From a virus: a DNA stretch of 46,029 nucleotides. Within the stretch, counting starts at the first letter, position 1. Every line of letters starts with the position of its first letter. The notes below the pieces were generated by a model, which saw only the letters and a program-made list of their open reading frames with translations, did no database searches and had not been told where the DNA came from. The stretch lies in IMG/VR virus record IMGVR_UViG_3300017527_000489; one strand, written 5' to 3'. The position numbers were made by a program, and so were the translations under genes. Shown in pieces: positions 1-46,029 of the stretch.

Positions 1-99
1 ACTATTATTCCAACAGTATAGGCGACTGTGACTGCTAAATTTATCACGGCTGCTATAATATCCCCCAAATCCCAAGCGGTAACAGCGCCAGCACCTAAG
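1..99. repeat. 99-bp terminal direct repeat, identical to 45931..46029 (circular-assembly overlap or terminal redundancy)
   Basis: Read directly: bases 1-99 equal 45931-46029 base for base, and an ORF crosses the junction in frame. Confidence 0.95.
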
Positions 100-689
100 C
101 CTACGGATTGCCCGACTACAGGAGTAACCCCGTTTATCAAGTCGGTTGTTTGCTCTGCTATGGATTGGATAGACTCAACAAGTTCTTTTGTGAGCATAAA
201 TGTACTGATAGAAAGCAAAAGCAATTCTACACCATCTGGAATGTAATTAATAACATAGGGTACTCCGCTATAGTCGCTTGATGTAATTTTACCAGCACCG
301 TTGTAGCTATCACTAGCAAGGTATCTATAAGAAAAGCTTTCTGCATTCTCTTTCATCCAGTCCTCACCTTGTAGCTTTTTGAGGGCAATTGCTATGATGT
401 TAGGGGCTATTATCGTGGGTTCGTCTGTTGCATCTAAATAGCCGTTATAAGTTAACACAGGGTTTAGGGGTTCGCCCACCTCTATGTCATAAGGGATGCC
501 CTCAAAATAGCCTTTTGTGTTTAGTATTTCTTGTATATCAGTAGCAGACTGCCCCTTAAATAGCAAGTTATCTAGTTTTATGGTAGCGTCTATTTTACCC
601 TTTTCCCAACTAGCTACAACTTTGAATTGTTGCCAGTTTTCGGGTTCTTCGACTTGTTGACCGTTTAAATAGTGTCTAGAATTTGCCAT
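1..689 (-). CDS. Tail-module protein, N-terminal 229 codons of a gene that wraps the contig ends (continues at 45930..44817; about 600 aa in total)
   Basis: ATG at 689. Manual translation MANSRHYLNGQQVEEPENWQQFKVVASWEKGK... stays open to base 1 and joins ...AWDLGDIIAAVINLAVTV of ORF 44817..45998 through the overlap. Absent from the ORF track because it hits the window edge. Lies directly downstream of the tape measure gene. Confidence 0.8.
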   Translation of the reverse strand, partial: MANSRHYLNGQQVEEPENWQQFKVVASWEKGKIDATIKLDNLLFKGQSATDIQEILNTKGYFEGIPYDIEVGEPLNPVLTYNGYLDATDEPTIIAPNIIAIALKKLQGEDWMKENAESFSYRYLASDSYNGAGKITSSDYSGVPYVINYIPDGVELLLLSISTFMLTKELVESIQSIAEQTTDLINGVTPVVGQSVGLGAGAVTAWDLGDIIAAVINLAVTVAYTVGII

Positions 690-789
690 TTAATATTTTT
701 ATTACTATATTGAGACATAACAAGCACATCAAGCTTTTGTTTATTAAAGAAATAGCCTTGAAGATACTCCAATATCTATCAAGGTTTTT

Positions 790-3348
790 TTATTTCCCTC
801 TCAATATTTCCCTTCTAATTATTTTCATATTCTCTTTATTCTCTGTTTTTATCATACTGTAAACAGCTTTATAGAGCTTTTCTACCTCAATACTTACATT
901 AGGTTGTGAGGCTAATTGTTTTCTAATTCCTTGTAATTCTTGCAGCATTTGACTATCGTTAAGCACTTGACTATCCGACTTACTAACGCCACTTTCAAAC
1001 GCCTGTTTTTGCTTAGAAAACAAGCTTTGAGTAGTTGCGCCCTGTGGCTGAAAATGGTCGCTCATTGCTTCCCCAAACTCACTACCGCTTTTACCTGTCA
1101 ACCCATAGGCGGCTGTATCTTTTGCATTTACGATATATTCTTTACCATGCGTATAGTATAAACCAGCTATTTGTTTTTGACCTACGTCACCAGTATATCC
1201 GCCTTTCTCAAATCCTGTTGCAAGTAATGTTAATAAGCTTATGTCAGTCAATGCGTTTTGCAAAGCGTTTTCATCTCCACTAGTAGCATAAGCAGTCACC
1301 AAAGAGAACAAAGCGGCTATCTTTTGAGCCTGTTCAGCTTCTTTTTGTCTGCGTTGTGCTTCTGCTTGGCGTTTAGCTAATTGTTCTTCTTCAAATACTA
1401 AATTCGTTTCCAGCCCTTCGGCTGCTCTTTGTCTTGCTGCGCTTAGGTTTTCGGCTTGCTTATCAACACTTTCCTTTGCTAAGTCGGCTTGTTTGGTGAA
1501 TAATTCGGTAATTAATTCGCCTACCTTGGCGGCATTCTCCCTAACAGACTCTAATAATTCATCGTTAGACTTTTTCTTTTTGGTATTCGCTTCTTCTACT
1601 AGTGCGACCTCTTCATTCAAGATAGCCGCTTGTTTATCTAGTTCATCCTGTTGTACACTAATAGTACTAAGTTCCTCGGTTTTTAGAGCAAATTCCTTGC
1701 GGATATTCAACAAGTTTTCTTGATGCGTTTTTAATTGCTCAACTTCTAAATTATCATGTATTCCTTGTAGTGCTAGAATGTCTTTATTAGCCTGTTCTCT
1801 AAATGCTGCTAGTTCTTCGCTACCTTCGCCAAACAAGTCTATAATTTGCGCCTCCTGTGTTGCTATTTGGGCTTTTAATAACTCAAAGTTGTTAGCCCGT
1901 TGCGATTGCTCCACCTTAAAACGTTCATCCTCTAAAGCGGTTAGTTGCGTCTGCCTGTCCTCAATGTTATTTATCTCCGCATCAGTCAACTTTTTACCTA
2001 GTTCTTCGATTGCTTCTAGGCGTTCTTTTTCACTTGTTTGTATCTCAATTAATAGGCTCTTTTGCTTTTCGAGTAGCTTGTTTTGTTCCTCAATAGCTTT
2101 CTTTCTTGCCTCGGATTGGGCTGCTAATTTCTCGCCTGTGGTGGCTTCTACTTTTTGGTTTTTATTAAACTCTTCTTGTTCAGCTAAAACAGCATTATAA
2201 CCCTCTTTGAACTTGTCTATAATGGCACTCGTATTGATAGCATTGTTTTGTATTTGCCTGTCCAGTGCTGCTACCTTTCTATTGGCTGCGTCTAAGTCTC
2301 CGCCCGACAGTTTAGCGAATAGTCGTTCTACTTGTGCAATTGTTCTTTGTATCCTAAGAGATACCTCGTTAAACGTTCGACCTATTACCGCACCAAATTC
2401 TTTAAAGGCTGCTATTGTTCCCCCTAACAGGGCTGGTATCTTGGTTATGCTGGTTATTATGCCGTTGAATACCCATCCAATCTTACTAAATACCCATCCT
2501 AATATACTACCTTCTTTAGATACGCTAGCAATTTTACTAGCTACAAAGGCAAGTGTATTAAATAAACTAGTTAAAGGACCTGCTATAAAGTTTAGAAACT
2601 TCTCGGCTACTAATGTTAAATTCTGCTTGAGTATAGAGAACGAATCACTAAGCTTTTTGAATGCAGGATTGGAGTCCTTGCCAGCTTCGACAATGTCACC
2701 CAAAGCACCTGCCATACGTATAGCACCATCAATAATAGTACGACCTACAAAGACACGCATTAAGGTTTTACGCAGTCGTTTCATCCCCTTCTCGTAGTTG
2801 CCTACGCTGCGTCTGTGGTCTCCCGTTGCTTCCTCTAGTGCTTTTAATTGTCGTGTTAATTGCTTTTTGGTTGCTACTAATTTCTTACCTTCCTTTCCGT
2901 TTACCTGCTCCGCTACTGTTAGTTTTTTCCAGTCTAAAGTAACCAGCGATAATTGCGCCCTAAGGGCTGCTACTGATTGCTTTTCATTTGTCTGAATAAT
3001 AGCCAATTGCTTGGCACGTTGCATCTGTTCACGCCTTGCTAGTTTCTCTTTTTGTAGTTGTATTAGTAGTTCTTGGTTGGTTTCTAGGTTCTGCTTTTTG
3101 GCTTTCTCTAATAGTAGCTCTTGCTTAGTTAAGCTTTTCTTTGCTGTCTCTAATTTCTTAACATCCTTGGTAAGCTTCTCAATGGCTGCGGTGTCTTTTG
3201 GGGTTGCCTTATCGAAAGCCTTATCTAAGTCCTTCGCCATATCTAATAAGTCCGCCTTTAGAATTTTTATGTTCTTACGAAGTTCATCAAAACCACCTCC
3301 TACGTTTATCAGGTCGTCAAATTCTAATATAGCGTCACCTTCAGCCAT
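790..3348 (-). CDS. Tail tape measure protein
   Basis: 852 aa. Long coiled-coil K/E/Q-rich stretches plus internal Gly/hydrophobic segments (GALGDIVEAG, LLGGTIAAF). Preceded by a chaperone pair with a frameshift site and followed by tail genes. Confidence 0.8.
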   Translation of the reverse strand: MAEGDAILEFDDLINVGGGFDELRKNIKILKADLLDMAKDLDKAFDKATPKDTAAIEKLTKDVKKLETAKKSLTKQELLLEKAKKQNLETNQELLIQLQKEKLARREQMQRAKQLAIIQTNEKQSVAALRAQLSLVTLDWKKLTVAEQVNGKEGKKLVATKKQLTRQLKALEEATGDHRRSVGNYEKGMKRLRKTLMRVFVGRTIIDGAIRMAGALGDIVEAGKDSNPAFKKLSDSFSILKQNLTLVAEKFLNFIAGPLTSLFNTLAFVASKIASVSKEGSILGWVFSKIGWVFNGIITSITKIPALLGGTIAAFKEFGAVIGRTFNEVSLRIQRTIAQVERLFAKLSGGDLDAANRKVAALDRQIQNNAINTSAIIDKFKEGYNAVLAEQEEFNKNQKVEATTGEKLAAQSEARKKAIEEQNKLLEKQKSLLIEIQTSEKERLEAIEELGKKLTDAEINNIEDRQTQLTALEDERFKVEQSQRANNFELLKAQIATQEAQIIDLFGEGSEELAAFREQANKDILALQGIHDNLEVEQLKTHQENLLNIRKEFALKTEELSTISVQQDELDKQAAILNEEVALVEEANTKKKKSNDELLESVRENAAKVGELITELFTKQADLAKESVDKQAENLSAARQRAAEGLETNLVFEEEQLAKRQAEAQRRQKEAEQAQKIAALFSLVTAYATSGDENALQNALTDISLLTLLATGFEKGGYTGDVGQKQIAGLYYTHGKEYIVNAKDTAAYGLTGKSGSEFGEAMSDHFQPQGATTQSLFSKQKQAFESGVSKSDSQVLNDSQMLQELQGIRKQLASQPNVSIEVEKLYKAVYSMIKTENKENMKIIRREILRGK

Positions 3349-3691
3349 TATCTTTATTTTTCTTTTTTATGTGGTCTAGTAGGCTATAAAACCTAAAGAC
3401 AGTCATTTTATTAACATCTTCGCTAGTGTGTTCTGACACCGAAAAAACAAACTCCTCAAAATTTATATCTTCCTCTAATTCTGCATTGTTCTCTATGTAC
3501 ATATTCCAAACACGGGGCTTTGACAGCCTTAACATCTCCGCTTCATGCTCTTTTCTCTCTGTGTCTGTATCGTTACCAAGTAGCTTTTGAATCCTTGCGC
3601 CCAATTGTTTTAAAAGGGCTACGTTATAGTTTAAATCTACATAAAAATGTGAGGCGTGATAAATTCTTATTTCTTCCTCAATTTTTTTTTT
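3341..3691 (-). CDS. gpT-like -1 frameshift extension of the tail assembly chaperone (fusion product about 253 aa, 4101..3341)
   Basis: The frame of ORF 3341..3604 stays open upstream (IEEEIRIYHASHFYVDLNYNVALLKQLGARIQ...) right back to the A10 run at 3682-3691, with no ATG of its own. Its end overlaps the tape measure start. Confidence 0.6.
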   Translation of the reverse strand, partial: KKKIEEEIRIYHASHFYVDLNYNVALLKQLGARIQKLLGNDTDTERKEHEAEMLRLSKPRVWNMYIENNAELEEDINFEEFVFSVSEHTSEDVNKMTVFRFYSLLDHIKKKNKDNG

Positions 3692-4101
3692 AGATAAGTT
3701 ACCGTTTCATCCAAAAGTAATTTAGTAAAACCTATTTCATCAAGCTTATCTTGAATCTTATTCAAAGTGGATTCTTCAAAGTCCTCATATTGATGCCCGT
3801 TAATACTGTGAACCATAACAGCTAAAGCCATGCCTTTAGGGCTGTATTCTTCTAGTGCATGGTGCAAGGTATTCTCACGGTTTATTAATTCAGTTTCGGC
3901 ACTTTTATAGTCCTCTGCTCTTATGTATCCCAAGCTTCTACCGCCTCGTTTCCTGTAGTCTTCGATACTATCACCTACTCCTAAATCAATCATCAGGAAC
4001 TTATTAAAACGCTGATAACGCCTAATCGTTAGAAGCCTGTCTGAGTCAAAAAACTTAATTATGTGCTTTTGCTTTCCTTGTTTAATTTCTACTTCATGCA
4101 T
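3667..4101 (-). CDS. Tail assembly chaperone (gpG-like)
   Basis: 144 aa, immediately upstream of the tape measure gene. Ends with a slippery A-run and an open -1 frame, the canonical G/GT arrangement. Confidence 0.65.
   Translation of the reverse strand: MHEVEIKQGKQKHIIKFFDSDRLLTIRRYQRFNKFLMIDLGVGDSIEDYRKRGGRSLGYIRAEDYKSAETELINRENTLHHALEEYSPKGMALAVMVHSINGHQYEDFEESTLNKIQDKLDEIGFTKLLLDETVTYLKKKLRKK
3682..3691 (-). other. Slippery A10 run (CUA AAA AAA AAA UUG), candidate programmed -1 ribosomal frameshift site
   Basis: Ten consecutive T on the plus strand. It lies 5 codons before the stop of the 144-aa ORF, and the -1 frame is open to 3341. Confidence 0.6.
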
Positions 4102-4389
4102 TTATGTTAAATATTTCTTTGATAAAGAACTAATCGAAGCGCATAAAAAGCCCCAATATAAATAATTAATATCCCAATGATAGCAGGAATAAGCTATTGC
4201 GCCTATTGTTGCTGTGTGGTTCTCCATGCAAAACTCACATTCACTAACCCCTAATAAGAACCATTTCAAAGGTCGTATTTTTGTGCCATTACCTGCCCCC
4301 TCTAGTATTCGCATCAAGATATTATCTTTGTACAAAATACACATTACCCACCAGAACAGGAGATAAAAAACTATAAATTCTATTATCAT
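4102..4389 (-). CDS. Small Cys-rich membrane protein (accessory gene inside the tail module)
   Basis: 95 aa. N-terminal hydrophobic segment IIEFIVFYLLFWWVMCILY, about 8 Cys. Start is tightly abutted to the chaperone gene. Confidence 0.5.
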   Translation of the reverse strand: MIIEFIVFYLLFWWVMCILYKDNILMRILEGAGNGTKIRPLKWFLLGVSECEFCMENHTATIGAIAYSCYHWDINYLYWGFLCASISSLSKKYLT

Positions 4390-4649
4390 AATATTTTTGG
4401 TTGGTACTTTTTACTTCGCTTTAATTCTACTGCCTCCTTGTGTCTTAATTTTTTGTATTTCTTTAAAAAAGGGTAGCCTTTTTGGTCTTTGTTGTTTATT
4501 TTCAGGATGACCCATTCTTCATCAACAGAGTGACACATACGGTAACTCGTAGCTACTTTTAGCATCTCTTGATAGTTCGGGTCTTTTACTGGTACTTCGT
4601 AATATCTTGTATTGGGCATATTTTCTATGTTGGTACAAAGCCTTGCCAA
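4386..4649 (-). CDS. Hypothetical basic protein (true start probably ATG 4619, MPNTRYYEV...)
   Basis: 87-aa ORF. The annotated start overlaps the upstream gene; the internal ATG at 4619 lies just after that gene's stop (4625). Confidence 0.5.
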   Translation of the reverse strand: MARLCTNIENMPNTRYYEVPVKDPNYQEMLKVATSYRMCHSVDEEWVILKINNKDQKGYPFLKKYKKLRHKEAVELKRSKKYQPKIL

Positions 4650-6085
4650 TTAGCTAAAGCCATGTTTAAAGTTTGTACGCTATTTACAGTTACTGTTCCA
4701 TCATTCGGAAACCTAACATTATTGTATAGTTCTTGAGATAACCCGTTACTAAATCGAGGATTTAAAATCAGATTAGAAACGTCTTCTGGGGCTTTCGGCC
4801 TCCCTCCATTTTCGTCATCTGTTATAAATGCTTGGTTTTGTTCGGCAATCCAAATTCTAGGTTCTGTCATGTATCCAGCGAAAGGGTAAGCCATTCCTGC
4901 CGTGTTTCCAAGCATGGGAACTACAGCGTTAAGTATGCTAGATGTCACAATAGAATGCGTAATAGTTGGAGTTTGCAAGGCAGCATTAATATACATATTT
5001 ACACCGCTTGCATTGCCAGAGCCGTTAGAGGTCATAGAAACATGATTCCAAGCATTCAAGGTGATGGAAGCCGCTGGGGATGTCATTTGTATTTTGTTCG
5101 ATGCCGTAGCAGATATAGAAACAAACAAACTTCCATCGCTTCGCCCCCAAAATCTAAAACCGTTATTAGTTACTGTATTCTCCCACTTAGAATAAATTGA
5201 GCCGTTATGGTAGGATGTTATGTAAATCCAGCATGTAATAGTAATAGCCTGCGTGTAGTCAAAGTCGATACCTGCTACATTTGGCATTTCTATACCATCA
5301 TTTACCCCATCCAACAAGACCGACTTAGTATTTGCATACCCTGCGCCTCCGCAATATCTTGTTATAACATCCGTTTCTTGTTGTGTTGTGAGTGGAGCTA
5401 TTGACATGTCGTATGTCGGCAGGATACAATAGTCTTTATCATCTTGTGATAAGTTCTGCAATATAGCACCGCAACGGTTTAAGCTCACACCAGCGCAATC
5501 CTCTCTAAAGGTCATTACTAGGTCGAATCTAAAATAAGTCATGGGCAAATACTGCTTGCCTGTTTTCCCTGCTTCAATATCAATATCCCAGTCACTCCAA
5601 ACGCTTACAAAATCTCTTGTTTCGTTTACGGTTTCTAGTTGATAGGATTTGCCTAGTGCCTTTCTTTTTACCACTTGCCTTACATCTTCCATAAGATGTT
5701 CGGTAAAGTCCTCTGTTAATAGTAAGGTCGAGTCTATTGTTTTGAGGTTACAGGAGAATATTAAAGACACAGGATAGGACATGTAGTTAAACTTACCGAC
5801 ACTTTGATTTATGTTAGTTGCATCTCCTACGGTTATAAAGTTCTGTCCTTGTTTATCGTTATCGGGTGTCGATGGGAAATAACTAGTTTTTGAAGTGCCT
5901 AAGTATATTTGGGGTAGGAATTGAGTAACGCCATTCCCCCGTACTTTACTGAATGTGTAGGCTCTGCCCATTCCATTAGTCAGCCAAAGCAAATTAGTAT
6001 CTAGCAGCATTTGCAAGTCAATTACATGAGCATCTATACCCTTTGCTTGGGTTGCTGTCGGTATGGTAGGATTCTGAATACTCAT
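4625..6085 (-). CDS. Virion protein with C-terminal LamG/concanavalin-A-like lectin domain; candidate major tail (tube) protein by position
   Basis: 486 aa. The C-terminal half matches the Laminin_G_3 pattern (LLDGVNDGIEMPN..ITITCWIY..GFRFWGRSDGSLFVSI..NAWNHVSMT..MYINA). It is the last large gene before the chaperones. Confidence 0.55.
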   Translation of the reverse strand: MSIQNPTIPTATQAKGIDAHVIDLQMLLDTNLLWLTNGMGRAYTFSKVRGNGVTQFLPQIYLGTSKTSYFPSTPDNDKQGQNFITVGDATNINQSVGKFNYMSYPVSLIFSCNLKTIDSTLLLTEDFTEHLMEDVRQVVKRKALGKSYQLETVNETRDFVSVWSDWDIDIEAGKTGKQYLPMTYFRFDLVMTFREDCAGVSLNRCGAILQNLSQDDKDYCILPTYDMSIAPLTTQQETDVITRYCGGAGYANTKSVLLDGVNDGIEMPNVAGIDFDYTQAITITCWIYITSYHNGSIYSKWENTVTNNGFRFWGRSDGSLFVSISATASNKIQMTSPAASITLNAWNHVSMTSNGSGNASGVNMYINAALQTPTITHSIVTSSILNAVVPMLGNTAGMAYPFAGYMTEPRIWIAEQNQAFITDDENGGRPKAPEDVSNLILNPRFSNGLSQELYNNVRFPNDGTVTVNSVQTLNMALANWQGFVPT

Positions 6086-6525
6086 TATCTACTTATTATT
6101 GTTTGCCAGTTCTGCTTTAATATAGGCTTAGTGTACTTAATAATAAAATCCTTCATTAAGTCGCTTTGTATGCCTAGAATTACGTTATTTTCATAGTGAG
6201 TTACAAGGTACTTAAAATACTCCACATTAGCCGTAATTATCGCCTGTGTTGTGGTTGTATCAATTTGTATGCTTCTGTATAAGTCTCCTGTATCTTTTAG
6301 TGTTACTCTATTGGTCGGCTGTCCTTTTCTTCGCTTATATTGCTTGGTACTATCTGCATAGCTAGGAACAAAACTAATGTTTAGCGAGTCCTTGCCGCTA
6401 TCCATTTGGTCGGTTTGGTCGTCTATTAGAACACCCTTGTTTCTATCTATCGACTCTTTGATGCTTGGATTGATAGCTTTTTCAAGTGCGTTTATCTTTC
6501 TTATTAGTCGTTCCGCTGCTCCCAT
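6085..6525 (-). CDS. Hypothetical head-tail joining region protein
   Basis: 146-aa ORF in an operon-coherent position between capsid and tail genes. One-base overlap with the downstream gene. Confidence 0.45.
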   Translation of the reverse strand: MGAAERLIRKINALEKAINPSIKESIDRNKGVLIDDQTDQMDSGKDSLNISFVPSYADSTKQYKRRKGQPTNRVTLKDTGDLYRSIQIDTTTTQAIITANVEYFKYLVTHYENNVILGIQSDLMKDFIIKYTKPILKQNWQTIISR

Positions 6526-6712
6526 TTTCTACCGCCTTTTTAATTCTGTCAATAAAAGATTGCATTTCTGCTTTATGCTCTTTAGTTTCATCATAAAGCA
6601 CTTGTTTACTATCGCTTATAATAGAACTAATAGAAGAAATTATATCATACTTTTCTTGTATCTCTTGCTCAATCTTTGTGTTTTTCGGTTTAAGTGGGGT
6701 TGCTTGTATCAT
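6482..6712 (-). CDS. Hypothetical protein
   Basis: 76-aa ORF with a 4-nt overlap to the upstream gene. No recognisable motif. Confidence 0.4.
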   Translation of the reverse strand: MIQATPLKPKNTKIEQEIQEKYDIISSISSIISDSKQVLYDETKEHKAEMQSFIDRIKKAVENGSSGTTNKKDKRT

Positions 6713-7866
6713 CCCGCTGCCCCGTATTTAGTCTTAGGAAGTTTAGCACTTGGCAAACAATCACCTCTAACATTGCCCATGTCCAAATTTAAAGCTTCTA
6801 TGGCTTTTGATAGCTTTTGATTTAGTGGGGGGTTGTCAGTATCTGTCGTTCCTTCCAGGTCTCTAATTATCATTATTTTTACACTTTCCTCAATGTTGTT
6901 TAGCTGTGTGCTAGACTTCATCATTTCGAGTACCTTCATGGCAACTGCCAAACCTATTACATTGGCAAAGTTTCTCCTGTTGTCCTTCCAAAATTGAGTA
7001 AGGTCGCATCCAATTGTGATGTTAAAATTAAAACCCCAATTATTCGTATTGGTTTGAATAACTATCGAAGGGTTGAACATTGTACCCTTTGCAGGAAGTG
7101 ACGCACTAGGTACGTAAAATCCCTTCATCACTAAGCGGTTTCTAATGCTTTTATACTTAACATCATTCGCCTTTGCTGTAGCTCCACATTGATTACAATA
7201 CCCATTAAGCCAGTTCATAGCAGAATACTGGACAGCTTGCGAACTCTGTAAGGCTAAATCATCCTGATAGTATCCGATATACCAAGTTCCTCCAGAAATA
7301 ACACCATTATCAAAATCAAGTATCTGCCTATGTTCTTCCCATCCGAAAGAGTACGTTGCAGTAGATGAATATTGGAATATCGTAACAGGCGTGGTTTTGC
7401 TACTATGATAAACGTAGATATCTAAGTCAGTTACCGCAGCGGTTAAATACAGCCCAATTCGGTTAATTATAGCCCGTATGCCTGTCTCTTGCGACACTTC
7501 AAACATTACCCCACAAAAACGGCTTTCGTTCGTCATTGTAGCAGTTTTGCGACCGACATTATAAACTACATTGTTAGTTGCTATTGTTTTTCCAAAACGC
7601 CCCAATTGCTTCTCAGTAACTATTCGGTTTAGTACTTGTGTAATTCCATCAGTTTCTACATCTGCCAAGAACGTTGTAAGCGGTCTTTCATCTAGCAAAG
7701 AAGTGATATAGTCTAACCGTACCAGCTCATTAAAGCCTTGGTAATATTGACCAGATAGAGGCGTATCAGTATAAGGCGCACCAAGTGCAGGAATTTCGGC
7801 TGCGTTCCAAAAATCCTTCCAACTGACTACCGTTTTTAAAATATCTACAATGCTATTATCAAACAT
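6709..7866 (-). CDS. Hypothetical virion protein
   Basis: 385-aa ORF starting just after the capsid-gene terminator. No motif recognised. Confidence 0.5.
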   Translation of the reverse strand: MFDNSIVDILKTVVSWKDFWNAAEIPALGAPYTDTPLSGQYYQGFNELVRLDYITSLLDERPLTTFLADVETDGITQVLNRIVTEKQLGRFGKTIATNNVVYNVGRKTATMTNESRFCGVMFEVSQETGIRAIINRIGLYLTAAVTDLDIYVYHSSKTTPVTIFQYSSTATYSFGWEEHRQILDFDNGVISGGTWYIGYYQDDLALQSSQAVQYSAMNWLNGYCNQCGATAKANDVKYKSIRNRLVMKGFYVPSASLPAKGTMFNPSIVIQTNTNNWGFNFNITIGCDLTQFWKDNRRNFANVIGLAVAMKVLEMMKSSTQLNNIEESVKIMIIRDLEGTTDTDNPPLNQKLSKAIEALNLDMGNVRGDCLPSAKLPKTKYGAAG

Positions 7867-7871
7867 AATTT

Positions 7872-7911
7872 TTATAATAAAAGGGGCTTCTAAATGCGAA
7901 AGAAGCCCCCC
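7872..7911 (-). terminator. Intrinsic terminator after the major capsid gene
   Basis: Minus-strand RNA has GGGGCUUCU (7909-7901) paired with AGAAGCCCC (7891-7883), a 9-nt loop, then UUUUAUUAU. Confidence 0.7.
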
Positions 7912-7936
7912 GAAATTGACAAGTAAAAGCTTCTTT

Positions 7937-8995
7937 CTATGCTGTTAAAAAGTCTACTGCTCTAATTACACCACCTTTGGCTTGCGCACCGCTGCGGTAA
8001 GGAGTCAATATACCATAATGTACAGCAAATTGGTGTACTTCTTGTACTGCGGCTACATCGGCAGCGTTGCCAGTTAGTGCGTTAATGTCTGCGCAATCAG
8101 AATAGTACATAGTATCTATTTGAGTTTGCAGAACATCATCGTAAACAGTACCATAAATTTTTCCTGTAGTTGTCGGTCTAGCAGCTTTCTCATCTGGAGC
8201 ATTACGGAAAATCATCCCATAAGAACCTTTAGGAGTAATGTAGCAAGATGCATCTGATGCAGCCCCAACAGTTACGCTATTGGTGAAATTGAAGTCGAAC
8301 AAGCCCAGCTGATAAGCTTCGTTCGTGTCATTACCTGCGCCTTGTGCGCCCATTTCACGAACAATTGACTCTAAGTTTGTTGAACCCAAAACATCCATGC
8401 GACCGTAAATATCATCTGATTTTTGGATAGATGTATAGTCGTTAAATAGACCAGGGCGAAGGGCTAAAGAACATTGCAAGCGGTCGGCTACAAATGCCCC
8501 ATACTTGTTACCTGCTCCTATATAGCTATTCGTATACTGCGCTTCTGGTGCTTGGGCGGCTATTAAAGCGGTATCAACGGCAGTATCTAAATTTGCATAA
8601 AGCAAATGCATGTTGTCCGTATATTTACGAGCAAACTCTTGGTTGTAGCTAATTTCGTTTTGGTCGTTCTTGGTCTGTTCCATTGTAAAAGCAACAGATA
8701 CGGTTACCCAAGTAACGTTTACAAATGCACTAATAGCATCCGTTCCAGTTGCTGCACATGTGATTCCAGTACCCAAAGCACCTGCCGAAGTACTCATTAC
8801 AGGGATGTCAATTGTACGCCCCCAAGAGTTACGAGCCTTCATTATTAGGTCGTTAGAAATAATACCCGTTCCGCTGTTTGCGTATTGGATAGCTTTACTT
8901 AAAAGTCCGTACTCTGCTGTGCGAACATTATATTGGTCTAAAAGGTTAGGATAATTAATTTTTATGTTATCTAAAGCCGTGGCAGTCATCGCCAT
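7937..8995 (-). CDS. Major capsid protein (by position)
   Basis: 352 aa. Follows a scaffold-like gene and is followed by a strong terminator. Composition is typical of capsid proteins. No homology search was possible. Confidence 0.6.
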   Translation of the reverse strand: MAMTATALDNIKINYPNLLDQYNVRTAEYGLLSKAIQYANSGTGIISNDLIMKARNSWGRTIDIPVMSTSAGALGTGITCAATGTDAISAFVNVTWVTVSVAFTMEQTKNDQNEISYNQEFARKYTDNMHLLYANLDTAVDTALIAAQAPEAQYTNSYIGAGNKYGAFVADRLQCSLALRPGLFNDYTSIQKSDDIYGRMDVLGSTNLESIVREMGAQGAGNDTNEAYQLGLFDFNFTNSVTVGAASDASCYITPKGSYGMIFRNAPDEKAARPTTTGKIYGTVYDDVLQTQIDTMYYSDCADINALTGNAADVAAVQEVHQFAVHYGILTPYRSGAQAKGGVIRAVDFLTA

Positions 8996-9010
8996 AATTG
9001 ATAAAATTTA

Positions 9011-9907
9011 TCACTCTAAAGACAGACCGTTTGGAAAATAGTGGTCTTGTGTAGCCTTAAAGAGGTCTTTTGTACGCTTCTCATGCCATGCCCACCCTTT
9101 GGGCTGGATGACCTTAACAAACTCATCTTTGAGTTGTGCAAAGGATTTGATATTTATAATGTTAGGAATTGCGACAATATCACCCTTAATTTTGCCTTTT
9201 CCTGCATCATCGTCAGCGTTGCCGCCTTCTTTTTTTACTTGAAACATTGAGCTAAATTCAACCGCTGCCACTTCCTGCGCTGTCATTGGCAAACCGTTGG
9301 GATTCATGTAAGGCTCATTCGTTTTGTTGTAAAATATTGTTTTGCCTCCTACTTCTTTAGCCCTCCCTATGATGCTATTTGTACGAATTTCCCTCAATTC
9401 CTGCAAGTCATCTTTAGAGTAACTTTGTTTAAAAGTTTGGTCACTTAAATAAGAGTTTATATTGTTTGCTATATTGGTACTATATTCTTTGTCGGCAAAT
9501 GCTGCTATTTGCTTCCTAAGTGCTTCGTTATCTTCGTTCACTTTTGCTAATTGGGCAGCGTGTAACTGGTCTTTGTCTGTAGACTCTTTTTGTTGTTGCT
9601 CCTGATTGCCAACTTTGTCTAATAGCTTTTTGTATTCAGTTGCCAAATGCCCAGCGTATTGACTAGTATTCATACCTTCGGGTCTTTCCTCTAAACCCAT
9701 TGCAGATAATACAGCGTCATCCACTTGCTTCCATCCTTTGCCCATCGCTTTTTTACCTAGTTCTACCTCGTGTATCTCTAGATATTTCTTGCCATGCTGG
9801 TTAAGAATAGCCGCAAATTCGGGCTTATCTTTCACCATGTCAATCATTTGCTGTGTTGTTAATTCTTTTTGTTGTTCCTGTGTTGCTTTTTCTTGCTCGT
9901 TTGCCAT
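9011..9907 (-). CDS. Scaffolding-like protein
   Basis: 298 aa, highly charged and helical with a Q/E/K-rich N-terminus (MANEQEKATQEQQKELTTQQ). Sits between the portal region and the capsid gene. Confidence 0.5.
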   Translation of the reverse strand: MANEQEKATQEQQKELTTQQMIDMVKDKPEFAAILNQHGKKYLEIHEVELGKKAMGKGWKQVDDAVLSAMGLEERPEGMNTSQYAGHLATEYKKLLDKVGNQEQQQKESTDKDQLHAAQLAKVNEDNEALRKQIAAFADKEYSTNIANNINSYLSDQTFKQSYSKDDLQELREIRTNSIIGRAKEVGGKTIFYNKTNEPYMNPNGLPMTAQEVAAVEFSSMFQVKKEGGNADDDAGKGKIKGDIVAIPNIINIKSFAQLKDEFVKVIQPKGWAWHEKRTKDLFKATQDHYFPNGLSLE

Positions 9908-9922
9908 AACGCCCTAGTTGTT

Positions 9923-10399
9923 TTAGAATGATTTAATGTATGCTTTTACTCTGTCAAATGACACCCCTACCTCTTTGGCTATTGCTTTTAGCCCCTCATC
10001 ATCTTGCCCTTTTCCTTCCTCCATCAGTGCGTTTACTTTGCTCTTTTGGGTTGGGCTAAGGTCTTTTACTTTTGGTTTCTTTGGAGCTGATGCTGGTAGA
10101 GTTGGGTTGTTAAGTATTACCACTTTGGCAAATGCTCCATTAAACACAGTTTTAACACGTCCGCTTGTTACTTCTCGCTTCATGTCTTGCCATTTGTTAA
10201 TAGAAGAGTACACAGTCCTTGCGGTGTGTATTTTACTCATTCCATCGAGCGCATCACGTGAGCGGATGCCAATACACACGTAATGGTATTTAGCTTCTGT
10301 TTCGTGTATAAGTTTAGGTATCTTGTAGTCTCCTAAATCAAGATTGCTCAATTCCTTGGTCGCTTGCGCCAGTTGGTTGGGCTGTATCATCGCTTTCAT
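9923..10399 (-). CDS. Hypothetical protein
   Basis: 158-aa ORF. Its start overlaps the portal 3' end by 62 nt, so the start is uncertain. Confidence 0.45.
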   Translation of the reverse strand: MKAMIQPNQLAQATKELSNLDLGDYKIPKLIHETEAKYHYVCIGIRSRDALDGMSKIHTARTVYSSINKWQDMKREVTSGRVKTVFNGAFAKVVILNNPTLPASAPKKPKVKDLSPTQKSKVNALMEEGKGQDDEGLKAIAKEVGVSFDRVKAYIKSF

Positions 10400-12104
10400 C
10401 TTGTGGTAGTTTCTGTTTTGTATAATGTAATAAAGTTTTTTTGATGCTTTCTATTTTCTTATCGTAGGTCAAGTCTTTGCCAAACTCTACAATACTTCCG
10501 TTCTCTCTTTCAAACTGTCCTAAAAGGTCGTTAAAATTGGACTTGATATAATAGTCCTCTTTTGTTATCATGAACTCCTTAAACTTATCCCTTGCCTCTA
10601 TTTGTGTATCAAAAGCGTTCGGCTCTACGTCCTTTGCAATTAACATCTTTTGGATCAGGTCAGGGTTGTTCTTGTACTTCGTATGGATAAGCAATTTATT
10701 AAGCTGCTCAATTTCGGTACTTTGAACCCCTGCTATTTTAGCTTGTTGAATTACTGCTAGTATCTCTTTTTCGGTCAAGATAAAAAACTCTGTTCCAAAA
10801 CTAGCACTAACCTTTACGTCAACATTGTACACTAGCTTAACCATTCCTTTAACTATCCACTTGTATAGCTCATTCAAGTAACTAGCTATATCAAGTAAAG
10901 GCTTCTTTCTGCTCTCCATAATAGCCATAACTTGTGTCTCATTCATTGCCTCACGGCTCAATGCACTATTATAGCCTGTTGTGTTAACTTTTATACTGTT
11001 TACCCTTCCTGCTTGCTTTTCTCCTGTGTATTTTAAAGAATTTACATCAGGTGCGATAAATTGGGTCAAGCCTCTTGTGTCTTGGTCTTCTTTATCTGTT
11101 CCGACTACTACACCTACTAACGTTCCAGGTCCTATCAATTGCTTATTCGCACAGCTTGGGCATTCTGTATGATAACCCTCTGTAGTTACAACATTGTCCT
11201 CGTTCTGAATAGGTTCAATATAAAGCTGCCCGTTTGTACAACCTCTGTCGCAATCATCATCTGCGTGTTGCAATATCTGAAACGCTGCGAAGTTGTCTTG
11301 ATAGAACTCGAACAAGTCAATTTGGTTGTATTGCTTCATTAGCCCACGAACAGGAGATAACGGCACACACCTATCAAAATGATGTTCATCTATCAATGGC
11401 TTATCGAAAAAGAACTTTGCTGGGCAATACCCTAAATTATGAGGGGCATCTAATACCTCGCTTAACATTCCTTTTTCTTCCAATACCACACGGTAAGACT
11501 TTGCATCATAAACAGCGTACTTTGTCCATTCTTTACCGTCCTCGGTCTTTCCTGTTGAATGTATAAAGATAAACACCGTAAAGTTACCGTGCTTATCGTC
11601 CTGATAGCCAACTATTCTTTCATTTGGAATAGCCAGTAGCAACGGTTCGCCCTTATCGTCTTTATCCAATACTACAACCGTATTAGGCGCACACTTTAGA
11701 ACTCTTTTACCTTTTGCTTCTATCCAATTACGAACATTGAGCATAGACAACATTCCCTCTGCTGCCTCCTTTGCTCTGTCATTAGGATAGTCAACACTAA
11801 AATGAGCATTGCGCCCATCGAATACCTTATACAAATCAAGCATTATATCGTTAGATATGTTGTTGATAGGCAAAGGAAGGGCATAGTACTTGGTTATAGC
11901 TTTGAATTTCTCTGCCGTTAGTTTATTAGCTAACGAACTTTCAAGCTCCTGCCAAGCAGTCTCATTACTCAAAGCATACCCATCTAAGGGCAAAGTAAAA
12001 ACACGAAGCCTAGACTGGTACTTATTCCCCTCCGCTATCTTCGCTTGGTTTGGTCTTCTTTTTACCAGTTCGACCGCTTGGGAGTTTGATAAGTTCATTT
12101 CCAT
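10338..12104 (-). CDS. Portal protein (by size and position)
   Basis: 588 aa, the largest head-module ORF downstream of terL, with an acidic C-terminus. Its start overlaps the 73-aa ORF by 83 nt. Confidence 0.6.
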   Translation of the reverse strand: MEMNLSNSQAVELVKRRPNQAKIAEGNKYQSRLRVFTLPLDGYALSNETAWQELESSLANKLTAEKFKAITKYYALPLPINNISNDIMLDLYKVFDGRNAHFSVDYPNDRAKEAAEGMLSMLNVRNWIEAKGKRVLKCAPNTVVVLDKDDKGEPLLLAIPNERIVGYQDDKHGNFTVFIFIHSTGKTEDGKEWTKYAVYDAKSYRVVLEEKGMLSEVLDAPHNLGYCPAKFFFDKPLIDEHHFDRCVPLSPVRGLMKQYNQIDLFEFYQDNFAAFQILQHADDDCDRGCTNGQLYIEPIQNEDNVVTTEGYHTECPSCANKQLIGPGTLVGVVVGTDKEDQDTRGLTQFIAPDVNSLKYTGEKQAGRVNSIKVNTTGYNSALSREAMNETQVMAIMESRKKPLLDIASYLNELYKWIVKGMVKLVYNVDVKVSASFGTEFFILTEKEILAVIQQAKIAGVQSTEIEQLNKLLIHTKYKNNPDLIQKMLIAKDVEPNAFDTQIEARDKFKEFMITKEDYYIKSNFNDLLGQFERENGSIVEFGKDLTYDKKIESIKKTLLHYTKQKLPQDESDDTAQPTGASDQGIEQS

Positions 12105-12243
12105 CTAAGGCGTATTTTTCAGTCTCTACAATCTTAAAACGCTTATGCGCTCCCTTGAGCTTTAACAATGCCGCAGCATGTTCAAAACTAAGTTCTACAA
12201 CCGTGTCAGACTGCAATTTTTTAATTTTTACTTTAGCATTCAT
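12022..12243 (-). CDS. Hypothetical small basic protein
   Basis: 73-aa ORF with a Lys-rich C-terminus. Unusually long 83-nt overlap with the portal ORF. Confidence 0.4.
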   Translation of the reverse strand: MNAKVKIKKLQSDTVVELSFEHAAALLKLKGAHKRFKIVETEKYALDGNELIKLPSGRTGKKKTKPSEDSGGE

Positions 12244-12244
12244 A

Positions 12245-12895
12245 CTAATAAGTTAAAGTATTAAATGTAGGCGTACGCTTACTTAGTTCGTAAGTCCAAT
12301 CCTTTGCAAGTTGGAACTCAATAACATTCGTATCATCGTCTACATTACCGTTTACGGCACGACCATGCAAAATAACAGCACTTGCAACAGGAATGCCAGT
12401 AAACAAATTACTAGTTAATGCGTCCAGAGTTCCTACAATACTTTTATCGTGAAGTATAAAATACACCTCTAAAGTATCGCCCTCACAAACAATCTCACTA
12501 ATTTCTTTTTCTTGCGCTGGAGCTAAACCATCCAGTCTAGCTGTAAAAGATGAAGGAGCAAAAGAAATATGCTTCTTCTTTCCGTCCAACGTAGAATTAT
12601 CATTCCCACCTTTGCTAATTTCTTCACCAGGAGTGACAATTGGGTCGCCTCCGAATAATGGCAAATAAATAACTTTTGTGCTGTCTGCCGCTACTTTTAA
12701 TGTATCCCAAGGCGTTACATCTTCGGGTGCATCTCCCACTATTGCAGCAGGTACATTATTCGCTGGTGTGCCTATGTCAAAAATAACTTCTCCCTCTCTT
12801 ACAAACCAAACTCTATGTACTTGGTTTAGGTTAAATGCGCAACTACTAGTGCTAATAGTAGTCATAGCTGTTGGTAATGGGCAACATCCTGCCAT
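12245..12895 (-). CDS. Hypothetical beta-rich protein
   Basis: 216-aa ORF between terL and portal, starting MAGCCPLPTAM. No motif recognised. Confidence 0.5.
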   Translation of the reverse strand: MAGCCPLPTAMTTISTSSCAFNLNQVHRVWFVREGEVIFDIGTPANNVPAAIVGDAPEDVTPWDTLKVAADSTKVIYLPLFGGDPIVTPGEEISKGGNDNSTLDGKKKHISFAPSSFTARLDGLAPAQEKEISEIVCEGDTLEVYFILHDKSIVGTLDALTSNLFTGIPVASAVILHGRAVNGNVDDDTNVIEFQLAKDWTYELSKRTPTFNTLTY

Positions 12896-12972
12896 GATAT
12901 TTTGTATTTAGAATTAAGAAATAACTTTTTGCTTTTCCTTGCCATTTCTTATCTAAATTGTATTCTTTATGT

Positions 12973-13626
12973 CTAAGGCATCGTTAACTTTGCCGTTGCT
13001 GTAAAACTTGTAATACTCGTACCATCGTACTTTATAAAGTCATAGTCTACTGTGTACTGTTCGGTCGATGGGTTAGCTGCGAAGGTGTACCAATTGTAGA
13101 CCCATTCGCTATTGCCTGTCGTACTGCATCTATCGAATGCAACTGATGCAGGTTCGACCGTTGTTATAGCTGGCGCACCACCCGAAAAAGGCGTGAGGTT
13201 TAGGCTTATTTTCTTCAAGTCACATGTAACAGTTGCATCGCATGTGATAGTTATTGTGTGTTCCCATGTGCCAGAAGCTGGAAGGGCAGACGCTACGATA
13301 CTAACCAAACCATCTACAGGAGTTGCAACCCCACAACAATACGTTTGCGGTGCAGGGTCGTTTATTTCCCTTAGTGTGTTTATTACTCCTGCCTCTGTAG
13401 CAGTTAAAAAAGAGGGGTCTACGTCTAACGAACTAAGTTGACCAGTTAAATTAAGCCAGCCAGCATCTGAAATAGCACTAGCTTGCCCTGCGTCCACCTC
13501 TGCTCTCATTACCGCTTCGGTTATTGGAGTGCCAAGGGTAGCGAATTTCTTCAATGTCTCTAGTAAGAGCATTGCATTGGGTTCTAGTCCTGCTGTGTAG
13601 TTACTTGCTAATAGTCTAAAGCTCAT
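12973..13626 (-). CDS. Hypothetical protein (helical N-terminal half, beta-rich C-terminal half)
   Basis: 217-aa ORF between terL and portal. No motif recognised. Confidence 0.5.
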   Translation of the reverse strand: MSFRLLASNYTAGLEPNAMLLLETLKKFATLGTPITEAVMRAEVDAGQASAISDAGWLNLTGQLSSLDVDPSFLTATEAGVINTLREINDPAPQTYCCGVATPVDGLVSIVASALPASGTWEHTITITCDATVTCDLKKISLNLTPFSGGAPAITTVEPASVAFDRCSTTGNSEWVYNWYTFAANPSTEQYTVDYDFIKYDGTSITSFTATAKLTMP

Positions 13627-13832
13627 AGTCTAATTGTTCTTACTTGTACCTCGTTTATTGGCTCAATTCCTAATAAGTCGAAACCTTCTATATTAGGCAG
13701 CACTCGTTCGTTCTTGTGAACCTGTGCAATATCTTTATCCTCGCTTGCATCAGTATTATTATTTTGCCCAAATATAGCTTTATTTAAAAACAAAAGGGCT
13801 GCTGATGTTGCTTCATTTCGGGGCTTGCTCAT
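13623..13832 (-). CDS. Hypothetical protein
   Basis: 69-aa ORF with overlapping junctions on both sides. Confidence 0.4.
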   Translation of the reverse strand: MSKPRNEATSAALLFLNKAIFGQNNNTDASEDKDIAQVHKNERVLPNIEGFDLLGIEPINEVQVRTIRL

Positions 13833-15010
13833 TACCTATTATTTGTTTTAGCCGTTCTCCTTCTAAGCCCTTGTATGCCGTATCTTAGGGCATCCCATAA
13901 ATGGTTAAAACTATCTATAGGCTTATTAGTAGGCTTATCGGTTTTCTTGTCCTTACCCCAAATATACGAAATTTGTTCTTTTTTCCAATATTTACAGGCA
14001 ACTATATTCAAAGCTTCGTATTTCTTGATGCTCTCTATGCCGTGTCGTATGCTATCTGCGCCCTTCCTTGCCCCTTTAGCATCCCATCCTAATAGACGCA
14101 TCTCTTTGATAGTTTTAGGGTCGGCAGAGTCACAATAAATGCGGTCGTTTTTAGGTACTCCTAATTCGTTTAACGCATTACTGATGTCTTTTGTTGTCAT
14201 TCCGAAATCATAAATCCAGCGTTGGGCAAATAGTTCTCCATCACTTACCCCGCATTTAACCAAAGTTGTAGGGTCATTAGTGAACCCAAAGTCCATGCCC
14301 CAACTATGCCGCTTTACATCTTCTGGAAACTCACTTATCCAATTTACATGCTTGAATATAACGCCCTCGGTTTTTCCTGTTAGCCCTTGCCCGTACACCC
14401 TCCACTTTTCTTTCTTTGTTGGGTCGTCCCTATAGGCTTCTATTTTAGCTACAATTTTATCGCTAAGTGAGTGGTTGTGCGTATAGTTTGATATGAATAA
14501 TTGCGAATACTCTTGCCCTATTAATTCCTCGTGAACCCAAAAAGGTGTCGTTGGGTTGTAGTCGATAAATACTTGCTTCTCGGTTCTAATGTTCAATTGG
14601 TCGAATATAGCATAAGTCACGCCCATTGCCTCGTTTACAAACAAATAGTCTCTTCTGCCTCCTTGCGCATCCTGTGCATCATCAAAGCTCTTAAACTCCA
14701 ACGTGCTGCCGTTATGCAAAGTCCATACCCAATTTGTTTTATTTACCGATTGCACCATTTGCCGAAAGCACGAATTGTCTTTTAGTACAAAACCTAGTGT
14801 ACGCATTGCGCCTATTTTGAGGTTAGGCATGTCTTGACCGACAATGGTTATTATTTGTAGCGGCTCTCTCCAAGCATACACTAGTAGAAGTTGTAGTATG
14901 CTGTATGTTTTACCAGAGCTTGAGCCGCCTTGGTTTATTACTATAGGCTTGTCGCATTCGTTATTAGCCGTATAGATTGGGGATTCATCAAATTGCAAGT
15001 CAACTGCCAT
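13832..15010 (-). CDS. terL: Terminase large subunit
   Basis: 392 aa. Walker A INQGGSSSGKTYS, Walker B-like DYLFVNEA, C-terminal nuclease-type CDSADPKTIKEMRLLGW. PBSX/Terminase_3-like pattern. Confidence 0.85.
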   Translation of the reverse strand: MAVDLQFDESPIYTANNECDKPIVINQGGSSSGKTYSILQLLLVYAWREPLQIITIVGQDMPNLKIGAMRTLGFVLKDNSCFRQMVQSVNKTNWVWTLHNGSTLEFKSFDDAQDAQGGRRDYLFVNEAMGVTYAIFDQLNIRTEKQVFIDYNPTTPFWVHEELIGQEYSQLFISNYTHNHSLSDKIVAKIEAYRDDPTKKEKWRVYGQGLTGKTEGVIFKHVNWISEFPEDVKRHSWGMDFGFTNDPTTLVKCGVSDGELFAQRWIYDFGMTTKDISNALNELGVPKNDRIYCDSADPKTIKEMRLLGWDAKGARKGADSIRHGIESIKKYEALNIVACKYWKKEQISYIWGKDKKTDKPTNKPIDSFNHLWDALRYGIQGLRRRTAKTNNR

Positions 15011-15320
15011 CTATATCGCTTTCTTTGGTTGGTAGCTTTACTTTGGATGGGTTAAATATTAGATTGACCGCTTCCATTGGGTCGCCCGAATGTTCTACAG
15101 CCGTATGTTTTGCCATAAAGAACTCCATCACCTTGAGTAGAGTGTTAGCTTTGTCTTTCGGGCTTTCTATTTCGTTTATGGTTCTAAATAGCGAATCAAA
15201 GCCCCCGTTGTCGTTAAACAGAGCTTCTAGTGATTCTTTCTTAGCTAGAGTAGACTTGTTTTTACTACCCTCTAGCCTTCCTTTGTTGCCTTTAGTGAAT
15301 CTACCATTTTTATCCCTCAT
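15000..15320 (-). CDS. terS: Putative terminase small subunit
   Basis: 106 aa. N-terminal basic motif KNGRFTKGNKGRLEGSKN, typical of small-terminase/DUF5681-like proteins. Overlaps the terL start by 11 nt. Confidence 0.5.
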   Translation of the reverse strand: MRDKNGRFTKGNKGRLEGSKNKSTLAKKESLEALFNDNGGFDSLFRTINEIESPKDKANTLLKVMEFFMAKHTAVEHSGDPMEAVNLIFNPSKVKLPTKESDIDGS

Positions 15321-15351
15321 TGCGTGTTATTTACCGTAGTTTGCCGTAAAA

Positions 15352-15603
15352 CTACGGGGTTTCCATATCCATAAGTCTTAAATACTCTTCTATTGTTTTG
15401 AGCTTGTCCATGTGGCACTCACTTGGTTTAGCCACTAATGCCATTATCTTGAATGCATAAACAGAATGAATCATATCATTGACCTTCGCTTGCTCATACC
15501 TACTCTCTAGTTTTTCTTTACTTTGCTTATCTATTGGCTTTACTTTGTCGTTTCCTTGTGGCAATTCCAACCCATATACTTCGTTATCGTTTAAATTACT
15601 CAT
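15352..15603 (-). CDS. Hypothetical protein
   Basis: 83-aa ORF. A 9-bp hairpin (15334-15342 with 15349-15357) spans its stop codon. Confidence 0.45.
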   Translation of the reverse strand: MSNLNDNEVYGLELPQGNDKVKPIDKQSKEKLESRYEQAKVNDMIHSVYAFKIMALVAKPSECHMDKLKTIEEYLRLMDMETP

Positions 15604-15977
15604 AGCCCTATCCTTTCCCTAAGTGACTCTAAATTATGTTTACCAGTTATCAACTTCATAATAGCATCTAAATTACCCTTTTGGTACTTTGGCAAGTCAT
15701 AGCTATAAGTTGCCGCCTCAAAACTTAGGTAATTATTAATACTAGCAAAATACTCTCCAACTGTATTAAATTCATCCTTTACAAGAACATCAAGCAAATC
15801 CTCGTTCGTGGTTTCTCCCCCTAGTTCTTCTATCAGTTCCCACTTTTCTTTCTTGTTCGCATCCTTGAGCCTTAGTATCTTTAAACGTGCTTTTCCGAAC
15901 TTTGTTCTGTACACCTTGGCTATGAACTTTTTATGTTTGCGGTGTGCTTGTCTTGCTTTCTTGTCTGCTAGTGTCAT
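15600..15977 (-). CDS. Hypothetical protein (basic N-terminus)
   Basis: 125-aa ORF with 4-nt overlaps on both sides. Confidence 0.5.
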   Translation of the reverse strand: MTLADKKARQAHRKHKKFIAKVYRTKFGKARLKILRLKDANKKEKWELIEELGGETTNEDLLDVLVKDEFNTVGEYFASINNYLSFEAATYSYDLPKYQKGNLDAIMKLITGKHNLESLRERIGL

Positions 15978-16111
15978 TAGTTTAATATTTTACTATGCCC
16001 TTTCTTGCCAAAAAAGAATTTAACCTTTGGCACAAACACGACCCCGTACTTCTTATCCTTCACCCACTTAAAGCACTCATACATTCTGCCTGTTTTTTCG
16101 TACTTGCTCAT
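15977..16111 (-). CDS. Small hypothetical protein (44 aa, below the ORF-track cutoff)
   Basis: Manual translation MSKYEKTGRMYECFKWVKDKKYGVVFVPKVKFFFGKKGHSKILN. Its TAA overlaps the next ATG (TAATG). Starts 10 nt after the last leader hairpin. Confidence 0.4.
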   Translation of the reverse strand: MSKYEKTGRMYECFKWVKDKKYGVVFVPKVKFFFGKKGHSKILN

Positions 16112-16121
16112 AATTTAATTT

Positions 16122-16152
16122 TAAAAAGGCGGCAGCATTCCCACACCACCAC
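16122..16152 (-). terminator. Terminator-like hairpin 3 of leader L1
   Basis: Minus-strand RNA GGUGGUGG..CUGCCGCC, 8 bp including 3 G-U pairs that exist only in the minus-strand RNA, then UUUUUA. Confidence 0.4.
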
Positions 16153-16177
16153 CTCGGACACCCAAATACTTATTTCT

Positions 16178-16211
16178 TAAAAAACGGTAGGAGGAACAAA
16201 CACCCCCTACC
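16178..16211 (-). terminator. Intrinsic terminator (hairpin 2 of leader L1)
   Basis: Minus-strand RNA GGUAGGGGG (16211-16203) paired with CCUCCUACC (16194-16186), 8-nt loop, then GUUUUUU. The one G-U pair is valid only on the minus strand. Confidence 0.65.
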
Positions 16212-16230
16212 ATACTATTATTCCCATTAA

Positions 16231-16288
16231 AGAATAAAAACCAAAGCACCTTAAAACGAATCGAACTTAAGTTATGAAAACGGTGCTT
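16231..16288 (-). terminator. Hairpin 1 of leader L1 with U-rich tail
   Basis: AAGCACC (16288-16282) pairs with GGUGCUU (16250-16244), 31-nt loop, followed by UGGUUUUUAUUCU. The loop is too large for a textbook terminator. Confidence 0.3.
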
Positions 16289-16292
16289 ATCT

Positions 16293-16323
16293 TGAATATA
16301 CTTCTTTTTCGGCAATTATGCAA
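16293..16323 (-). promoter_or_regulatory. Promoter-like motif P5: TTGCAT-N17-TATATTCA
   Basis: Same -33 hexamer and 17-nt spacing as four other motifs in this genome. The -7 box deviates from TAnnTTTG at 2 positions. Begins 2 nt after the upstream stop codon. Confidence 0.35.
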
Positions 16324-16324
16324 A

Positions 16325-16726
16325 TTAACGCACATATCCAGCAGCTTTTAAAGCTTTGTGTAACTCGTTCTTTGCTTTTCCCATCGCCTTATTTTCAAAC
16401 TCAAATATCCTGTCGGTCGGGTCGTCTACGTTCATGTAAAATACTCTGTCGATAGCCTTAAAAGGGGCTGGCTGCAAAGTATAAATGTAGTTATTGCCAC
16501 GCTCTACTATCACAGTAGGAAACCGACAGAAGATGTTTTGAAAGAAGTCTTTGAGTGCCTGTATAATGTGTTGAGCAAGCGGCAGAACTTCGTCTATAAT
16601 ATCAGAAGTTTGCTCGACTATCTCTATAACATTACGCCCGTTTATTTTTCGGGCTATTCTTACTTTCCCATTCGGCAGAACTTCACCGCCTAGTGAATCG
16701 TCTTTTGTGCTTACGTATTTAGCCAT
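16325..16726 (-). CDS. Hypothetical protein (last gene before the late leader L1)
   Basis: 133-aa ORF. No motif recognised. Confidence 0.55.
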   Translation of the reverse strand: MAKYVSTKDDSLGGEVLPNGKVRIARKINGRNVIEIVEQTSDIIDEVLPLAQHIIQALKDFFQNIFCRFPTVIVERGNNYIYTLQPAPFKAIDRVFYMNVDDPTDRIFEFENKAMGKAKNELHKALKAAGYVR

Positions 16727-16871
16727 TTTCTTTCTTTTGTTTCTTAACCTTGATATAATTTACAATTGTTGCCAAAAAGAAGGGAATGAGGACAAAACCC
16801 CAATGCCAATCTATTTGCTTTGTTAGCTTCAAGTAAATAAACATTAATTGTAGCCAGTCCACGAAAGGCAT
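16719..16871 (-). CDS. Small single-pass membrane protein (50 aa, below the ORF-track cutoff)
   Basis: Manual translation MPFVDWLQLMFIYLKLTKQIDWHWGFVLIPFFLATIVNYIKVKKQKKENG. Overlaps the next start by 8 nt. Confidence 0.4.
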   Translation of the reverse strand: MPFVDWLQLMFIYLKLTKQIDWHWGFVLIPFFLATIVNYIKVKKQKKENG

Positions 16872-16887
16872 ATTTCTTCTCTTGTCG

Positions 16888-17346
16888 CTATCTTTCATTT
16901 ATTTTATTTATAACTTCTTGAAACGCATCCCTTTTGCCGTGGTCTGCGCTTAGTGTTTGTTCTTCTAACCACTCTAATAGTGCCGCCTCTCGTTCTTCTT
17001 TCAAGCTGTTGAAGTATTTAGCATCTTTCTCGCTTAATGTTGCTTTTGATAGTAAATACTGATAGCTACTAATCTTTATTAGCTTTACTTTTACATCTGC
17101 TGGAATATTAGCCAACAACAATGCAAGACGCTTTTGTATTTCCTTCGTATCATCCTCTAACTCCTTACCCTCTACGCAATGCTTATGCAAATCCTTGTAC
17201 AGTCCGCTTGACGTTACCGCCCATTTAGGCGTATCTTTGTCTATTTGAAAGAACAGAAAACCCACTCTAGTTTTTAGCTCCTGCATTTCCGCTTTGATAG
17301 CTTCGTACCGCTCTATGGCTTCGGACTTATTCAGCTTTTCCTTCAT
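16888..17346 (-). CDS. Hypothetical helical protein
   Basis: 152-aa ORF. Its start is overlapped by the end of the RHH ORF. Confidence 0.55.
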   Translation of the reverse strand: MKEKLNKSEAIERYEAIKAEMQELKTRVGFLFFQIDKDTPKWAVTSSGLYKDLHKHCVEGKELEDDTKEIQKRLALLLANIPADVKVKLIKISSYQYLLSKATLSEKDAKYFNSLKEEREAALLEWLEEQTLSADHGKRDAFQEVINKINER

Positions 17347-17500
17347 CCTCTTGCTGTTCCTCTACATGCTTCTTAAATAACTTACCCACATATCCATTTA
17401 GACTATCGCCCATACTGTTGGCAATTTCTTTCATCTGCTCGATAATTCCTATCGTGCGTTTATTCTCTACGTATTTGAAGCTTTTCGGTTTATTATCCAT
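17327..17500 (-). CDS. Arc/MetJ-like ribbon-helix-helix DNA-binding protein (57 aa, below the ORF-track cutoff)
   Basis: Manual translation MDNKPKSFKYVENKRTIGIIEQMKEIANSMGDSLNGYVGKLFKKHVEEQQEDEGKAE. Strand-helix-turn(G-x-S/N)-helix pattern resembling Arc. Palindromes lie immediately upstream. Confidence 0.55.
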   Translation of the reverse strand: MDNKPKSFKYVENKRTIGIIEQMKEIANSMGDSLNGYVGKLFKKHVEEQQEDEGKAE

Positions 17501-17505
17501 TTATT

Positions 17506-17544
17506 ACATAACTTTTATGTTATCCTTTCGTAAATGTAACATAA
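17506..17544. promoter_or_regulatory. Operator-like array of three half-sites: ACATAA / TTATGT / ACATAA
   Basis: ACATAA-N3-TTATGT at 17506-17520 and TTATGTTA-N14-TAACATAA at 17515-17544. The array overlaps the -7 box of the RHH promoter. Confidence 0.5.
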
Positions 17545-17561
17545 TTTATTTATATTAGCAA
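17531..17561 (-). promoter_or_regulatory. Promoter-like motif P8: TTGCTA-N17-TACATTTA, upstream of the RHH gene
   Basis: -33 TTGC hexamer with exact 17-nt spacing to a TAnnTTTG-like box (7 of 8). About 30 nt upstream of ATG 17500. Confidence 0.45.
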
Positions 17562-17583
17562 ATATTCACCAAACAAATTAAAA

Positions 17584-17721
17584 ATGGATGATTTCGACAA
17601 AGGCATACTAACGGGCGTTTTTATATCCCTCCTGTTTGTTATCGCCTTGTTGCTGACTTGTCGGATTGAGTTTACATTTATGGGGGATACGGTAATTATT
17701 TTAATTAGGATAAATAGATAG
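17584..17721 (+). CDS. Small single-pass membrane peptide (45 aa, below the ORF-track cutoff)
   Basis: Manual translation MDDFDKGILTGVFISLLFVIALLLTCRIEFTFMGDTVIILIRINR. Its stop lies 2 nt before the next ATG. Confidence 0.4.
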   Translation: MDDFDKGILTGVFISLLFVIALLLTCRIEFTFMGDTVIILIRINR

Positions 17722-17723
17722 AC

Positions 17724-18998
17724 ATGGAAAATACATTTGACCACCACGACATAAACCAAGAAACCGCCTTTTCGGTAAACCTAGACAAGCACAAAGCATC
17801 TAAGAGAAGATACGCACCCAAAACCAAGGCGCAAAGGCTCAAAGGGGTTTTCTATATCCTTACAACCCTTTGGGTGTTCTGCCAAATCATGAGCGCAGGG
17901 CTTGCTAGTACTGGTTTCATTTACTTAGCTACAACAAAACTAAATAGCCCCTTTATTGCTGTTCCTTTTGTAATTCTATGTAGTGGGTTCTTGGAATTTG
18001 CTTTTAATAGCTTCATTACGATAATACATAAGCAGAAATGGGATGATAAAACAACTGTTAGCCCTATCCTATACGGCTTAGTTGCTGTATTTGGGCTATT
18101 CTATGTGCTTAGTACATTCTTTGGTACTCCCTCTGCTGTAGAAGCATTGGCAGCCACACCAAACTATCACGACATTGAGCAAATAAGCATTGAGCATGAC
18201 ATTGTAATTCAATCGGATTCTACATTTTGGAGTAGTAAAACATCTAAGTCTAGCGCTTCGCTGGCTTCTTTCGTTGTAGCTCAAAGCAAATACGATAGTA
18301 AGTTAGATACTATTAGGCTAAGAACAAGTTCTATTAAGGACCACAGAAAGATAAAGGCATCACATGACACGCTAGAAAATCAAAGCCTTGCGTCTAATTT
18401 GGCTCTGCAATCCGCCAAGAAAATAGCTATTTTTGAGGCAGAAAAAGAGAACAAGGAAATGAGAAAAGAACATGAGGCTTGGTGTGCTTCTTTTGGGTTC
18501 GGGCTTTCTTTTTTTAGTATCTTCTTTGTTGTGGTATTTATACTTTCTTTCTCTTGGTGTGCATGGTATAAGAGATTTGAAATGGCGGACAATGACTCTA
18601 TTTTACTAAAGAAACAAGAGCAAAGAGATAAAGAAAGAGAGGAAATTCAAAAGATGAAAGACAAAGAAGATGCTAAAGAAAAAAGAAAAGAAAGACAAAA
18701 GAAAGATGCACCTATTAATGAGGCAGTTACAACGGGTCAAGCTTCCAATATACAAGAAGTATTTGCGGCTAAAAAAGAAGAAATAACTAAAGAAGATGGT
18801 CGTGTCTTTACCGATAAAGATGGAGAACAAAAGATTTGGCATAAACTAAAGAGAGGAACATCTAAAGCAAAGAAAGGGGATTTGGTTATTAAGACAAAAA
18901 CAGAATACCGTAACATGATGAACAATTGCACATCTGCCGATACTGCCCAACAAATGAAAGCTAATTTGAGGGGATTTAAAACTACTAAAAAAAACTAA
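17724..18998 (+). CDS. Polytopic membrane protein with a long K/E-rich C-terminal tail (unknown function)
   Basis: 424 aa with about 4 hydrophobic segments (about aa 41-63, 76-98, 113-135, 255-280), then a charged low-complexity region KKQEQRDKEREEIQKMKDKEDAKEKRKERQKK. Confidence 0.65.
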   Translation: MENTFDHHDINQETAFSVNLDKHKASKRRYAPKTKAQRLKGVFYILTTLWVFCQIMSAGLASTGFIYLATTKLNSPFIAVPFVILCSGFLEFAFNSFITIIHKQKWDDKTTVSPILYGLVAVFGLFYVLSTFFGTPSAVEALAATPNYHDIEQISIEHDIVIQSDSTFWSSKTSKSSASLASFVVAQSKYDSKLDTIRLRTSSIKDHRKIKASHDTLENQSLASNLALQSAKKIAIFEAEKENKEMRKEHEAWCASFGFGLSFFSIFFVVVFILSFSWCAWYKRFEMADNDSILLKKQEQRDKEREEIQKMKDKEDAKEKRKERQKKDAPINEAVTTGQASNIQEVFAAKKEEITKEDGRVFTDKDGEQKIWHKLKRGTSKAKKGDLVIKTKTEYRNMMNNCTSADTAQQMKANLRGFKTTKKN

Positions 18999-19001
18999 AT
19001 C

Positions 19002-19298
19002 ATGACAATAGTAAACGCAATCCTACTATTCGGGATAGGTTGGGGGTTTTGGCTCGTTTGGGAAGTTGTCAAGCACACACAGGCGGCTAAAATAGAAGCT
19101 TGGAGGTACAAACAACGAGTAATAAGAGAGTATGAGGCTATGAAGGTGCAACAGGCTTTAAAATGGGCAGAACGCAACAAGATAGAAGAGTGCGAGGTTG
19201 AGGAGTGGGATGTTGTGGAGCAGGGTAAAAGAGAGCCTAAACAATACCCCGTACTAAAACTAGAAATATCTAATTTACCAGTTAAAAATAGGGGATAA
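19002..19298 (+). CDS. N-terminally anchored coiled-coil protein
   Basis: 98 aa. TM segment IVNAILLFGIGWGFWLVWEVV followed by a charged helical region. Starts 3 nt after the upstream stop. Confidence 0.55.
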   Translation: MTIVNAILLFGIGWGFWLVWEVVKHTQAAKIEAWRYKQRVIREYEAMKVQQALKWAERNKIEECEVEEWDVVEQGKREPKQYPVLKLEISNLPVKNRG

Positions 19299-19348
19299 AT
19301 AGAAGTTTTACTATCTTTGTGATGTGTAATTCTCTATCTATCCCCCCT

Positions 19349-19379
19349 AGCCGCTGCATTCTGTGTAGTGGCTTTTTTT
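19349..19379 (+). terminator. Intrinsic terminator closing the plus-strand cassette
   Basis: AGCCGCT (19349-19355) pairs with AGUGGCU (19367-19373), including one G-U pair, followed by U7. Overlaps the stop of the convergent gene 19378..19998. Confidence 0.65.
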
Positions 19380-19998
19380 ATTTTACTTGGGCTGGGATGC
19401 GTTTTAGGTCAGATATAAGATACCGCCCTATGAAACCATTTGCTTTGTCATAAATAACCGCTCGATTCTCCTGTATGCAACAAACCAACCCTATGTCGCT
19501 TGGTAAACTAAAGTCTGCGCTGTCTGCCGCCTCGACTAGGCAGCCGAAAACTATTTCTTCGCTTTCCTTGTCGTTAACCTTATTCAGTCCAGCAATAGCA
19601 ATAGCCCAATCGTTGCCGTAACTCCCTAGCGTCTTTATTCTCCCACTGTTTTTGCCAATAAAATCACAATCATCCTTTAATTGGTCGTCAAATCGCCCCT
19701 TATCGTTATCAGGTGCGCCCAAATTTAACGCCTTTTCTGCTTCCTGTATATTTTGTCGTAAAACAAGTAACTCGCTCTTAAATCGCTCTTTTTCGGCTTT
19801 GAGTGCTTTGTTGTCGGTTTCTAGTAATTCGTTAGCCCCTCGCTCGGCTGTCAGTAGGGTATTGAGTTTCTTTGTAGCTTCGTTTGTTTCGCTCGCTTCG
19901 GCTTTGAGTTCCTTGATTTTCCCAATCAGTTCTTTTTCTAGCTTGCTTAGGCGTTTTTTAAAACCTTTAATCTGCTCTTTTAATAGTTTCTTTTTCAT
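19378..19998 (-). CDS. Hypothetical protein (N-terminal coiled coil, globular C-terminal domain)
   Basis: 206-aa ORF, the last gene of the leftward early block. Confidence 0.55.
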   Translation of the reverse strand: MKKKLLKEQIKGFKKRLSKLEKELIGKIKELKAEASETNEATKKLNTLLTAERGANELLETDNKALKAEKERFKSELLVLRQNIQEAEKALNLGAPDNDKGRFDDQLKDDCDFIGKNSGRIKTLGSYGNDWAIAIAGLNKVNDKESEEIVFGCLVEAADSADFSLPSDIGLVCCIQENRAVIYDKANGFIGRYLISDLKRIPAQVK

Positions 19999-20189
19999 AA
20001 TTCTGTTTGTTCAATTTTATTAAATTCATCGAATGTTCTTTTTATTCGTTTTATTATTTCCCTAAGGTTCAAATTCTCTTTCATAACATCATCGACAATA
20101 TCCGACAGCTTCTCTGCTGCCTCTTCATCGCCCTTAATTGCTTTTCTCATTAGTCGGCTTGTCACTAGAGAGTTTACTGGTTCGTTCAT
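19995..20189 (-). CDS. Hypothetical protein
   Basis: 64-aa ORF with 4-nt overlaps on both sides. Confidence 0.45.
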   Translation of the reverse strand: MNEPVNSLVTSRLMRKAIKGDEEAAEKLSDIVDDVMKENLNLREIIKRIKRTFDEFNKIEQTEL

Positions 20190-20380
20190 TGTTCTAGTTT
20201 TTGCATCAGTTCAATCAATCGTTTTTTATACGGCACAACCATTTTCCTGCCCTCGTTCGCTTCCAAGTACCTCAAATGAGACTTTACGAACTTTGCCGTG
20301 TTGGAGCAATGCCAGCCGTCTATCGTTGTTGTTTCGGGTAGGGTTGCGGTGGAGTAGAATTGTTTTAGTTCGCTTACCAT
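20186..20380 (-). CDS. Hypothetical protein
   Basis: 64-aa ORF with overlapping junctions. Confidence 0.45.
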   Translation of the reverse strand: MVSELKQFYSTATLPETTTIDGWHCSNTAKFVKSHLRYLEANEGRKMVVPYKKRLIELMQKLEQ

Positions 20381-20826
20381 GCTGTTGATGCAATAATGTC
20401 AGCTTGAGGATGCAGTTTCATGTGTTCCTCGAAAGATATTTCTTTACCCTCGGATGTAACCTTTAGTTTCGCCCATTCAGAACGGGGTACTAGAATAATA
20501 TCATCCTCATTGTCCATTTCATCAATACTAATGCCCGTTGTTAGCTCATGTATTTCAATTGCTTCGATAATTGTTTTTGCGGCTACCCAAGTAGATTCTG
20601 ATTCCTTGAACTCGTAGATATTTAATTCGTTACTTTTTACGTTTCTTGGGTCAAATATCACTTTTGCCGTAAACGATTGCAGCCCGTTTGTGTAAATAGA
20701 TTGCCGCTGAACATCTATTGTTGCGCCCTTGCTCGTTATTGTTTTTAGAAACTGCTCTAAATCGTCAATATAGTTGCCCTTTTCAAAGTGTGCCGTTTTG
20801 ATTTGCTTGTTCTTTTTCATTGTCAT
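20374..20826 (-). CDS. Hypothetical protein
   Basis: 150-aa ORF. No motif recognised. Confidence 0.55.
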   Translation of the reverse strand: MTMKKNKQIKTAHFEKGNYIDDLEQFLKTITSKGATIDVQRQSIYTNGLQSFTAKVIFDPRNVKSNELNIYEFKESESTWVAAKTIIEAIEIHELTTGISIDEMDNEDDIILVPRSEWAKLKVTSEGKEISFEEHMKLHPQADIIASTAW

Positions 20827-20831
20827 TTCGT

Positions 20832-21101
20832 TTATTTCGTTCTTTTAAGTTTATAAAATCGTTTATCCTCAAAGTCTCCAAACTCCGCCACATAGTACCC
20901 TTTTTTCTTGTACGTAGCTAGATGCTCTTTTACGGATTGGAGTTCCTTGGGTGTGTAAATTATCGTTATTGTGCTTTGTTCTCTAATTGTCATAGCTTCT
21001 AAAAATTGTTTTGCTATTGCGCCAACTGGCATCGGTTTATTAAAACGGTGTTTCAGATTCATTTGAAATTCTTTGTTTAAAGTTATCAATATGGTTTGCA
21101 T
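20832..21101 (-). CDS. Hypothetical protein (start probably at internal ATG 21032, MPVGAIAKQF...)
   Basis: 89-aa ORF. The annotated start overlaps dnaB by 62 nt; ATG 21032 lies just after the dnaB stop. Confidence 0.45.
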   Translation of the reverse strand: MQTILITLNKEFQMNLKHRFNKPMPVGAIAKQFLEAMTIREQSTITIIYTPKELQSVKEHLATYKKKGYYVAEFGDFEDKRFYKLKRTK

Positions 21102-22485
21102 TCATATCTTGCATAGTAACCAGTCTCATATCGTACATGTCACAAGTCACTTTGTTGTCTGTATCAAAATCGTAGTCCATGAACTCGGACATTCCCATAT
21201 CAAAAAACAAATAGTCTCTACCTATTTCGCCAAATCGGTTTTTCTTTGTTATCAATGCCGTTACACCTTCTAAGCTTCTGCCTTGTTCGTCCTCTGTTAT
21301 GCCGTAGTACCCTGGTCTGTAAATAAAAGTCACTACTGTCGCATCTTGCTCTATTGCTCCCGAATCCCTCAAGTCTGACAATTGAGGAACTTTAGAACCG
21401 CCTCTGGTTTCTACGGCTCGGCTAAGTTGGCAAAGTGGAATTATTGCAATACGCAAAGCCGATGCAACACCCTTTAACGTTCTTGATATAAATTCAATTT
21501 CCTTATTCCTGTTGCTTTTGGCTTCGCAGTCAATTAGCTGCATGTAGTCAATTACTACAAATTTTATATCGTGGTCTCGCTTTAGTTTGTGAATTTTAGA
21601 CACGATGTAAGTTAATTGAGGGCTTGTGTCGTCAATAAATAATTTAGAATCACTCTCTTTTGATAGTTGGTTGAAAATGTGTTCAATTTGAAGTTCTGAA
21701 ACTTTATTCTTTCTCAAATCTCCAGCAGATACGCCCGACTGTTGGGCTATCAATATCCTGCAAAGTTGCTTTTTACTCATTTCCAAGCTAAAGAACGCCC
21801 CACTATACCCAAATAGTTTTTGTGCGTTTTGTGCCATTTGTAGGGCTAATGTCGTTTTGCCCATAGATGGACGAGCCGCAATTATTATCAATTCCCCATC
21901 AGTTGATAAACCTCCTATTCGCTTGTCGTAACTCTCGAACCCCGTTGGCACTCCTGTTACTTCTTTGAATTTGCCCAAATTATCGCTTATTTCACGTGCT
22001 AGGCTTAACGAAACATCATGAGCCGTATGTTCTTCTTCTATGTGGTTAGATATTGCCTCATTTAGCGTATTTTGCGATTTGCTTATTTCTGTGTCAATAT
22101 TCGTATTCGGGTCAAACGCTGCTTGTGTTAGCTTGTGGTTTGATATTATCGTTTTCCTTCTTACGCTTTTGTCGTGCAGAATCTTGGCGCATCCAGTAAC
22201 ATCTACGTTGAAATGCTTACTTGTAAATTCTGCCATGCCAGCGAAGCCGCCAAGTTCCTCTAATTGCTTTTTGTTTTTTAGTGTATTGCAAATGGTCACT
22301 AAGTCAATATCTAATTTTTTGTTGTGGTGTTCAATTATTGCATTCCAAATATTCTGATGCTTGCTAGTGTAAAAACAATCTTCCGTTAGTAAGTGGATGC
22401 AATTAAATAACCCGTGAGGCACTAGTAGGATGGTGCTAAGTAAAGCCGCTTCAATTTCTGGGGCGTTTGGTAGTTCTTGGTTCAT
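21040..22485 (-). CDS. dnaB: Replicative DNA helicase, DnaB family
   Basis: 481 aa. DnaB N-terminal pattern APEIEAALLSTILL, GVPTGFESYDKRIGGL, and Walker A IIAARPSMGKTTLALQMA. Confidence 0.85.
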   Translation of the reverse strand: MNQELPNAPEIEAALLSTILLVPHGLFNCIHLLTEDCFYTSKHQNIWNAIIEHHNKKLDIDLVTICNTLKNKKQLEELGGFAGMAEFTSKHFNVDVTGCAKILHDKSVRRKTIISNHKLTQAAFDPNTNIDTEISKSQNTLNEAISNHIEEEHTAHDVSLSLAREISDNLGKFKEVTGVPTGFESYDKRIGGLSTDGELIIIAARPSMGKTTLALQMAQNAQKLFGYSGAFFSLEMSKKQLCRILIAQQSGVSAGDLRKNKVSELQIEHIFNQLSKESDSKLFIDDTSPQLTYIVSKIHKLKRDHDIKFVVIDYMQLIDCEAKSNRNKEIEFISRTLKGVASALRIAIIPLCQLSRAVETRGGSKVPQLSDLRDSGAIEQDATVVTFIYRPGYYGITEDEQGRSLEGVTALITKKNRFGEIGRDYLFFDMGMSEFMDYDFDTDNKVTCDMYDMRLVTMQDMNANHIDNFKQRISNESETPF

Positions 22486-23306
22486 GCGTTGCTTGTTTTG
22501 TCGTTAAATGAAAAAGTAGGAATAAACCCGTTTTTGGCTTTTGCTTTTTTATCTCTGTTTTTAGTCCACTTTGGATTCCATGAGACATTCCCTTGTTTTT
22601 CAGTCTCTTGAAATGCTTTTATAATTTCCAATTCGCTGTAGTCGTTGGTGTAACTTTTAATTGCGCTCACTTGGCTGGATATAGTTCCGATAACTCCCCA
22701 ACGGTCTGACTTTTTCGATTCGATGTAACGCCAGAAGCTTAGTATCTCATTTTGGAAGTTATCCGACCAGTCAGAAGGGAACAGCCCAAAGTGAAAGTTT
22801 TTATCTAATTGTGTTGCTCGGACTAGTTCGCCTTTTTGTATTTTTTGAAATTCGCTTATAAGGGGATATTTTTCTTTTCCTTCTTCTCCTTCTTCTTTAT
22901 TCTTTTCATTCTTGTATGTGTCTTTCTGCTGTTCTTCTGTTGTCTTTCTGTTGTCTTTCTGTTGTCCAGTCTGTTGTTCTTTTGCTTGATAAAAGTCGTA
23001 GTTTACTATCGTCAAAACCTGTGTTATTCGGCTTTTCGCTATTTTTATCTGTTGTTCTTTTTCTAGGTCTTTTAGGAATTTTCTTACTTTGGTTCTTGAC
23101 CACTTCCATCTATCGGATAATTCAACTTCTGACCGTCCAACTTGACCACGCCCAACAATAACTTTATTCCCACGCTTGTAGAAAAATGATTCTTTATGAT
23201 TTGCTAATAACAATAAATCAACCCAAGCCTGTCCTCTAGAAAATGGCTCACTGCTCCAAAAATCATTATCTTGAATTGCTCTATGTAATTTTATCCATCC
23301 CTCCAT
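22482..23306 (-). CDS. Putative replication initiator / replisome organiser
   Basis: 274 aa. N-terminal motif WIKLHRAIQDNDFWSSEPFSRGQAWVDLLLLANH is common in phage replication proteins. Charged linker carries DNA repeats. Lies directly upstream of dnaB. Confidence 0.5.
   Translation of the reverse strand: MEGWIKLHRAIQDNDFWSSEPFSRGQAWVDLLLLANHKESFFYKRGNKVIVGRGQVGRSEVELSDRWKWSRTKVRKFLKDLEKEQQIKIAKSRITQVLTIVNYDFYQAKEQQTGQQKDNRKTTEEQQKDTYKNEKNKEEGEEGKEKYPLISEFQKIQKGELVRATQLDKNFHFGLFPSDWSDNFQNEILSFWRYIESKKSDRWGVIGTISSQVSAIKSYTNDYSELEIIKAFQETEKQGNVSWNPKWTKNRDKKAKAKNGFIPTFSFNDKTSNA
22915..22981. repeat. About six imperfect 11-bp tandem repeats (consensus CTGTTGTCTTT), iteron-like, candidate origin
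   Basis: Two perfect units at 22937-22947 and 22948-22958, with degenerate units on both sides. An adjacent T/C-rich tract lies at 22871-22914. All inside the initiator gene linker. Confidence 0.5.
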
Positions 23307-23584
23307 TAGTAGTTGTCTTTTAGTAGGTCACCACGGTACTCGTCCATGAATATTTTACCATTAACTAGTCCTAAATCAAAAATACTATTTAGCTTAATAA
23401 TGGCATTTTCGGCTATCAATGCTTCCTTCTTTGTCTTGTAATATTTTAGGACAATAAAAGTATCAAAATCCTTTTTTAACCCCCTATGTTCCTTTATTCT
23501 TTTAAGTATTCTGCCGCTGGTTGTTACTCCAACGTAGCAGGGCTTTAAGTCTTTTACTAAGCAATAAACTACATATTCTTTCAT
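23306..23584 (-). CDS. GIY-YIG family nuclease (catalytic domain only)
   Basis: 92 aa. YVVYCL..CYVGVT..RIKEHRG..ENAII fits the GIY / YIG / R / E core. No DNA-binding extension. Confidence 0.6.
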   Translation of the reverse strand: MKEYVVYCLVKDLKPCYVGVTTSGRILKRIKEHRGLKKDFDTFIVLKYYKTKKEALIAENAIIKLNSIFDLGLVNGKIFMDEYRGDLLKDNY

Positions 23585-23610
23585 AATTGTTTTTGGTTAG
23601 GGGGTTAAAG
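23579..23610 (-). repeat. Conserved gene-junction motif J1: CTTTAACCCCCTAACCAAAAACAATTATGAAA
   Basis: Matches J2 (24531-24562) at 30 of 32 positions. Spans a stop codon, a 20-nt spacer and the next ATG. Confidence 0.8.
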
Positions 23611-24153
23611 TGATTCTAGCAATTCAAAAACTAACTCCATGTCTGGATTGCGGAAAGCATAATTAAGGTAGTCCGTTGGCTTGTTGTAATGGTAGTGATT
23701 TAATTTTATATGTTCCTTTATTGACTTCTCGGTAAGAAAAGCATTCTTGTATTCGTGTTCTTTAGTCACCCAAATCTCTCTGTACCCAATTTCTTCAAGC
23801 TTACTGGCGTAGTCGTTAGAATCAACTAATTGCGTAGCTAATTCTAATGCTTTTAGCGCAATATGCTCGTCTGAATCATCCTCTAACTCAATATGTTTAG
23901 ACATTTCATCTTCATTCTCATAGAAATAACCCGATAGAAACTCTATTATTTCCTTGTCCTCCCTTAATTCACCTTCCCCATTTTCGTTAATATAAATACA
24001 TTCACCGTTGCCCTCTGTGCTTATTACCTCTTTTTCGCATTGTATTTGATAAAAATAAGGCTTTGCTGTTGCCCTGTTGTCTTGCGTTTTGATTTCGTTG
24101 GATAGGTCTTTTAGTCTTCTGTATAGGTCGTCTGATATTGATATTGTTTTCAT
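23605..24153 (-). CDS. Acidic hypothetical protein
   Basis: 182 aa. My manual count gives roughly 40 D/E against about 20 K/R. The first 173 nt are duplicated in decayed form at 25621-25732. Confidence 0.6.
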   Translation of the reverse strand: MKTISISDDLYRRLKDLSNEIKTQDNRATAKPYFYQIQCEKEVISTEGNGECIYINENGEGELREDKEIIEFLSGYFYENEDEMSKHIELEDDSDEHIALKALELATQLVDSNDYASKLEEIGYREIWVTKEHEYKNAFLTEKSIKEHIKLNHYHYNKPTDYLNYAFRNPDMELVFELLESL

Positions 24154-24164
24154 AATGGTAAGTA

Positions 24165-24248
24165 TTTAAATAGAAAAAGCCTCAAAGGGTATGAATAGTT
24201 TAGGAACGTGCGGACAGATGCACATATACTATTCCCCTTTGAGGCTTT
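24165..24248 (-). terminator. Compound long-stem terminator of leader L2
   Basis: 14-bp stem (24176-24189 with 24235-24248), a 7-bp stem (24193-24199 with 24228-24234) and a 4-bp apical stem, followed by UUCUAUUU. Confidence 0.6.
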
Positions 24249-24322
24249 CACCAACAAATAAGATTTGTTTATTCTGTCCTATGTCAGCATTGTAGTGAGA
24301 GTTCCTAATTCTAACTACTGCC
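24165..24322 (-). ncRNA. Candidate leader RNA or small RNA L2 (about 155 nt, promoter P4 to terminator)
   Basis: A promoter-like motif at 24330-24360 followed by a terminator ending 12-18 nt before ATG 24153. Apical segments are complementary to upstream leader segments. Confidence 0.35.
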
Positions 24323-24329
24323 GTTACCC

Positions 24330-24360
24330 CAAATATACGCAACTTCTCGCAGCTATGCAA
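24330..24360 (-). promoter_or_regulatory. Promoter-like motif P4: TTGCAT-N17-TATATTTG
   Basis: Perfect TAnnTTTG -7 box and TTGC -33 at the 17-nt spacing shared with P1-P3. Starts 2 nt after the stop of the 57-aa ORF. Confidence 0.5.
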
Positions 24361-24362
24361 GT

Positions 24363-24536
24363 TTATGCCAATAACTCTTTTAAATCTTCAACAACTCTTT
24401 GGTAAGTTACCACCTTGGATTCTGCAACATTATACGCTACTGGGTTCTTTAGTGCGTACATCTTCATTGTTTTCTTGTTGAATAATATTTCGATGTTGTA
24501 CGCCTCTATTAAGAGCTGTATTTCTTTCTTTTTCAT
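24363..24536 (-). CDS. Small hypothetical protein (57 aa, below the ORF-track cutoff)
   Basis: Manual translation MKKKEIQLLIEAYNIEILFNKKTMKMYALKNPVAYNVAESKVVTYQRVVEDLKELLA. Preceded by junction motif J2. Confidence 0.45.
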   Translation of the reverse strand: MKKKEIQLLIEAYNIEILFNKKTMKMYALKNPVAYNVAESKVVTYQRVVEDLKELLA

Positions 24537-24562
24537 AATTGATTTTGGTTAGGGGGTTAGAG
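24531..24562 (-). repeat. Conserved gene-junction motif J2: CTCTAACCCCCTAACCAAAATCAATTATGAAA
   Basis: Near-identical to J1. A third partial copy (TAACCCCCAACC) follows the stop at 29623. Confidence 0.8.
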
Positions 24563-25216
24563 TTCAAAATTCAATACCCCTTGTGTTACTTGCTTTGATT
24601 CGTGTACTTTGATAGCTGCGTCTAGTATTGCTTTTCCAGCTACGTAGTCTACCAGGTTACGGGCTATCTTGTTTTTGCGCTGTGTTCCCTTGTAGGATGA
24701 TAGGTCTATTTCGTGGAATTTGCATAATATTTCTAATTCGTTTTTGATATTAGAGCCAACGACACCGCTTTCATTTTCCCTCTTTTTTGTATTGTATGGA
24801 ATTTGAAAGTTTGACCAATAGATATGCCTACCTCGCTTTTGCCCTGGAATAAGTAATTTATAAAACGGTATCACGTTCTCAATGCAAAATAAGCCCTCAA
24901 AATAGTGATGCAAAAGAATTATCTCTTGGTATAGCTTCATATCTGGGTAAGCGTCTTTAAAACTGTCTCTATTTTTCTGCGAGTGTCTAACTCGGCTATG
25001 AGTAGGACAAGGCGGTGAACTCCAAATAAAATCAAACTCTTTGTAATGGTCAAGCAAATACTGATGTGCATCCCCAGCTATTACAGTATCGTTCGGAAAG
25101 CGTTCTTTGTACATTCTCGCTAATTCGGGGTCAAGCTCAACGGCTGTAATTTCGTGACTGTCGCCCCATTTAAAGCGGTTTCCTCCCAAACAGGCGTATA
25201 ATATAAGTATTTTCAT
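24557..25216 (-). CDS. Miniature DNA (cytosine-5) methyltransferase
   Basis: 219 aa. Motif I LYACLGGN, II AVELD, IV SSPPCPTHS, VI CIENV, VIII-like GQKRGR, X-like ARNLVDYVAGKAI. The target-recognition region is very short. Confidence 0.65.
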   Translation of the reverse strand: MKILILYACLGGNRFKWGDSHEITAVELDPELARMYKERFPNDTVIAGDAHQYLLDHYKEFDFIWSSPPCPTHSRVRHSQKNRDSFKDAYPDMKLYQEIILLHHYFEGLFCIENVIPFYKLLIPGQKRGRHIYWSNFQIPYNTKKRENESGVVGSNIKNELEILCKFHEIDLSSYKGTQRKNKIARNLVDYVAGKAILDAAIKVHESKQVTQGVLNFEL

Positions 25217-25252
25217 ATCAAAATAGTTTCATTTGTCGGTTCTCGTAGTTGG

Positions 25253-25501
25253 TTATTTAATTTTGTACAAGCTTAGGGTGTGAGAAACACTACCAAAGAC
25301 ACTAGATTTGCATCCATTATCGTTAGCTAAGGACACGTAATAATTTCCATCAACTAAAGCCATTAGCCAGTTGTTTGTTGATGTATCCTTGTAGAGTTTC
25401 TTTATTCTGCTCACCCCGTTTTTACCTAAATAACTTAAAGCGTTTTCAGTAAACACATGCCCATCTATAGGGATTTCTATTAGCTCTTTCAAATCTTTCA
25501 T
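25253..25501 (-). CDS. Hypothetical protein
   Basis: 82-aa ORF. No motif recognised. Confidence 0.5.
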   Translation of the reverse strand: MKDLKELIEIPIDGHVFTENALSYLGKNGVSRIKKLYKDTSTNNWLMALVDGNYYVSLANDNGCKSSVFGSVSHTLSLYKIK

Positions 25502-25520
25502 AACTATTTATTAAGGCGTA

Positions 25521-25732
25521 TTAGTAAATGTCTTTTAATACAATTGAGAATTGAGATGCGTTCTTGTAAACCTCCTTAATGCATTTTGTATCTAAATTTT
25601 CTCTATCGCTCCAGTCCTCGTTTTCGTCAATATAAATACATTCACCGTTGCCCTGTTGTCTTGCGTTTTGATTTCGTTGGATAGGTCTTTTAGTCTTCTG
25701 TATAGGTCGTCTGATATTGATATTGTTTTCAT
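25521..25732 (-). pseudogene. Frameshifted remnant of a paralogue of the 182-aa acidic protein gene
   Basis: 25621-25732 equals 23981-24153 with 1 substitution and a 61-nt deletion between two GTTGCCCT copies. ATG at 25732. The original frame stays open to TAA at 25521-25523. Confidence 0.7.
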
Positions 25733-25792
25733 GATTGTTATTTTAAAAGTTAATTAATTTCAAGTCGCAAAGCAGAACCTTTCGGAACGCTG

Positions 25793-27997
25793 CTAGAATA
25801 GGGTTTTTTGTCGTTCCTCAATAATAGCATCTCTATGGTTTTTTTTATTCAAGTTAAAATAACTCTCTTTTAACTCAATAGATACACTCTTTCTCTTCAT
25901 CTTCAAAGCAGTATAACCTTCTGACCCTATGCCCCCAAATGGACTAAAAACAGTATCTCCCTCGTTGCTATACAAGTGCAAAATGCGCTCAATAGTATCT
26001 AATTGTAAAGGGCAAATGTGTTTTTCATCATTCCCATCTCTAGCACTTCTATATTGCAACGTTCTTCTATAGTCTACATCCATCCAAACTGGAGATGCGT
26101 ATTTTTGCCACAAATCTACTGGCAAATAGTCGGGCTTGGTAAAATCATCCGCTTGATGTGTGATAGGCGTTTCGTTATCGCCTTCGTTTCTAAAGAACAA
26201 AACATAGTCAGGTATTCCAACTCTAGACATTACGCTATCCTTTTTTATAGTCTTATGGAGCAAACCAAGAGCCTTAGTTCTTTGCATTTCTGTTACTGGG
26301 TTCTTCCATATCGTAACCCGTGAATGATAAATAAAGCCCTGTTCTATAAACCAATTTATAAGCATTCCGCTAAAGTCTCTTAACCCGATAAACCCTTCTT
26401 TTCCTTTTTGAATAGGCAAATCCATACAATGAACCGCACATATTCTACCAGCCTTTAAAACTCTTTTGATTTGTGGAATCAAGTATTTAAAGTGATGCTC
26501 AAATTCCTTGTAATTCTTTACATTCCCCATATCCGCAGCCTTATCGCTATAAACATACAGCTCTGCAAAAGGAGGACTAAAAACGCATACATCAACACTA
26601 TTAGCTGGTAGACTTTTAGATGCTTCTACGCAATCCCCGTTAATTATGTGGTATCTATCGTTTTTTACTTCTTTTGTATCAACTACTGCCCCTTTTGAAG
26701 ACTTGTAATTATGCTCTGCGCTGTATTTTGCCATTTCTCCAATCATTTCTTTATGTTTTCCTTCTTTTTCTAAAATAGTTCTTCTTACGTTCGTTTGTGA
26801 TTCTGGAATAAGTATGTGAACTTTTACCTTTTTAGTTTGTCCGAACCTATAACAACGCCTAACAGCTTGATAAAAAGCCTCAAATTTGAAGTCGTACGAA
26901 CAAAAAACCATATTGCAGCAGTTTTGGTAATTCATCCCGAAACTAGCGATTGATGTTTTTGTTACTAGTACTCTAAACTCATTATCTGCAAACCCTAATA
27001 ACCTATCAGCCTTTGTTTGTGGTTTGTCACTACCTTGTACATTAACAGCATCATCAATGCTTCTTGATAGGAGGTCGGTTTCTTTGTTCTGTAAGCCCCA
27101 AACTATCCATTGTTCATTGTTTGAATTAACTAGTTCTGTCGCCAATTTTACCCTATCAGCCATTGAACGCCTTAAATCTTTATTCAAATCAGTTGCAGAT
27201 ACCGCAGCAGTAACAAATAAAGTATTAGTATTATTCTCTACGGGTATAATGTGTTCGATATACTCTATTTCTGGCAGGTCGTACCCTTCCATGTTATACC
27301 CTAAAGTACTAGGCTTATCTATAGATATAGACCATGTACATACAAACTTCCAAAAGTCATCTTTTGCATGCTTTCTTAGTCTCCATTTAGAAGTCTGCCC
27401 ACCATCATGAACAAAATACATAGCTAACATTTCTAAGTAACTCATAGCCCCTAAAAATTGGGCATGTTGTCCTAGTTCCATGTGGTCGTTTGGTGATGGT
27501 GTCGCTGTACATGCGAGTCTATACGGGGTTTGCTGGAATGACTCTATGATAAGTCTGCTTAGTTTTCCATCCCTTCCTTTTAAGATACTAGATTCGTCTA
27601 ATACAACACCCCCAAAGATAGAAGCATCTATATTCTTTAACTGGTCGTAATTTGTTATGTATATCCCATCCAAAGAATCATCGTTTCCGTTTTCGTATCT
27701 TGATATATTTATGCCAAATTTGACCCCTTCATTAATTGTTTGTTGAACTACTGCCAACGGGGATAATATCAAAACAGGTTTTTTTGTCTCAAATGCAACT
27801 TGCTCCGACCATGCTAAGAATTGAATAGTTTTACCTAGTCCGCAATCTTCAAACAATGCAAACCTACCTTTTTTGCATGCTAATTTTACTACATGCTTTT
27901 GATATTCGTATAAGTTTTGATTTAAGTCTTTAGCCTCGAATCCGCAAGCGATAAAACTCTTTTCTTTTGTCTTTAAAAACTCCTGATAATTATTCAT
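25793..27997 (-). CDS. SNF2-family helicase fused to an N6/N4 DNA methyltransferase (beta-class motif order)
   Basis: 734 aa. Helicase motifs DCGLGKT, VLDESS, CTATPSPND, QAVRRCYRFGQ. Methylase motifs DVCVFSPPF (IV) then VFSPFGGIGSEG (I). Confidence 0.85.
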   Translation of the reverse strand: MNNYQEFLKTKEKSFIACGFEAKDLNQNLYEYQKHVVKLACKKGRFALFEDCGLGKTIQFLAWSEQVAFETKKPVLILSPLAVVQQTINEGVKFGINISRYENGNDDSLDGIYITNYDQLKNIDASIFGGVVLDESSILKGRDGKLSRLIIESFQQTPYRLACTATPSPNDHMELGQHAQFLGAMSYLEMLAMYFVHDGGQTSKWRLRKHAKDDFWKFVCTWSISIDKPSTLGYNMEGYDLPEIEYIEHIIPVENNTNTLFVTAAVSATDLNKDLRRSMADRVKLATELVNSNNEQWIVWGLQNKETDLLSRSIDDAVNVQGSDKPQTKADRLLGFADNEFRVLVTKTSIASFGMNYQNCCNMVFCSYDFKFEAFYQAVRRCYRFGQTKKVKVHILIPESQTNVRRTILEKEGKHKEMIGEMAKYSAEHNYKSSKGAVVDTKEVKNDRYHIINGDCVEASKSLPANSVDVCVFSPPFAELYVYSDKAADMGNVKNYKEFEHHFKYLIPQIKRVLKAGRICAVHCMDLPIQKGKEGFIGLRDFSGMLINWFIEQGFIYHSRVTIWKNPVTEMQRTKALGLLHKTIKKDSVMSRVGIPDYVLFFRNEGDNETPITHQADDFTKPDYLPVDLWQKYASPVWMDVDYRRTLQYRSARDGNDEKHICPLQLDTIERILHLYSNEGDTVFSPFGGIGSEGYTALKMKRKSVSIELKESYFNLNKKNHRDAIIEERQKTLF

Positions 27998-28010
27998 TGT
28001 TCGATGTGTT

Positions 28011-28106
28011 AAATAAAAAAGCCCGTTTCAAAAGTAATTAATTGGCTTGGTGAGCATTGTCTATACACATCGAAAAGACAGCAATTAATTACCCTTGAAA
28101 CGGGCT
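28011..28106 (-). terminator. Compound long-stem terminator of leader L3
   Basis: 12-bp stem (28020-28031 with 28095-28106), a 10-11-bp stem (28035-28044 with 28082-28091) and a 5-bp apical stem (28058-28062 with 28076-28080), then UUUUUAUUU. Confidence 0.6.
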
Positions 28107-28152
28107 ATTAAATATTTTATTGATGTGTTATTTGCTTAGAGTACCACCTCAT
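28011..28152 (-). ncRNA. Candidate leader RNA or small RNA L3 (about 140 nt)
   Basis: TATCTTTG box at 28160-28167, then the structured element and U-tract. The 13-nt apical loop carries 10 nt complementary to -12..-3 of the downstream AUG. Confidence 0.4.
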
Positions 28153-28159
28153 AGCGTTT

Positions 28160-28167
28160 CAAAGATA
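28160..28167 (-). promoter_or_regulatory. -7 box TATCTTTG (P6), with a weak -33 region
   Basis: Perfect TAnnTTTG and the same octamer as P1 and P1'. The upstream hexamer TTAGTT is a poor match to TTGCAA. Confidence 0.3.
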
Positions 28168-28201
28168 ATATAATTATTGAAATAAACTAAGTAATGGGTA
28201 A

Positions 28202-28666
28202 CTATTTATTCAATTGTTCCAACCCGTACTTTTTGATAATGCTATTTATCTTAGCACGGTAGGATTTGGAAGTGAAATAATGGCACTCTTGGAGGGCATA
28301 AAGCCATCCTTTAGTGGTTTTCGGGTTTAAGCCTTTGTAACAGCCCTGATTTAACACTTTTGCCCACTTCTCGAAGCAAGCAACACGGCTCTCAAACTCC
28401 TGATACTGTCCGCTTTTCTTGATGCCTAACCAATTGCACTTATTGATACAAAGATTTGACGTACCCCATCCACTTTCTAGTGCTGCCTGTGCTATTAGGA
28501 GCGATACTGGCAGCCCGTTCTTGTCGCAGACGTGTTTTGAATCATCGTAGATATTGTTGATAAATAGGCTTACTCGCTTGTTGTCGATGTTCCGTAGACA
28601 ATTTGCCCTGTCTTTGTCCGTGCTTAGTAAGCAGAAGGCTATAAGGGCTATTATTATTCGTTTCAT
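28202..28666 (-). CDS. Endolysin, GH73-like N-acetylglucosaminidase with an N-terminal signal or anchor sequence
   Basis: 154 aa. The LLIAQAALESGWGTS motif is typical of the glucosaminidase (FlgJ/GH73) family. Hydrophobic N-terminus MKRIIIALIAFCLL. Confidence 0.7.
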   Translation of the reverse strand: MKRIIIALIAFCLLSTDKDRANCLRNIDNKRVSLFINNIYDDSKHVCDKNGLPVSLLIAQAALESGWGTSNLCINKCNWLGIKKSGQYQEFESRVACFEKWAKVLNQGCYKGLNPKTTKGWLYALQECHYFTSKSYRAKINSIIKKYGLEQLNK

Positions 28667-28676
28667 TTTCGGTTGT

Positions 28677-28970
28677 TTAAGATTTTGGCTTGTAGTTTTT
28701 AGCTCTTAAAATATACTCTTCTGCATAAGCAATCTTTTTCTTTAGGCTTTCTATGCTTTTTGCTTGAGCATTAATAACAGCATCTTTTGCCTCCTTTGGT
28801 GTGTCGTAAAATGTATGATAACTACATTTTTTTACTTCACGAGTTATATGCTCGTTTTTTTTCTTTGTGAGCCAATCGGTGCGATAAAACCACACCGAAT
28901 GTTCGGTTGTTCGTTCAACTTCAACCTCTTCTATGTTGTTATCGTAACCCACTCTATACATTTTTTTCAT
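28677..28970 (-). CDS. Hypothetical protein
   Basis: 97-aa ORF. No motif recognised. Confidence 0.5.
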   Translation of the reverse strand: MKKMYRVGYDNNIEEVEVERTTEHSVWFYRTDWLTKKKNEHITREVKKCSYHTFYDTPKEAKDAVINAQAKSIESLKKKIAYAEEYILRAKNYKPKS

Positions 28971-29069
28971 CTTGGTTTGCTTTTGACCTCCGCAGCTCGA
29001 ACCGTACGCAGTTCTCTAGTACGGGCTTTGGCTTTGGAGTGTTTAATTGTTTTAGTTTGTAGTCCTCAA

Positions 29070-29648
29070 TCATAGCATCGGTAAGGGGTTGTCCTTGGTT
29101 GCTTCTGCTAAGTCTGCGAAAGTAAGAACTTTAACCCCGTCTCTAAATTCGTGACTACTACTAAGATAAGCCGCCTTTTGACTTATCCCTATCCAGTAAT
29201 TGCCCGACCTAATAAGCCATTCCGTTGGGTTTTTATCTACGTATTCCCAACCCGAAAACAATACCGCTTTCTTGGCTTGCTCGTAGGCTTTGCAGTCTGC
29301 TGTCCACTGATTTAGCTCATCCGCTGACCATCCTAGCGAATCTATTAGGTTTTCATCAAAGTGGCTGTGGTGTCCGTTGTAATGGTCGTAGTTATTCGGC
29401 TCGGAAACTGGCACACCATCCACGCACGGCACGAAATGAGATAGAGAAACGGTTTCTTTGAGCAATTCGGCATGTTCAAAAAGTATATCCCAAGCACGGT
29501 CAATGTTATGGGATTCAGTCACGTAGTCGTTTAGTTCGCTGAATATTGCGCTTAGTGTTAATAGCTTTTTCATTGCTTTGTTTTTAAGTTCTTTAATAGC
29601 CGCTTTGGGCAGGGGTTGGGGGTTAGGCGAAATCCAATAGGGAATCAA
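29070..29648 (-). CDS. Hypothetical protein (start more likely ATG 29573, MKKLLTLSAI...)
   Basis: 192-aa ORF. Its first 25 codons overlap the upstream gene and cover the TAACCCCCAACC post-stop motif. Confidence 0.5.
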   Translation of the reverse strand: MIPYWISPNPQPLPKAAIKELKNKAMKKLLTLSAIFSELNDYVTESHNIDRAWDILFEHAELLKETVSLSHFVPCVDGVPVSEPNNYDHYNGHHSHFDENLIDSLGWSADELNQWTADCKAYEQAKKAVLFSGWEYVDKNPTEWLIRSGNYWIGISQKAAYLSSSHEFRDGVKVLTFADLAEATKDNPLPML

Positions 29649-29877
29649 AGTCAGCTCTAGCTTGAATTAAAATCATTTCCTTTTTGTCTTGCACGGCTTT
29701 TTCTCTGCGCAGGTCATAGAGCAAGGACACGAGGGAATTAAAGGCGGGTATATTGGTGCATTTAGCTTTTTCTAATCGGGTAGACTCTATTTCTTTCCTT
29801 AATGCTTTAATTTCGGTTCTAGTTCTGCTTATTTTACCATCGTATTCGGCTATTACTTTTTTGATTCTCGCTTTCAT
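29623..29877 (-). CDS. Hypothetical coiled-coil protein
   Basis: 84-aa ORF. It is the first gene after promoter P2 and is preceded by the AACAAAACAAACAAAATG leader. Confidence 0.5.
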   Translation of the reverse strand: MKARIKKVIAEYDGKISRTRTEIKALRKEIESTRLEKAKCTNIPAFNSLVSLLYDLRREKAVQDKKEMILIQARADFDSLLDFA

Positions 29878-29917
29878 TTTGTTTGTTTTGTTGTTAGTAA
29901 TTGTTTGTTTCGATATT

Positions 29918-29960
29918 CAAATATAAAACGAATAATTCGGTTTTGCAAGTTTATTTGCAA
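29918..29960 (-). promoter_or_regulatory. Promoter-like motif P2: TTGCAA-N6-TTGCAA-N17-TATATTTG
   Basis: Perfect -7 box at 29918-29925 and two palindromic TTGCAA hexamers at 29943-29948 and 29955-29960. Same architecture as P1. Confidence 0.55.
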
Positions 29961-29969
29961 TTCTTTTTT

Positions 29970-30635
29970 CTAAACACACATTTTAGGTTTAAAACTTCTT
30001 GTTTTTCGCATAAAATTAACTGGTTTAAGTTTTTTGGCACTCCTAAAGTCCTTAATAGCATCCTGTATTACAGTCCTTAATTCCCCGTTATCATCAGAGT
30101 TAAATTCCTTTACTATTTGTTGGGCTTTTTCTAGCATAGATATAGCATCTTGTATTGTTCTGTATAGCCCCAAATACAACCCCCCTCCATGAAAGTTATT
30201 ATTATCTGGAAGCGTTACTGTCGCTTTGTAGGCTGTTTTCCTTGAGTTAAAGGATATTCCTACTGGCACCCCTGTTAGTTTTGCTAATTTCTTACCGTAA
30301 TGGTCTTTTGAGTTATTTTCTCCACGGGTTATTCTTTGTAAATTACAAATCCTATCGTCATACGGAATGTTGTTAATATGGTCAATAACATAACCTTTCG
30401 GTATATCCCCAGCAAAAGCAAGTACCACTAAATGAGACACTAATGCAGACTTTGCTTTTCTCCCTCCATTCGATAAAGTCACAATTCGTCTACATCTAGG
30501 TTCTTGGGAAAGGTAAACTATTCCAAAGTATTCTATCTTTCTAATTCTCCCAATGTTGGATATTTCATAAAGCCCTGTGTAGTCAATTCCTTTGTATTTT
30601 ACTGGCTTCCATTGTTCTTTTGATAATACGCTCAT
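29970..30635 (-). CDS. HNH homing endonuclease (NUMOD4 + HNH_3, with an AP2-like C-terminal region)
   Basis: 221 aa. WKPVKYKGIDYTGLYEISNIGRIRK (NUMOD4-like) and HLVVLAFAGDIPKGYVIDHINNIPYDDRICNLQRITRGENN (HNH). Confidence 0.85.
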   Translation of the reverse strand: MSVLSKEQWKPVKYKGIDYTGLYEISNIGRIRKIEYFGIVYLSQEPRCRRIVTLSNGGRKAKSALVSHLVVLAFAGDIPKGYVIDHINNIPYDDRICNLQRITRGENNSKDHYGKKLAKLTGVPVGISFNSRKTAYKATVTLPDNNNFHGGGLYLGLYRTIQDAISMLEKAQQIVKEFNSDDNGELRTVIQDAIKDFRSAKKLKPVNFMRKTRSFKPKMCV

Positions 30636-31120
30636 TTTAAATTCATTTTAGGGTAAATAAATTGGTTTATAACGGCTAAGCTGTTGGATGATGCCTCTAG
30701 ATATGCGCTTATAACTCGCTTTGCAGGCTCTAAACCAACAACAAAACCAGCGATATAGTACCGTTCCTTTAGGGCAGTTAAATACTCAAGCTGACTTTTT
30801 AAATGGTCGTCTTTCCTAAGGGTGCCATCCCTTTTAGACACCTTAGTGCCTGTTCTTTTGAACTCAATAGCTAGACCGCAATATTTGTCTAAAAACCATT
30901 CTTGAAAAATTAAATCAGGATGCCCTTTTCTTGCGCGTGTACTCATTATTCTGCGCTGCCCCATATTTAGCCTTATCCCTCCAAGGTCTACCGTATAGAG
31001 AATGTCAGGGTAATTCTTTTTTATCCACCTACAAAGCTCTGTTTGTTCTTGTTCTTCCGTTGGGGTTTTCCCTTTAAACATCCGTTGGTACTGCTTCGCT
31101 GTTATTTTCTTTTGTTTCAT
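30632..31120 (-). CDS. VRR-NUC domain nuclease (PD-(D/E)xK)
   Basis: 162 aa. EEQEQTELCRWI, KGHPDLIF and GLAIEFKR fit the E / PD / ExK signature. C-terminal SQLEYLTALKE..AGFVVG. Confidence 0.8.
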   Translation of the reverse strand: MKQKKITAKQYQRMFKGKTPTEEQEQTELCRWIKKNYPDILYTVDLGGIRLNMGQRRIMSTRARKGHPDLIFQEWFLDKYCGLAIEFKRTGTKVSKRDGTLRKDDHLKSQLEYLTALKERYYIAGFVVGLEPAKRVISAYLEASSNSLAVINQFIYPKMNLK

Positions 31121-31373
31121 TTTCTTTTAATTTGATAACTCCAAATGTTTTTTGATGCTTGGTCCCAAAGAAGGCTAATAGTTTGCTCTGTTTATTAACA
31201 TGCATATTACTATAAGAGTCTAATTTTATAATTTTCCAAAGCGTTCTCCAACCAACAGGGCAGCCAAATATCTCTTTGATGTTCGCCTTTTGAATGTTAC
31301 CCCAATTAATAGAGTTTTCTTCCATAAAGTCAGCAATCGAACCCTTCAAGGATTCTCTAATTTCTTTCTGCAT
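31074..31373 (-). CDS. Hypothetical early protein (first gene of the leftward operon)
   Basis: 99-aa ORF beginning 23-30 nt after promoter P1'. Overlaps the next ORF by 47 nt, so that start is uncertain. Confidence 0.55.
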   Translation of the reverse strand: MQKEIRESLKGSIADFMEENSINWGNIQKANIKEIFGCPVGWRTLWKIIKLDSYSNMHVNKQSKLLAFFGTKHQKTFGVIKLKENETKENNSEAVPTDV

Positions 31374-31402
31374 AATGTATATTTTTTAGTAATTGTATAA
31401 CT

Positions 31403-31435
31403 CAAAGATAATATTTTTTCTTGGAAATACAATCT
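31403..31435 (-). promoter_or_regulatory. Leftward early promoter-like motif P1': ATTGTA..TATCTTTG
   Basis: Perfect TAnnTTTG box (plus-strand CAAAGATA, 31403-31410) with a TTG about 19 nt upstream. Confidence 0.45.
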
Positions 31436-31438
31436 TTT

Positions 31439-31481
31439 TTGCAATAAAGTTTGCAACTTCCAAAACTAAATTATATCTTTG
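31439..31481 (+). promoter_or_regulatory. Rightward early promoter-like motif P1: TTGCAA-N6-TTGCAA-N17-TATCTTTG
   Basis: TTGCAA at 31439-31444 and 31451-31456, -7 box at 31474-31481. Lies 40 nt upstream of ATG 31522. Confidence 0.55.
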
Positions 31482-31488
31482 TAACATC

Positions 31489-31526
31489 AACGAATCAAAA
31501 AACAAACAAAAACTAGTAGTTATGAA
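31489..31526 (+). repeat. 38-nt perfect direct repeat, copy 1 (A/C-rich leader plus ATGAA)
   Basis: AACGAATCAAAAAACAAACAAAAACTAGTAGTTATGAA is identical at 31667-31704. Confidence 0.9.
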
Positions 31527-31665
31527 AACTTATAATTATAGAGGTTACACAATCACCCCATCGAAGTACAGCACTACAATCTCAAAGGATGGTAAATATG
31601 TAAATAGACTAGATTCGGCTTCTAGTGCTGAATATTTTATTGACACGGTACTTTTAGACCAATAA
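31522..31665 (+). CDS. Small early protein (47 aa; trimmed from track ORF 31393..31665)
   Basis: The upstream 43 codons of the track ORF cover the promoter. ATG 31522 has the same leader as the next gene. MKTYNYRGYTITPSKYSTTISKDGKYVNRL... Confidence 0.5.
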   Translation: MKTYNYRGYTITPSKYSTTISKDGKYVNRLDSASSAEYFIDTVLLDQ

Positions 31666-31666
31666 A

Positions 31667-31704
31667 AACGAATCAAAAAACAAACAAAAACTAGTAGTTA
31701 TGAA
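31667..31704 (+). repeat. 38-nt perfect direct repeat, copy 2
   Basis: Identical to 31489-31526. Includes the start codon of gene 31700..31930. Confidence 0.9.
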
Positions 31705-31930
31705 CGGTCAAAAAATTAAGAAAATAACAGTAACGAGAGCGAATCCAGAGTATGATTTTTGGTATGAAGTCGGAAGCATGGGAGTCACTGAAATAGTAGA
31801 CATGAGTTTTGCGGGTGATAATTATGTTAGTGCTTATGTAATTTACGGCAAAGAGGTTGATTGTAAAAGAGAGGTTATCGCCCAATTAGAAGGCTTGCCC
31901 GTTGTTATAGAGTACTCACCCATTTCTTAA
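31700..31930 (+). CDS. Hypothetical early protein
   Basis: 76-aa ORF with a duplicated leader. Confidence 0.55.
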   Translation: MNGQKIKKITVTRANPEYDFWYEVGSMGVTEIVDMSFAGDNYVSAYVIYGKEVDCKREVIAQLEGLPVVIEYSPIS

Positions 31931-31948
31931 CCCCATAAAACAAACAAA

Positions 31949-32383
31949 ATGAACTACAAAACAGGCGACACGGTGCGTGTCAAAGCAACAGGTCAGATAG
32001 CAATTATCTCTGGCGAAGACTTAAACCGCTTTGAATTGGAAGACCTAGAAGGCGGCTATATTATGAAAGATGGGGCGCATAGTTTCACCTCTGACGAGCT
32101 AGAGAAAGTGGAGCTAGAAGGCGGCACAGACCCTATCGACTTTAGTGAGCCTCCAACTTGGAACGCTTTAGAGGTTTACCATAATGCAGAGATAGCCAAG
32201 CGTAAGGCGGCAGAGGATGCCAAAGAATGCGCTTTACACAAGCTGCTAGAAGAAAGCGGCTTCCCTGACGATGATAAGGAAGAACCCGAGCTAACGCCCG
32301 AGCAAAAACTTGCTTATCAGTACGAGCATTTGGAGCATGAACAACAACAACAATTAATTCACCCTGATATTAACAATCTATAA
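31949..32383 (+). CDS. Strongly acidic early protein
   Basis: 144 aa, D/E-rich (ELEDLEGG, DDDKEEPELTPEQ). Preceded by the AAAACAAACAAAATG leader. Confidence 0.55.
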   Translation: MNYKTGDTVRVKATGQIAIISGEDLNRFELEDLEGGYIMKDGAHSFTSDELEKVELEGGTDPIDFSEPPTWNALEVYHNAEIAKRKAAEDAKECALHKLLEESGFPDDDKEEPELTPEQKLAYQYEHLEHEQQQQLIHPDINNL

Positions 32384-33123
32384 TGAACTTAAACGAATTA
32401 TCAAAGCCTCTACCAATTGAGAGCGTAGAGTTTAGAGTACAAAGCATAAATAAAGGCGGATATGCAACTATATTAGCCTATAAAGATGCTCGTGTAGATA
32501 TGAATAGACTGGATGACGTTGTAGGAGTTGGCTATTGGAAAAGAGAACATATCACAATTAACGGGTCGATGTTCTGCCGTGTTAGTATCTACAATAAAGA
32601 TATTAGCGAATGGGTAGGAATGGAGGACGTAGGCACGCAAGCTATGGCAGAATCCAATAAGGATTCCGAAAAAGGACTTGCTTCTGATGCGTTTAAACGT
32701 GCTTGTTTTAATTGGGGAATAGGTAGAGAGTTGTATGCTTATCCTGTTATTCAAACAAAGCTAAATTCTAATGAATTTGAACTTTACAAGGATAGGAACG
32801 GGAAGGAAAGGGTTAGGCAAACCTATAATTTAAAGCTAAAAGAATGGATTTGGGGCGCAAAGTTTGAGGGCAATAATATAGTTCAATTAGTTGCCAAAGA
32901 CAACAAAGGTGCAGTCCGTTTTAATTGGGCAGCAAAGAAAACAAGCAAACCAACGGATATAACAAAACCGCCTTATCCTGTTAAGAATTACGAAAAACTA
33001 GCCAACTCTCTATTTACTAACAAATGTACACTAGAGCAAGTGAAAGAGCAGTACACGGTATCAGCAGCAGCAAAGAAAACTATCATGGGTCACGTTGAAG
33101 CCTTGCAAAACCAGTCGAAATAA
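32383..33123 (+). CDS. Rad52/Sak-like single-strand annealing protein
   Basis: 246 aa. GLASDAFKRACFNWGIGRELY closely matches the conserved Rad52_Rad22 motif. Confidence 0.75.
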   Translation: MNLNELSKPLPIESVEFRVQSINKGGYATILAYKDARVDMNRLDDVVGVGYWKREHITINGSMFCRVSIYNKDISEWVGMEDVGTQAMAESNKDSEKGLASDAFKRACFNWGIGRELYAYPVIQTKLNSNEFELYKDRNGKERVRQTYNLKLKEWIWGAKFEGNNIVQLVAKDNKGAVRFNWAAKKTSKPTDITKPPYPVKNYEKLANSLFTNKCTLEQVKEQYTVSAAAKKTIMGHVEALQNQSK

Positions 33124-33386
33124 TGAGCAGCTATCAAAGAAACGTAGAAAAACACTTCGCTTGGCTGGACGCAATGTTCCCTCCACAGGCAGAAGGGCAG
33201 CCCCACGAACCAAACCGACCGCTACCCTTTAACCAATCTTTAATAGCCCAATACAGGGCAGCAAATAGGGATGATAGGCATGTAGTCGAGAATGTACACA
33301 CGCTGACAGACGTGGCTAACGATAAGGATATAATTAATTCAGAAACTTGGAAAGCATTGAGCGAAGATGATACAACTAAGCAATAA
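33123..33386 (+). CDS. Hypothetical protein
   Basis: 87-aa ORF with a 1-nt overlap to the Rad52-like gene. Confidence 0.5.
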   Translation: MSSYQRNVEKHFAWLDAMFPPQAEGQPHEPNRPLPFNQSLIAQYRAANRDDRHVVENVHTLTDVANDKDIINSETWKALSEDDTTKQ

Positions 33387-33819
33387 ATCACAGCAAGATA
33401 TTATCGACATGGTATGTCAGCTATTGGACTGGTACGAACAAAACGCCTCCAATGCTGATATACTAACCCTGCTAGACTTCCAAGATAAGCTTAGTCTTTT
33501 GAGCGTAAATTTAGCCCATATTACAGCAGTTAACAAAGGTTCTTACCTTCGTGCTTACTTCAACAGAAAGCTAACTTTTAGCATGAAGAAATTAACCTTT
33601 ATAGAGGATGGGGAAAAGATAGGCAAGGCAGAGGAAAAGGCATCTATTCAATTGGGCGATGTAAAAGAAATAGAAATAAGAACCCACGTAGAAGCCGACA
33701 GCTTGAACCTAACACTTAGGCAGGTGAACAAAGTATTATCTGCTGCTCAACAACGACTAAGCTTTATGAAGTCAGAGAAGCAAAGAATGGAGGCATTAAC
33801 GCACGACAACAAAAGCTAA
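33367..33819 (+). CDS. Hypothetical helical protein
   Basis: 150-aa ORF. No motif recognised. Confidence 0.5.
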   Translation: MIQLSNKSQQDIIDMVCQLLDWYEQNASNADILTLLDFQDKLSLLSVNLAHITAVNKGSYLRAYFNRKLTFSMKKLTFIEDGEKIGKAEEKASIQLGDVKEIEIRTHVEADSLNLTLRQVNKVLSAAQQRLSFMKSEKQRMEALTHDNKS

Positions 33820-34049
33820 TGGCATCAATACACAAACTACGCAACGGCAAGCACAAAGTAAGCGCATCAAGTAGGCGTTTTGGTCAAATAGCAATTGGTC
33901 ATTACGAATGCGAGGATATGGCTAAGATAATTAAACAGGTGGCGGACTTTCTGCTGCTTGATAAGAAAATAAACCGTACTATCTTCCTAGAGCATATCAA
34001 TTATGTTCGGAGGGCTTACGGATTGAAGAACTTAAAAAGAAAAGAATAA
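33819..34049 (+). CDS. Small protein with an AP2-like DNA-binding pattern
   Basis: 76 aa. NGKHKVSASSRRFGQIAIGHYECEDMAKII resembles the three-strand plus helix AP2 fold pattern. Confidence 0.4.
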   Translation: MASIHKLRNGKHKVSASSRRFGQIAIGHYECEDMAKIIKQVADFLLLDKKINRTIFLEHINYVRRAYGLKNLKRKE

Positions 34050-34501
34050 TGAGAACAATAGAGTTTAGAGGAATAAGAAAAGATAGCAAAGAATGGGTTC
34101 ACGGCTTTGTCGTTAGATTCCAGAATGATGATTCTACGTATAGTTATTACATACAGGAAGATACCTTGCACGAGGTAGACCCGAAAACAATAGGGCAGTA
34201 CACAGGGCTAAGAGACAACACCCGAACAGAAGAACATCCCGAAGGTGTAAAGGTGTTCGATGGGGATTTGTTCGAGATGGTTTATTCAAATGTTCCTGAT
34301 GGGTATTCTATACTAGGAGGAAAAAAAGAGGTAAAAATTGCTATCGCTATTGTTGTTTACAAATGGGGTCAATTTCTACTAGAATACAACCATCCCGAAA
34401 CGGGGCAACTATTATACGCTAGCCTTTATGAGGTGCTAAAAAAGAATGATGAAAAGGTTGTGATAGGAAACATTCACCAAAACCCAGAATTAAAACCATA
34501 A
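34049..34501 (+). CDS. YopX family protein
   Basis: 150 aa. IEFRGIRKDSKEWVHGF..IGQYTGLRD..VFDGDLFE..VIGNIHQNPEL follows the YopX pattern. Confidence 0.7.
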   Translation: MRTIEFRGIRKDSKEWVHGFVVRFQNDDSTYSYYIQEDTLHEVDPKTIGQYTGLRDNTRTEEHPEGVKVFDGDLFEMVYSNVPDGYSILGGKKEVKIAIAIVVYKWGQFLLEYNHPETGQLLYASLYEVLKKNDEKVVIGNIHQNPELKP

Positions 34502-34503
34502 CA

Positions 34504-34791
34504 ATGAAGTTCACAAAGAAAGATTTAGCAATGATTCAAGCGTTATTAAAGCACAGAATCCAAATAGTAATACTAAGCAACACAGAGATAGAACTAAGAG
34601 AGTCGACCATTTCCTTTGCTGTATGGCTAGAGGTTGAGCTTATCGAGGGTAAAAGCCTTTATAAACTAATTACTAAGCAACTTAAGCGACAAATAAAACT
34701 GGACTCTAATAATGAAAGGTATTTTGAGTACATAAGCGATTTGAGGGCTATTTTAAAATCAATTAAGAACGCTGTAAAAAACATAGAGTAA
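34504..34791 (+). CDS. Hypothetical protein
   Basis: 95-aa ORF. Its stop overlaps the next ATG (TAATG). Confidence 0.5.
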   Translation: MKFTKKDLAMIQALLKHRIQIVILSNTEIELRESTISFAVWLEVELIEGKSLYKLITKQLKRQIKLDSNNERYFEYISDLRAILKSIKNAVKNIE

Positions 34792-34970
34792 TGAAAGCGA
34801 AAATTATAGAACTATTAAGAACAAGTAAAAGTCACTTAGATTCAGTTGATATTTGTTTCAGAATGCAGATAAGCGCAGACAAAGGGATGCGACTACTTAG
34901 CGAAATGGAAGAAAGCGGAAAAATAAAGCGTGTGAATAATTGCGCTGCTTATTATTATGTAGCCTTGTAA
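34791..34970 (+). CDS. Small winged-helix-like protein (59 aa, below the ORF-track cutoff)
   Basis: Manual translation MKAKIIELLRTSKSHLDSVDICFRMQISADKGMRLLSEMEESGKIKRVNNCAAYYYVAL, a wHTH-like pattern. Confidence 0.45.
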   Translation: MKAKIIELLRTSKSHLDSVDICFRMQISADKGMRLLSEMEESGKIKRVNNCAAYYYVAL

Positions 34971-34980
34971 ATTATCGACA

Positions 34981-35286
34981 ATGAACCTAATTAACCGAAT
35001 CAAAAACAGGCTATACAAGCAACCTAAAACCCGTTTCTGCATTGGGCAGCCTATCCGCTTAGAAGCTCCTAAAATGGTGCGTTTAGGGGGTATTTTAAAC
35101 ACTACAGAAGCGACAAGGCAAGTTTGTATTAAAGAGCATTACATCTTGCAGTACCACGGGCAGAGTGAGACAGATTACAGGTTTATCGTAAAGGTAAATG
35201 CAGAGCCGAAAAGCGAAATAAGAAACAATACGCTTATATTAATTAGTAAAACGTCATTTGAGAACTTGAAATATAAAGAATTATGA
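34981..35286 (+). CDS. Hypothetical protein
   Basis: 101-aa ORF. A possible 26-aa ORF (35283-35363) follows it. Confidence 0.5.
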   Translation: MNLINRIKNRLYKQPKTRFCIGQPIRLEAPKMVRLGGILNTTEATRQVCIKEHYILQYHGQSETDYRFIVKVNAEPKSEIRNNTLILISKTSFENLKYKEL

Positions 35287-35408
35287 ACCAAGCAAAAACA
35301 CCCCAAGACGATATTTTTACAGACGATAACGGTATTCTGTGGGGAGATTTTCCGCAGCATTAAAAACTCGACACGTCTTTTAATATAGTATAGTAAAATA
35401 ATTTCACT

Positions 35409-35447
35409 CGCTGGAATCCTTTATACATAGGGGTTTCAGCGTTTTTC
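35409..35447 (+). terminator. Intrinsic terminator ending the first rightward operon
   Basis: CGCUGGAAUCC (35409-35419) pairs with GGGUUUCAGCG (35431-35441), 11 bp with 2 G-U pairs, then UUUUUCUUC. Confidence 0.6.
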
Positions 35448-35460
35448 TTCTAATAATTCT

Positions 35461-35522
35461 AAATAAAGTTAGAAATAAATACCGTGTAAACTTGCACGGT
35501 AACTTTATTTGCCCTATATTTG
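35461..35522 (+). promoter_or_regulatory. Promoter-like motif P3 (TTGCAC-N17-TATATTTG) embedded in an inverted repeat
   Basis: -33 at 35492-35497 and -7 at 35515-35522. Inverted repeats AAATAAAGTT / AACTTTATTT (35461-35470 / 35501-35510) and ACCGTG / CACGGT (35481-35486 / 35495-35500). Confidence 0.5.
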
Positions 35523-35564
35523 TATTAACAACAACGCAATTATTAACAACAAAACAAACGAATC

Positions 35565-35744
35565 ATGTACAATTTCTCACTTTTCAACTGCAACACAAAT
35601 AAAACAATTGAAACATTTAGCTTTGAAACTAAAAAGGAAGCTAATAGAGAATTAAGAAAAGTAATAAAAACGAATGACCTACAAAGACACGCTGGGCATA
35701 TCGTCAATTACAGTACAGGTTTAGAGATAAACAAACAATACTAA
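35565..35744 (+). CDS. Small protein (59 aa, below the ORF-track cutoff)
   Basis: Manual translation MYNFSLFNCNTNKTIETFSFETKKEANRELRKVIKTNDLQRHAGHIVNYSTGLEINKQY. First ORF after P3. Confidence 0.45.
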   Translation: MYNFSLFNCNTNKTIETFSFETKKEANRELRKVIKTNDLQRHAGHIVNYSTGLEINKQY

Positions 35745-35764
35745 CAAGCAAGGGGCGACCCTAT

Positions 35765-35797
35765 TTTTAAAACACTTTTAAAACACTTTTAAAACAA
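35765..35797 (+). repeat. Three tandem 11-bp units of TTTTAAAACAC
   Basis: Read directly. A related 2 x 9-bp TTTTAAAAC repeat lies at 36108-36125. Each follows a short GNRA-loop hairpin. Confidence 0.85.
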
Positions 35798-35802
35798 ACA
35801 AA

Positions 35803-36009
35803 ATGACTGTTCAAGAAATTATCAACATCGGAAAAGTAACAAAAGTAGACATTTTAAACTTTGTAGATGGCGTAGGGTGCTACGGTGAAGTACAAAAAAC
35901 ATTAAATGAGGCTACTGGCTTCGAGAAAGCTGGCATCGACATTAACACAGACGAAGCAACAAACGAAGAAATTCTTTCTGCTGGAATCATTGATGTTACC
36001 CCTTTTTAA
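35803..36009 (+). CDS. Small acidic protein
   Basis: 68-aa ORF preceded by the AAAACAAACAAAATG leader. Confidence 0.5.
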   Translation: MTVQEIINIGKVTKVDILNFVDGVGCYGEVQKTLNEATGFEKAGIDINTDEATNEEILSAGIIDVTPF

Positions 36010-36091
36010 TACATTCTCAACACGTGGGAAGATAAGCACCTATTTAGAGATATAAAGGCGTTTATTTTCTCGCATAATGAGAAAACCAAAC

Positions 36092-36111
36092 GAGGGGCAA
36101 CCCTCTTTTTT
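36092..36111 (+). terminator. Minimal terminator-like hairpin: GAGGG-GCAA-CCCUC followed by U6
   Basis: 5-bp stem with a GNRA tetraloop. A weaker analogue, AGGG-GCGA-CCCU followed by U5, lies at 35751-35768. Confidence 0.4.
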
Positions 36112-36135
36112 AAAACTTTTAAAACAAAGAAGAAA

Positions 36136-36603
36136 TTGAATTATTCAGAAAGAAGATGGAAATGGGCGAACGAACAAGAAGCCGCTCAAAGCAAAAAACA
36201 TTCATGCGGGAACACCTTTTCTGACGACATGAACTACCTAATAGGGGAAATTCAAGAGGCAGCAGAGAAGTTTGCCGAATCAGATAAGGGAAAGGCTCAG
36301 GCAGCCTTTCGGCAAAGATATGTTAAAGAAGTTGGGGAATTCGCAAGAACCCTATGCCCTAAATGGAAAGTGGGCGGTGGGTTCAACTTCAACTCCTTGA
36401 AGCTGTGGAATTTAGCAGTTTCTTTCCACCCATACAAAGGGGGCTTGTCTATGAGGGGAATAGGAGAAATATCTATGTTTGAGAAACTCATGCCAGAGGA
36501 CATCGAGGGGGCTAAAGAATACATATTAAGGCTGGCGGAGTTTGGAGCCATAACAGGCGCAGACCTGTGTAATGAAAAAATAAAATTCCTTAATGGGCTA
36601 TAG
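36136..36603 (+). CDS. Hypothetical protein (TTG start in the track; start uncertain)
   Basis: 155-aa ORF with no in-frame ATG near the 5' end. Confidence 0.45.
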   Translation: MNYSERRWKWANEQEAAQSKKHSCGNTFSDDMNYLIGEIQEAAEKFAESDKGKAQAAFRQRYVKEVGEFARTLCPKWKVGGGFNFNSLKLWNLAVSFHPYKGGLSMRGIGEISMFEKLMPEDIEGAKEYILRLAEFGAITGADLCNEKIKFLNGL

Positions 36604-36609
36604 TAATAA

Positions 36610-36834
36610 ATGATGGAACTACAAGCCAAACTCCACGCCTACGCATCCAAACACGGGCTATCTATGTGGAAAATAAGGGATGGGCATAAACCAAACCCGT
36701 TCCCAATCGGGCGCAAAAATATAGGTCTACTGCATTCGTGGGAAGATGGCAGACCGCAATTATCCGAAAGACTACAAACCGTTCTTAGTATGTTCTTCGA
36801 GAACGAGGAACTTAAAGAACAACTAAATCAATAG
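36610..36834 (+). CDS. Hypothetical protein
   Basis: 74-aa ORF. Confidence 0.45.
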   Translation: MMELQAKLHAYASKHGLSMWKIRDGHKPNPFPIGRKNIGLLHSWEDGRPQLSERLQTVLSMFFENEELKEQLNQ

Positions 36835-36836
36835 GA

Positions 36837-37388
36837 ATGAAAACTAAAAAATGCCCTCGATGCAAAGAAACAAAGCCTAGAACATTAGAGTATTTCCATA
36901 AGTCGAAAACTAGGAAGGACGGGATGAATGGGGTTTGCAAGGATTGTATAAAAGAGTGGAATAGAAAACAAAGGGAGAGGTACAAGAACGACCCTGAATA
37001 TAGGAAAAAACGCCTAGAATACGACAGGAAATACAAGGAGTCAGGCAAAAGATACTTGAGCAACAATAAGCCGAAAAACAGAGAACGAGCAAGAGAGTAC
37101 TCTAAAAAATACAACAAAGAAAATAGAGAAAAATTAAATGCGTTTTCTAGAGAGTATAGAAAAAAAAAGCCTGAAATAGTTAAAAAACTAGGGAAAAGAG
37201 CGAACAGTAAGGCGGTAACGAATCTGCCTGACCATTATGTCAGAAATAGAATACAGCAACAAATTAAACGGGGGCAAATAAAAATATCACCCGAAGACAT
37301 AACCCCCGAAATGATAGAAACAAAGAGACTATTAATATTTATTAACCGTGAATTAAAAATTCAAAAGAATGGAAAACAACCAAATTAA
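36837..37388 (+). CDS. Zinc-ribbon protein with basic repeats
   Basis: 183 aa. CPRCKETK..GVCKDCIKEW four-Cys motif, then repeated R/K-Y-x-K-K-Y-N-K-E-N-R-E-K-like units. Confidence 0.5.
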   Translation: MKTKKCPRCKETKPRTLEYFHKSKTRKDGMNGVCKDCIKEWNRKQRERYKNDPEYRKKRLEYDRKYKESGKRYLSNNKPKNRERAREYSKKYNKENREKLNAFSREYRKKKPEIVKKLGKRANSKAVTNLPDHYVRNRIQQQIKRGQIKISPEDITPEMIETKRLLIFINRELKIQKNGKQPN

Positions 37389-37575
37389 AAAAAGTAGCGA
37401 TTTAAACTTATTCCTTTCCGAAACCTTGGCAGGTATTAAAAACGGAAGCATTGATTTAGGTTCTGCAAAGGCAATAGCCCTAGTAGCCGACAAAATCAAC
37501 AAGAATAACATGAACGGTATTCAGTACAAAAAAATAACTAGCCACCGAAAGAAGCTAGATTTTTTTGAAGAATAA
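37369..37575 (+). CDS. Hypothetical protein
   Basis: 68-aa ORF, the last gene of the rightward block. Confidence 0.45.
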   Translation: MENNQIKKSSDLNLFLSETLAGIKNGSIDLGSAKAIALVADKINKNNMNGIQYKKITSHRKKLDFFEE

Positions 37576-37583
37576 ACCACTAC

Positions 37584-37610
37584 TAGCCTCTACTTCGGTA
37601 GGGGCTTTTT
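37584..37610 (+). terminator. Intrinsic terminator between the convergent blocks
   Basis: AGCCUCUAC-UUCG-GUAGGGGCU (9 bp, one G-U pair valid on the plus-strand RNA), followed by U6. Abuts the stop of the minus-strand gene at 37610. Confidence 0.7.
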
Positions 37611-37831
37611 TACGTCAATGCCTCTTTAATTTTCTTCCCTATTAGTATCATCCACTTGCCGCATTTAAAACCTGGCACCAAGTTACTAGATACATATTCC
37701 GTACCTGTTGCATCTATAGGGGTTAGCCAAGTTTCCTCGTTATCCAAGTCCTCAACTTTCACCTGTCCTAGTGTCGTATTGTAGTGAATTTTACACGTTT
37801 CACAATCACTCGTTTCTGAATTCCAGCTCAT
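37610..37831 (-). CDS. Hypothetical protein (last gene of the late operon)
   Basis: 73-aa ORF with a 1-nt overlap to the upstream gene. Confidence 0.45.
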   Translation of the reverse strand: MSWNSETSDCETCKIHYNTTLGQVKVEDLDNEETWLTPIDATGTEYVSSNLVPGFKCGKWMILIGKKIKEALT

Positions 37832-38049
37832 TATTTAATGTTTAAATTGTTGACATATTCAAGCCCTGAACTATCGTCAAAGCTCGGTAAAAATTGCTCA
37901 AAGAACACAGCAATAAAACCATAGGCATCTATCGAGTAAGCATCCAACAGCGAACCCAATAAAAAGCAAGATACAACTAACACAACAAGTAAATGATAGT
38001 AAGGGTATATCTTTTTTGACTTTAGATAAAAGTTGTATTTATTCATCAT
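37831..38049 (-). CDS. Two-TM small membrane protein, holin candidate
   Basis: 72 aa. Hydrophobic segments YHLLVVLVVSCFLLGSLL and GFIAVFFEQFL. Confidence 0.35.
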   Translation of the reverse strand: MMNKYNFYLKSKKIYPYYHLLVVLVVSCFLLGSLLDAYSIDAYGFIAVFFEQFLPSFDDSSGLEYVNNLNIK

Positions 38050-38326
38050 TCGGGTGTTTTAATTCTTTCTTTAATTTCTCTAACCTCCTTACTAAGTCCT
38101 TTGCCATGTCGAGCCTGTTCTCTAACAATTCGCCTTTTACATCATCCGTTGAGCTGTCTATTGATTTCTTTATATCCTCCACTATGTCGTACATGTGAAA
38201 AAGAAACTCAACAGGCGTTAAAGGCTGTGGTCTATTTAGATAAAGCCAAGCAGACCAAATGATGTCAACACTCAAAAATAGCAACAAAATCACGTCCCAA
38301 TTCATATTATAGATTTTAGGCAACAA
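38039..38326 (-). CDS. N-terminally anchored coiled-coil protein (start probably ATG 38305)
   Basis: 95-aa ORF with a TTG start in the track. Internal ATG gives MNWDVILLLFLSVDIIWSAWLYL..., a TM segment followed by a charged helix. Confidence 0.4.
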   Translation of the reverse strand: MLPKIYNMNWDVILLLFLSVDIIWSAWLYLNRPQPLTPVEFLFHMYDIVEDIKKSIDSSTDDVKGELLENRLDMAKDLVRRLEKLKKELKHPNDE

Positions 38327-38388
38327 TGGGGTAATATATTTATATCAAGCAGCTATCAAGGGACGTTAATTGCTGCGAGGTTTTTGTT

Positions 38389-39861
38389 TTAATTAATAGA
38401 GGCAATAATACCACCGTAAGCGTCCGCCCTCGCCCCAGTTGGGGTAGGAGTAATACAAAGCACTATAGTATCAGGAACTCCATCTAAATCTATTCCTATT
38501 TTCCTATTTAACCCAACGCTCCCACTTTGGGTTTCTCTGGTTAATTTACCGCTAAAGCCTCCCCAAAATTCCATGCCGCCAGTAACAGTCGTGGTAGATG
38601 GGTTTGTACCCATGTCGGGGTCAGCGTATTGCAACCCTAAATTTTGCCCGTTTTCGTCTGTTAATTCAGTCCATGCACCCATAGCACCAGCAACGGTAGG
38701 GTTAATTCTAAGAGATATCCAAACATCATCGTTAGTTGTACTAAGAGAATCAATTGCGAGCGATAATAAGGACTTACTTAGCCCGATTGTTGGACTTAAT
38801 CTAATAGCTTTTAGCATGTAAGTAACATTAGCCGTGTTTGCGTTTACTTTATTGGTGCTTAACGGGGTCACTATTTGCGTACCAGTTAACTCCAACGTTC
38901 CCGATGTTGTCACGTCTGCACAAATTTGTTGCATGCTTCCTGTGCCTGTTGTGCTGCGTATTTCCCAACGAACTGGCAATGAAGGGCTTTTTACTATTGT
39001 TCCGTCTTTGATACCTGCATGTAAATACGTATGCATCAAAACAAATGCGCCATCTACCATAAGCCAAAGGCGCACGGCTGTACCTCCTAGATACAGGAAG
39101 TCTATAGCCATAACGGTAAACTTCGTCAAATCAAAACTAGTTGTTTGGTTATTCCAGCTTGCTTGCGGAACTCTTACCTCTGTTCCTAAGTTGCCGTTTG
39201 CTATAACTAGGTTATAGGTTGTTCCATCGCTTTCTATATAAAAGCCGTCATAATTCGTGTTATAAGGAGCTACTCGGTCTGAAGTGAAGTATCCTTTTTT
39301 CTTTGTTACATTTACTTCATGACCAAAATCATCAAATGTAATTTCGCTTTTTTGCGCCTTTCCTGCAAAGTACGGATGAACTTGGAACGACTGACAAACG
39401 GCATATTGACCAGCGGTAACAGACATAGTCACCTCGCCTTGACTCCATACCTGCGTTCCTGTTCCTTTTCGGTCTAGCAAATAAGGCAAGCTATGTACAT
39501 CCATTACATAGTTACCTAAGATGGTTTTTTGTGAAACGGGTAGGTTTCCGTCTGCGTCTAGTGGGGGTAGTGTGCCTATATCATTCCCCTCGTCTTCTTC
39601 TTCCTCTGTTCTTACGTCACTCCTAAATATAAAGCCATCAAAGTATTTTATAATATCCTCACGGTCACCAATTGGAGAACCACCACTATCTTGAATATTG
39701 CCCGTTGCATCTGTTCGGCTGTCGTTTGTGAAAGTATCTATTACAGTTACATCGTTTCCGATAATGATATACTTAGCCCTGTCTTGTCTTATCGTCAAGA
39801 GACTGTAACTAGTTTGGTCTACTAGTACGTTATCACCGCTAGGATAAACTTTCATTGCCAT
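38389..39861 (-). CDS. Tail fibre / receptor-binding candidate carrying the shared N-terminal module
   Basis: 490 aa, beta-rich, the last large tail gene. Its N-terminal ~85 aa resembles the two preceding proteins. Confidence 0.5.
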   Translation of the reverse strand: MAMKVYPSGDNVLVDQTSYSLLTIRQDRAKYIIIGNDVTVIDTFTNDSRTDATGNIQDSGGSPIGDREDIIKYFDGFIFRSDVRTEEEEDEGNDIGTLPPLDADGNLPVSQKTILGNYVMDVHSLPYLLDRKGTGTQVWSQGEVTMSVTAGQYAVCQSFQVHPYFAGKAQKSEITFDDFGHEVNVTKKKGYFTSDRVAPYNTNYDGFYIESDGTTYNLVIANGNLGTEVRVPQASWNNQTTSFDLTKFTVMAIDFLYLGGTAVRLWLMVDGAFVLMHTYLHAGIKDGTIVKSPSLPVRWEIRSTTGTGSMQQICADVTTSGTLELTGTQIVTPLSTNKVNANTANVTYMLKAIRLSPTIGLSKSLLSLAIDSLSTTNDDVWISLRINPTVAGAMGAWTELTDENGQNLGLQYADPDMGTNPSTTTVTGGMEFWGGFSGKLTRETQSGSVGLNRKIGIDLDGVPDTIVLCITPTPTGARADAYGGIIASIN

Positions 39862-39862
39862 A

Positions 39863-40393
39863 CTAAATATGTGTTTCTGTTACTTGGGCATCGCCAACCG
39901 CTGCGCTCCAATACCCGTGAATAATACCTTTGTAGTCTGTTATTGTTGCTAACTTGCCAGCACCTACTTGTTTATTAGTAAAGCTTCCAATTCCTGCACC
40001 TGTTCCGTATTTTATGTACAAAGTGGATGTGCTGTTATTGTAAATATGCGCTGTTATTCTGTGTTCATTTGCGGCTAATAACAAAGTACTTGCCATTGCA
40101 GCAACTACTACACTTGATGTTGCGTTTGATGCTCTTACTATTACTTGCGCTCCTATAAATTGGTCGAGGTAGTTAATAACTGTCGCTTCACTAACTAATA
40201 GAGTTCCGTTTATGTCTTGTATTTTAGTCTTGTCTGCTATTAAAATATTTCTACTCTCGCAAGAAAAGTAAACGTCATTTCCTGATATAGAGTAATGTAA
40301 ACAGTCCATAGCGGTTATAGTAAACTCTTCGCCCTCTGGCTCTAAGTGAACGTTAGCCCCGTTTAAGTATATTTTAGTAACTGGATAAGCCAT
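39863..40393 (-). CDS. Tail-module protein carrying the shared N-terminal module
   Basis: 176 aa. KTKIQDINGTLLVSEATVINYLDQFIG aligns with the 87-aa and 490-aa proteins. Confidence 0.5.
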   Translation of the reverse strand: MAYPVTKIYLNGANVHLEPEGEEFTITAMDCLHYSISGNDVYFSCESRNILIADKTKIQDINGTLLVSEATVINYLDQFIGAQVIVRASNATSSVVVAAMASTLLLAANEHRITAHIYNNSTSTLYIKYGTGAGIGSFTNKQVGAGKLATITDYKGIIHGYWSAAVGDAQVTETHI

Positions 40394-40394
40394 T

Positions 40395-40658
40395 TTATAT
40401 TGCTTTTACTGCTCCAACAAAGGCATCTAGATAAGTCCTTACCGCTGCCTCGTTTCCGATAGCTGCACCTGCTGCTGTTTCCAAAAGCGTAACAGTTTCA
40501 ACCCCTAACCATACATACGGCTGGACTTGAAAAAAGTTAACAACTAGACCTTTTATATCATATTTCAAATTGCCTGACGAATAATTTGATATTGCGCCAG
40601 TTCCTCTTTGTAGTGTAACCTGTCCAGTTCCTGCTACTAAACCTATTCTTAAAGCCAT
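40395..40658 (-). CDS. Stand-alone copy of the shared N-terminal module
   Basis: 87 aa. ...VTLLETAAGAAIGNEAAVRTYLDAFVGAVKAI. Confidence 0.5.
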   Translation of the reverse strand: MALRIGLVAGTGQVTLQRGTGAISNYSSGNLKYDIKGLVVNFFQVQPYVWLGVETVTLLETAAGAAIGNEAAVRTYLDAFVGAVKAI

Positions 40659-40670
40659 AATTTATAATTT

Positions 40671-42023
40671 TTAACAGTTAGTTTTTCTATTGTTTTTGCT
40701 TCTCTCTGTAAATACGAGGTTTATCCATATTGCACGGTTTAAAACCTCAAACTCATTACCGCTTGAATCATTCATAACAACGGGTAATAATTCGTATCTA
40801 TAAGAGTGGTTATTTTTGTTGTAGTCACTTATGAATAGCTCGTTGCTGAATAGTATAAAGTCTCTCAATTCACGTGCCATGCATTCGGGTATGTTGTTCG
40901 CTTGGTAAACATATTCCTTGTTATTGGACATTGTTATCTGCCCTTCAAACATTTTAAGCCCTTTCTTTTGCGAGAATATTAGGTTTTCTTGTACCCATTT
41001 ATCCTGTGGGTTGCCAAAATATCCGCTTAGTCTCAAACTATGCTCAAAACCACTATCTTTAAAGTCTATGTCTACAGCCTCTAATTTACCATCTTGCTTA
41101 CAGTCTATCCTCGTTGTGCCGTTCGCCTTGTTAATAGTCCAGTTTTCAAGCTTGTAGCTAAATGGAGTATCTACATTAATTGCTATTCCTGCGATAGTCA
41201 CAACTTTTCTAAGTGTAAAAGTATCTTCGCCCCAAATGTTTAATATTTTGCGCCATTCTACCATGAAATACGAAAGCTCTGTATTAGTGTGTAATGGGTC
41301 AAAATCGTATAAAACTCCATGTGTTCCATCTACTAGCGCAACCGTTCCCATACTGCCAATTATTTGATAAATAACCGTATCGGCTGGTGTTTGTCGTTGG
41401 AAGTAGATAGTTGTAAAGTCGTTCATGTACGGGTCTGTGTCGCTTAATGATGCGAGGACTAGACCTTGGTTACAACATTCTGCATACCCTCTGTCTGGTG
41501 GTTCGTCTTTTGGCAGAGTAACCTTAACAGCGTAGCCAATTGTTCTCTCTTCAAATAGACAATTCTCGGCTGCAACTACTTCCTGGCAGTCGGAACATGT
41601 CGAGTAGGTTGCCGCAATTGTTAGAACTTCGTCGTAGGTGCTTATTAATTCGCTTACTATCCAGCATGTACATTCACCATCGAATCTTAATACATCACCT
41701 ATAGTTTGAGCAGCTACTAGTTTTACTTGTCGGTTGCTTTTAGGGTCTTGACAATTAGTAACTCTATACATTTTGTCAGCGTCAGGGTCTGCGCAACTAG
41801 TAAGCCGTGCCGCTAATAGTGGAGGCATCCACCCTGTAGACAAGCCCGAATTTAAGCCCAAACTAACTACTAAATAAGTCTCTGCCTGTGGTTGCCCAAC
41901 TATCGAAACTATCAAGCCTGAATAGTTACTAGGGGTCACAGGAACAGCCAACGAAACTATATCTGAATAGCTCGAAGGGTTACAACTTTGAAGCGTGTAT
42001 AGATATTTATCTGTGTCTGCCAT
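40671..42023 (-). CDS. Baseplate / tail protein with a Cys-rich N-terminal half
   Basis: 450 aa. About a dozen Cys in the first ~190 aa (TNCQDP, GECTCW, TCSDCQ, ECCNQG). Assigned by position in the tail module. Confidence 0.5.
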   Translation of the reverse strand: MADTDKYLYTLQSCNPSSYSDIVSLAVPVTPSNYSGLIVSIVGQPQAETYLVVSLGLNSGLSTGWMPPLLAARLTSCADPDADKMYRVTNCQDPKSNRQVKLVAAQTIGDVLRFDGECTCWIVSELISTYDEVLTIAATYSTCSDCQEVVAAENCLFEERTIGYAVKVTLPKDEPPDRGYAECCNQGLVLASLSDTDPYMNDFTTIYFQRQTPADTVIYQIIGSMGTVALVDGTHGVLYDFDPLHTNTELSYFMVEWRKILNIWGEDTFTLRKVVTIAGIAINVDTPFSYKLENWTINKANGTTRIDCKQDGKLEAVDIDFKDSGFEHSLRLSGYFGNPQDKWVQENLIFSQKKGLKMFEGQITMSNNKEYVYQANNIPECMARELRDFILFSNELFISDYNKNNHSYRYELLPVVMNDSSGNEFEVLNRAIWINLVFTERSKNNRKTNC

Positions 42024-44518
42024 TATTTACATCCTATTCTACCACTAGACTTGTATCTAGTAGCGTCTATTAATTTATTACTATCAATTCTACCCTCTAC
42101 AATTATTTTACTAGTAGATACCCAAGTAACCTCTGCTAGTGTTTTTGTAGGTATTGGAATTATCGGGTTATCGTTTTCTGGCAAATGCACACTAGACAAC
42201 TGTCTGAATGCTTTTTGCCCTGCTCCACCATCTACCTCAAAACAATTTACCCCGTAAACATTGGCATCAACAAACGCCTGATTTGCCCACGGTGTACCAG
42301 TAGAAGTGTATTCTATATCGTACCATACTGTTTCACCATCAATAATAACTCCTAAAGGTAAGCCGCTTATAGGGTCTGTACCCCCTAATAATTGCGCTCC
42401 TTTTACCCCGTTATTGTCTCTATACCATTTTATACTAGTTGAGATAGTACTGTTACTATTGTAGTCTAAAATAGTTAGGTTTCTTAGGTTTTGATACCTT
42501 ACTGCATTGCCATCTAAAGTAGCATCTATATTGACAAAGAATTTAAGCGACCATCCAGCGGTTTGATAATAGTGATACCAGTCATTATTTAACCCATCCT
42601 TTTTCTCTGTATTGTCATAAAAAGCACTAGGAACATTGAGGCGTTTTAGCCAGTCCTCCCAACGAATTTTAAAACCATACCAACCTAGTACACCTTTCAA
42701 AGTGCCACTATCTGCGGCTGCATTGTGGTCAACTTTTATCCAGTTCTTATCGTTTCCAGCCCCTAATTTAAAGCCTCTACTTGCATCAAAATTAAATTGT
42801 GTCGGGTCTGGGTAAACGGTTAAGTCTACCGTTGTATTATCTAGCACAAATTGGAAGTCATCACTATTTCTTTGTGCTAAAAAGCCGTAGCTAATAGCTG
42901 TAGGTATTGGGATTGTACTACTTACAGCCGTATCTATTTGGAATGCTATTTTAGCCAAAAAGTCGTCTTCAACATACATTGAATTACCGCAAACTATAGG
43001 AGTATCGGTATAAACCTGGGGATGGTCTGTAAAAGAAATATCTAACCCATCCCAAGAACCAATTACAACAGGTTCGGTTATCATTGTATTAAAGTCGAGT
43101 CGTAAACTTACCCTATCACCTAAGTTTGTATCAGGTGCTTGGTCTCCTACGCTTACCCAAAGAACGTATTTTCTTTCATTGTCGCTCAATGCATCCATAA
43201 AGGTCGTAAAGGCGGCAGAAGGTACAAAGGTCGCTGTGAATATAATATCACTACCGCTTTGAACGAAACTAATATCTTTAGCGTCCATTGTTGCCCCATC
43301 GTGGCTGTAACCCGTTCTTAGTGCTGCGTGAACAGTTGGAGAAACTGGGAATACATCGCCTAAACTTGCAGCTTGTGAACCTGTATTTACCTTGTAGTTT
43401 TCATGTACGGGGTAATTATTGCTTTTAAAGTCATCTTCATCTAGCGAATACCAAGCAAAGCCATATTGACAGCGAGAAGCACCCGAAACATTAGGTACAC
43501 CGCTTATCGTAGTTGTTACCGTTATGGGATTTGCATAGTCCAATTGGCTTACTATGTCTCCTGCGGCATTGGTATAAACAACGTCTGTATGAGTAAACAA
43601 GTTAGGCAGCTGGTTAAAGTTCTCGTCAAACCATCCTGTGTTACCTTTCTTTTGGGTTAATTTAGGGTCGTTCTTTATTCTTACATTTGGATTATTGTAG
43701 ACTGGCAGCCCTTCAATGAGATAGTTAGCTGTTAGGGCTTCTATTCCTTTTGCATTGTCAGGGGCTGTTTCATTTGTCATATCTCCAATACTTCCAAAAG
43801 GTGGCAGCATAAAGATAATAGCTATTTTATAATTATATCGGTGTCCATTTGCGCCTAAGTATTCGCATGTTACCAGTTCGGCACTCGTTCCACTTTTAAA
43901 GTTTAGTGAGTGGGTAAACTGAACAGGAGAAAGCATTGATAAAGCATGGGCGTTTTCTAGTACAAATTTAGTTATAGTTCCATCTAACGAGCTTGCCAAA
44001 GTTCCGCTTATAGACTGGCTATTGGTAGGCTGTCCAAAGGTGAAATTTATCCCTTGAGGTCTAGCATCTGACCAAACTATTACATTAGCTATCTCTTTGT
44101 CGCTATTCACCATAACAGGTGCTATTTGTCCAAAGTTATAGCCCCATGTTGTTTTAGGGCTTCCGAAAGCATCATTTGCATAGAGTGTGCTACCCGAAAC
44201 AGAGCCTACTACGAATGTAATAAGGTTTGTGGTTGAAGTTATTGAGCCGTTAGGGTTTGTTTGATACACAATAAATTTAAGCGTACAAGACATGCCAACA
44301 GCAAAACCGTGGTCTCTCCAGTTTGTACCATCATTTAATATCAACTCGTTGGGGTCGGATATTGTCAAAGAGGCTAATGGGCTAAAACGGTACTCAACAG
44401 CGAATTGACAAGTAAGCTCTAACTTTAGCCAGTCGCCTACGTTCCCTAATTGCCAGTTCGTAGAAGATGCTGGCTTAAAAGGGGTAATAAATTCTTCTGT
44501 TAATATCGTTACGCTCAT
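42023..44518 (-). CDS. Large tail / baseplate protein
   Basis: 831 aa, beta-rich, the largest distal-tail ORF. No motif recognised. Confidence 0.55.
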   Translation of the reverse strand: MSVTILTEEFITPFKPASSTNWQLGNVGDWLKLELTCQFAVEYRFSPLASLTISDPNELILNDGTNWRDHGFAVGMSCTLKFIVYQTNPNGSITSTTNLITFVVGSVSGSTLYANDAFGSPKTTWGYNFGQIAPVMVNSDKEIANVIVWSDARPQGINFTFGQPTNSQSISGTLASSLDGTITKFVLENAHALSMLSPVQFTHSLNFKSGTSAELVTCEYLGANGHRYNYKIAIIFMLPPFGSIGDMTNETAPDNAKGIEALTANYLIEGLPVYNNPNVRIKNDPKLTQKKGNTGWFDENFNQLPNLFTHTDVVYTNAAGDIVSQLDYANPITVTTTISGVPNVSGASRCQYGFAWYSLDEDDFKSNNYPVHENYKVNTGSQAASLGDVFPVSPTVHAALRTGYSHDGATMDAKDISFVQSGSDIIFTATFVPSAAFTTFMDALSDNERKYVLWVSVGDQAPDTNLGDRVSLRLDFNTMITEPVVIGSWDGLDISFTDHPQVYTDTPIVCGNSMYVEDDFLAKIAFQIDTAVSSTIPIPTAISYGFLAQRNSDDFQFVLDNTTVDLTVYPDPTQFNFDASRGFKLGAGNDKNWIKVDHNAAADSGTLKGVLGWYGFKIRWEDWLKRLNVPSAFYDNTEKKDGLNNDWYHYYQTAGWSLKFFVNIDATLDGNAVRYQNLRNLTILDYNSNSTISTSIKWYRDNNGVKGAQLLGGTDPISGLPLGVIIDGETVWYDIEYTSTGTPWANQAFVDANVYGVNCFEVDGGAGQKAFRQLSSVHLPENDNPIIPIPTKTLAEVTWVSTSKIIVEGRIDSNKLIDATRYKSSGRIGCK

Positions 44519-44820
44519 TTCTTAATTCTTAATGCGTTTAGTGCTTTTAGTTTCTGCTCTTTGGTCATGCTTGTACTCGTTTGTATTCGCTTGACTTGCA
44601 TAATTACCATAGCAACCTTGTTTTGTTCATGCGGTGTTAAATGCCCTATCTTGTCCATTACGCTATCCATTTGAGTAGCCGAATCCTTTATGGCTTTATT
44701 GAAGCTTTTAGTTGCTATCCATTGTTGCTCGGCAGCATCTAAAAGATACTTAGCTGTCTTAGCTTCTACATCTTTAGGGTCGGTGTTCTCTGCTATGTAT
44801 CTTGCTTTATCTTCGCTCAT
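44515..44820 (-). CDS. Hypothetical tail-module protein
   Basis: 101-aa helical ORF with 4-nt overlaps on both sides. Confidence 0.45.
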   Translation of the reverse strand: MSEDKARYIAENTDPKDVEAKTAKYLLDAAEQQWIATKSFNKAIKDSATQMDSVMDKIGHLTPHEQNKVAMVIMQVKRIQTSTSMTKEQKLKALNALRIKK

Positions 44821-45930
44821 TCTATAAACGTTACTTTTAATTTATCATCATAAACGCTTTCTATCTCATAACTTATTGTTGCGTGACCTTCTTCATACGA
44901 CCAATCAAGCTCTAATATCTTAACCTTGTTCCCTTCTGCGTCCTCAACTACATTATTATTTGATAAAGATACGAAATTTTCAAAACAAAAAGGTATTTGC
45001 TTATCCTTTACAATTAGTCGCTGTGCGTTCTTGTCCTTTATTGTTACGAAACTTTTGAGAAAATGGTACTTTTCCCATAGGTTTTTTGCACTTAATATTT
45101 CCCTTTGGTCTAAAGCTAGACTATTTCCAGCCATAACTACCATCTTAGGACGTGATGTAAAGTGACTAGACAAGTGCATTGCTCCAACTCTTGCAGAGAA
45201 TTGCCCAGCAAAAGAGTTAGGTTGTCCTAATTGACCGCTTAAAAAGTCCGCAGCTTGTAGGAATATCTTTAAAGCTTCCTCTATTACGGTTAGTTTATCT
45301 TTGCGAACCGCCATAGAAAGGGGAACATTTATTGTTTCTAAGCCTTTTATATTTACTAGTTCGGGGTTGGTTACGGTCTTTGGGGATGTGATAACTTGAT
45401 AAGCTCTACCTTGGCTATTGTCCAAAGTGTTCATATCTTGCTGGTCGGTATCCCAAAGAATCTCAAAGTTCGCCTTTATTGCGCTTGTATTTACTGTGTA
45501 TGGGTTTGTTAGGTCGGTTTGGTCGGTTAATGTGTCGGGCACAACATAACTAGAATTGTTATCCCAATAGTCCTCACGTTCAAACTCAAATACACCATCT
45601 CTAATTCTGTAGTCTGCATTAAACACACTACTATAAACCCGTATTGCGTCGCCTAAATTGTCTATACCATCCTCTTTAGTTGGTACTCCTGTTTCTACCC
45701 AAGACCCTGTATCTGCGCCCGTTGGAGGACTGCCGCCTTTATGCCCCTTCTTTGGAATTACTACCCATTTATTTGCGCTTGTGTCTATCGCATCTAGTAG
45801 GTCACTTTTAAGGGTATAGCCTAAGTAGTCGCACCCTTTTTGGAACAATTGGCGTACTGTCATGCCTAGATGGTAGCGTTTCTTAGGGGCTAATTGGTCA
45901 ATTATCTGTTCGGTTAGTTTTACTAGTGCT
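44817..45930 (-). CDS. C-terminal 371 codons of the wrap-around tail protein (N-terminal part at 689..1)
   Basis: The M of track ORF 44817..45998 is an internal TTG (Leu) of the longer gene. A hydrophobic segment IIAAVINLAVTVAYTVGIIVALV spans the junction. Confidence 0.8.
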
Positions 45931-46029
45931 ACTATTATTCCAACAGTATAGGCGACTGTGACTGCTAAATTTATCACGGCTGCTATAATATCCCCCAAAT
46001 CCCAAGCGGTAACAGCGCCAGCACCTAAG
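45931..46029. repeat. 99-bp terminal direct repeat, identical to 1..99
   Basis: Read directly. Confidence 0.95.

Follow-up and report, generated by a model that had tools for sequence, protein, structure and literature searches.

Do the genes for DNA methylases and a nuclease that lie close together in the window (the whole stretch of viral DNA analysed, 46,029 nucleotides) form one integrated system? The first-pass annotation had treated four of them as a coherent island, and the coordinates and minus-strand orientation that it gave for all four agree with the list of open reading frames: an SNF2–methylase fusion gene of 734 aa (25793–27997), a C5-methylase-like gene of 219 aa (24557–25216), the gene for an acidic protein of 182 aa (23605–24153) and a GIY-YIG gene of 92 aa (23306–23584). 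The domain assignments of the fusion, the C5-like protein and the GIY-YIG protein are likewise borne out by Pfam matches. Two small open reading frames on the same strand, orf82 (25253–25501, 82 aa) and orf57 (24363–24536, 57 aa), had been missed. Directly downstream, also on the minus strand, are the genes for a DnaD-like helicase loader (22482–23306; PHROG 2514 and PHROG 186) and a DnaB-type replicative helicase (21040–22485; DnaB motifs in the translation), which places the 'island' within a replication module. The view of the four genes as one unit did not survive comparison with relatives: Ficleduovirus FCV-1 has only the fusion in common with the window, and with L011, the closest relative, the overlap is limited to the leader, the fusion and the GIY-YIG gene. 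The best explanation is that the region forms a mosaic part of the early/replication operon, which runs leftward, in a tailed phage with Flavobacteriia-type hosts. Two DNA-modification genes, independent of each other, would lie there with two small accessory genes, and the four would not make up a single integrated system. Much of it is ordinary, the fusion being already annotated in hundreds of phages.

The fusion comprises an SNF2-family ATPase (residues about 25–400) and a beta-class N6/N4 amino-methyltransferase (about 450–720), matched in Pfam by SNF2-rel_dom (residues 47–185), Helicase_C (288–386) and N6_N4_Mtase (468–718). All of the motifs previously quoted are present in the translation (DCGLGKT, DESS, TATP, QAVRRCYRFGQ, SPPF and FGGIGSEG), and methylase motif IV (SPPF) precedes motif I (FGGIGS), which is the beta-class order. 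The Walker A, DE, TP, motif VI Q/R/R, S-PF and F-G residues are invariant across 30 homologues with identities down to 36%. The putative target-recognition region is about as conserved (0.55) as the catalytic parts (0.59–0.60), which is more in keeping with a specificity that is relaxed or common to the family than with many sequence-specific enzymes. Under the classical motif rule, which is a statistical indicator alone, the invariant SPPF favours N4-cytosine as the target, with N6-adenine also possible; the nearest solved methylase, TTHA0409 (2zie; E = 3e-12), has SPPY as motif IV and is listed as a putative modification methylase.

This layout had been regarded as new, a view that the family data overturn. 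PHROG 16, 'DNA helicase', spans residues 24–734, and a tblastn search found the family in 341 phage records (306 at full length), several of which label the homologue 'DNA helicase/methylase'. The hosts include Actinobacteria, Pseudomonas, Flavobacterium and Clostridium, and the helicase and methylase are either fused or annotated as adjacent genes. At 50% identity the homologues form at least 1113 clusters (E<=1e-30). Few phage helicase families are commoner than the compact SNF2–methylase fusion. Iyer et al. (2017; PMC5512222) discussed how widely phage SWI2/SNF2 ATPases are coupled to methylases, whether within one polypeptide or as conserved neighbours, and, drawing on DarB and type III restriction–modification enzymes as analogues, proposed that methylation is linked to translocation. 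The architecture is therefore already described as far as annotation and discussion in papers go, whereas literature searches found no experimental study of the fusion family.

The most likely role of the methylases, and the most reasonable reading of these genes, is self-methylation against host restriction. The SNF2-type double-stranded DNA translocase would track along phage DNA or replication forks carrying the beta-class methylase, and new phage DNA would be methylated fast and evenly, ahead of cutting by host restriction enzymes. Features in favour of this reading include the conserved motifs, the replication context with the DnaD-like and DnaB genes directly downstream, and the recurrence of clustered methylase genes in other phages. 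Counted against this is that methylase-free SNF2 helicases are common in phage replication modules, so that the ATPase may serve replication. It is conceivable, if on balance doubtful, that the SNF2 half is mainly a motor for replication or recombination (fork remodelling or strand annealing) to which the methylase is tethered or fused by chance, in which case methylation would be independent of translocation and non-processive. The position of the fusion gene in the replication module, beside the loader and DnaB genes, is consistent with such a motor, as are the annotation of PHROG 16 and PHROG 62 simply as 'DNA helicase', the many helicase-only proteins of about 460 aa among the top cluster representatives of the fusion search and the SNF2 helicases without a methylase in other phages (matches H81, H82 and H84). 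However, helicase and methylase are repeatedly fused or adjacent across the 341 records, in hosts that are only very distantly related, and both active sites are conserved, which argues for functional coupling; the layout, with a short linker and end-to-end alignment, keeps a length of 720–800 aa in no fewer than 34 clusters (50% identity).

Upstream of the fusion gene, ending about 20 nt before its ATG, is a minus-strand hairpin followed by a U-run (28017–28109) that was recognized as an inverted repeat and by RNA folding; it has 25 arm pairs and a 37-nt loop with a small inner stem, and is the strongest local inverted repeat of the 46-kb window. The 204-nt leader has a folding energy of −50.3 kcal/mol (z = −5.79). 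In the corresponding hairpin of L011, all seven arm substitutions preserve pairing (two double compensatory changes and three G:U<->G:C changes), the G:U pairs being possible on the sense strand only, and comparison with Rfam gave no family match. The blastn homology block between the window and L011 consists of the leader and the fusion gene and nothing more; the hairpin looks like a terminator or attenuator that travels with the fusion gene. A terminator-like hairpin directly before the fusion ATG counts against the best explanation, as it raises the question of how the gene is expressed. A second minus-strand hairpin with a U-run (24176–24248; inverted repeat I9/I6), with perfect 14-nt arms and a 45-nt loop, lies 22 nt upstream of the acidic-gene ATG within a 209-nt spacer with a folding energy of −62.3 kcal/mol (z = −4.45). 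The structured elements before the fusion and before the acidic gene both finish in U-runs and are terminator-like. Of the two structured leaders proposed earlier as separately regulated, the conserved hairpin at 28017–28109 stands as a structured element, whereas the gap at 25502–25792 proved to hold something else.

In this 290-nt gap after the fusion gene lies a pseudo-copy (25615–25738, minus strand) in which the 5' end of the acidic gene is truncated and frameshifted; it shows as two direct repeats: one of 92 nt with 98% identity (24068–24159 and 25647–25738) and one of 40 nt with 93% identity (23975–24014 and 25615–25654). The pseudo-copy carries a 61-nt deletion between copies of the 8-nt microhomology GTTGCCCT and retains coding potential for a 46-aa peptide with its start at 25731. 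By its sequence the pseudo-copy is a recombination scar, and because of it repeats of 98% identity flank the C5 cassette on both sides. The cassette looks like a recent insertion. The 1.5-kb cassette, consisting of orf82 as its first gene, the C5-like gene, orf57 and the terminator hairpin at 24176–24248 that appears to close it, would have arrived in a recent recombination event by which the beginning of the acidic gene became duplicated. The only match of orf82 is a weak one to PHROG 37285, and the gene is absent beside the C5 homologues in five other contigs. The genes orf57 and GIY-YIG are preceded by an identical 26-nt stop-to-start junction, TAACCCCCTAACCAAAANCAATTATG, which occurs only at 23582–23607 and 24534–24559, with 0 matches expected by chance.

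In the C5-like protein, PF00145 matches residues 4–115 only, the N-terminal half, and motifs I (LYACLGG), II (AVELD), IV (SPPCP), VI (ENV), VIII (QKRGR) and X-like (RNLVD) are invariant in 25 homologues. The first-pass annotation was right that the core motifs I, IV, VI, VIII and X are kept with almost no target-recognition domain, about 50 residues separating motif VIII from motif X. The family is very large (at least 8000 homologous clusters of 210–243 aa, typically about 215 aa). The best structural matches of the AF2 model (pLDDT 83.7) are DNMT2, DNMT1/MET1 and M.HaeIII, over about 120–160 residues, and the best PDB sequence matches are DNMT2 tRNA methyltransferases; given these and the limited PF00145 match, the DNA substrate is assumed. 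It is quite improbable that the enzyme is no ordinary DNA m5C methyltransferase, acting instead on RNA or tRNA, as DNMT2 does, or transferring a non-methyl group, as the Cx-SAM-dependent CmoX does. DNMT2 is the best match in both sequence and fold, the SPPC form of motif IV is common to the C5-like protein, DNMT2 and CmoX, and a classical DNA-recognition domain would not fit into so small a recognition region. An Arg-Asn pair (R186 N187) is moreover invariant in the motif-X region, and in CmoX an arginine in place of Asn-304 of M.HhaI binds the carboxymethyl group (PMC12783734). However, the C5-like protein keeps the motif-X asparagine beside the arginine, a search with the family profile misses the CmoX structure 8YF3 even with a threshold of E<=10, the window contains neither a CmoA nor a ligase gene, and DNMT1, MET1 and M.HaeIII score near DNMT2. 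In other phages the gene also clusters with DNA methylases: the mini-C5 gene adjoins a fusion homologue in L036, L040 and L041, and lies between two N6_N4 methylases in Flavobacterium phage stinky9-1. No conserved partner subunit was found beside the C5-like gene; L036 and L041 have two mini-C5 domains in tandem, which supports a paired mode of action. We regard the protein as a C5-cytosine methyltransferase, predicted to be catalytically intact with a minimal recognition region. It may work as a dimer, its probable product is m5C within a short or relaxed motif, and it would provide a second protective layer.

The acidic protein (net charge −20, pI 4.61) belongs to PHROG 3205 (E = 3e-20), and a profile search gave 376 homologues, among them proteins of Bacillus SPbeta-like and SPO1-like phages, Listeria A500 gp53 and proteins of Fusobacterium phages. 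Its AF2 model (pLDDT 96.4) has a conserved alpha/beta core, for which comparison with PDB folds gave no match (best E = 2.2). That it is a DNA mimic of the Ocr/ArdA type, blocking host restriction, BREX or other DNA-binding defence proteins, is unlikely, although the charge (family median −14) invites the idea. The middle segment is poorly conserved (0.29) and yet acidic in all 53 members, with charges from −5 to −25, which suggests selection for acidity as such; the gene is early, and in SPbetaL1 the anti-Gabija gene Gad1 is located 3.5 kb downstream of the homologue. Against mimicry, sequence and fold similarity to Ocr, ArdA or any solved structure was not found, the gene has no conserved neighbour, and the invariant polar and aromatic core residues (Q24, R27, T29, N137, F139, T141, H148, N152, R168 and N169) resemble a specific binding or catalytic site more than a charge decoy. 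We favour an accessory protein that combines a conserved fold at its core with a polyanionic stretch at the surface, and that is a candidate for inhibiting a defence protein of the host that binds DNA.

The GIY-YIG protein matches PF01541 at residues 4–66 (E = 2.8e-6) as well as PHROG 314, and its stop codon has 1 nt in common with the start of the loader gene. As had been noted, it has no DNA-binding part; the 92 aa are a bare catalytic domain, putatively a nuclease without a targeting module. A tblastn search of isolated phages gave no match, and the homologue in L011 (73% over 41 aa) follows the fusion downstream at a distance of 1.1 kb. The arrangement could suggest host takeover, in which the two methylases mark phage DNA and the nuclease degrades unmodified host DNA, much as T4 endonuclease II spares hydroxymethylated T4 DNA. 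Such a scheme is very unlikely. The gene does lie downstream of the fusion in both the window and L011, and the missing targeting domain fits low sequence specificity; however, only one of 64 related loci has a GIY-YIG gene near the fusion, isolated phages have no detectable homologue, and the gene may be a remnant of a homing endonuclease (PHROG 314). The best explanation as a whole, with a mosaic operon, a translocating methylase, a second layer from the C5-like enzyme and accessory genes, is put forward with somewhat better than even confidence. Gene structures, domain identities, motif conservation, family sizes, the duplication scar and the conserved leader hairpin are direct observations within it, whereas the substrates, the processivity, the role against restriction and what the acidic protein does are inferred.

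Comparison with known systems places each protein in turn. The GIY-YIG protein resembles the N-terminal domain of I-TevI, the T4 Seg proteins, T4 endonuclease II and bacterial stand-alone domains of the YhbQ type in its core of about 90 residues; unlike homing endonucleases it has no linker or DNA-binding domain, and its similarity to any characterised member is low, as reflected in the Pfam E-value and the tblastn result. The acidic protein is, like Ocr (T7 gp0.3) and ArdA, small, early-expressed and strongly acidic, whereas its acidity is confined to the variable middle of a protein with a conserved alpha/beta core and invariant polar residues. Like M.HhaI and M.HaeIII, the C5-like protein has motifs I, IV (Pro-Cys), VI (ENV) and VIII (QxRxR) and a motif-X-like helix, and a fold search recovered the Rossmann-type catalytic domain of the classical C5 enzymes. 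It has 219 aa compared with 310–400 aa in those enzymes, about 50 residues replacing the recognition domain and motif IX, with SPPCP instead of GxPCQ in motif IV and RN instead of GN in motif X. DNMT3A, M.AquI and M.EcoHK31I are C5 enzymes with a small recognition domain or a split form with which it can be compared.

The fusion equals the PHROG 16 proteins, such as gp73 of Arthrobacter phage Auxilium and gp64 and gp66 of Mycobacterium phages Girr and Zerg, in its N-terminal SNF2 part, C-terminal beta-class N6_N4 methylase, size (720–800 aa) and invariant motifs, with no structural difference. It aligns end to end with ASD52460.1 of Flavobacterium columnare Ficleduovirus FCV-1 (70.7% identity) and with actinophage proteins (27–38%); the fusion in the window has the conserved hairpin leader, whereas in FCV-1 there is no leader and the gene overlaps its upstream neighbour. 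P1 DarB is about three times larger than the 734-aa fusion. As in DarB and the 'DNA methylase-helicase dyad', a methylase and a SWI2/SNF2-clade ATPase share one polypeptide (PMC5512222), and for DarB an anti-restriction role has been shown and translocation-linked methylation proposed (PMC5512222). The dyad has the order methylase–helicase, whereas the fusion has helicase–methylase, and the methylase of the dyad is of the gamma class, EcoKI/TaqI-like with NPP(Y/F) and an N-terminal LPD36 (PMC5512222), in contrast to the beta class with SPPF. Finally, DarB is packaged in the virion (PMC5512222), whereas the fusion in the window is encoded in an early replication operon.

As the nearest relatives of the portal protein, at 33% identity, are found in Flavobacterium and Bacteroides phages (Flavobacterium psychrophilum phages among them), the window is assigned to a new tailed phage with a host in the Bacteroidota; a search for near-identical DNA gave no match among isolated phages. 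Besides the portal gene, the window carries genes for the large terminase subunit, tail proteins, a Rad52-like recombinase and an HNH endonuclease. According to the ORF list, an uninterrupted minus-strand series runs, in the order of transcription, from a glucosaminidase-like gene (28202-28666, 154 aa, PF01832) through the gene of the helicase–methylase fusion (25793-27997, 734 aa), orf82 (25253-25501), the C5-like methyltransferase gene (24557-25216, 219 aa), orf57 (24363-24536), the acidic-protein gene (23605-24153, 182 aa) and the GIY-YIG gene (23306-23584, 92 aa) to the genes of a DnaD-like helicase loader (22482-23306) and a DnaB-type helicase (21040-22485). The first-pass annotation had grouped the fusion, C5-like, acidic and GIY-YIG genes as an 'island'; the ORF list and Pfam place all four where it had put them, with every motif string that it quoted, and the 'island' sits within the predicted early replication operon of the phage.

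Three further features of this region were observed. The glucosaminidase-like product has a hydrophobic, signal-like N-terminus, and its gene lies directly upstream of the fusion leader, a position from which it is absent in L011, the closest related viral locus. Within the loader gene, three tandem 11-nt repeats (TGTCTTTCTGY..., 22919-22962) encode a low-complexity Q/K/E-rich linker. Where the leftward early/replication operon and a rightward operon (Rad52-like, YopX) diverge, the intergenic region holds an inverted repeat with 24-nt arms (31403-31481), which is likely to be an operator or promoter control region.

The fusion comprises the Pfam domains SNF2-rel_dom, Helicase_C and N6_N4_Mtase (PF01555, residues 468-718), and PHROG 16 ('DNA helicase') spans its residues 24-734 with E = 1.6e-86. 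When 50,697 phage records were searched by tblastn, homologues were found in 341, of which 306 cover at least 80% of the query; the hosts include Mycobacterium (147 phages), Flavobacterium (85), Arthrobacter (27) and Pseudomonas (23). Several of these records are annotated as 'DNA helicase/methylase' or 'DNA helicase/methyltransferase fusion protein', and in other phage records the same stretch is annotated as neighbouring separate helicase and methylase genes. Among 1.84 billion representative proteins, at least 1113 clusters (50% identity) match the fusion at E ≤ 1e-30, and at least 34 of the best 150 cluster representatives align with it end to end in one stretch. By its full-length alignment, SNF2 ATPase motifs and amino-methyltransferase motifs, the protein belongs to the PHROG 16 fusion family. 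The compact SNF2–methylase layout, which had not been recognised as characterised, is on this evidence a new member of a large family that is already annotated. The architecture search proposed with that claim therefore has a divided outcome: annotation is widespread, but no experimental work or published assay on the compact helicase-first fusion family was found in the literature.

The conservation of the fusion was assessed in 30 homologues, with identity down to 36%. Since the ATPase residues G53, G55 and K56 (Walker A), D134 and E135 (DExx), T166 and P167 (motif III, TxxP) and Q377, R381 and R384 (motif VI) and the methylase residues S474, P476 and F477 (SPPF) and F687 and G689 of motif I are invariant throughout this set, both predicted activities are taken to be under selection. 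The methylase has the β order, in which motif IV (SPPF) precedes motif I. The stretch between motif VIII and motif I has a conservation of 0.55, versus 0.59-0.60 in the catalytic segments, and because this putative recognition region is as conserved as the catalytic segments, we infer that it suggests a target specificity that is shared within the family or relaxed. The closest solved methylase, Thermus TTHA0409 (2zie), carries SPPY; SPP(Y/F) is, under the classical motif rule, a sign in favour of N4-cytosine as the target of the predicted fusion methylase. Some homologues are longer, at about 3.4 kb or about 1100 aa (representatives of about 1060-1130 aa), and align in two pieces, for example those of the Mycobacterium phages Dante, Veteran and Job42; some of them are labelled 'anaerobic ribonucleoside reductase large subunit'. 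They look like helicase–methylase genes into which an element has been inserted, either an intein or an additional domain.

Upstream of the fusion gene, the 204-nt spacer has a folding z-score of -5.79 and contains the strongest local inverted repeat of the window, a hairpin of 25 base pairs (28109-28082 with 28044-28017) which is followed by UUUUUUAUUU and ends about 20 nt before the ATG. The only relative of this leader was found in L011, where the hairpin arms differ from those of the window at seven positions and pairing is kept at all of them; the changes include two double compensatory exchanges (U:A to A:U and A:U to G:C), two from G:U to G:C and one from G:C to G:U. As G:U pairs form only on the sense strand, the hairpin points to an RNA structure, in a comparison of two sequences (window 28017-28109 and L011 5640-5745), since two IMG/VR pattern scans returned L011 only and one metagenome pattern scan returned the L011 contig itself together with unrelated coding sequences containing a chance 19-mer match. 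The loop sequence GAUGUGU is complementary to ACACAUC at two sites, one upstream of the hairpin and one directly before the start codon, and because it could pair with either, an attenuator or a start-site-masking switch with alternative structures is conceivable.

The leaders had no match in Rfam at gathering thresholds, relaxed thresholds gave miRNA-hairpin noise only, and no tRNA was found. ARAGORN did not confirm a tRNA-like stretch seen upstream of the fusion homologues of L045 and L046. A scan for σ70 promoters and simple terminators gave no more than the shuffled expectation, and inspection by eye for Bacteroidetes-type TAnnTTTG boxes revealed no consistent promoter. Five other loci (L019, L022, L024, L031 and L036) have unrelated large hairpins with T-runs at the same place, and most fusion homologues have none.

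The comparison of gene neighbourhoods indicated that the four genes do not travel together. The fusion protein of the Flavobacterium columnare Ficleduovirus FCV-1 is 70.7% identical to that of the window, and the remainder of the neighbourhood has nothing in common with FCV-1. In L011, the closest of 64 related viral loci (89% protein identity), the DNA homology is limited to 28159-25815 of the window, that is, the 160-nt leader and the fusion gene; the upstream genes are others, three unrelated small ORFs and then a GIY-YIG homologue follow downstream, and neither an acidic gene nor a C5 gene is present. The neighbours of the C5 homologues likewise differ in the five contigs compared. The 'island' was thus rejected as a conserved unit, as only the fusion is common to FCV-1 and only the leader, fusion and GIY-YIG genes are common to L011; the four genes are, as judged from these neighbourhoods, a mosaic and no single system. 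The leader and the fusion gene were also observed to move together between two phages, those of the window and L011, with different flanking genes.

A duplication scar surrounds the C5 gene. The segment 25647-25738 is 98% identical over 92 nt to 24068-24159, which extends from 6 nt upstream of the ATG of the acidic gene to codon 29, and 25615-25654 is 93% identical over 40 nt to 23975-24014. In the upstream copy (25615-25738), which lies just downstream of the fusion gene, 61 nt are missing between two GTTGCCCT octamers and the frame is shifted, so that it constitutes a truncated, frameshifted duplicate of approximately the first 180 nt of the acidic gene. Between these direct repeats lie orf82, the C5 gene, orf57 and a perfect hairpin with 14-nt arms and a U-run (24176-24248), and because this cassette is enclosed by direct repeats, the arrangement points to a recent recombination or insertion that brought it in. 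A 26-nt stop-to-start junction, TAACCCCCTAACCAAAANCAATTATG, has exactly two copies in the window, at the C5/orf57 boundary (24534-24559) and at the acidic/GIY-YIG boundary (23582-23607), with the similarity reaching 33 nt at 94% identity. As it is present twice and no copies are expected by chance, it points to recombination at gene boundaries, and the junction may be either a recombination site of this kind or a shared translation-initiation region. Two structured leaders had been proposed in the first-pass annotation; the z-score and the compensatory changes bear out the one upstream of the fusion, whereas the gap after the fusion is accounted for by the acidic-gene remnant, as the 98% and 93% repeats demonstrate.

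The 219-aa C5-like protein matches PF00145 over residues 4-115 with 29.8 bits (cut-off 22), and the match ends at position 111 of the 324 of the profile. In 25 homologues, motifs I (LYACLGG), II, IV (SSPPCPTHS), VI (ENV) and VIII (QKRGRH) and the RNLVD helix are invariant, and only about 50 residues separate motifs VIII and X, confirming the earlier description of a C5 core with almost no target-recognition domain; motif IX is also missing. In the AF2 model (pLDDT 83.7) the recognition region is one short helix and a low-confidence loop, and the fold matches DNMT2, DNMT1/MET1 and M.HaeIII over about 120-160 residues, thus including both DNA enzymes (DNMT1 and M.HaeIII) and a tRNA enzyme (DNMT2). 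The PDB sequence matches were to DNMT2 only. Homologues of this mini-C5 protein form at least 8000 clusters, of which the best 120, all 210-243 aa in length, were recovered from freshwater, marine (Tara) and other metagenomic data; among isolated viruses, homologues are carried by Flavobacterium, Gordonia and Vibrio phages and by a Nitrosopumilaceae spindle-shaped virus. No conserved neighbour of the homologues was found. A role of orf82 or orf57 as the missing recognition subunit, in the manner of M.AquI or M.EcoHK31I, was rejected because neither adjoins the C5 homologues.

In two related loci, L036 (3799-5112, 437 aa) and L041 (59-1102, 347 aa called), a longer ORF ends in the mini-C5 domain, which makes up its C-terminal half. 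In L036, the half preceding it is another type of small methylase-like domain (PHROG 757, E = 2.8e-22), whose Pro-Cys and ENP motifs are in register. In the Flavobacterium phage stinky9-1 (MN812238.1, 1872-4460), three adjacent genes are annotated as DNA methyltransferases, in the order N6_N4, mini-C5 homologue and N6_N4. From these arrangements, methylase clusters including mini-C5 are recurrent, Flavobacterium phages among them, and small C5-type methylases are families already annotated. In the L036/L041 lineage, a fusion homologue lies about 900 nt downstream of the long mini-C5 gene. For mini-C5, action in pairs is plausible. No experimental work on C5 methylases lacking a target-recognition domain was found in the literature.

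The acidic protein, with a net charge of -20 and a pI of 4.61, is as acidic as had been described. It belongs to PHROG 3205, has homologues in Bacillus SPβ-like and SPO1-like phages, Listeria phage A500 (gp53) and Fusobacterium phages, and retrieved 376 clusters in a profile search. The two ends of the protein are conserved (0.63 for the N-terminal and 0.57 for the C-terminal segment) and contain invariant polar residues; the middle segment, with a conservation of 0.29, is acidic in every member (median charge -13, range -5 to -25). As this poorly conserved segment is acidic in all members, selection seems to act on the acidity itself. The protein may therefore be a mimic or decoy, but its conserved polar core speaks for a specific site. 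The structure prediction that had been suggested as a check on DNA mimicry yielded a very confident AF2 model (pLDDT 96.4), but the model matched no solved fold, Ocr and ArdA included, and the fold matches in BFVD were to uncharacterised phage proteins only. Identification with a known anti-defence protein was rejected, as no match was obtained in Pfam, NCBIfam, PADLOC or PDB folds. In the phage SPbetaL1, the acidic homologue (3980-4507) lies among small hypothetical genes, and the gene annotated as the anti-Gabija Gad1 (8057+) follows 3.5 kb downstream, a proximity that gives a weak hint of an anti-defence neighbourhood.

The GIY-YIG protein matches PF01541 over residues 4-66 with 28 bits (cut-off 22.6). 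It is a bare catalytic domain without a C-terminal DNA-binding domain (NUMOD, zinc finger or HTH), as previously noted, since it ends at residue 92 and the loader gene, which its own gene overlaps by 1 base, begins at the stop codon. One relative was found, in L011, and none was detected among isolated phages. The protein could act as a nuclease, either structure-specific or non-specific, or represent a homing endonuclease in decay.

In the best-supported reading, which we hold to be fairly probable by inference, the phage would methylate its own DNA as a protection from host restriction, and the SNF2 motor would tie this methylation to its tracking along the DNA. A motor that makes methylation fast or processive would explain the fusion of both activities in hundreds of phages, and such coupling would be the bacterial parallel of the connection that eukaryotes have between chromatin remodellers and DNA methylation. 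Phage-encoded methylases partly decide the host range of phages, which is relevant to phage therapy, including that against fish-pathogenic Flavobacterium. A second reading is improbable in our estimation: mini-C5, at about 215 aa, would represent a family of minimal cytosine-modifying enzymes without a recognition domain, which could act as a dimer or in tandem with little or no sequence specificity, or could use a non-canonical substrate or cofactor, namely tRNA, as does DNMT2, or a SAM analogue, as does CmoX; and the leader could be a new cis-regulatory RNA for methylase expression. If the former part were true, the family, which extends through phages and includes marine and archaeal viruses, would constitute a widespread and overlooked phage nucleic acid modification. 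Like the acidic protein of PHROG 3205, the mini-C5 family is abundant and cheap to express. The remaining interest lies in a very common fusion with no experiment found in the literature, a huge mini-C5 family and an acidic protein with no solved-structure match.

With respect to known systems, the GIY-YIG protein shares its catalytic domain with the I-TevI and Seg homing endonucleases, but lacks their linker-joined DNA-binding domain, and the acidic protein showed homology to neither Ocr nor ArdA, in sequence or in fold (Pfam, PADLOC and PDB fold; best E = 2.2). C5-methylase homologues with SPPC and a motif X Arg can transfer carboxymethyl, CmoX being defined by SPPC, an Arg at the position of M.HhaI Asn-304 and a CmoA Cx-SAM synthase in the genome (PMC12783734). 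The mini-C5 protein carries SPPC; its motif X reads A-R-N-L-V, so that the register of the Arg-Asn pair relative to Asn-304 is ambiguous, and hhalign against M.HhaI aligned only motifs I-IV, in the N-terminal half. The mini-C5 family profile did not retrieve the CmoX structure 8YF3, and the window contains no CmoA-like gene. Iyer et al. (PMC5512222, section 14) drew on the analogy of DarB and of type III enzymes in proposing translocation-linked methylation, and the DarB dyad was defined there by a γ-class, EcoKI/TaqI-like adenine methylase with NPP(Y/F), located N-terminal to the helicase and after LPD36. Whereas the virion-packaged DarB thus places its γ-class methylase first, the fusion places the helicase first and carries a β-class methylase with SPPF, and it therefore falls outside the DarB-type dyads. 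Set beside these systems, the window adds new members and no new kind of system.

Follow-up and report, generated by a model that had tools for sequence, protein, structure and literature searches.

Leader L3 of a phage SNF2::methylase gene, a candidate conditional terminator from a recurrent cassette family in Flavobacterium phages

Described leader RNAs and the L3 locus

In phage lambda, the promoter PR' is followed about 100-200 nt later by the strong intrinsic terminator tR', which lies before the gated gene block, and the short terminated 6S RNA is the default product. In the antisense-RNA-mediated transcription attenuation of plasmids pT181 and pIP501, recognition proceeds via hairpin loops, an opposite-strand countertranscript decides the outcome and a pre-emptor pairs with an arm of the terminator. 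The c4 RNA, encoded in an operon leader, has loops that complement the ribosome-binding region of the gene behind it, with a further copy of the target upstream (a1/b1, a2/b2). In the immI region of P1 and P7, c4, icd and ant form one operon, according to a passage of PMC8198154 that cites Citron & Schuster 1990. Besides these systems, the terminator loops of the E. coli sRNAs SdsR, RseX and ArrS act in fepA regulation (PMC11979758).

Here, a leader named L3 is described from a window of 46,029 nt, i.e. the whole stretch of DNA of the IMG/VR virus record IMGVR_UViG_3300017527_000489. L3 is most likely a structured 5' leader RNA, about 160 nt in length, of a SNF2::methylase gene module. Its parts and neighboring genes are listed below in the direction of transcription (L001 is its homologue and L078 a related leader, see below).

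28202-28666, minus strand: endolysin gene, glucosaminidase-type, upstream of L3
28160-28167, minus strand: candidate sigma-A -7 box TATCTTTG (TAnnTTTG), with the predicted transcription start at G 28155
28134-28155, minus strand: SL1, the 5' stem-loop GCU-AU-GAG[GUGGUA]CUC-UA-AGC, its first base being the predicted transcript start
28122-28129, minus strand: U, the upstream copy AACACAUC, complementary to the apical loop over 7 nt here and 8 nt in L001
28080-28106, minus strand: 5' arm of the long hairpin, forming 27 bp with the 3' arm
28048-28079, minus strand: apical region of 32 nt, made up of an optional mini-stem, loop L and a 3' bulge
28065-28074, minus strand: L, the loop segment UUCGAUGUGU, complementary to U (7 nt) and D (10 nt)
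28056-28045, minus strand: 3' bulge UGCUCACCAAGC of the apical region, a motif common to the L078 leader
28020-28047, minus strand: 3' arm of the long hairpin, with a second TAnnTTTG match TACTTTTG inside at 28036-28029
28011-28019, minus strand: U-tract UUUUUAUUU, directly 3' of the G+C-rich stem base, where a terminated RNA of about 143 nt is predicted to end
28000-28009, minus strand: D, ACACAUCGAA, positions -12 to -3 of the SNF2::methylase start, a second copy of the loop's target
25793-27997, minus strand: SNF2 / Helicase_C / N6_N4 DNA methylase fusion gene (734 aa), downstream of L3 and its companion gene

The likeness of L3 to PR'-tR', the site of Q-dependent late antitermination in lambda, is a promoter-proximal terminator directly before the genes that it would gate. 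However, no Q-like protein or binding element was identified for L3, cassettes of its kind recur before several modules per genome, and the covarying contact between loop and upstream partner in these cassettes is absent from lambda. With c4 of P1/P7, L3 shares a leader RNA whose loop complements the ribosome-binding region of the gene that follows on its transcript, over 10 nt at -12 to -3 in both the window and L001. Nevertheless, L3 has no sequence or structure match to Rfam C4, it would be freed by termination (predicted) whereas c4 is freed by processing, host phylum and regulated gene are different, and the function of L3 is a putative one. Unlike in pT181 and pIP501, both partners of L3 lie on the sense RNA, and the contact is made by the loop of the terminator. 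The likeness to SdsR, RseX and ArrS is an intrinsic-terminator loop as the putative regulatory determinant, but base pairing is probably not involved in the action of those loops, which is exerted on a structure in a distant 5'-UTR region, and the RNAs are host-encoded and dependent on Hfq and RNase E (PMC11979758).

Fold and conservation of the L3 hairpin

The preliminary description of this DNA had reported a long terminator-like hairpin of two stacked stems in L3, and all its sequence statements on the leader hold on re-inspection of the letters. The stems, of 12 and 11 bp, are joined by G-C, G-U and G-U pairs into one continuous helix, in which minus-strand RNA 28106-28080 pairs with 28047-28020 over 27 bp (MFE -38.8 kcal/mol, z = -7.3), a stability matched by 0 of 200 shuffles. 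Among the 100-nt folds of the window on either strand it ranks second in stability, the window mean being -15.3 (sd 5.4). The fold of the antisense strand is weaker, and the G-U pairs are consistent with a sense-strand RNA. As in intrinsic terminators, the stem base GCCCG/CGGGC is followed at once by UUUUUAUUU. The apical region of 32 nt (21-27 nt in typical family members) is larger than the loops of about 3-8 nt expected of intrinsic terminators, and L3 was not reported by a consensus terminator scan in which loops of 3-8 nt were allowed. Standard terminator finders with this loop range overlook the entire cassette family. The apical region is mostly open in the predicted ensemble; the 5-bp apical stem proposed earlier (28080-28076 with 28062-28058) is possible but was not chosen by RNAfold.

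With 27 bp, the helix also has the dsRNA length of an RNase III site (about 20 bp or more). A function as an RNase III processing site or 5' mRNA stabiliser, comparable to the R sites of phage T7 and the lambda N leader, would suit more than 20 bp of near-perfect dsRNA immediately 5' of a coding region. It is nonetheless highly unlikely, for the stems of typical family members have only 9-14 bp, and the U-run and the covarying loop partner would be left unexplained.

Across all collections searched, only two L3-type sequences were found, L3 itself and L001/L065. Megablast of phage genomes gave no further L3 homologue, three leader-derived patterns in IMG/VR retrieved only the L001 contig, and one 18-mer searched against metagenome and genome contigs gave the L001 contig plus chance matches in coding DNA. 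The three-copy pattern AACACATC..GATGTGT..ACACATC likewise gave the known contig and expected chance matches only. Looked up as exact proteins, the window's SNF2::methylase and endolysin gave no match, and no leader is present in the closest SNF2 relatives retrieved (80-84% aa).

The two leaders are identical at 124 of 141 positions (88%), compared with 55% at codon position 3 and 42% at fourfold sites of the adjacent gene, where identity is uniform along the gene and synonymous sites are saturated. The apical region itself is identical at 29 of 32 positions, and this region plus the 50-nt 5' part is about 90% conserved. Seven substitutions fall at five stem pairs, two of which are double-compensatory and three wobble, and none is broken (P = 8e-5 by simulation). 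Strong conservation relative to neutral sites (42-55%) together with structure-preserving changes is a property of attenuators and riboswitches. SL1 is predicted in both leaders, with a single different base in its internal loop, and the U-tract counterpart in L001 reads UUCUUUUUUU. Judged by sequence comparison, the hairpin is real and under selection, and the leader as a whole is under strong purifying selection. Recent recombination was rejected as the cause of this conservation, given that identity at third codon positions stays at 0.38-0.66 throughout the gene, its first 50 codons included.

DNA homology with L065 begins at 28159, just 3' of the -7 box, and ends at the end of the SNF2::methylase gene; the genes upstream of the leader in L3 and L065 are unrelated. 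L3 is thus inherited together with the SNF2::methylase gene and not with the upstream gene. These data bear on another reading of the locus, namely an ordinary constitutive terminator or insulator between modules whose loop complementarities arose by chance. The G+C-rich stem base and U-tract are those of such a terminator, an inverted repeat of at least 10 nt occurs somewhere in 6.7% of shuffled whole leaders, and several unrelated leaders also put a terminator-like hairpin before the SNF2 gene. Yet this reading is very improbable: it does not account for an apical region and 5' part kept despite saturated neutral sites, for an element that moves with the downstream gene, or for a loop-upstream pairing that covaries across families, and loops of more than 20 nt are atypical of plain terminators.

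In Flavobacterium, the -7 box occupies positions -12 to -5 (PMC9723704). The box pointed out earlier at 28167-28160 (TATCTTTG) is indeed a perfect TAnnTTTG match, 61 nt 5' of the hairpin, and the AUG lies 13 nt past the U-tract. However, the box is not conserved, its position in L001/L065 reading TAAATTGC. The second match, inside the hairpin (TACTTTTG, 28036-28029), was rejected as a promoter; it is degenerate in L001 (TACCCTTG), missing from analogous leaders and probably due to chance, since the window holds 66 TAnnTTTG matches. A leader peptide was rejected as well: the 11-codon ORF MRWYSKQITHQ (ATG 28152 to TAA 28117, with a GTG start in L001) shows no excess of synonymous changes, falls within SL1 and would itself have almost no leader.

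A leader cassette family in Flavobacterium phages

L3 appears to be the largest member of a recurrent, undescribed leader-RNA family in Ficleduovirus-like Flavobacterium phages. An automated scan gave 16 cassettes that share a layout: the -7 box precedes a stem-loop at the 5' end of the transcript, an A-rich linker leads from there to a terminator hairpin with a large apical region, and the U-run behind it is followed 4-26 nt later by an AUG. The order of box, hairpin and AUG is constant in 16/16, and 5' stem-loops analogous to SL1 occur in all cassettes. L3 has the same order of elements and an apical Watson-Crick complement of at least 6 nt in its own 5' part. Most cassettes carry the upstream partner within the 5' stem-loop, in its loop, whereas in L3 it is located in the linker (U); in L078 and L077 it also lies in the linker after the stem-loop. 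A covariance-model search in related phages, suggested in the preliminary description, was successful in that the model built from L3 matches the L078 cassette with 34 bits. A second cassette is found in the window at 24337-24154, and the cultured phage FCV-1 (host F. columnare) carries two, at 35865-35990 and 40354-40456. A genome contains several cassettes, and their loop sequences differ from one another. Rfam 15 at gathering score gave 0 matches in the window, the full FCV-1 genome and 5 further loci; at E <= 10, the L3 leader gave only spurious miRNA-hairpin and other sub-threshold matches.

An upstream complement of at least 7 nt to the apical loop is present in 13/16 cassettes, versus 1/16 in a reversed control and 2/16 in a downstream control (Wilcoxon P = 3e-4). 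This complementarity is enriched only in hairpins with a same-strand gene start at most 48 nt downstream plus a -7 box upstream; no excess was found in hairpins without a downstream gene start, nor in those with a gene but without a -7 box. In 8 leaders, matched apical and upstream sequences are complementary over 7.1 nt on average versus 4.9 nt for mismatched ones, and 0 of 20000 permutations reach 7.1; 4 of these first 8 cassettes were added after inspection by eye, a selection that the automated scan and the pattern-based families offset only partly. Two families retrieved by patterns in which the loop was left free contain 3 and 5 loop sequences, each with an exact upstream complement. In an alignment that is anchored on the complement itself, pairing in the kissing helix is 100%, and both bases have changed in 4 of its 7 pairs.

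In L3, this contact corresponds to the pairing of L with U (GAUGUGU:ACACAUC, 7 nt), and the U:L helix is part of the MFE structure of the nascent transcript in both L3 and L001. The 7-nt copy at 28129-28122 had been given as a side remark; in the comparison it becomes the partner conserved throughout the family. As shown by comparison of the cassettes, the apical terminator loop pairs with a 6-9-nt upstream partner, in the loop of the 5' stem-loop or in the linker, as a predicted kissing-loop or H-type pseudoknot. On the same basis, the family-wide covarying partner of the loop is the upstream copy, not the start-site copy. The covarying loop-loop helices of 6-8 bp in the purine riboswitch (L2-L3), ColE1 RNA I/II and phi29 pRNA are similar, and in one cassette family both partners are 7-nt hairpin loops. 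In none of those contacts, however, does an intrinsic terminator use its apical loop to pair with a promoter-proximal 5' stem-loop.

The geometry of two 7-nt hairpin loops is also the classical one of intermolecular kissing. Considering that the predicted transcript runs from the 5' stem-loop to the terminator and that every cassette of a genome has its own loop sequence, the cassettes could be independent small-RNA genes (90-145 nt) whose loops pair between molecules, as dimers or rings in the manner of phi29 pRNA, or hit other targets, and whose place before genes reflects genome compactness. This is rather unlikely, as the complement enrichment is restricted to hairpins with a -7 box and a nearby same-strand gene start, L3 is inherited with its downstream gene, and no further promoter for the downstream genes lies in the interval from terminator to AUG.

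Counting both strands, the window has 5 occurrences of ACACATC, and 3 of the 5 fall within L3, where one 7-8-mer is present three times within 130 bp, twice in direct and once in inverted orientation. These copies might be regarded as DNA-level features, such as an operator with three sites, a cruciform or a MITE with target-site duplication, but this is extremely unlikely. The motif is different in every cassette while the complementarity is kept, indicating pairing rather than a protein site, and the G-U pairs are strand-specific. Furthermore, a target-site duplication leaves the inverted loop copy unexplained, and the repeats are not directly adjacent to the inverted repeat. A MITE and a protein operator were rejected on account of the inverted copy in the loop and the per-cassette change of motif.

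The start-site copy and a possible mode of action

The central observation of the preliminary description, a loop (28074-28065) perfectly complementary over 10 nt to positions -12 to -3 before the SNF2::methylase AUG, was confirmed, and the L:D duplex has -14.4 kcal/mol. Its chance estimate of one in a hundred is fair for one leader only, since a complement of at least 10 nt between apical and start region arises in 0.06-0.3% of shuffles and the rate for any such repeat is the 6.7% given above; it is not compelling by itself. In L001 the start-site target UAAACACAUC is again a 10-nt complement of the loop, with the register shifted by 3 (-14.7 kcal/mol). Each of the two complements has P ~0.001, and both loop and target changed between the leaders. 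Because only two L3-type sequences exist, this upkeep is weak evidence (~P 0.05 once the common 7-nt core is allowed for); the same picture would result if a 13-nt complement of the ancestor had been eroded by neutral change, at one end in one lineage and at the other end in the other.

Maintenance of the start-site complement in homologous leaders, whose failure had been named as a refutation, was found in L001, but none of the other cassettes examined has a clear copy. Apical complements to the own start region in seven other leaders are 3-5 nt in five, 6 nt in L051 (P 0.016) and 4-6 nt, depending on the window taken, in hp2; the automated scan also scores a downstream-side complement of 7 nt for L016. 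Among the cassettes examined, D seems to be confined to the L3 leader lineage, with the 7 nt of L016 and the 6 nt of L051 taken as computed scores.

Translational control of the SNF2::methylase through pairing of the loop with the start site, in cis or by the terminated ~140-nt RNA, as in c4, had been proposed as the role of L3. The complement persists in L001 in shifted register, target copies flank the hairpin on both sides as they do around c4, and in the predicted ensemble most bases of the loop and of D stay unpaired. In Flavobacterium, adenines at -3 and -12 matter for initiation and structure of the translation initiation region also tunes it (PMC6847099); the D complement spans A-3 and A-12 of the SNF2::methylase start. 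Nevertheless, as the primary role this is doubtful. The clearly covarying partner of the loop lies upstream, start regions of other leaders mostly offer 3-5 nt, and one homologue only bears on the matter. In addition, a forced L-D structure is 13 kcal/mol less stable than the hairpin, and pairing of the loop with the start site as a pseudoknot in cis is improbable on steric grounds, because a linker of only 10 nt would have to span a helix of about 95 Angstrom.

We give about an even chance to L3 being a promoter-proximal conditional terminator of the SNF2::methylase module whose loop in addition masks the start site, probably in trans. The cassette would act as an attenuator that gates the module behind it. 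The loop-upstream contact would form before the 3' arm is transcribed and would determine the efficiency of long-stem closure at the U-tract. In classical attenuation, the antiterminator shares sequence with the 5' arm of the terminator. In the cassettes, the conserved partner pairs with the apical loop and not with the arm, so the U:L contact does not constitute a mutually exclusive antiterminator, and it could promote termination, hinder it or leave it unchanged. Specific to L3, the loop of the terminated ~143-nt RNA may mask the start site of read-through mRNAs, mainly in trans, as the terminated RNA lacks copy D. Such masking would keep leaky transcripts silent until read-through predominates.

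More tentatively, the cassettes may be parts of a modular switch, in which terminators of early and middle modules carry a 7-nt apical loop addressed to the matching loop at the 5' end, with one address per cassette, and the contact decides between termination and read-through. The L3 loop might then also silence the start site of escaped mRNAs in trans, in a c4-like manner of independent origin in a Bacteroidota phage.

To our knowledge, gene regulation in Bacteroidota phages is almost unexplored, and we know of no Shine-Dalgarno-based initiation in their Bacteroidota hosts. FCV-1, a cultured phage of the fish pathogen F. columnare, provides with its two cassettes a testable system. The programmable design, a terminator addressed by a 7-nt loop, is of interest to Bacteroidota synthetic biology. 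For this phage group, a recurrent leader that is backed by covariation and located ahead of modules for DNA modification and replication would represent the first candidate device for temporal control.

The L3 leader and its homologue

In this Flavobacterium-type siphophage genome, the leader L3 (27998-28201, minus strand) precedes an SNF2::methylase gene whose product shares ~71% protein identity with its counterpart in F. columnare phages FCV/FCOV (genus Ficleduovirus). The L3 sequence features listed in a preliminary description were all found where it had placed them, and its two stems form one 27-bp helix (28106-28080 with 28047-28020 of the sense-strand RNA), joined via G-C, G-U and G-U.

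Features of L3 and its neighbours
28202-28666: glucosaminidase-type endolysin, upstream of the SNF2::methylase gene
28129-28122, minus: upstream copy U, AACACAUC, 8 nt (a 7-8-nt copy of the target)
28074-28065, minus: loop segment L, UUCGAUGUGU, exact complement of the start-site copy D, ACACAUCGAA (28009-28000)
28019-28011, minus: U-tract UUUUUAUUU, directly 3' of the G+C-rich stem base
25793-27997, minus: SNF2::N6/N4-methylase fusion

When a sliding 100-nt segment was folded along both strands (mean -15.3, sd 5.4), only one structure in the window proved more stable than this hairpin (MFE -38.8 kcal/mol, z = -7.3), whose antisense version folds less stably. The 5-bp apical stem proposed earlier is possible, but the predicted optimum leaves the apical 32 nt mostly open. 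A 5' stem-loop, SL1 (28155-28134), opens with G 28155, the predicted transcript start. ACACATC occurs five times in the window (both strands), three of them inside L3.

Homologues were sought in 64 IMG/VR loci with SNF2::methylase relatives, in five contigs with relatives at 80-84% aa and by DNA-pattern scans across viral, metagenome and genome collections; among these, the leader was found on one other contig only (L001 = L065 = L067). DNA homology between this contig and the window sets in at 28159, 4 nt ahead of the predicted start of transcription, and ceases where the SNF2 gene ends; the genes upstream of the leader are unrelated. Therefore the leader belongs to the SNF2 gene and not to the endolysin, and the homology boundaries demonstrate its inheritance with the downstream gene. 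The two SNF2::methylase proteins are 90% identical, with 55% identity at third codon positions and 42% at fourfold sites, uniform along the gene, whereas the leaders are identical at 124/141 positions (88%; 5' part 47/54, apical region 29/32). The whole leader is therefore under purifying selection, as judged from these two L3-type sequences. In the long stem, seven substitutions at five pairs break none: two are double changes, U-A to A-U and A-U to G-C, and three are switches between G-U and G-C, a stem-preserving outcome with P = 8e-5 under random substitution. G-U pairing favours the sense RNA over DNA or the antisense strand. The candidate promoter -7 box of L3 is not conserved in L001. 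Sequence comparison thus establishes L3 as a conserved structured sense-strand RNA with a terminator-type hairpin.

A second perfect TAnnTTTG, TACTTTTG, lies within the 3' arm of the hairpin (28029-28036, minus), from which a promoter would leave the SNF2 gene a ~27-nt 5' UTR; it is probably a chance match, since the L001 equivalent reads TACCCTTG. An 11-codon ORF (28117-28152, minus; MRWYSKQITHQ-stop) spans SL1 and the upstream target copy; in L001 it persists with GTG as start codon (MRWYSKLITHH-stop). Its stop lies 10 nt short of the hairpin base. Lacking synonymous bias, the ORF is probably untranslated. Elsewhere in the window, the block with the SNF2::N6/N4 methylase also encodes, further downstream, a C5 cytosine methylase (24557-25216, minus), and an HNH/NUMOD4 homing-endonuclease-like gene (29970-30635, minus) lies upstream of the lysis gene. 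Two further intergenic regions are strongly structured, namely a 347-nt gap with three terminator-like hairpins (15978-16324) before gene 15600-15977, and a hairpin pair (19276-19375) between convergent genes 19002-19298(+) and 19378-19998(-).

The cassette family and its loop contact

Within L3 alone, an apical-region/start-region complement of at least 10 nt arises in 0.06-0.3% of shuffles, and any inverted repeat of at least 10 nt in 6.7% of shuffled whole leaders. On its own the complementarity is only moderately beyond chance, and the comparative evidence is decisive. An L3-like layout recurs in the window, where the hairpin 24249-24173 is the most stable fold (-41 kcal/mol) and the cassette heads a block containing DnaB helicase (21040-22485).

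Second cassette of the window
24151-24337, minus: whole cassette (box, stem-loop, linker, long composite hairpin, U-run, AUG)
24337-24330, minus: -7 box TATATTTG
24320-24288, minus: 5' stem-loop
After hairpin 24249-24173, minus: U-run UUUUUCUAUUU, with AUG 24153 ~12-22 nt on

Its apical region holds two complements, GUUCCUAA (24207-24200) with UUAGGAAC in the stem-loop's loop (24308-24301), and UCUGUCC (24218-24212) with GGACAGA (24279-24273). The Flavobacterium -7 box occupies -12 to -5 (PMC9723704).

In this cassette and in the leaders L078 and L077 described below, as in L3, the apical region of the hairpin finds a 7-8-nt complement within the 5' part of its leader, different in sequence each time (Fisher P = 9e-4). 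Across eight leaders, some added after by-eye inspection, matched apical/upstream pairs averaged 7.1 nt and -16.1 kcal/mol against 4.9 nt and -10.7 kcal/mol for 56 mismatched pairs; the matched mean was reached by 0/20000 permutations. Because of these by-eye additions, an automated scan was made of the window, the full genome of FCV-1 (L089, KY979235; a cultured F. columnare phage) and ~60 loci, yielding 98 unique hairpin + T-run elements. The cassette class (n = 16), defined by a -7 box at most 90 nt upstream and an ATG-ORF at most 48 nt downstream, had a mean complement of 7.31 nt, as opposed to 4.94 in the reversed upstream control and 5.44 in the downstream control. Complements of at least 7 nt occurred in 13/16 cassettes vs 1/16 and 2/16, respectively (Wilcoxon P = 3e-4), and the other three element classes of the scan showed no excess complementarity.

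Two sub-families were then retrieved from IMG/VR by patterns with the loop left free. In family 1, loop and partner read GUAGAGAG/CUCUCUAC in FCV-1, GUGAGACG/CGUCUCAC in L042, L090 and L092, and GUGGAACG/CGUUCCAC in L096. The six cassettes of family 2 (L098, L100, L102, L103, L104, L105) share the apical frame GGGGAUUCG-N7-CGAUGAACC around five different 7-nt loops; in each case a stem-loop 35-43 nt upstream presents the exact reverse complement as its own 7-nt loop. In an alignment anchored on the complement, so that counts lean towards structure, the kissing helix is 100% paired with 4/7 pairs changed on both sides, and the structure as a whole scores above each of 500 shuffles. At the level of sequence, this demonstrates that the contact of the loop with the upstream segment covaries. 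All six carry an invariant internal loop around the kissing loop, where stems and loops all differ; it has the potential for tandem G-A / A-G pairs and could serve as a kink for folding the loop back or as a binding site for a protein.

L3 falls within the cassette definition as its largest member (stem 27 bp vs 9-14 bp; RNA ~143 nt vs 90-110 nt). In most cassettes the upstream partner is the loop of a 5' stem-loop starting at the predicted transcript start, and in the automated-scan cassettes it lies 22-61 nt before the hairpin base; L3 deviates in having U in the linker, likewise the leaders L078 and L077. An L3-hairpin covariance model matched the L078 leader before a GIY-YIG gene (34 bits) and, more weakly, the L077 leader before a DUF6291 gene. 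L3 (28045-28056), L001 and L078 (3440-3452) have the 3' apical bulge motif UGCYCACCAAGC in common. In all three, 4-5 bp can form between its ACCA and UGGU in the 5' stem-loop's loop; this may be a second tertiary contact, though the motif, being invariant, shows no covariation. FCV-1 has at least two cassettes (35865-35997, 40354-40459), whose loop-loop complements measure 8 nt and 7 nt and which precede genes ASD52463 and ASD52472; overlap with the upstream CDS leaves its SNF2 gene without a leader. Two further SNF2 genes (L012 ~3880-3950, L014 ~3790-3850) have a long hairpin directly before the AUG, with a 10-11-bp G+C-rich stem and large apical region, followed by an A-rich tract, not a U-run. 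In front of other SNF2 genes lie ordinary terminator-like hairpins (L021, L032, L051) or a tRNA-like sequence (L035/L036). Rfam 15 gave no match to any L3 or cassette-family sequence searched, and L3 belongs to none of its curated families. The L3 hairpin and its loop-to-upstream pairing are very probably real functional RNA features.

The loop-to-start match in L3

The preliminary description had placed its weight on the 10-nt match between loop and start region. This complementarity is maintained in L001 (loop CUUCGAUGUGUUU, start region UAAACACAUCACAAUG) with the register shifted 3 nt: GAUGUGUUUA:UAAACACAUC gives 10 Watson-Crick pairs, 12 counting G-U, at -14.7 vs -14.4 kcal/mol in the window. 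In L001, GAA was lost on one side by a 2-nt deletion, and three pairs were gained on the other (loop A-to-U, target U-to-A). Given the shared 7-nt core, such retention has a conditional probability of ~0.05, which from two sequences is suggestive of maintained pairing, not proof; a 13-nt ancestral complement eroding neutrally would leave the same picture.

A start-site copy comparable to that of L3 is absent from the inspected cassettes. Apical complements in own start regions reach 3-5 nt in five other leaders, 6 nt in L051 (P 0.016) and 4-6 nt in the leader hp2, depending on the window taken; the automated scan lists a 7-nt downstream-side complement in L016, an uninspected entry. Since the start-site copy has no counterpart in the inspected cassettes, the match is an addition specific to the L3 lineage, and the 7-nt upstream copy, a passing remark in that description, emerges as the family-wide feature. 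Regulation of SNF2::methylase translation by loop-to-start pairing is possible, if somewhat doubtful.

Possible mode of action

The predicted promoter - terminator - AUG order leaves no space for a further promoter, and at least one cassette, L042, comes after the preceding gene's own terminator-like hairpin; downstream expression would therefore require read-through. On this ground the cassette would be a conditional terminator, or promoter-proximal attenuator, a reading with roughly even chances. The U:L helix is within the optimum in nascent-transcript folds of both L3 sequences. As U is transcribed before the 3' arm, this contact may form first, and would then enclose the 5' arm in a loop and make it harder for the long stem to wind, predicting an antiterminator effect. 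Alternatively, a 7-bp loop-loop contact can coexist with short stems, and the conserved G-A-rich internal loop of family 2 could supply the bend. The effect of U:L on termination may run in either direction.

Pairing of L with D in cis is sterically unlikely in folded L3, since ~95 Angstrom would have to be bridged by only a 10-nt linker; the alternative fold with L:D paired costs 13 kcal/mol. Terminated RNAs, without D and with L exposed, could act in trans to mask positions -12 to -3 of read-through mRNAs, among them A-3 and A-12, which are initiation determinants in Flavobacterium (PMC6847099).

The layout is comparable to lambda PR'-6S-tR', with a promoter and then a terminator ahead of gated genes. 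Plain terminators have short loops, unlike L3, and classical attenuators have an arm-overlapping antiterminator, which L3 lacks; it would be a leader RNA with a regulated terminator. L3 may work like a promoter-proximal attenuator, possibly like a c4-type self-targeting RNA. The trans-masking logic would be that of c4 in phages P1 and P7 (PMC8198154).

The kissing-loop cassette family appears undescribed so far. A consensus terminator scan, in which loops are limited to 3-8 nt, reported neither L3 nor the 24.2-kb hairpin; the large-loop family as a whole will escape standard terminator finders. FCV-1 is cultured and carries cassettes, which makes the family experimentally accessible.
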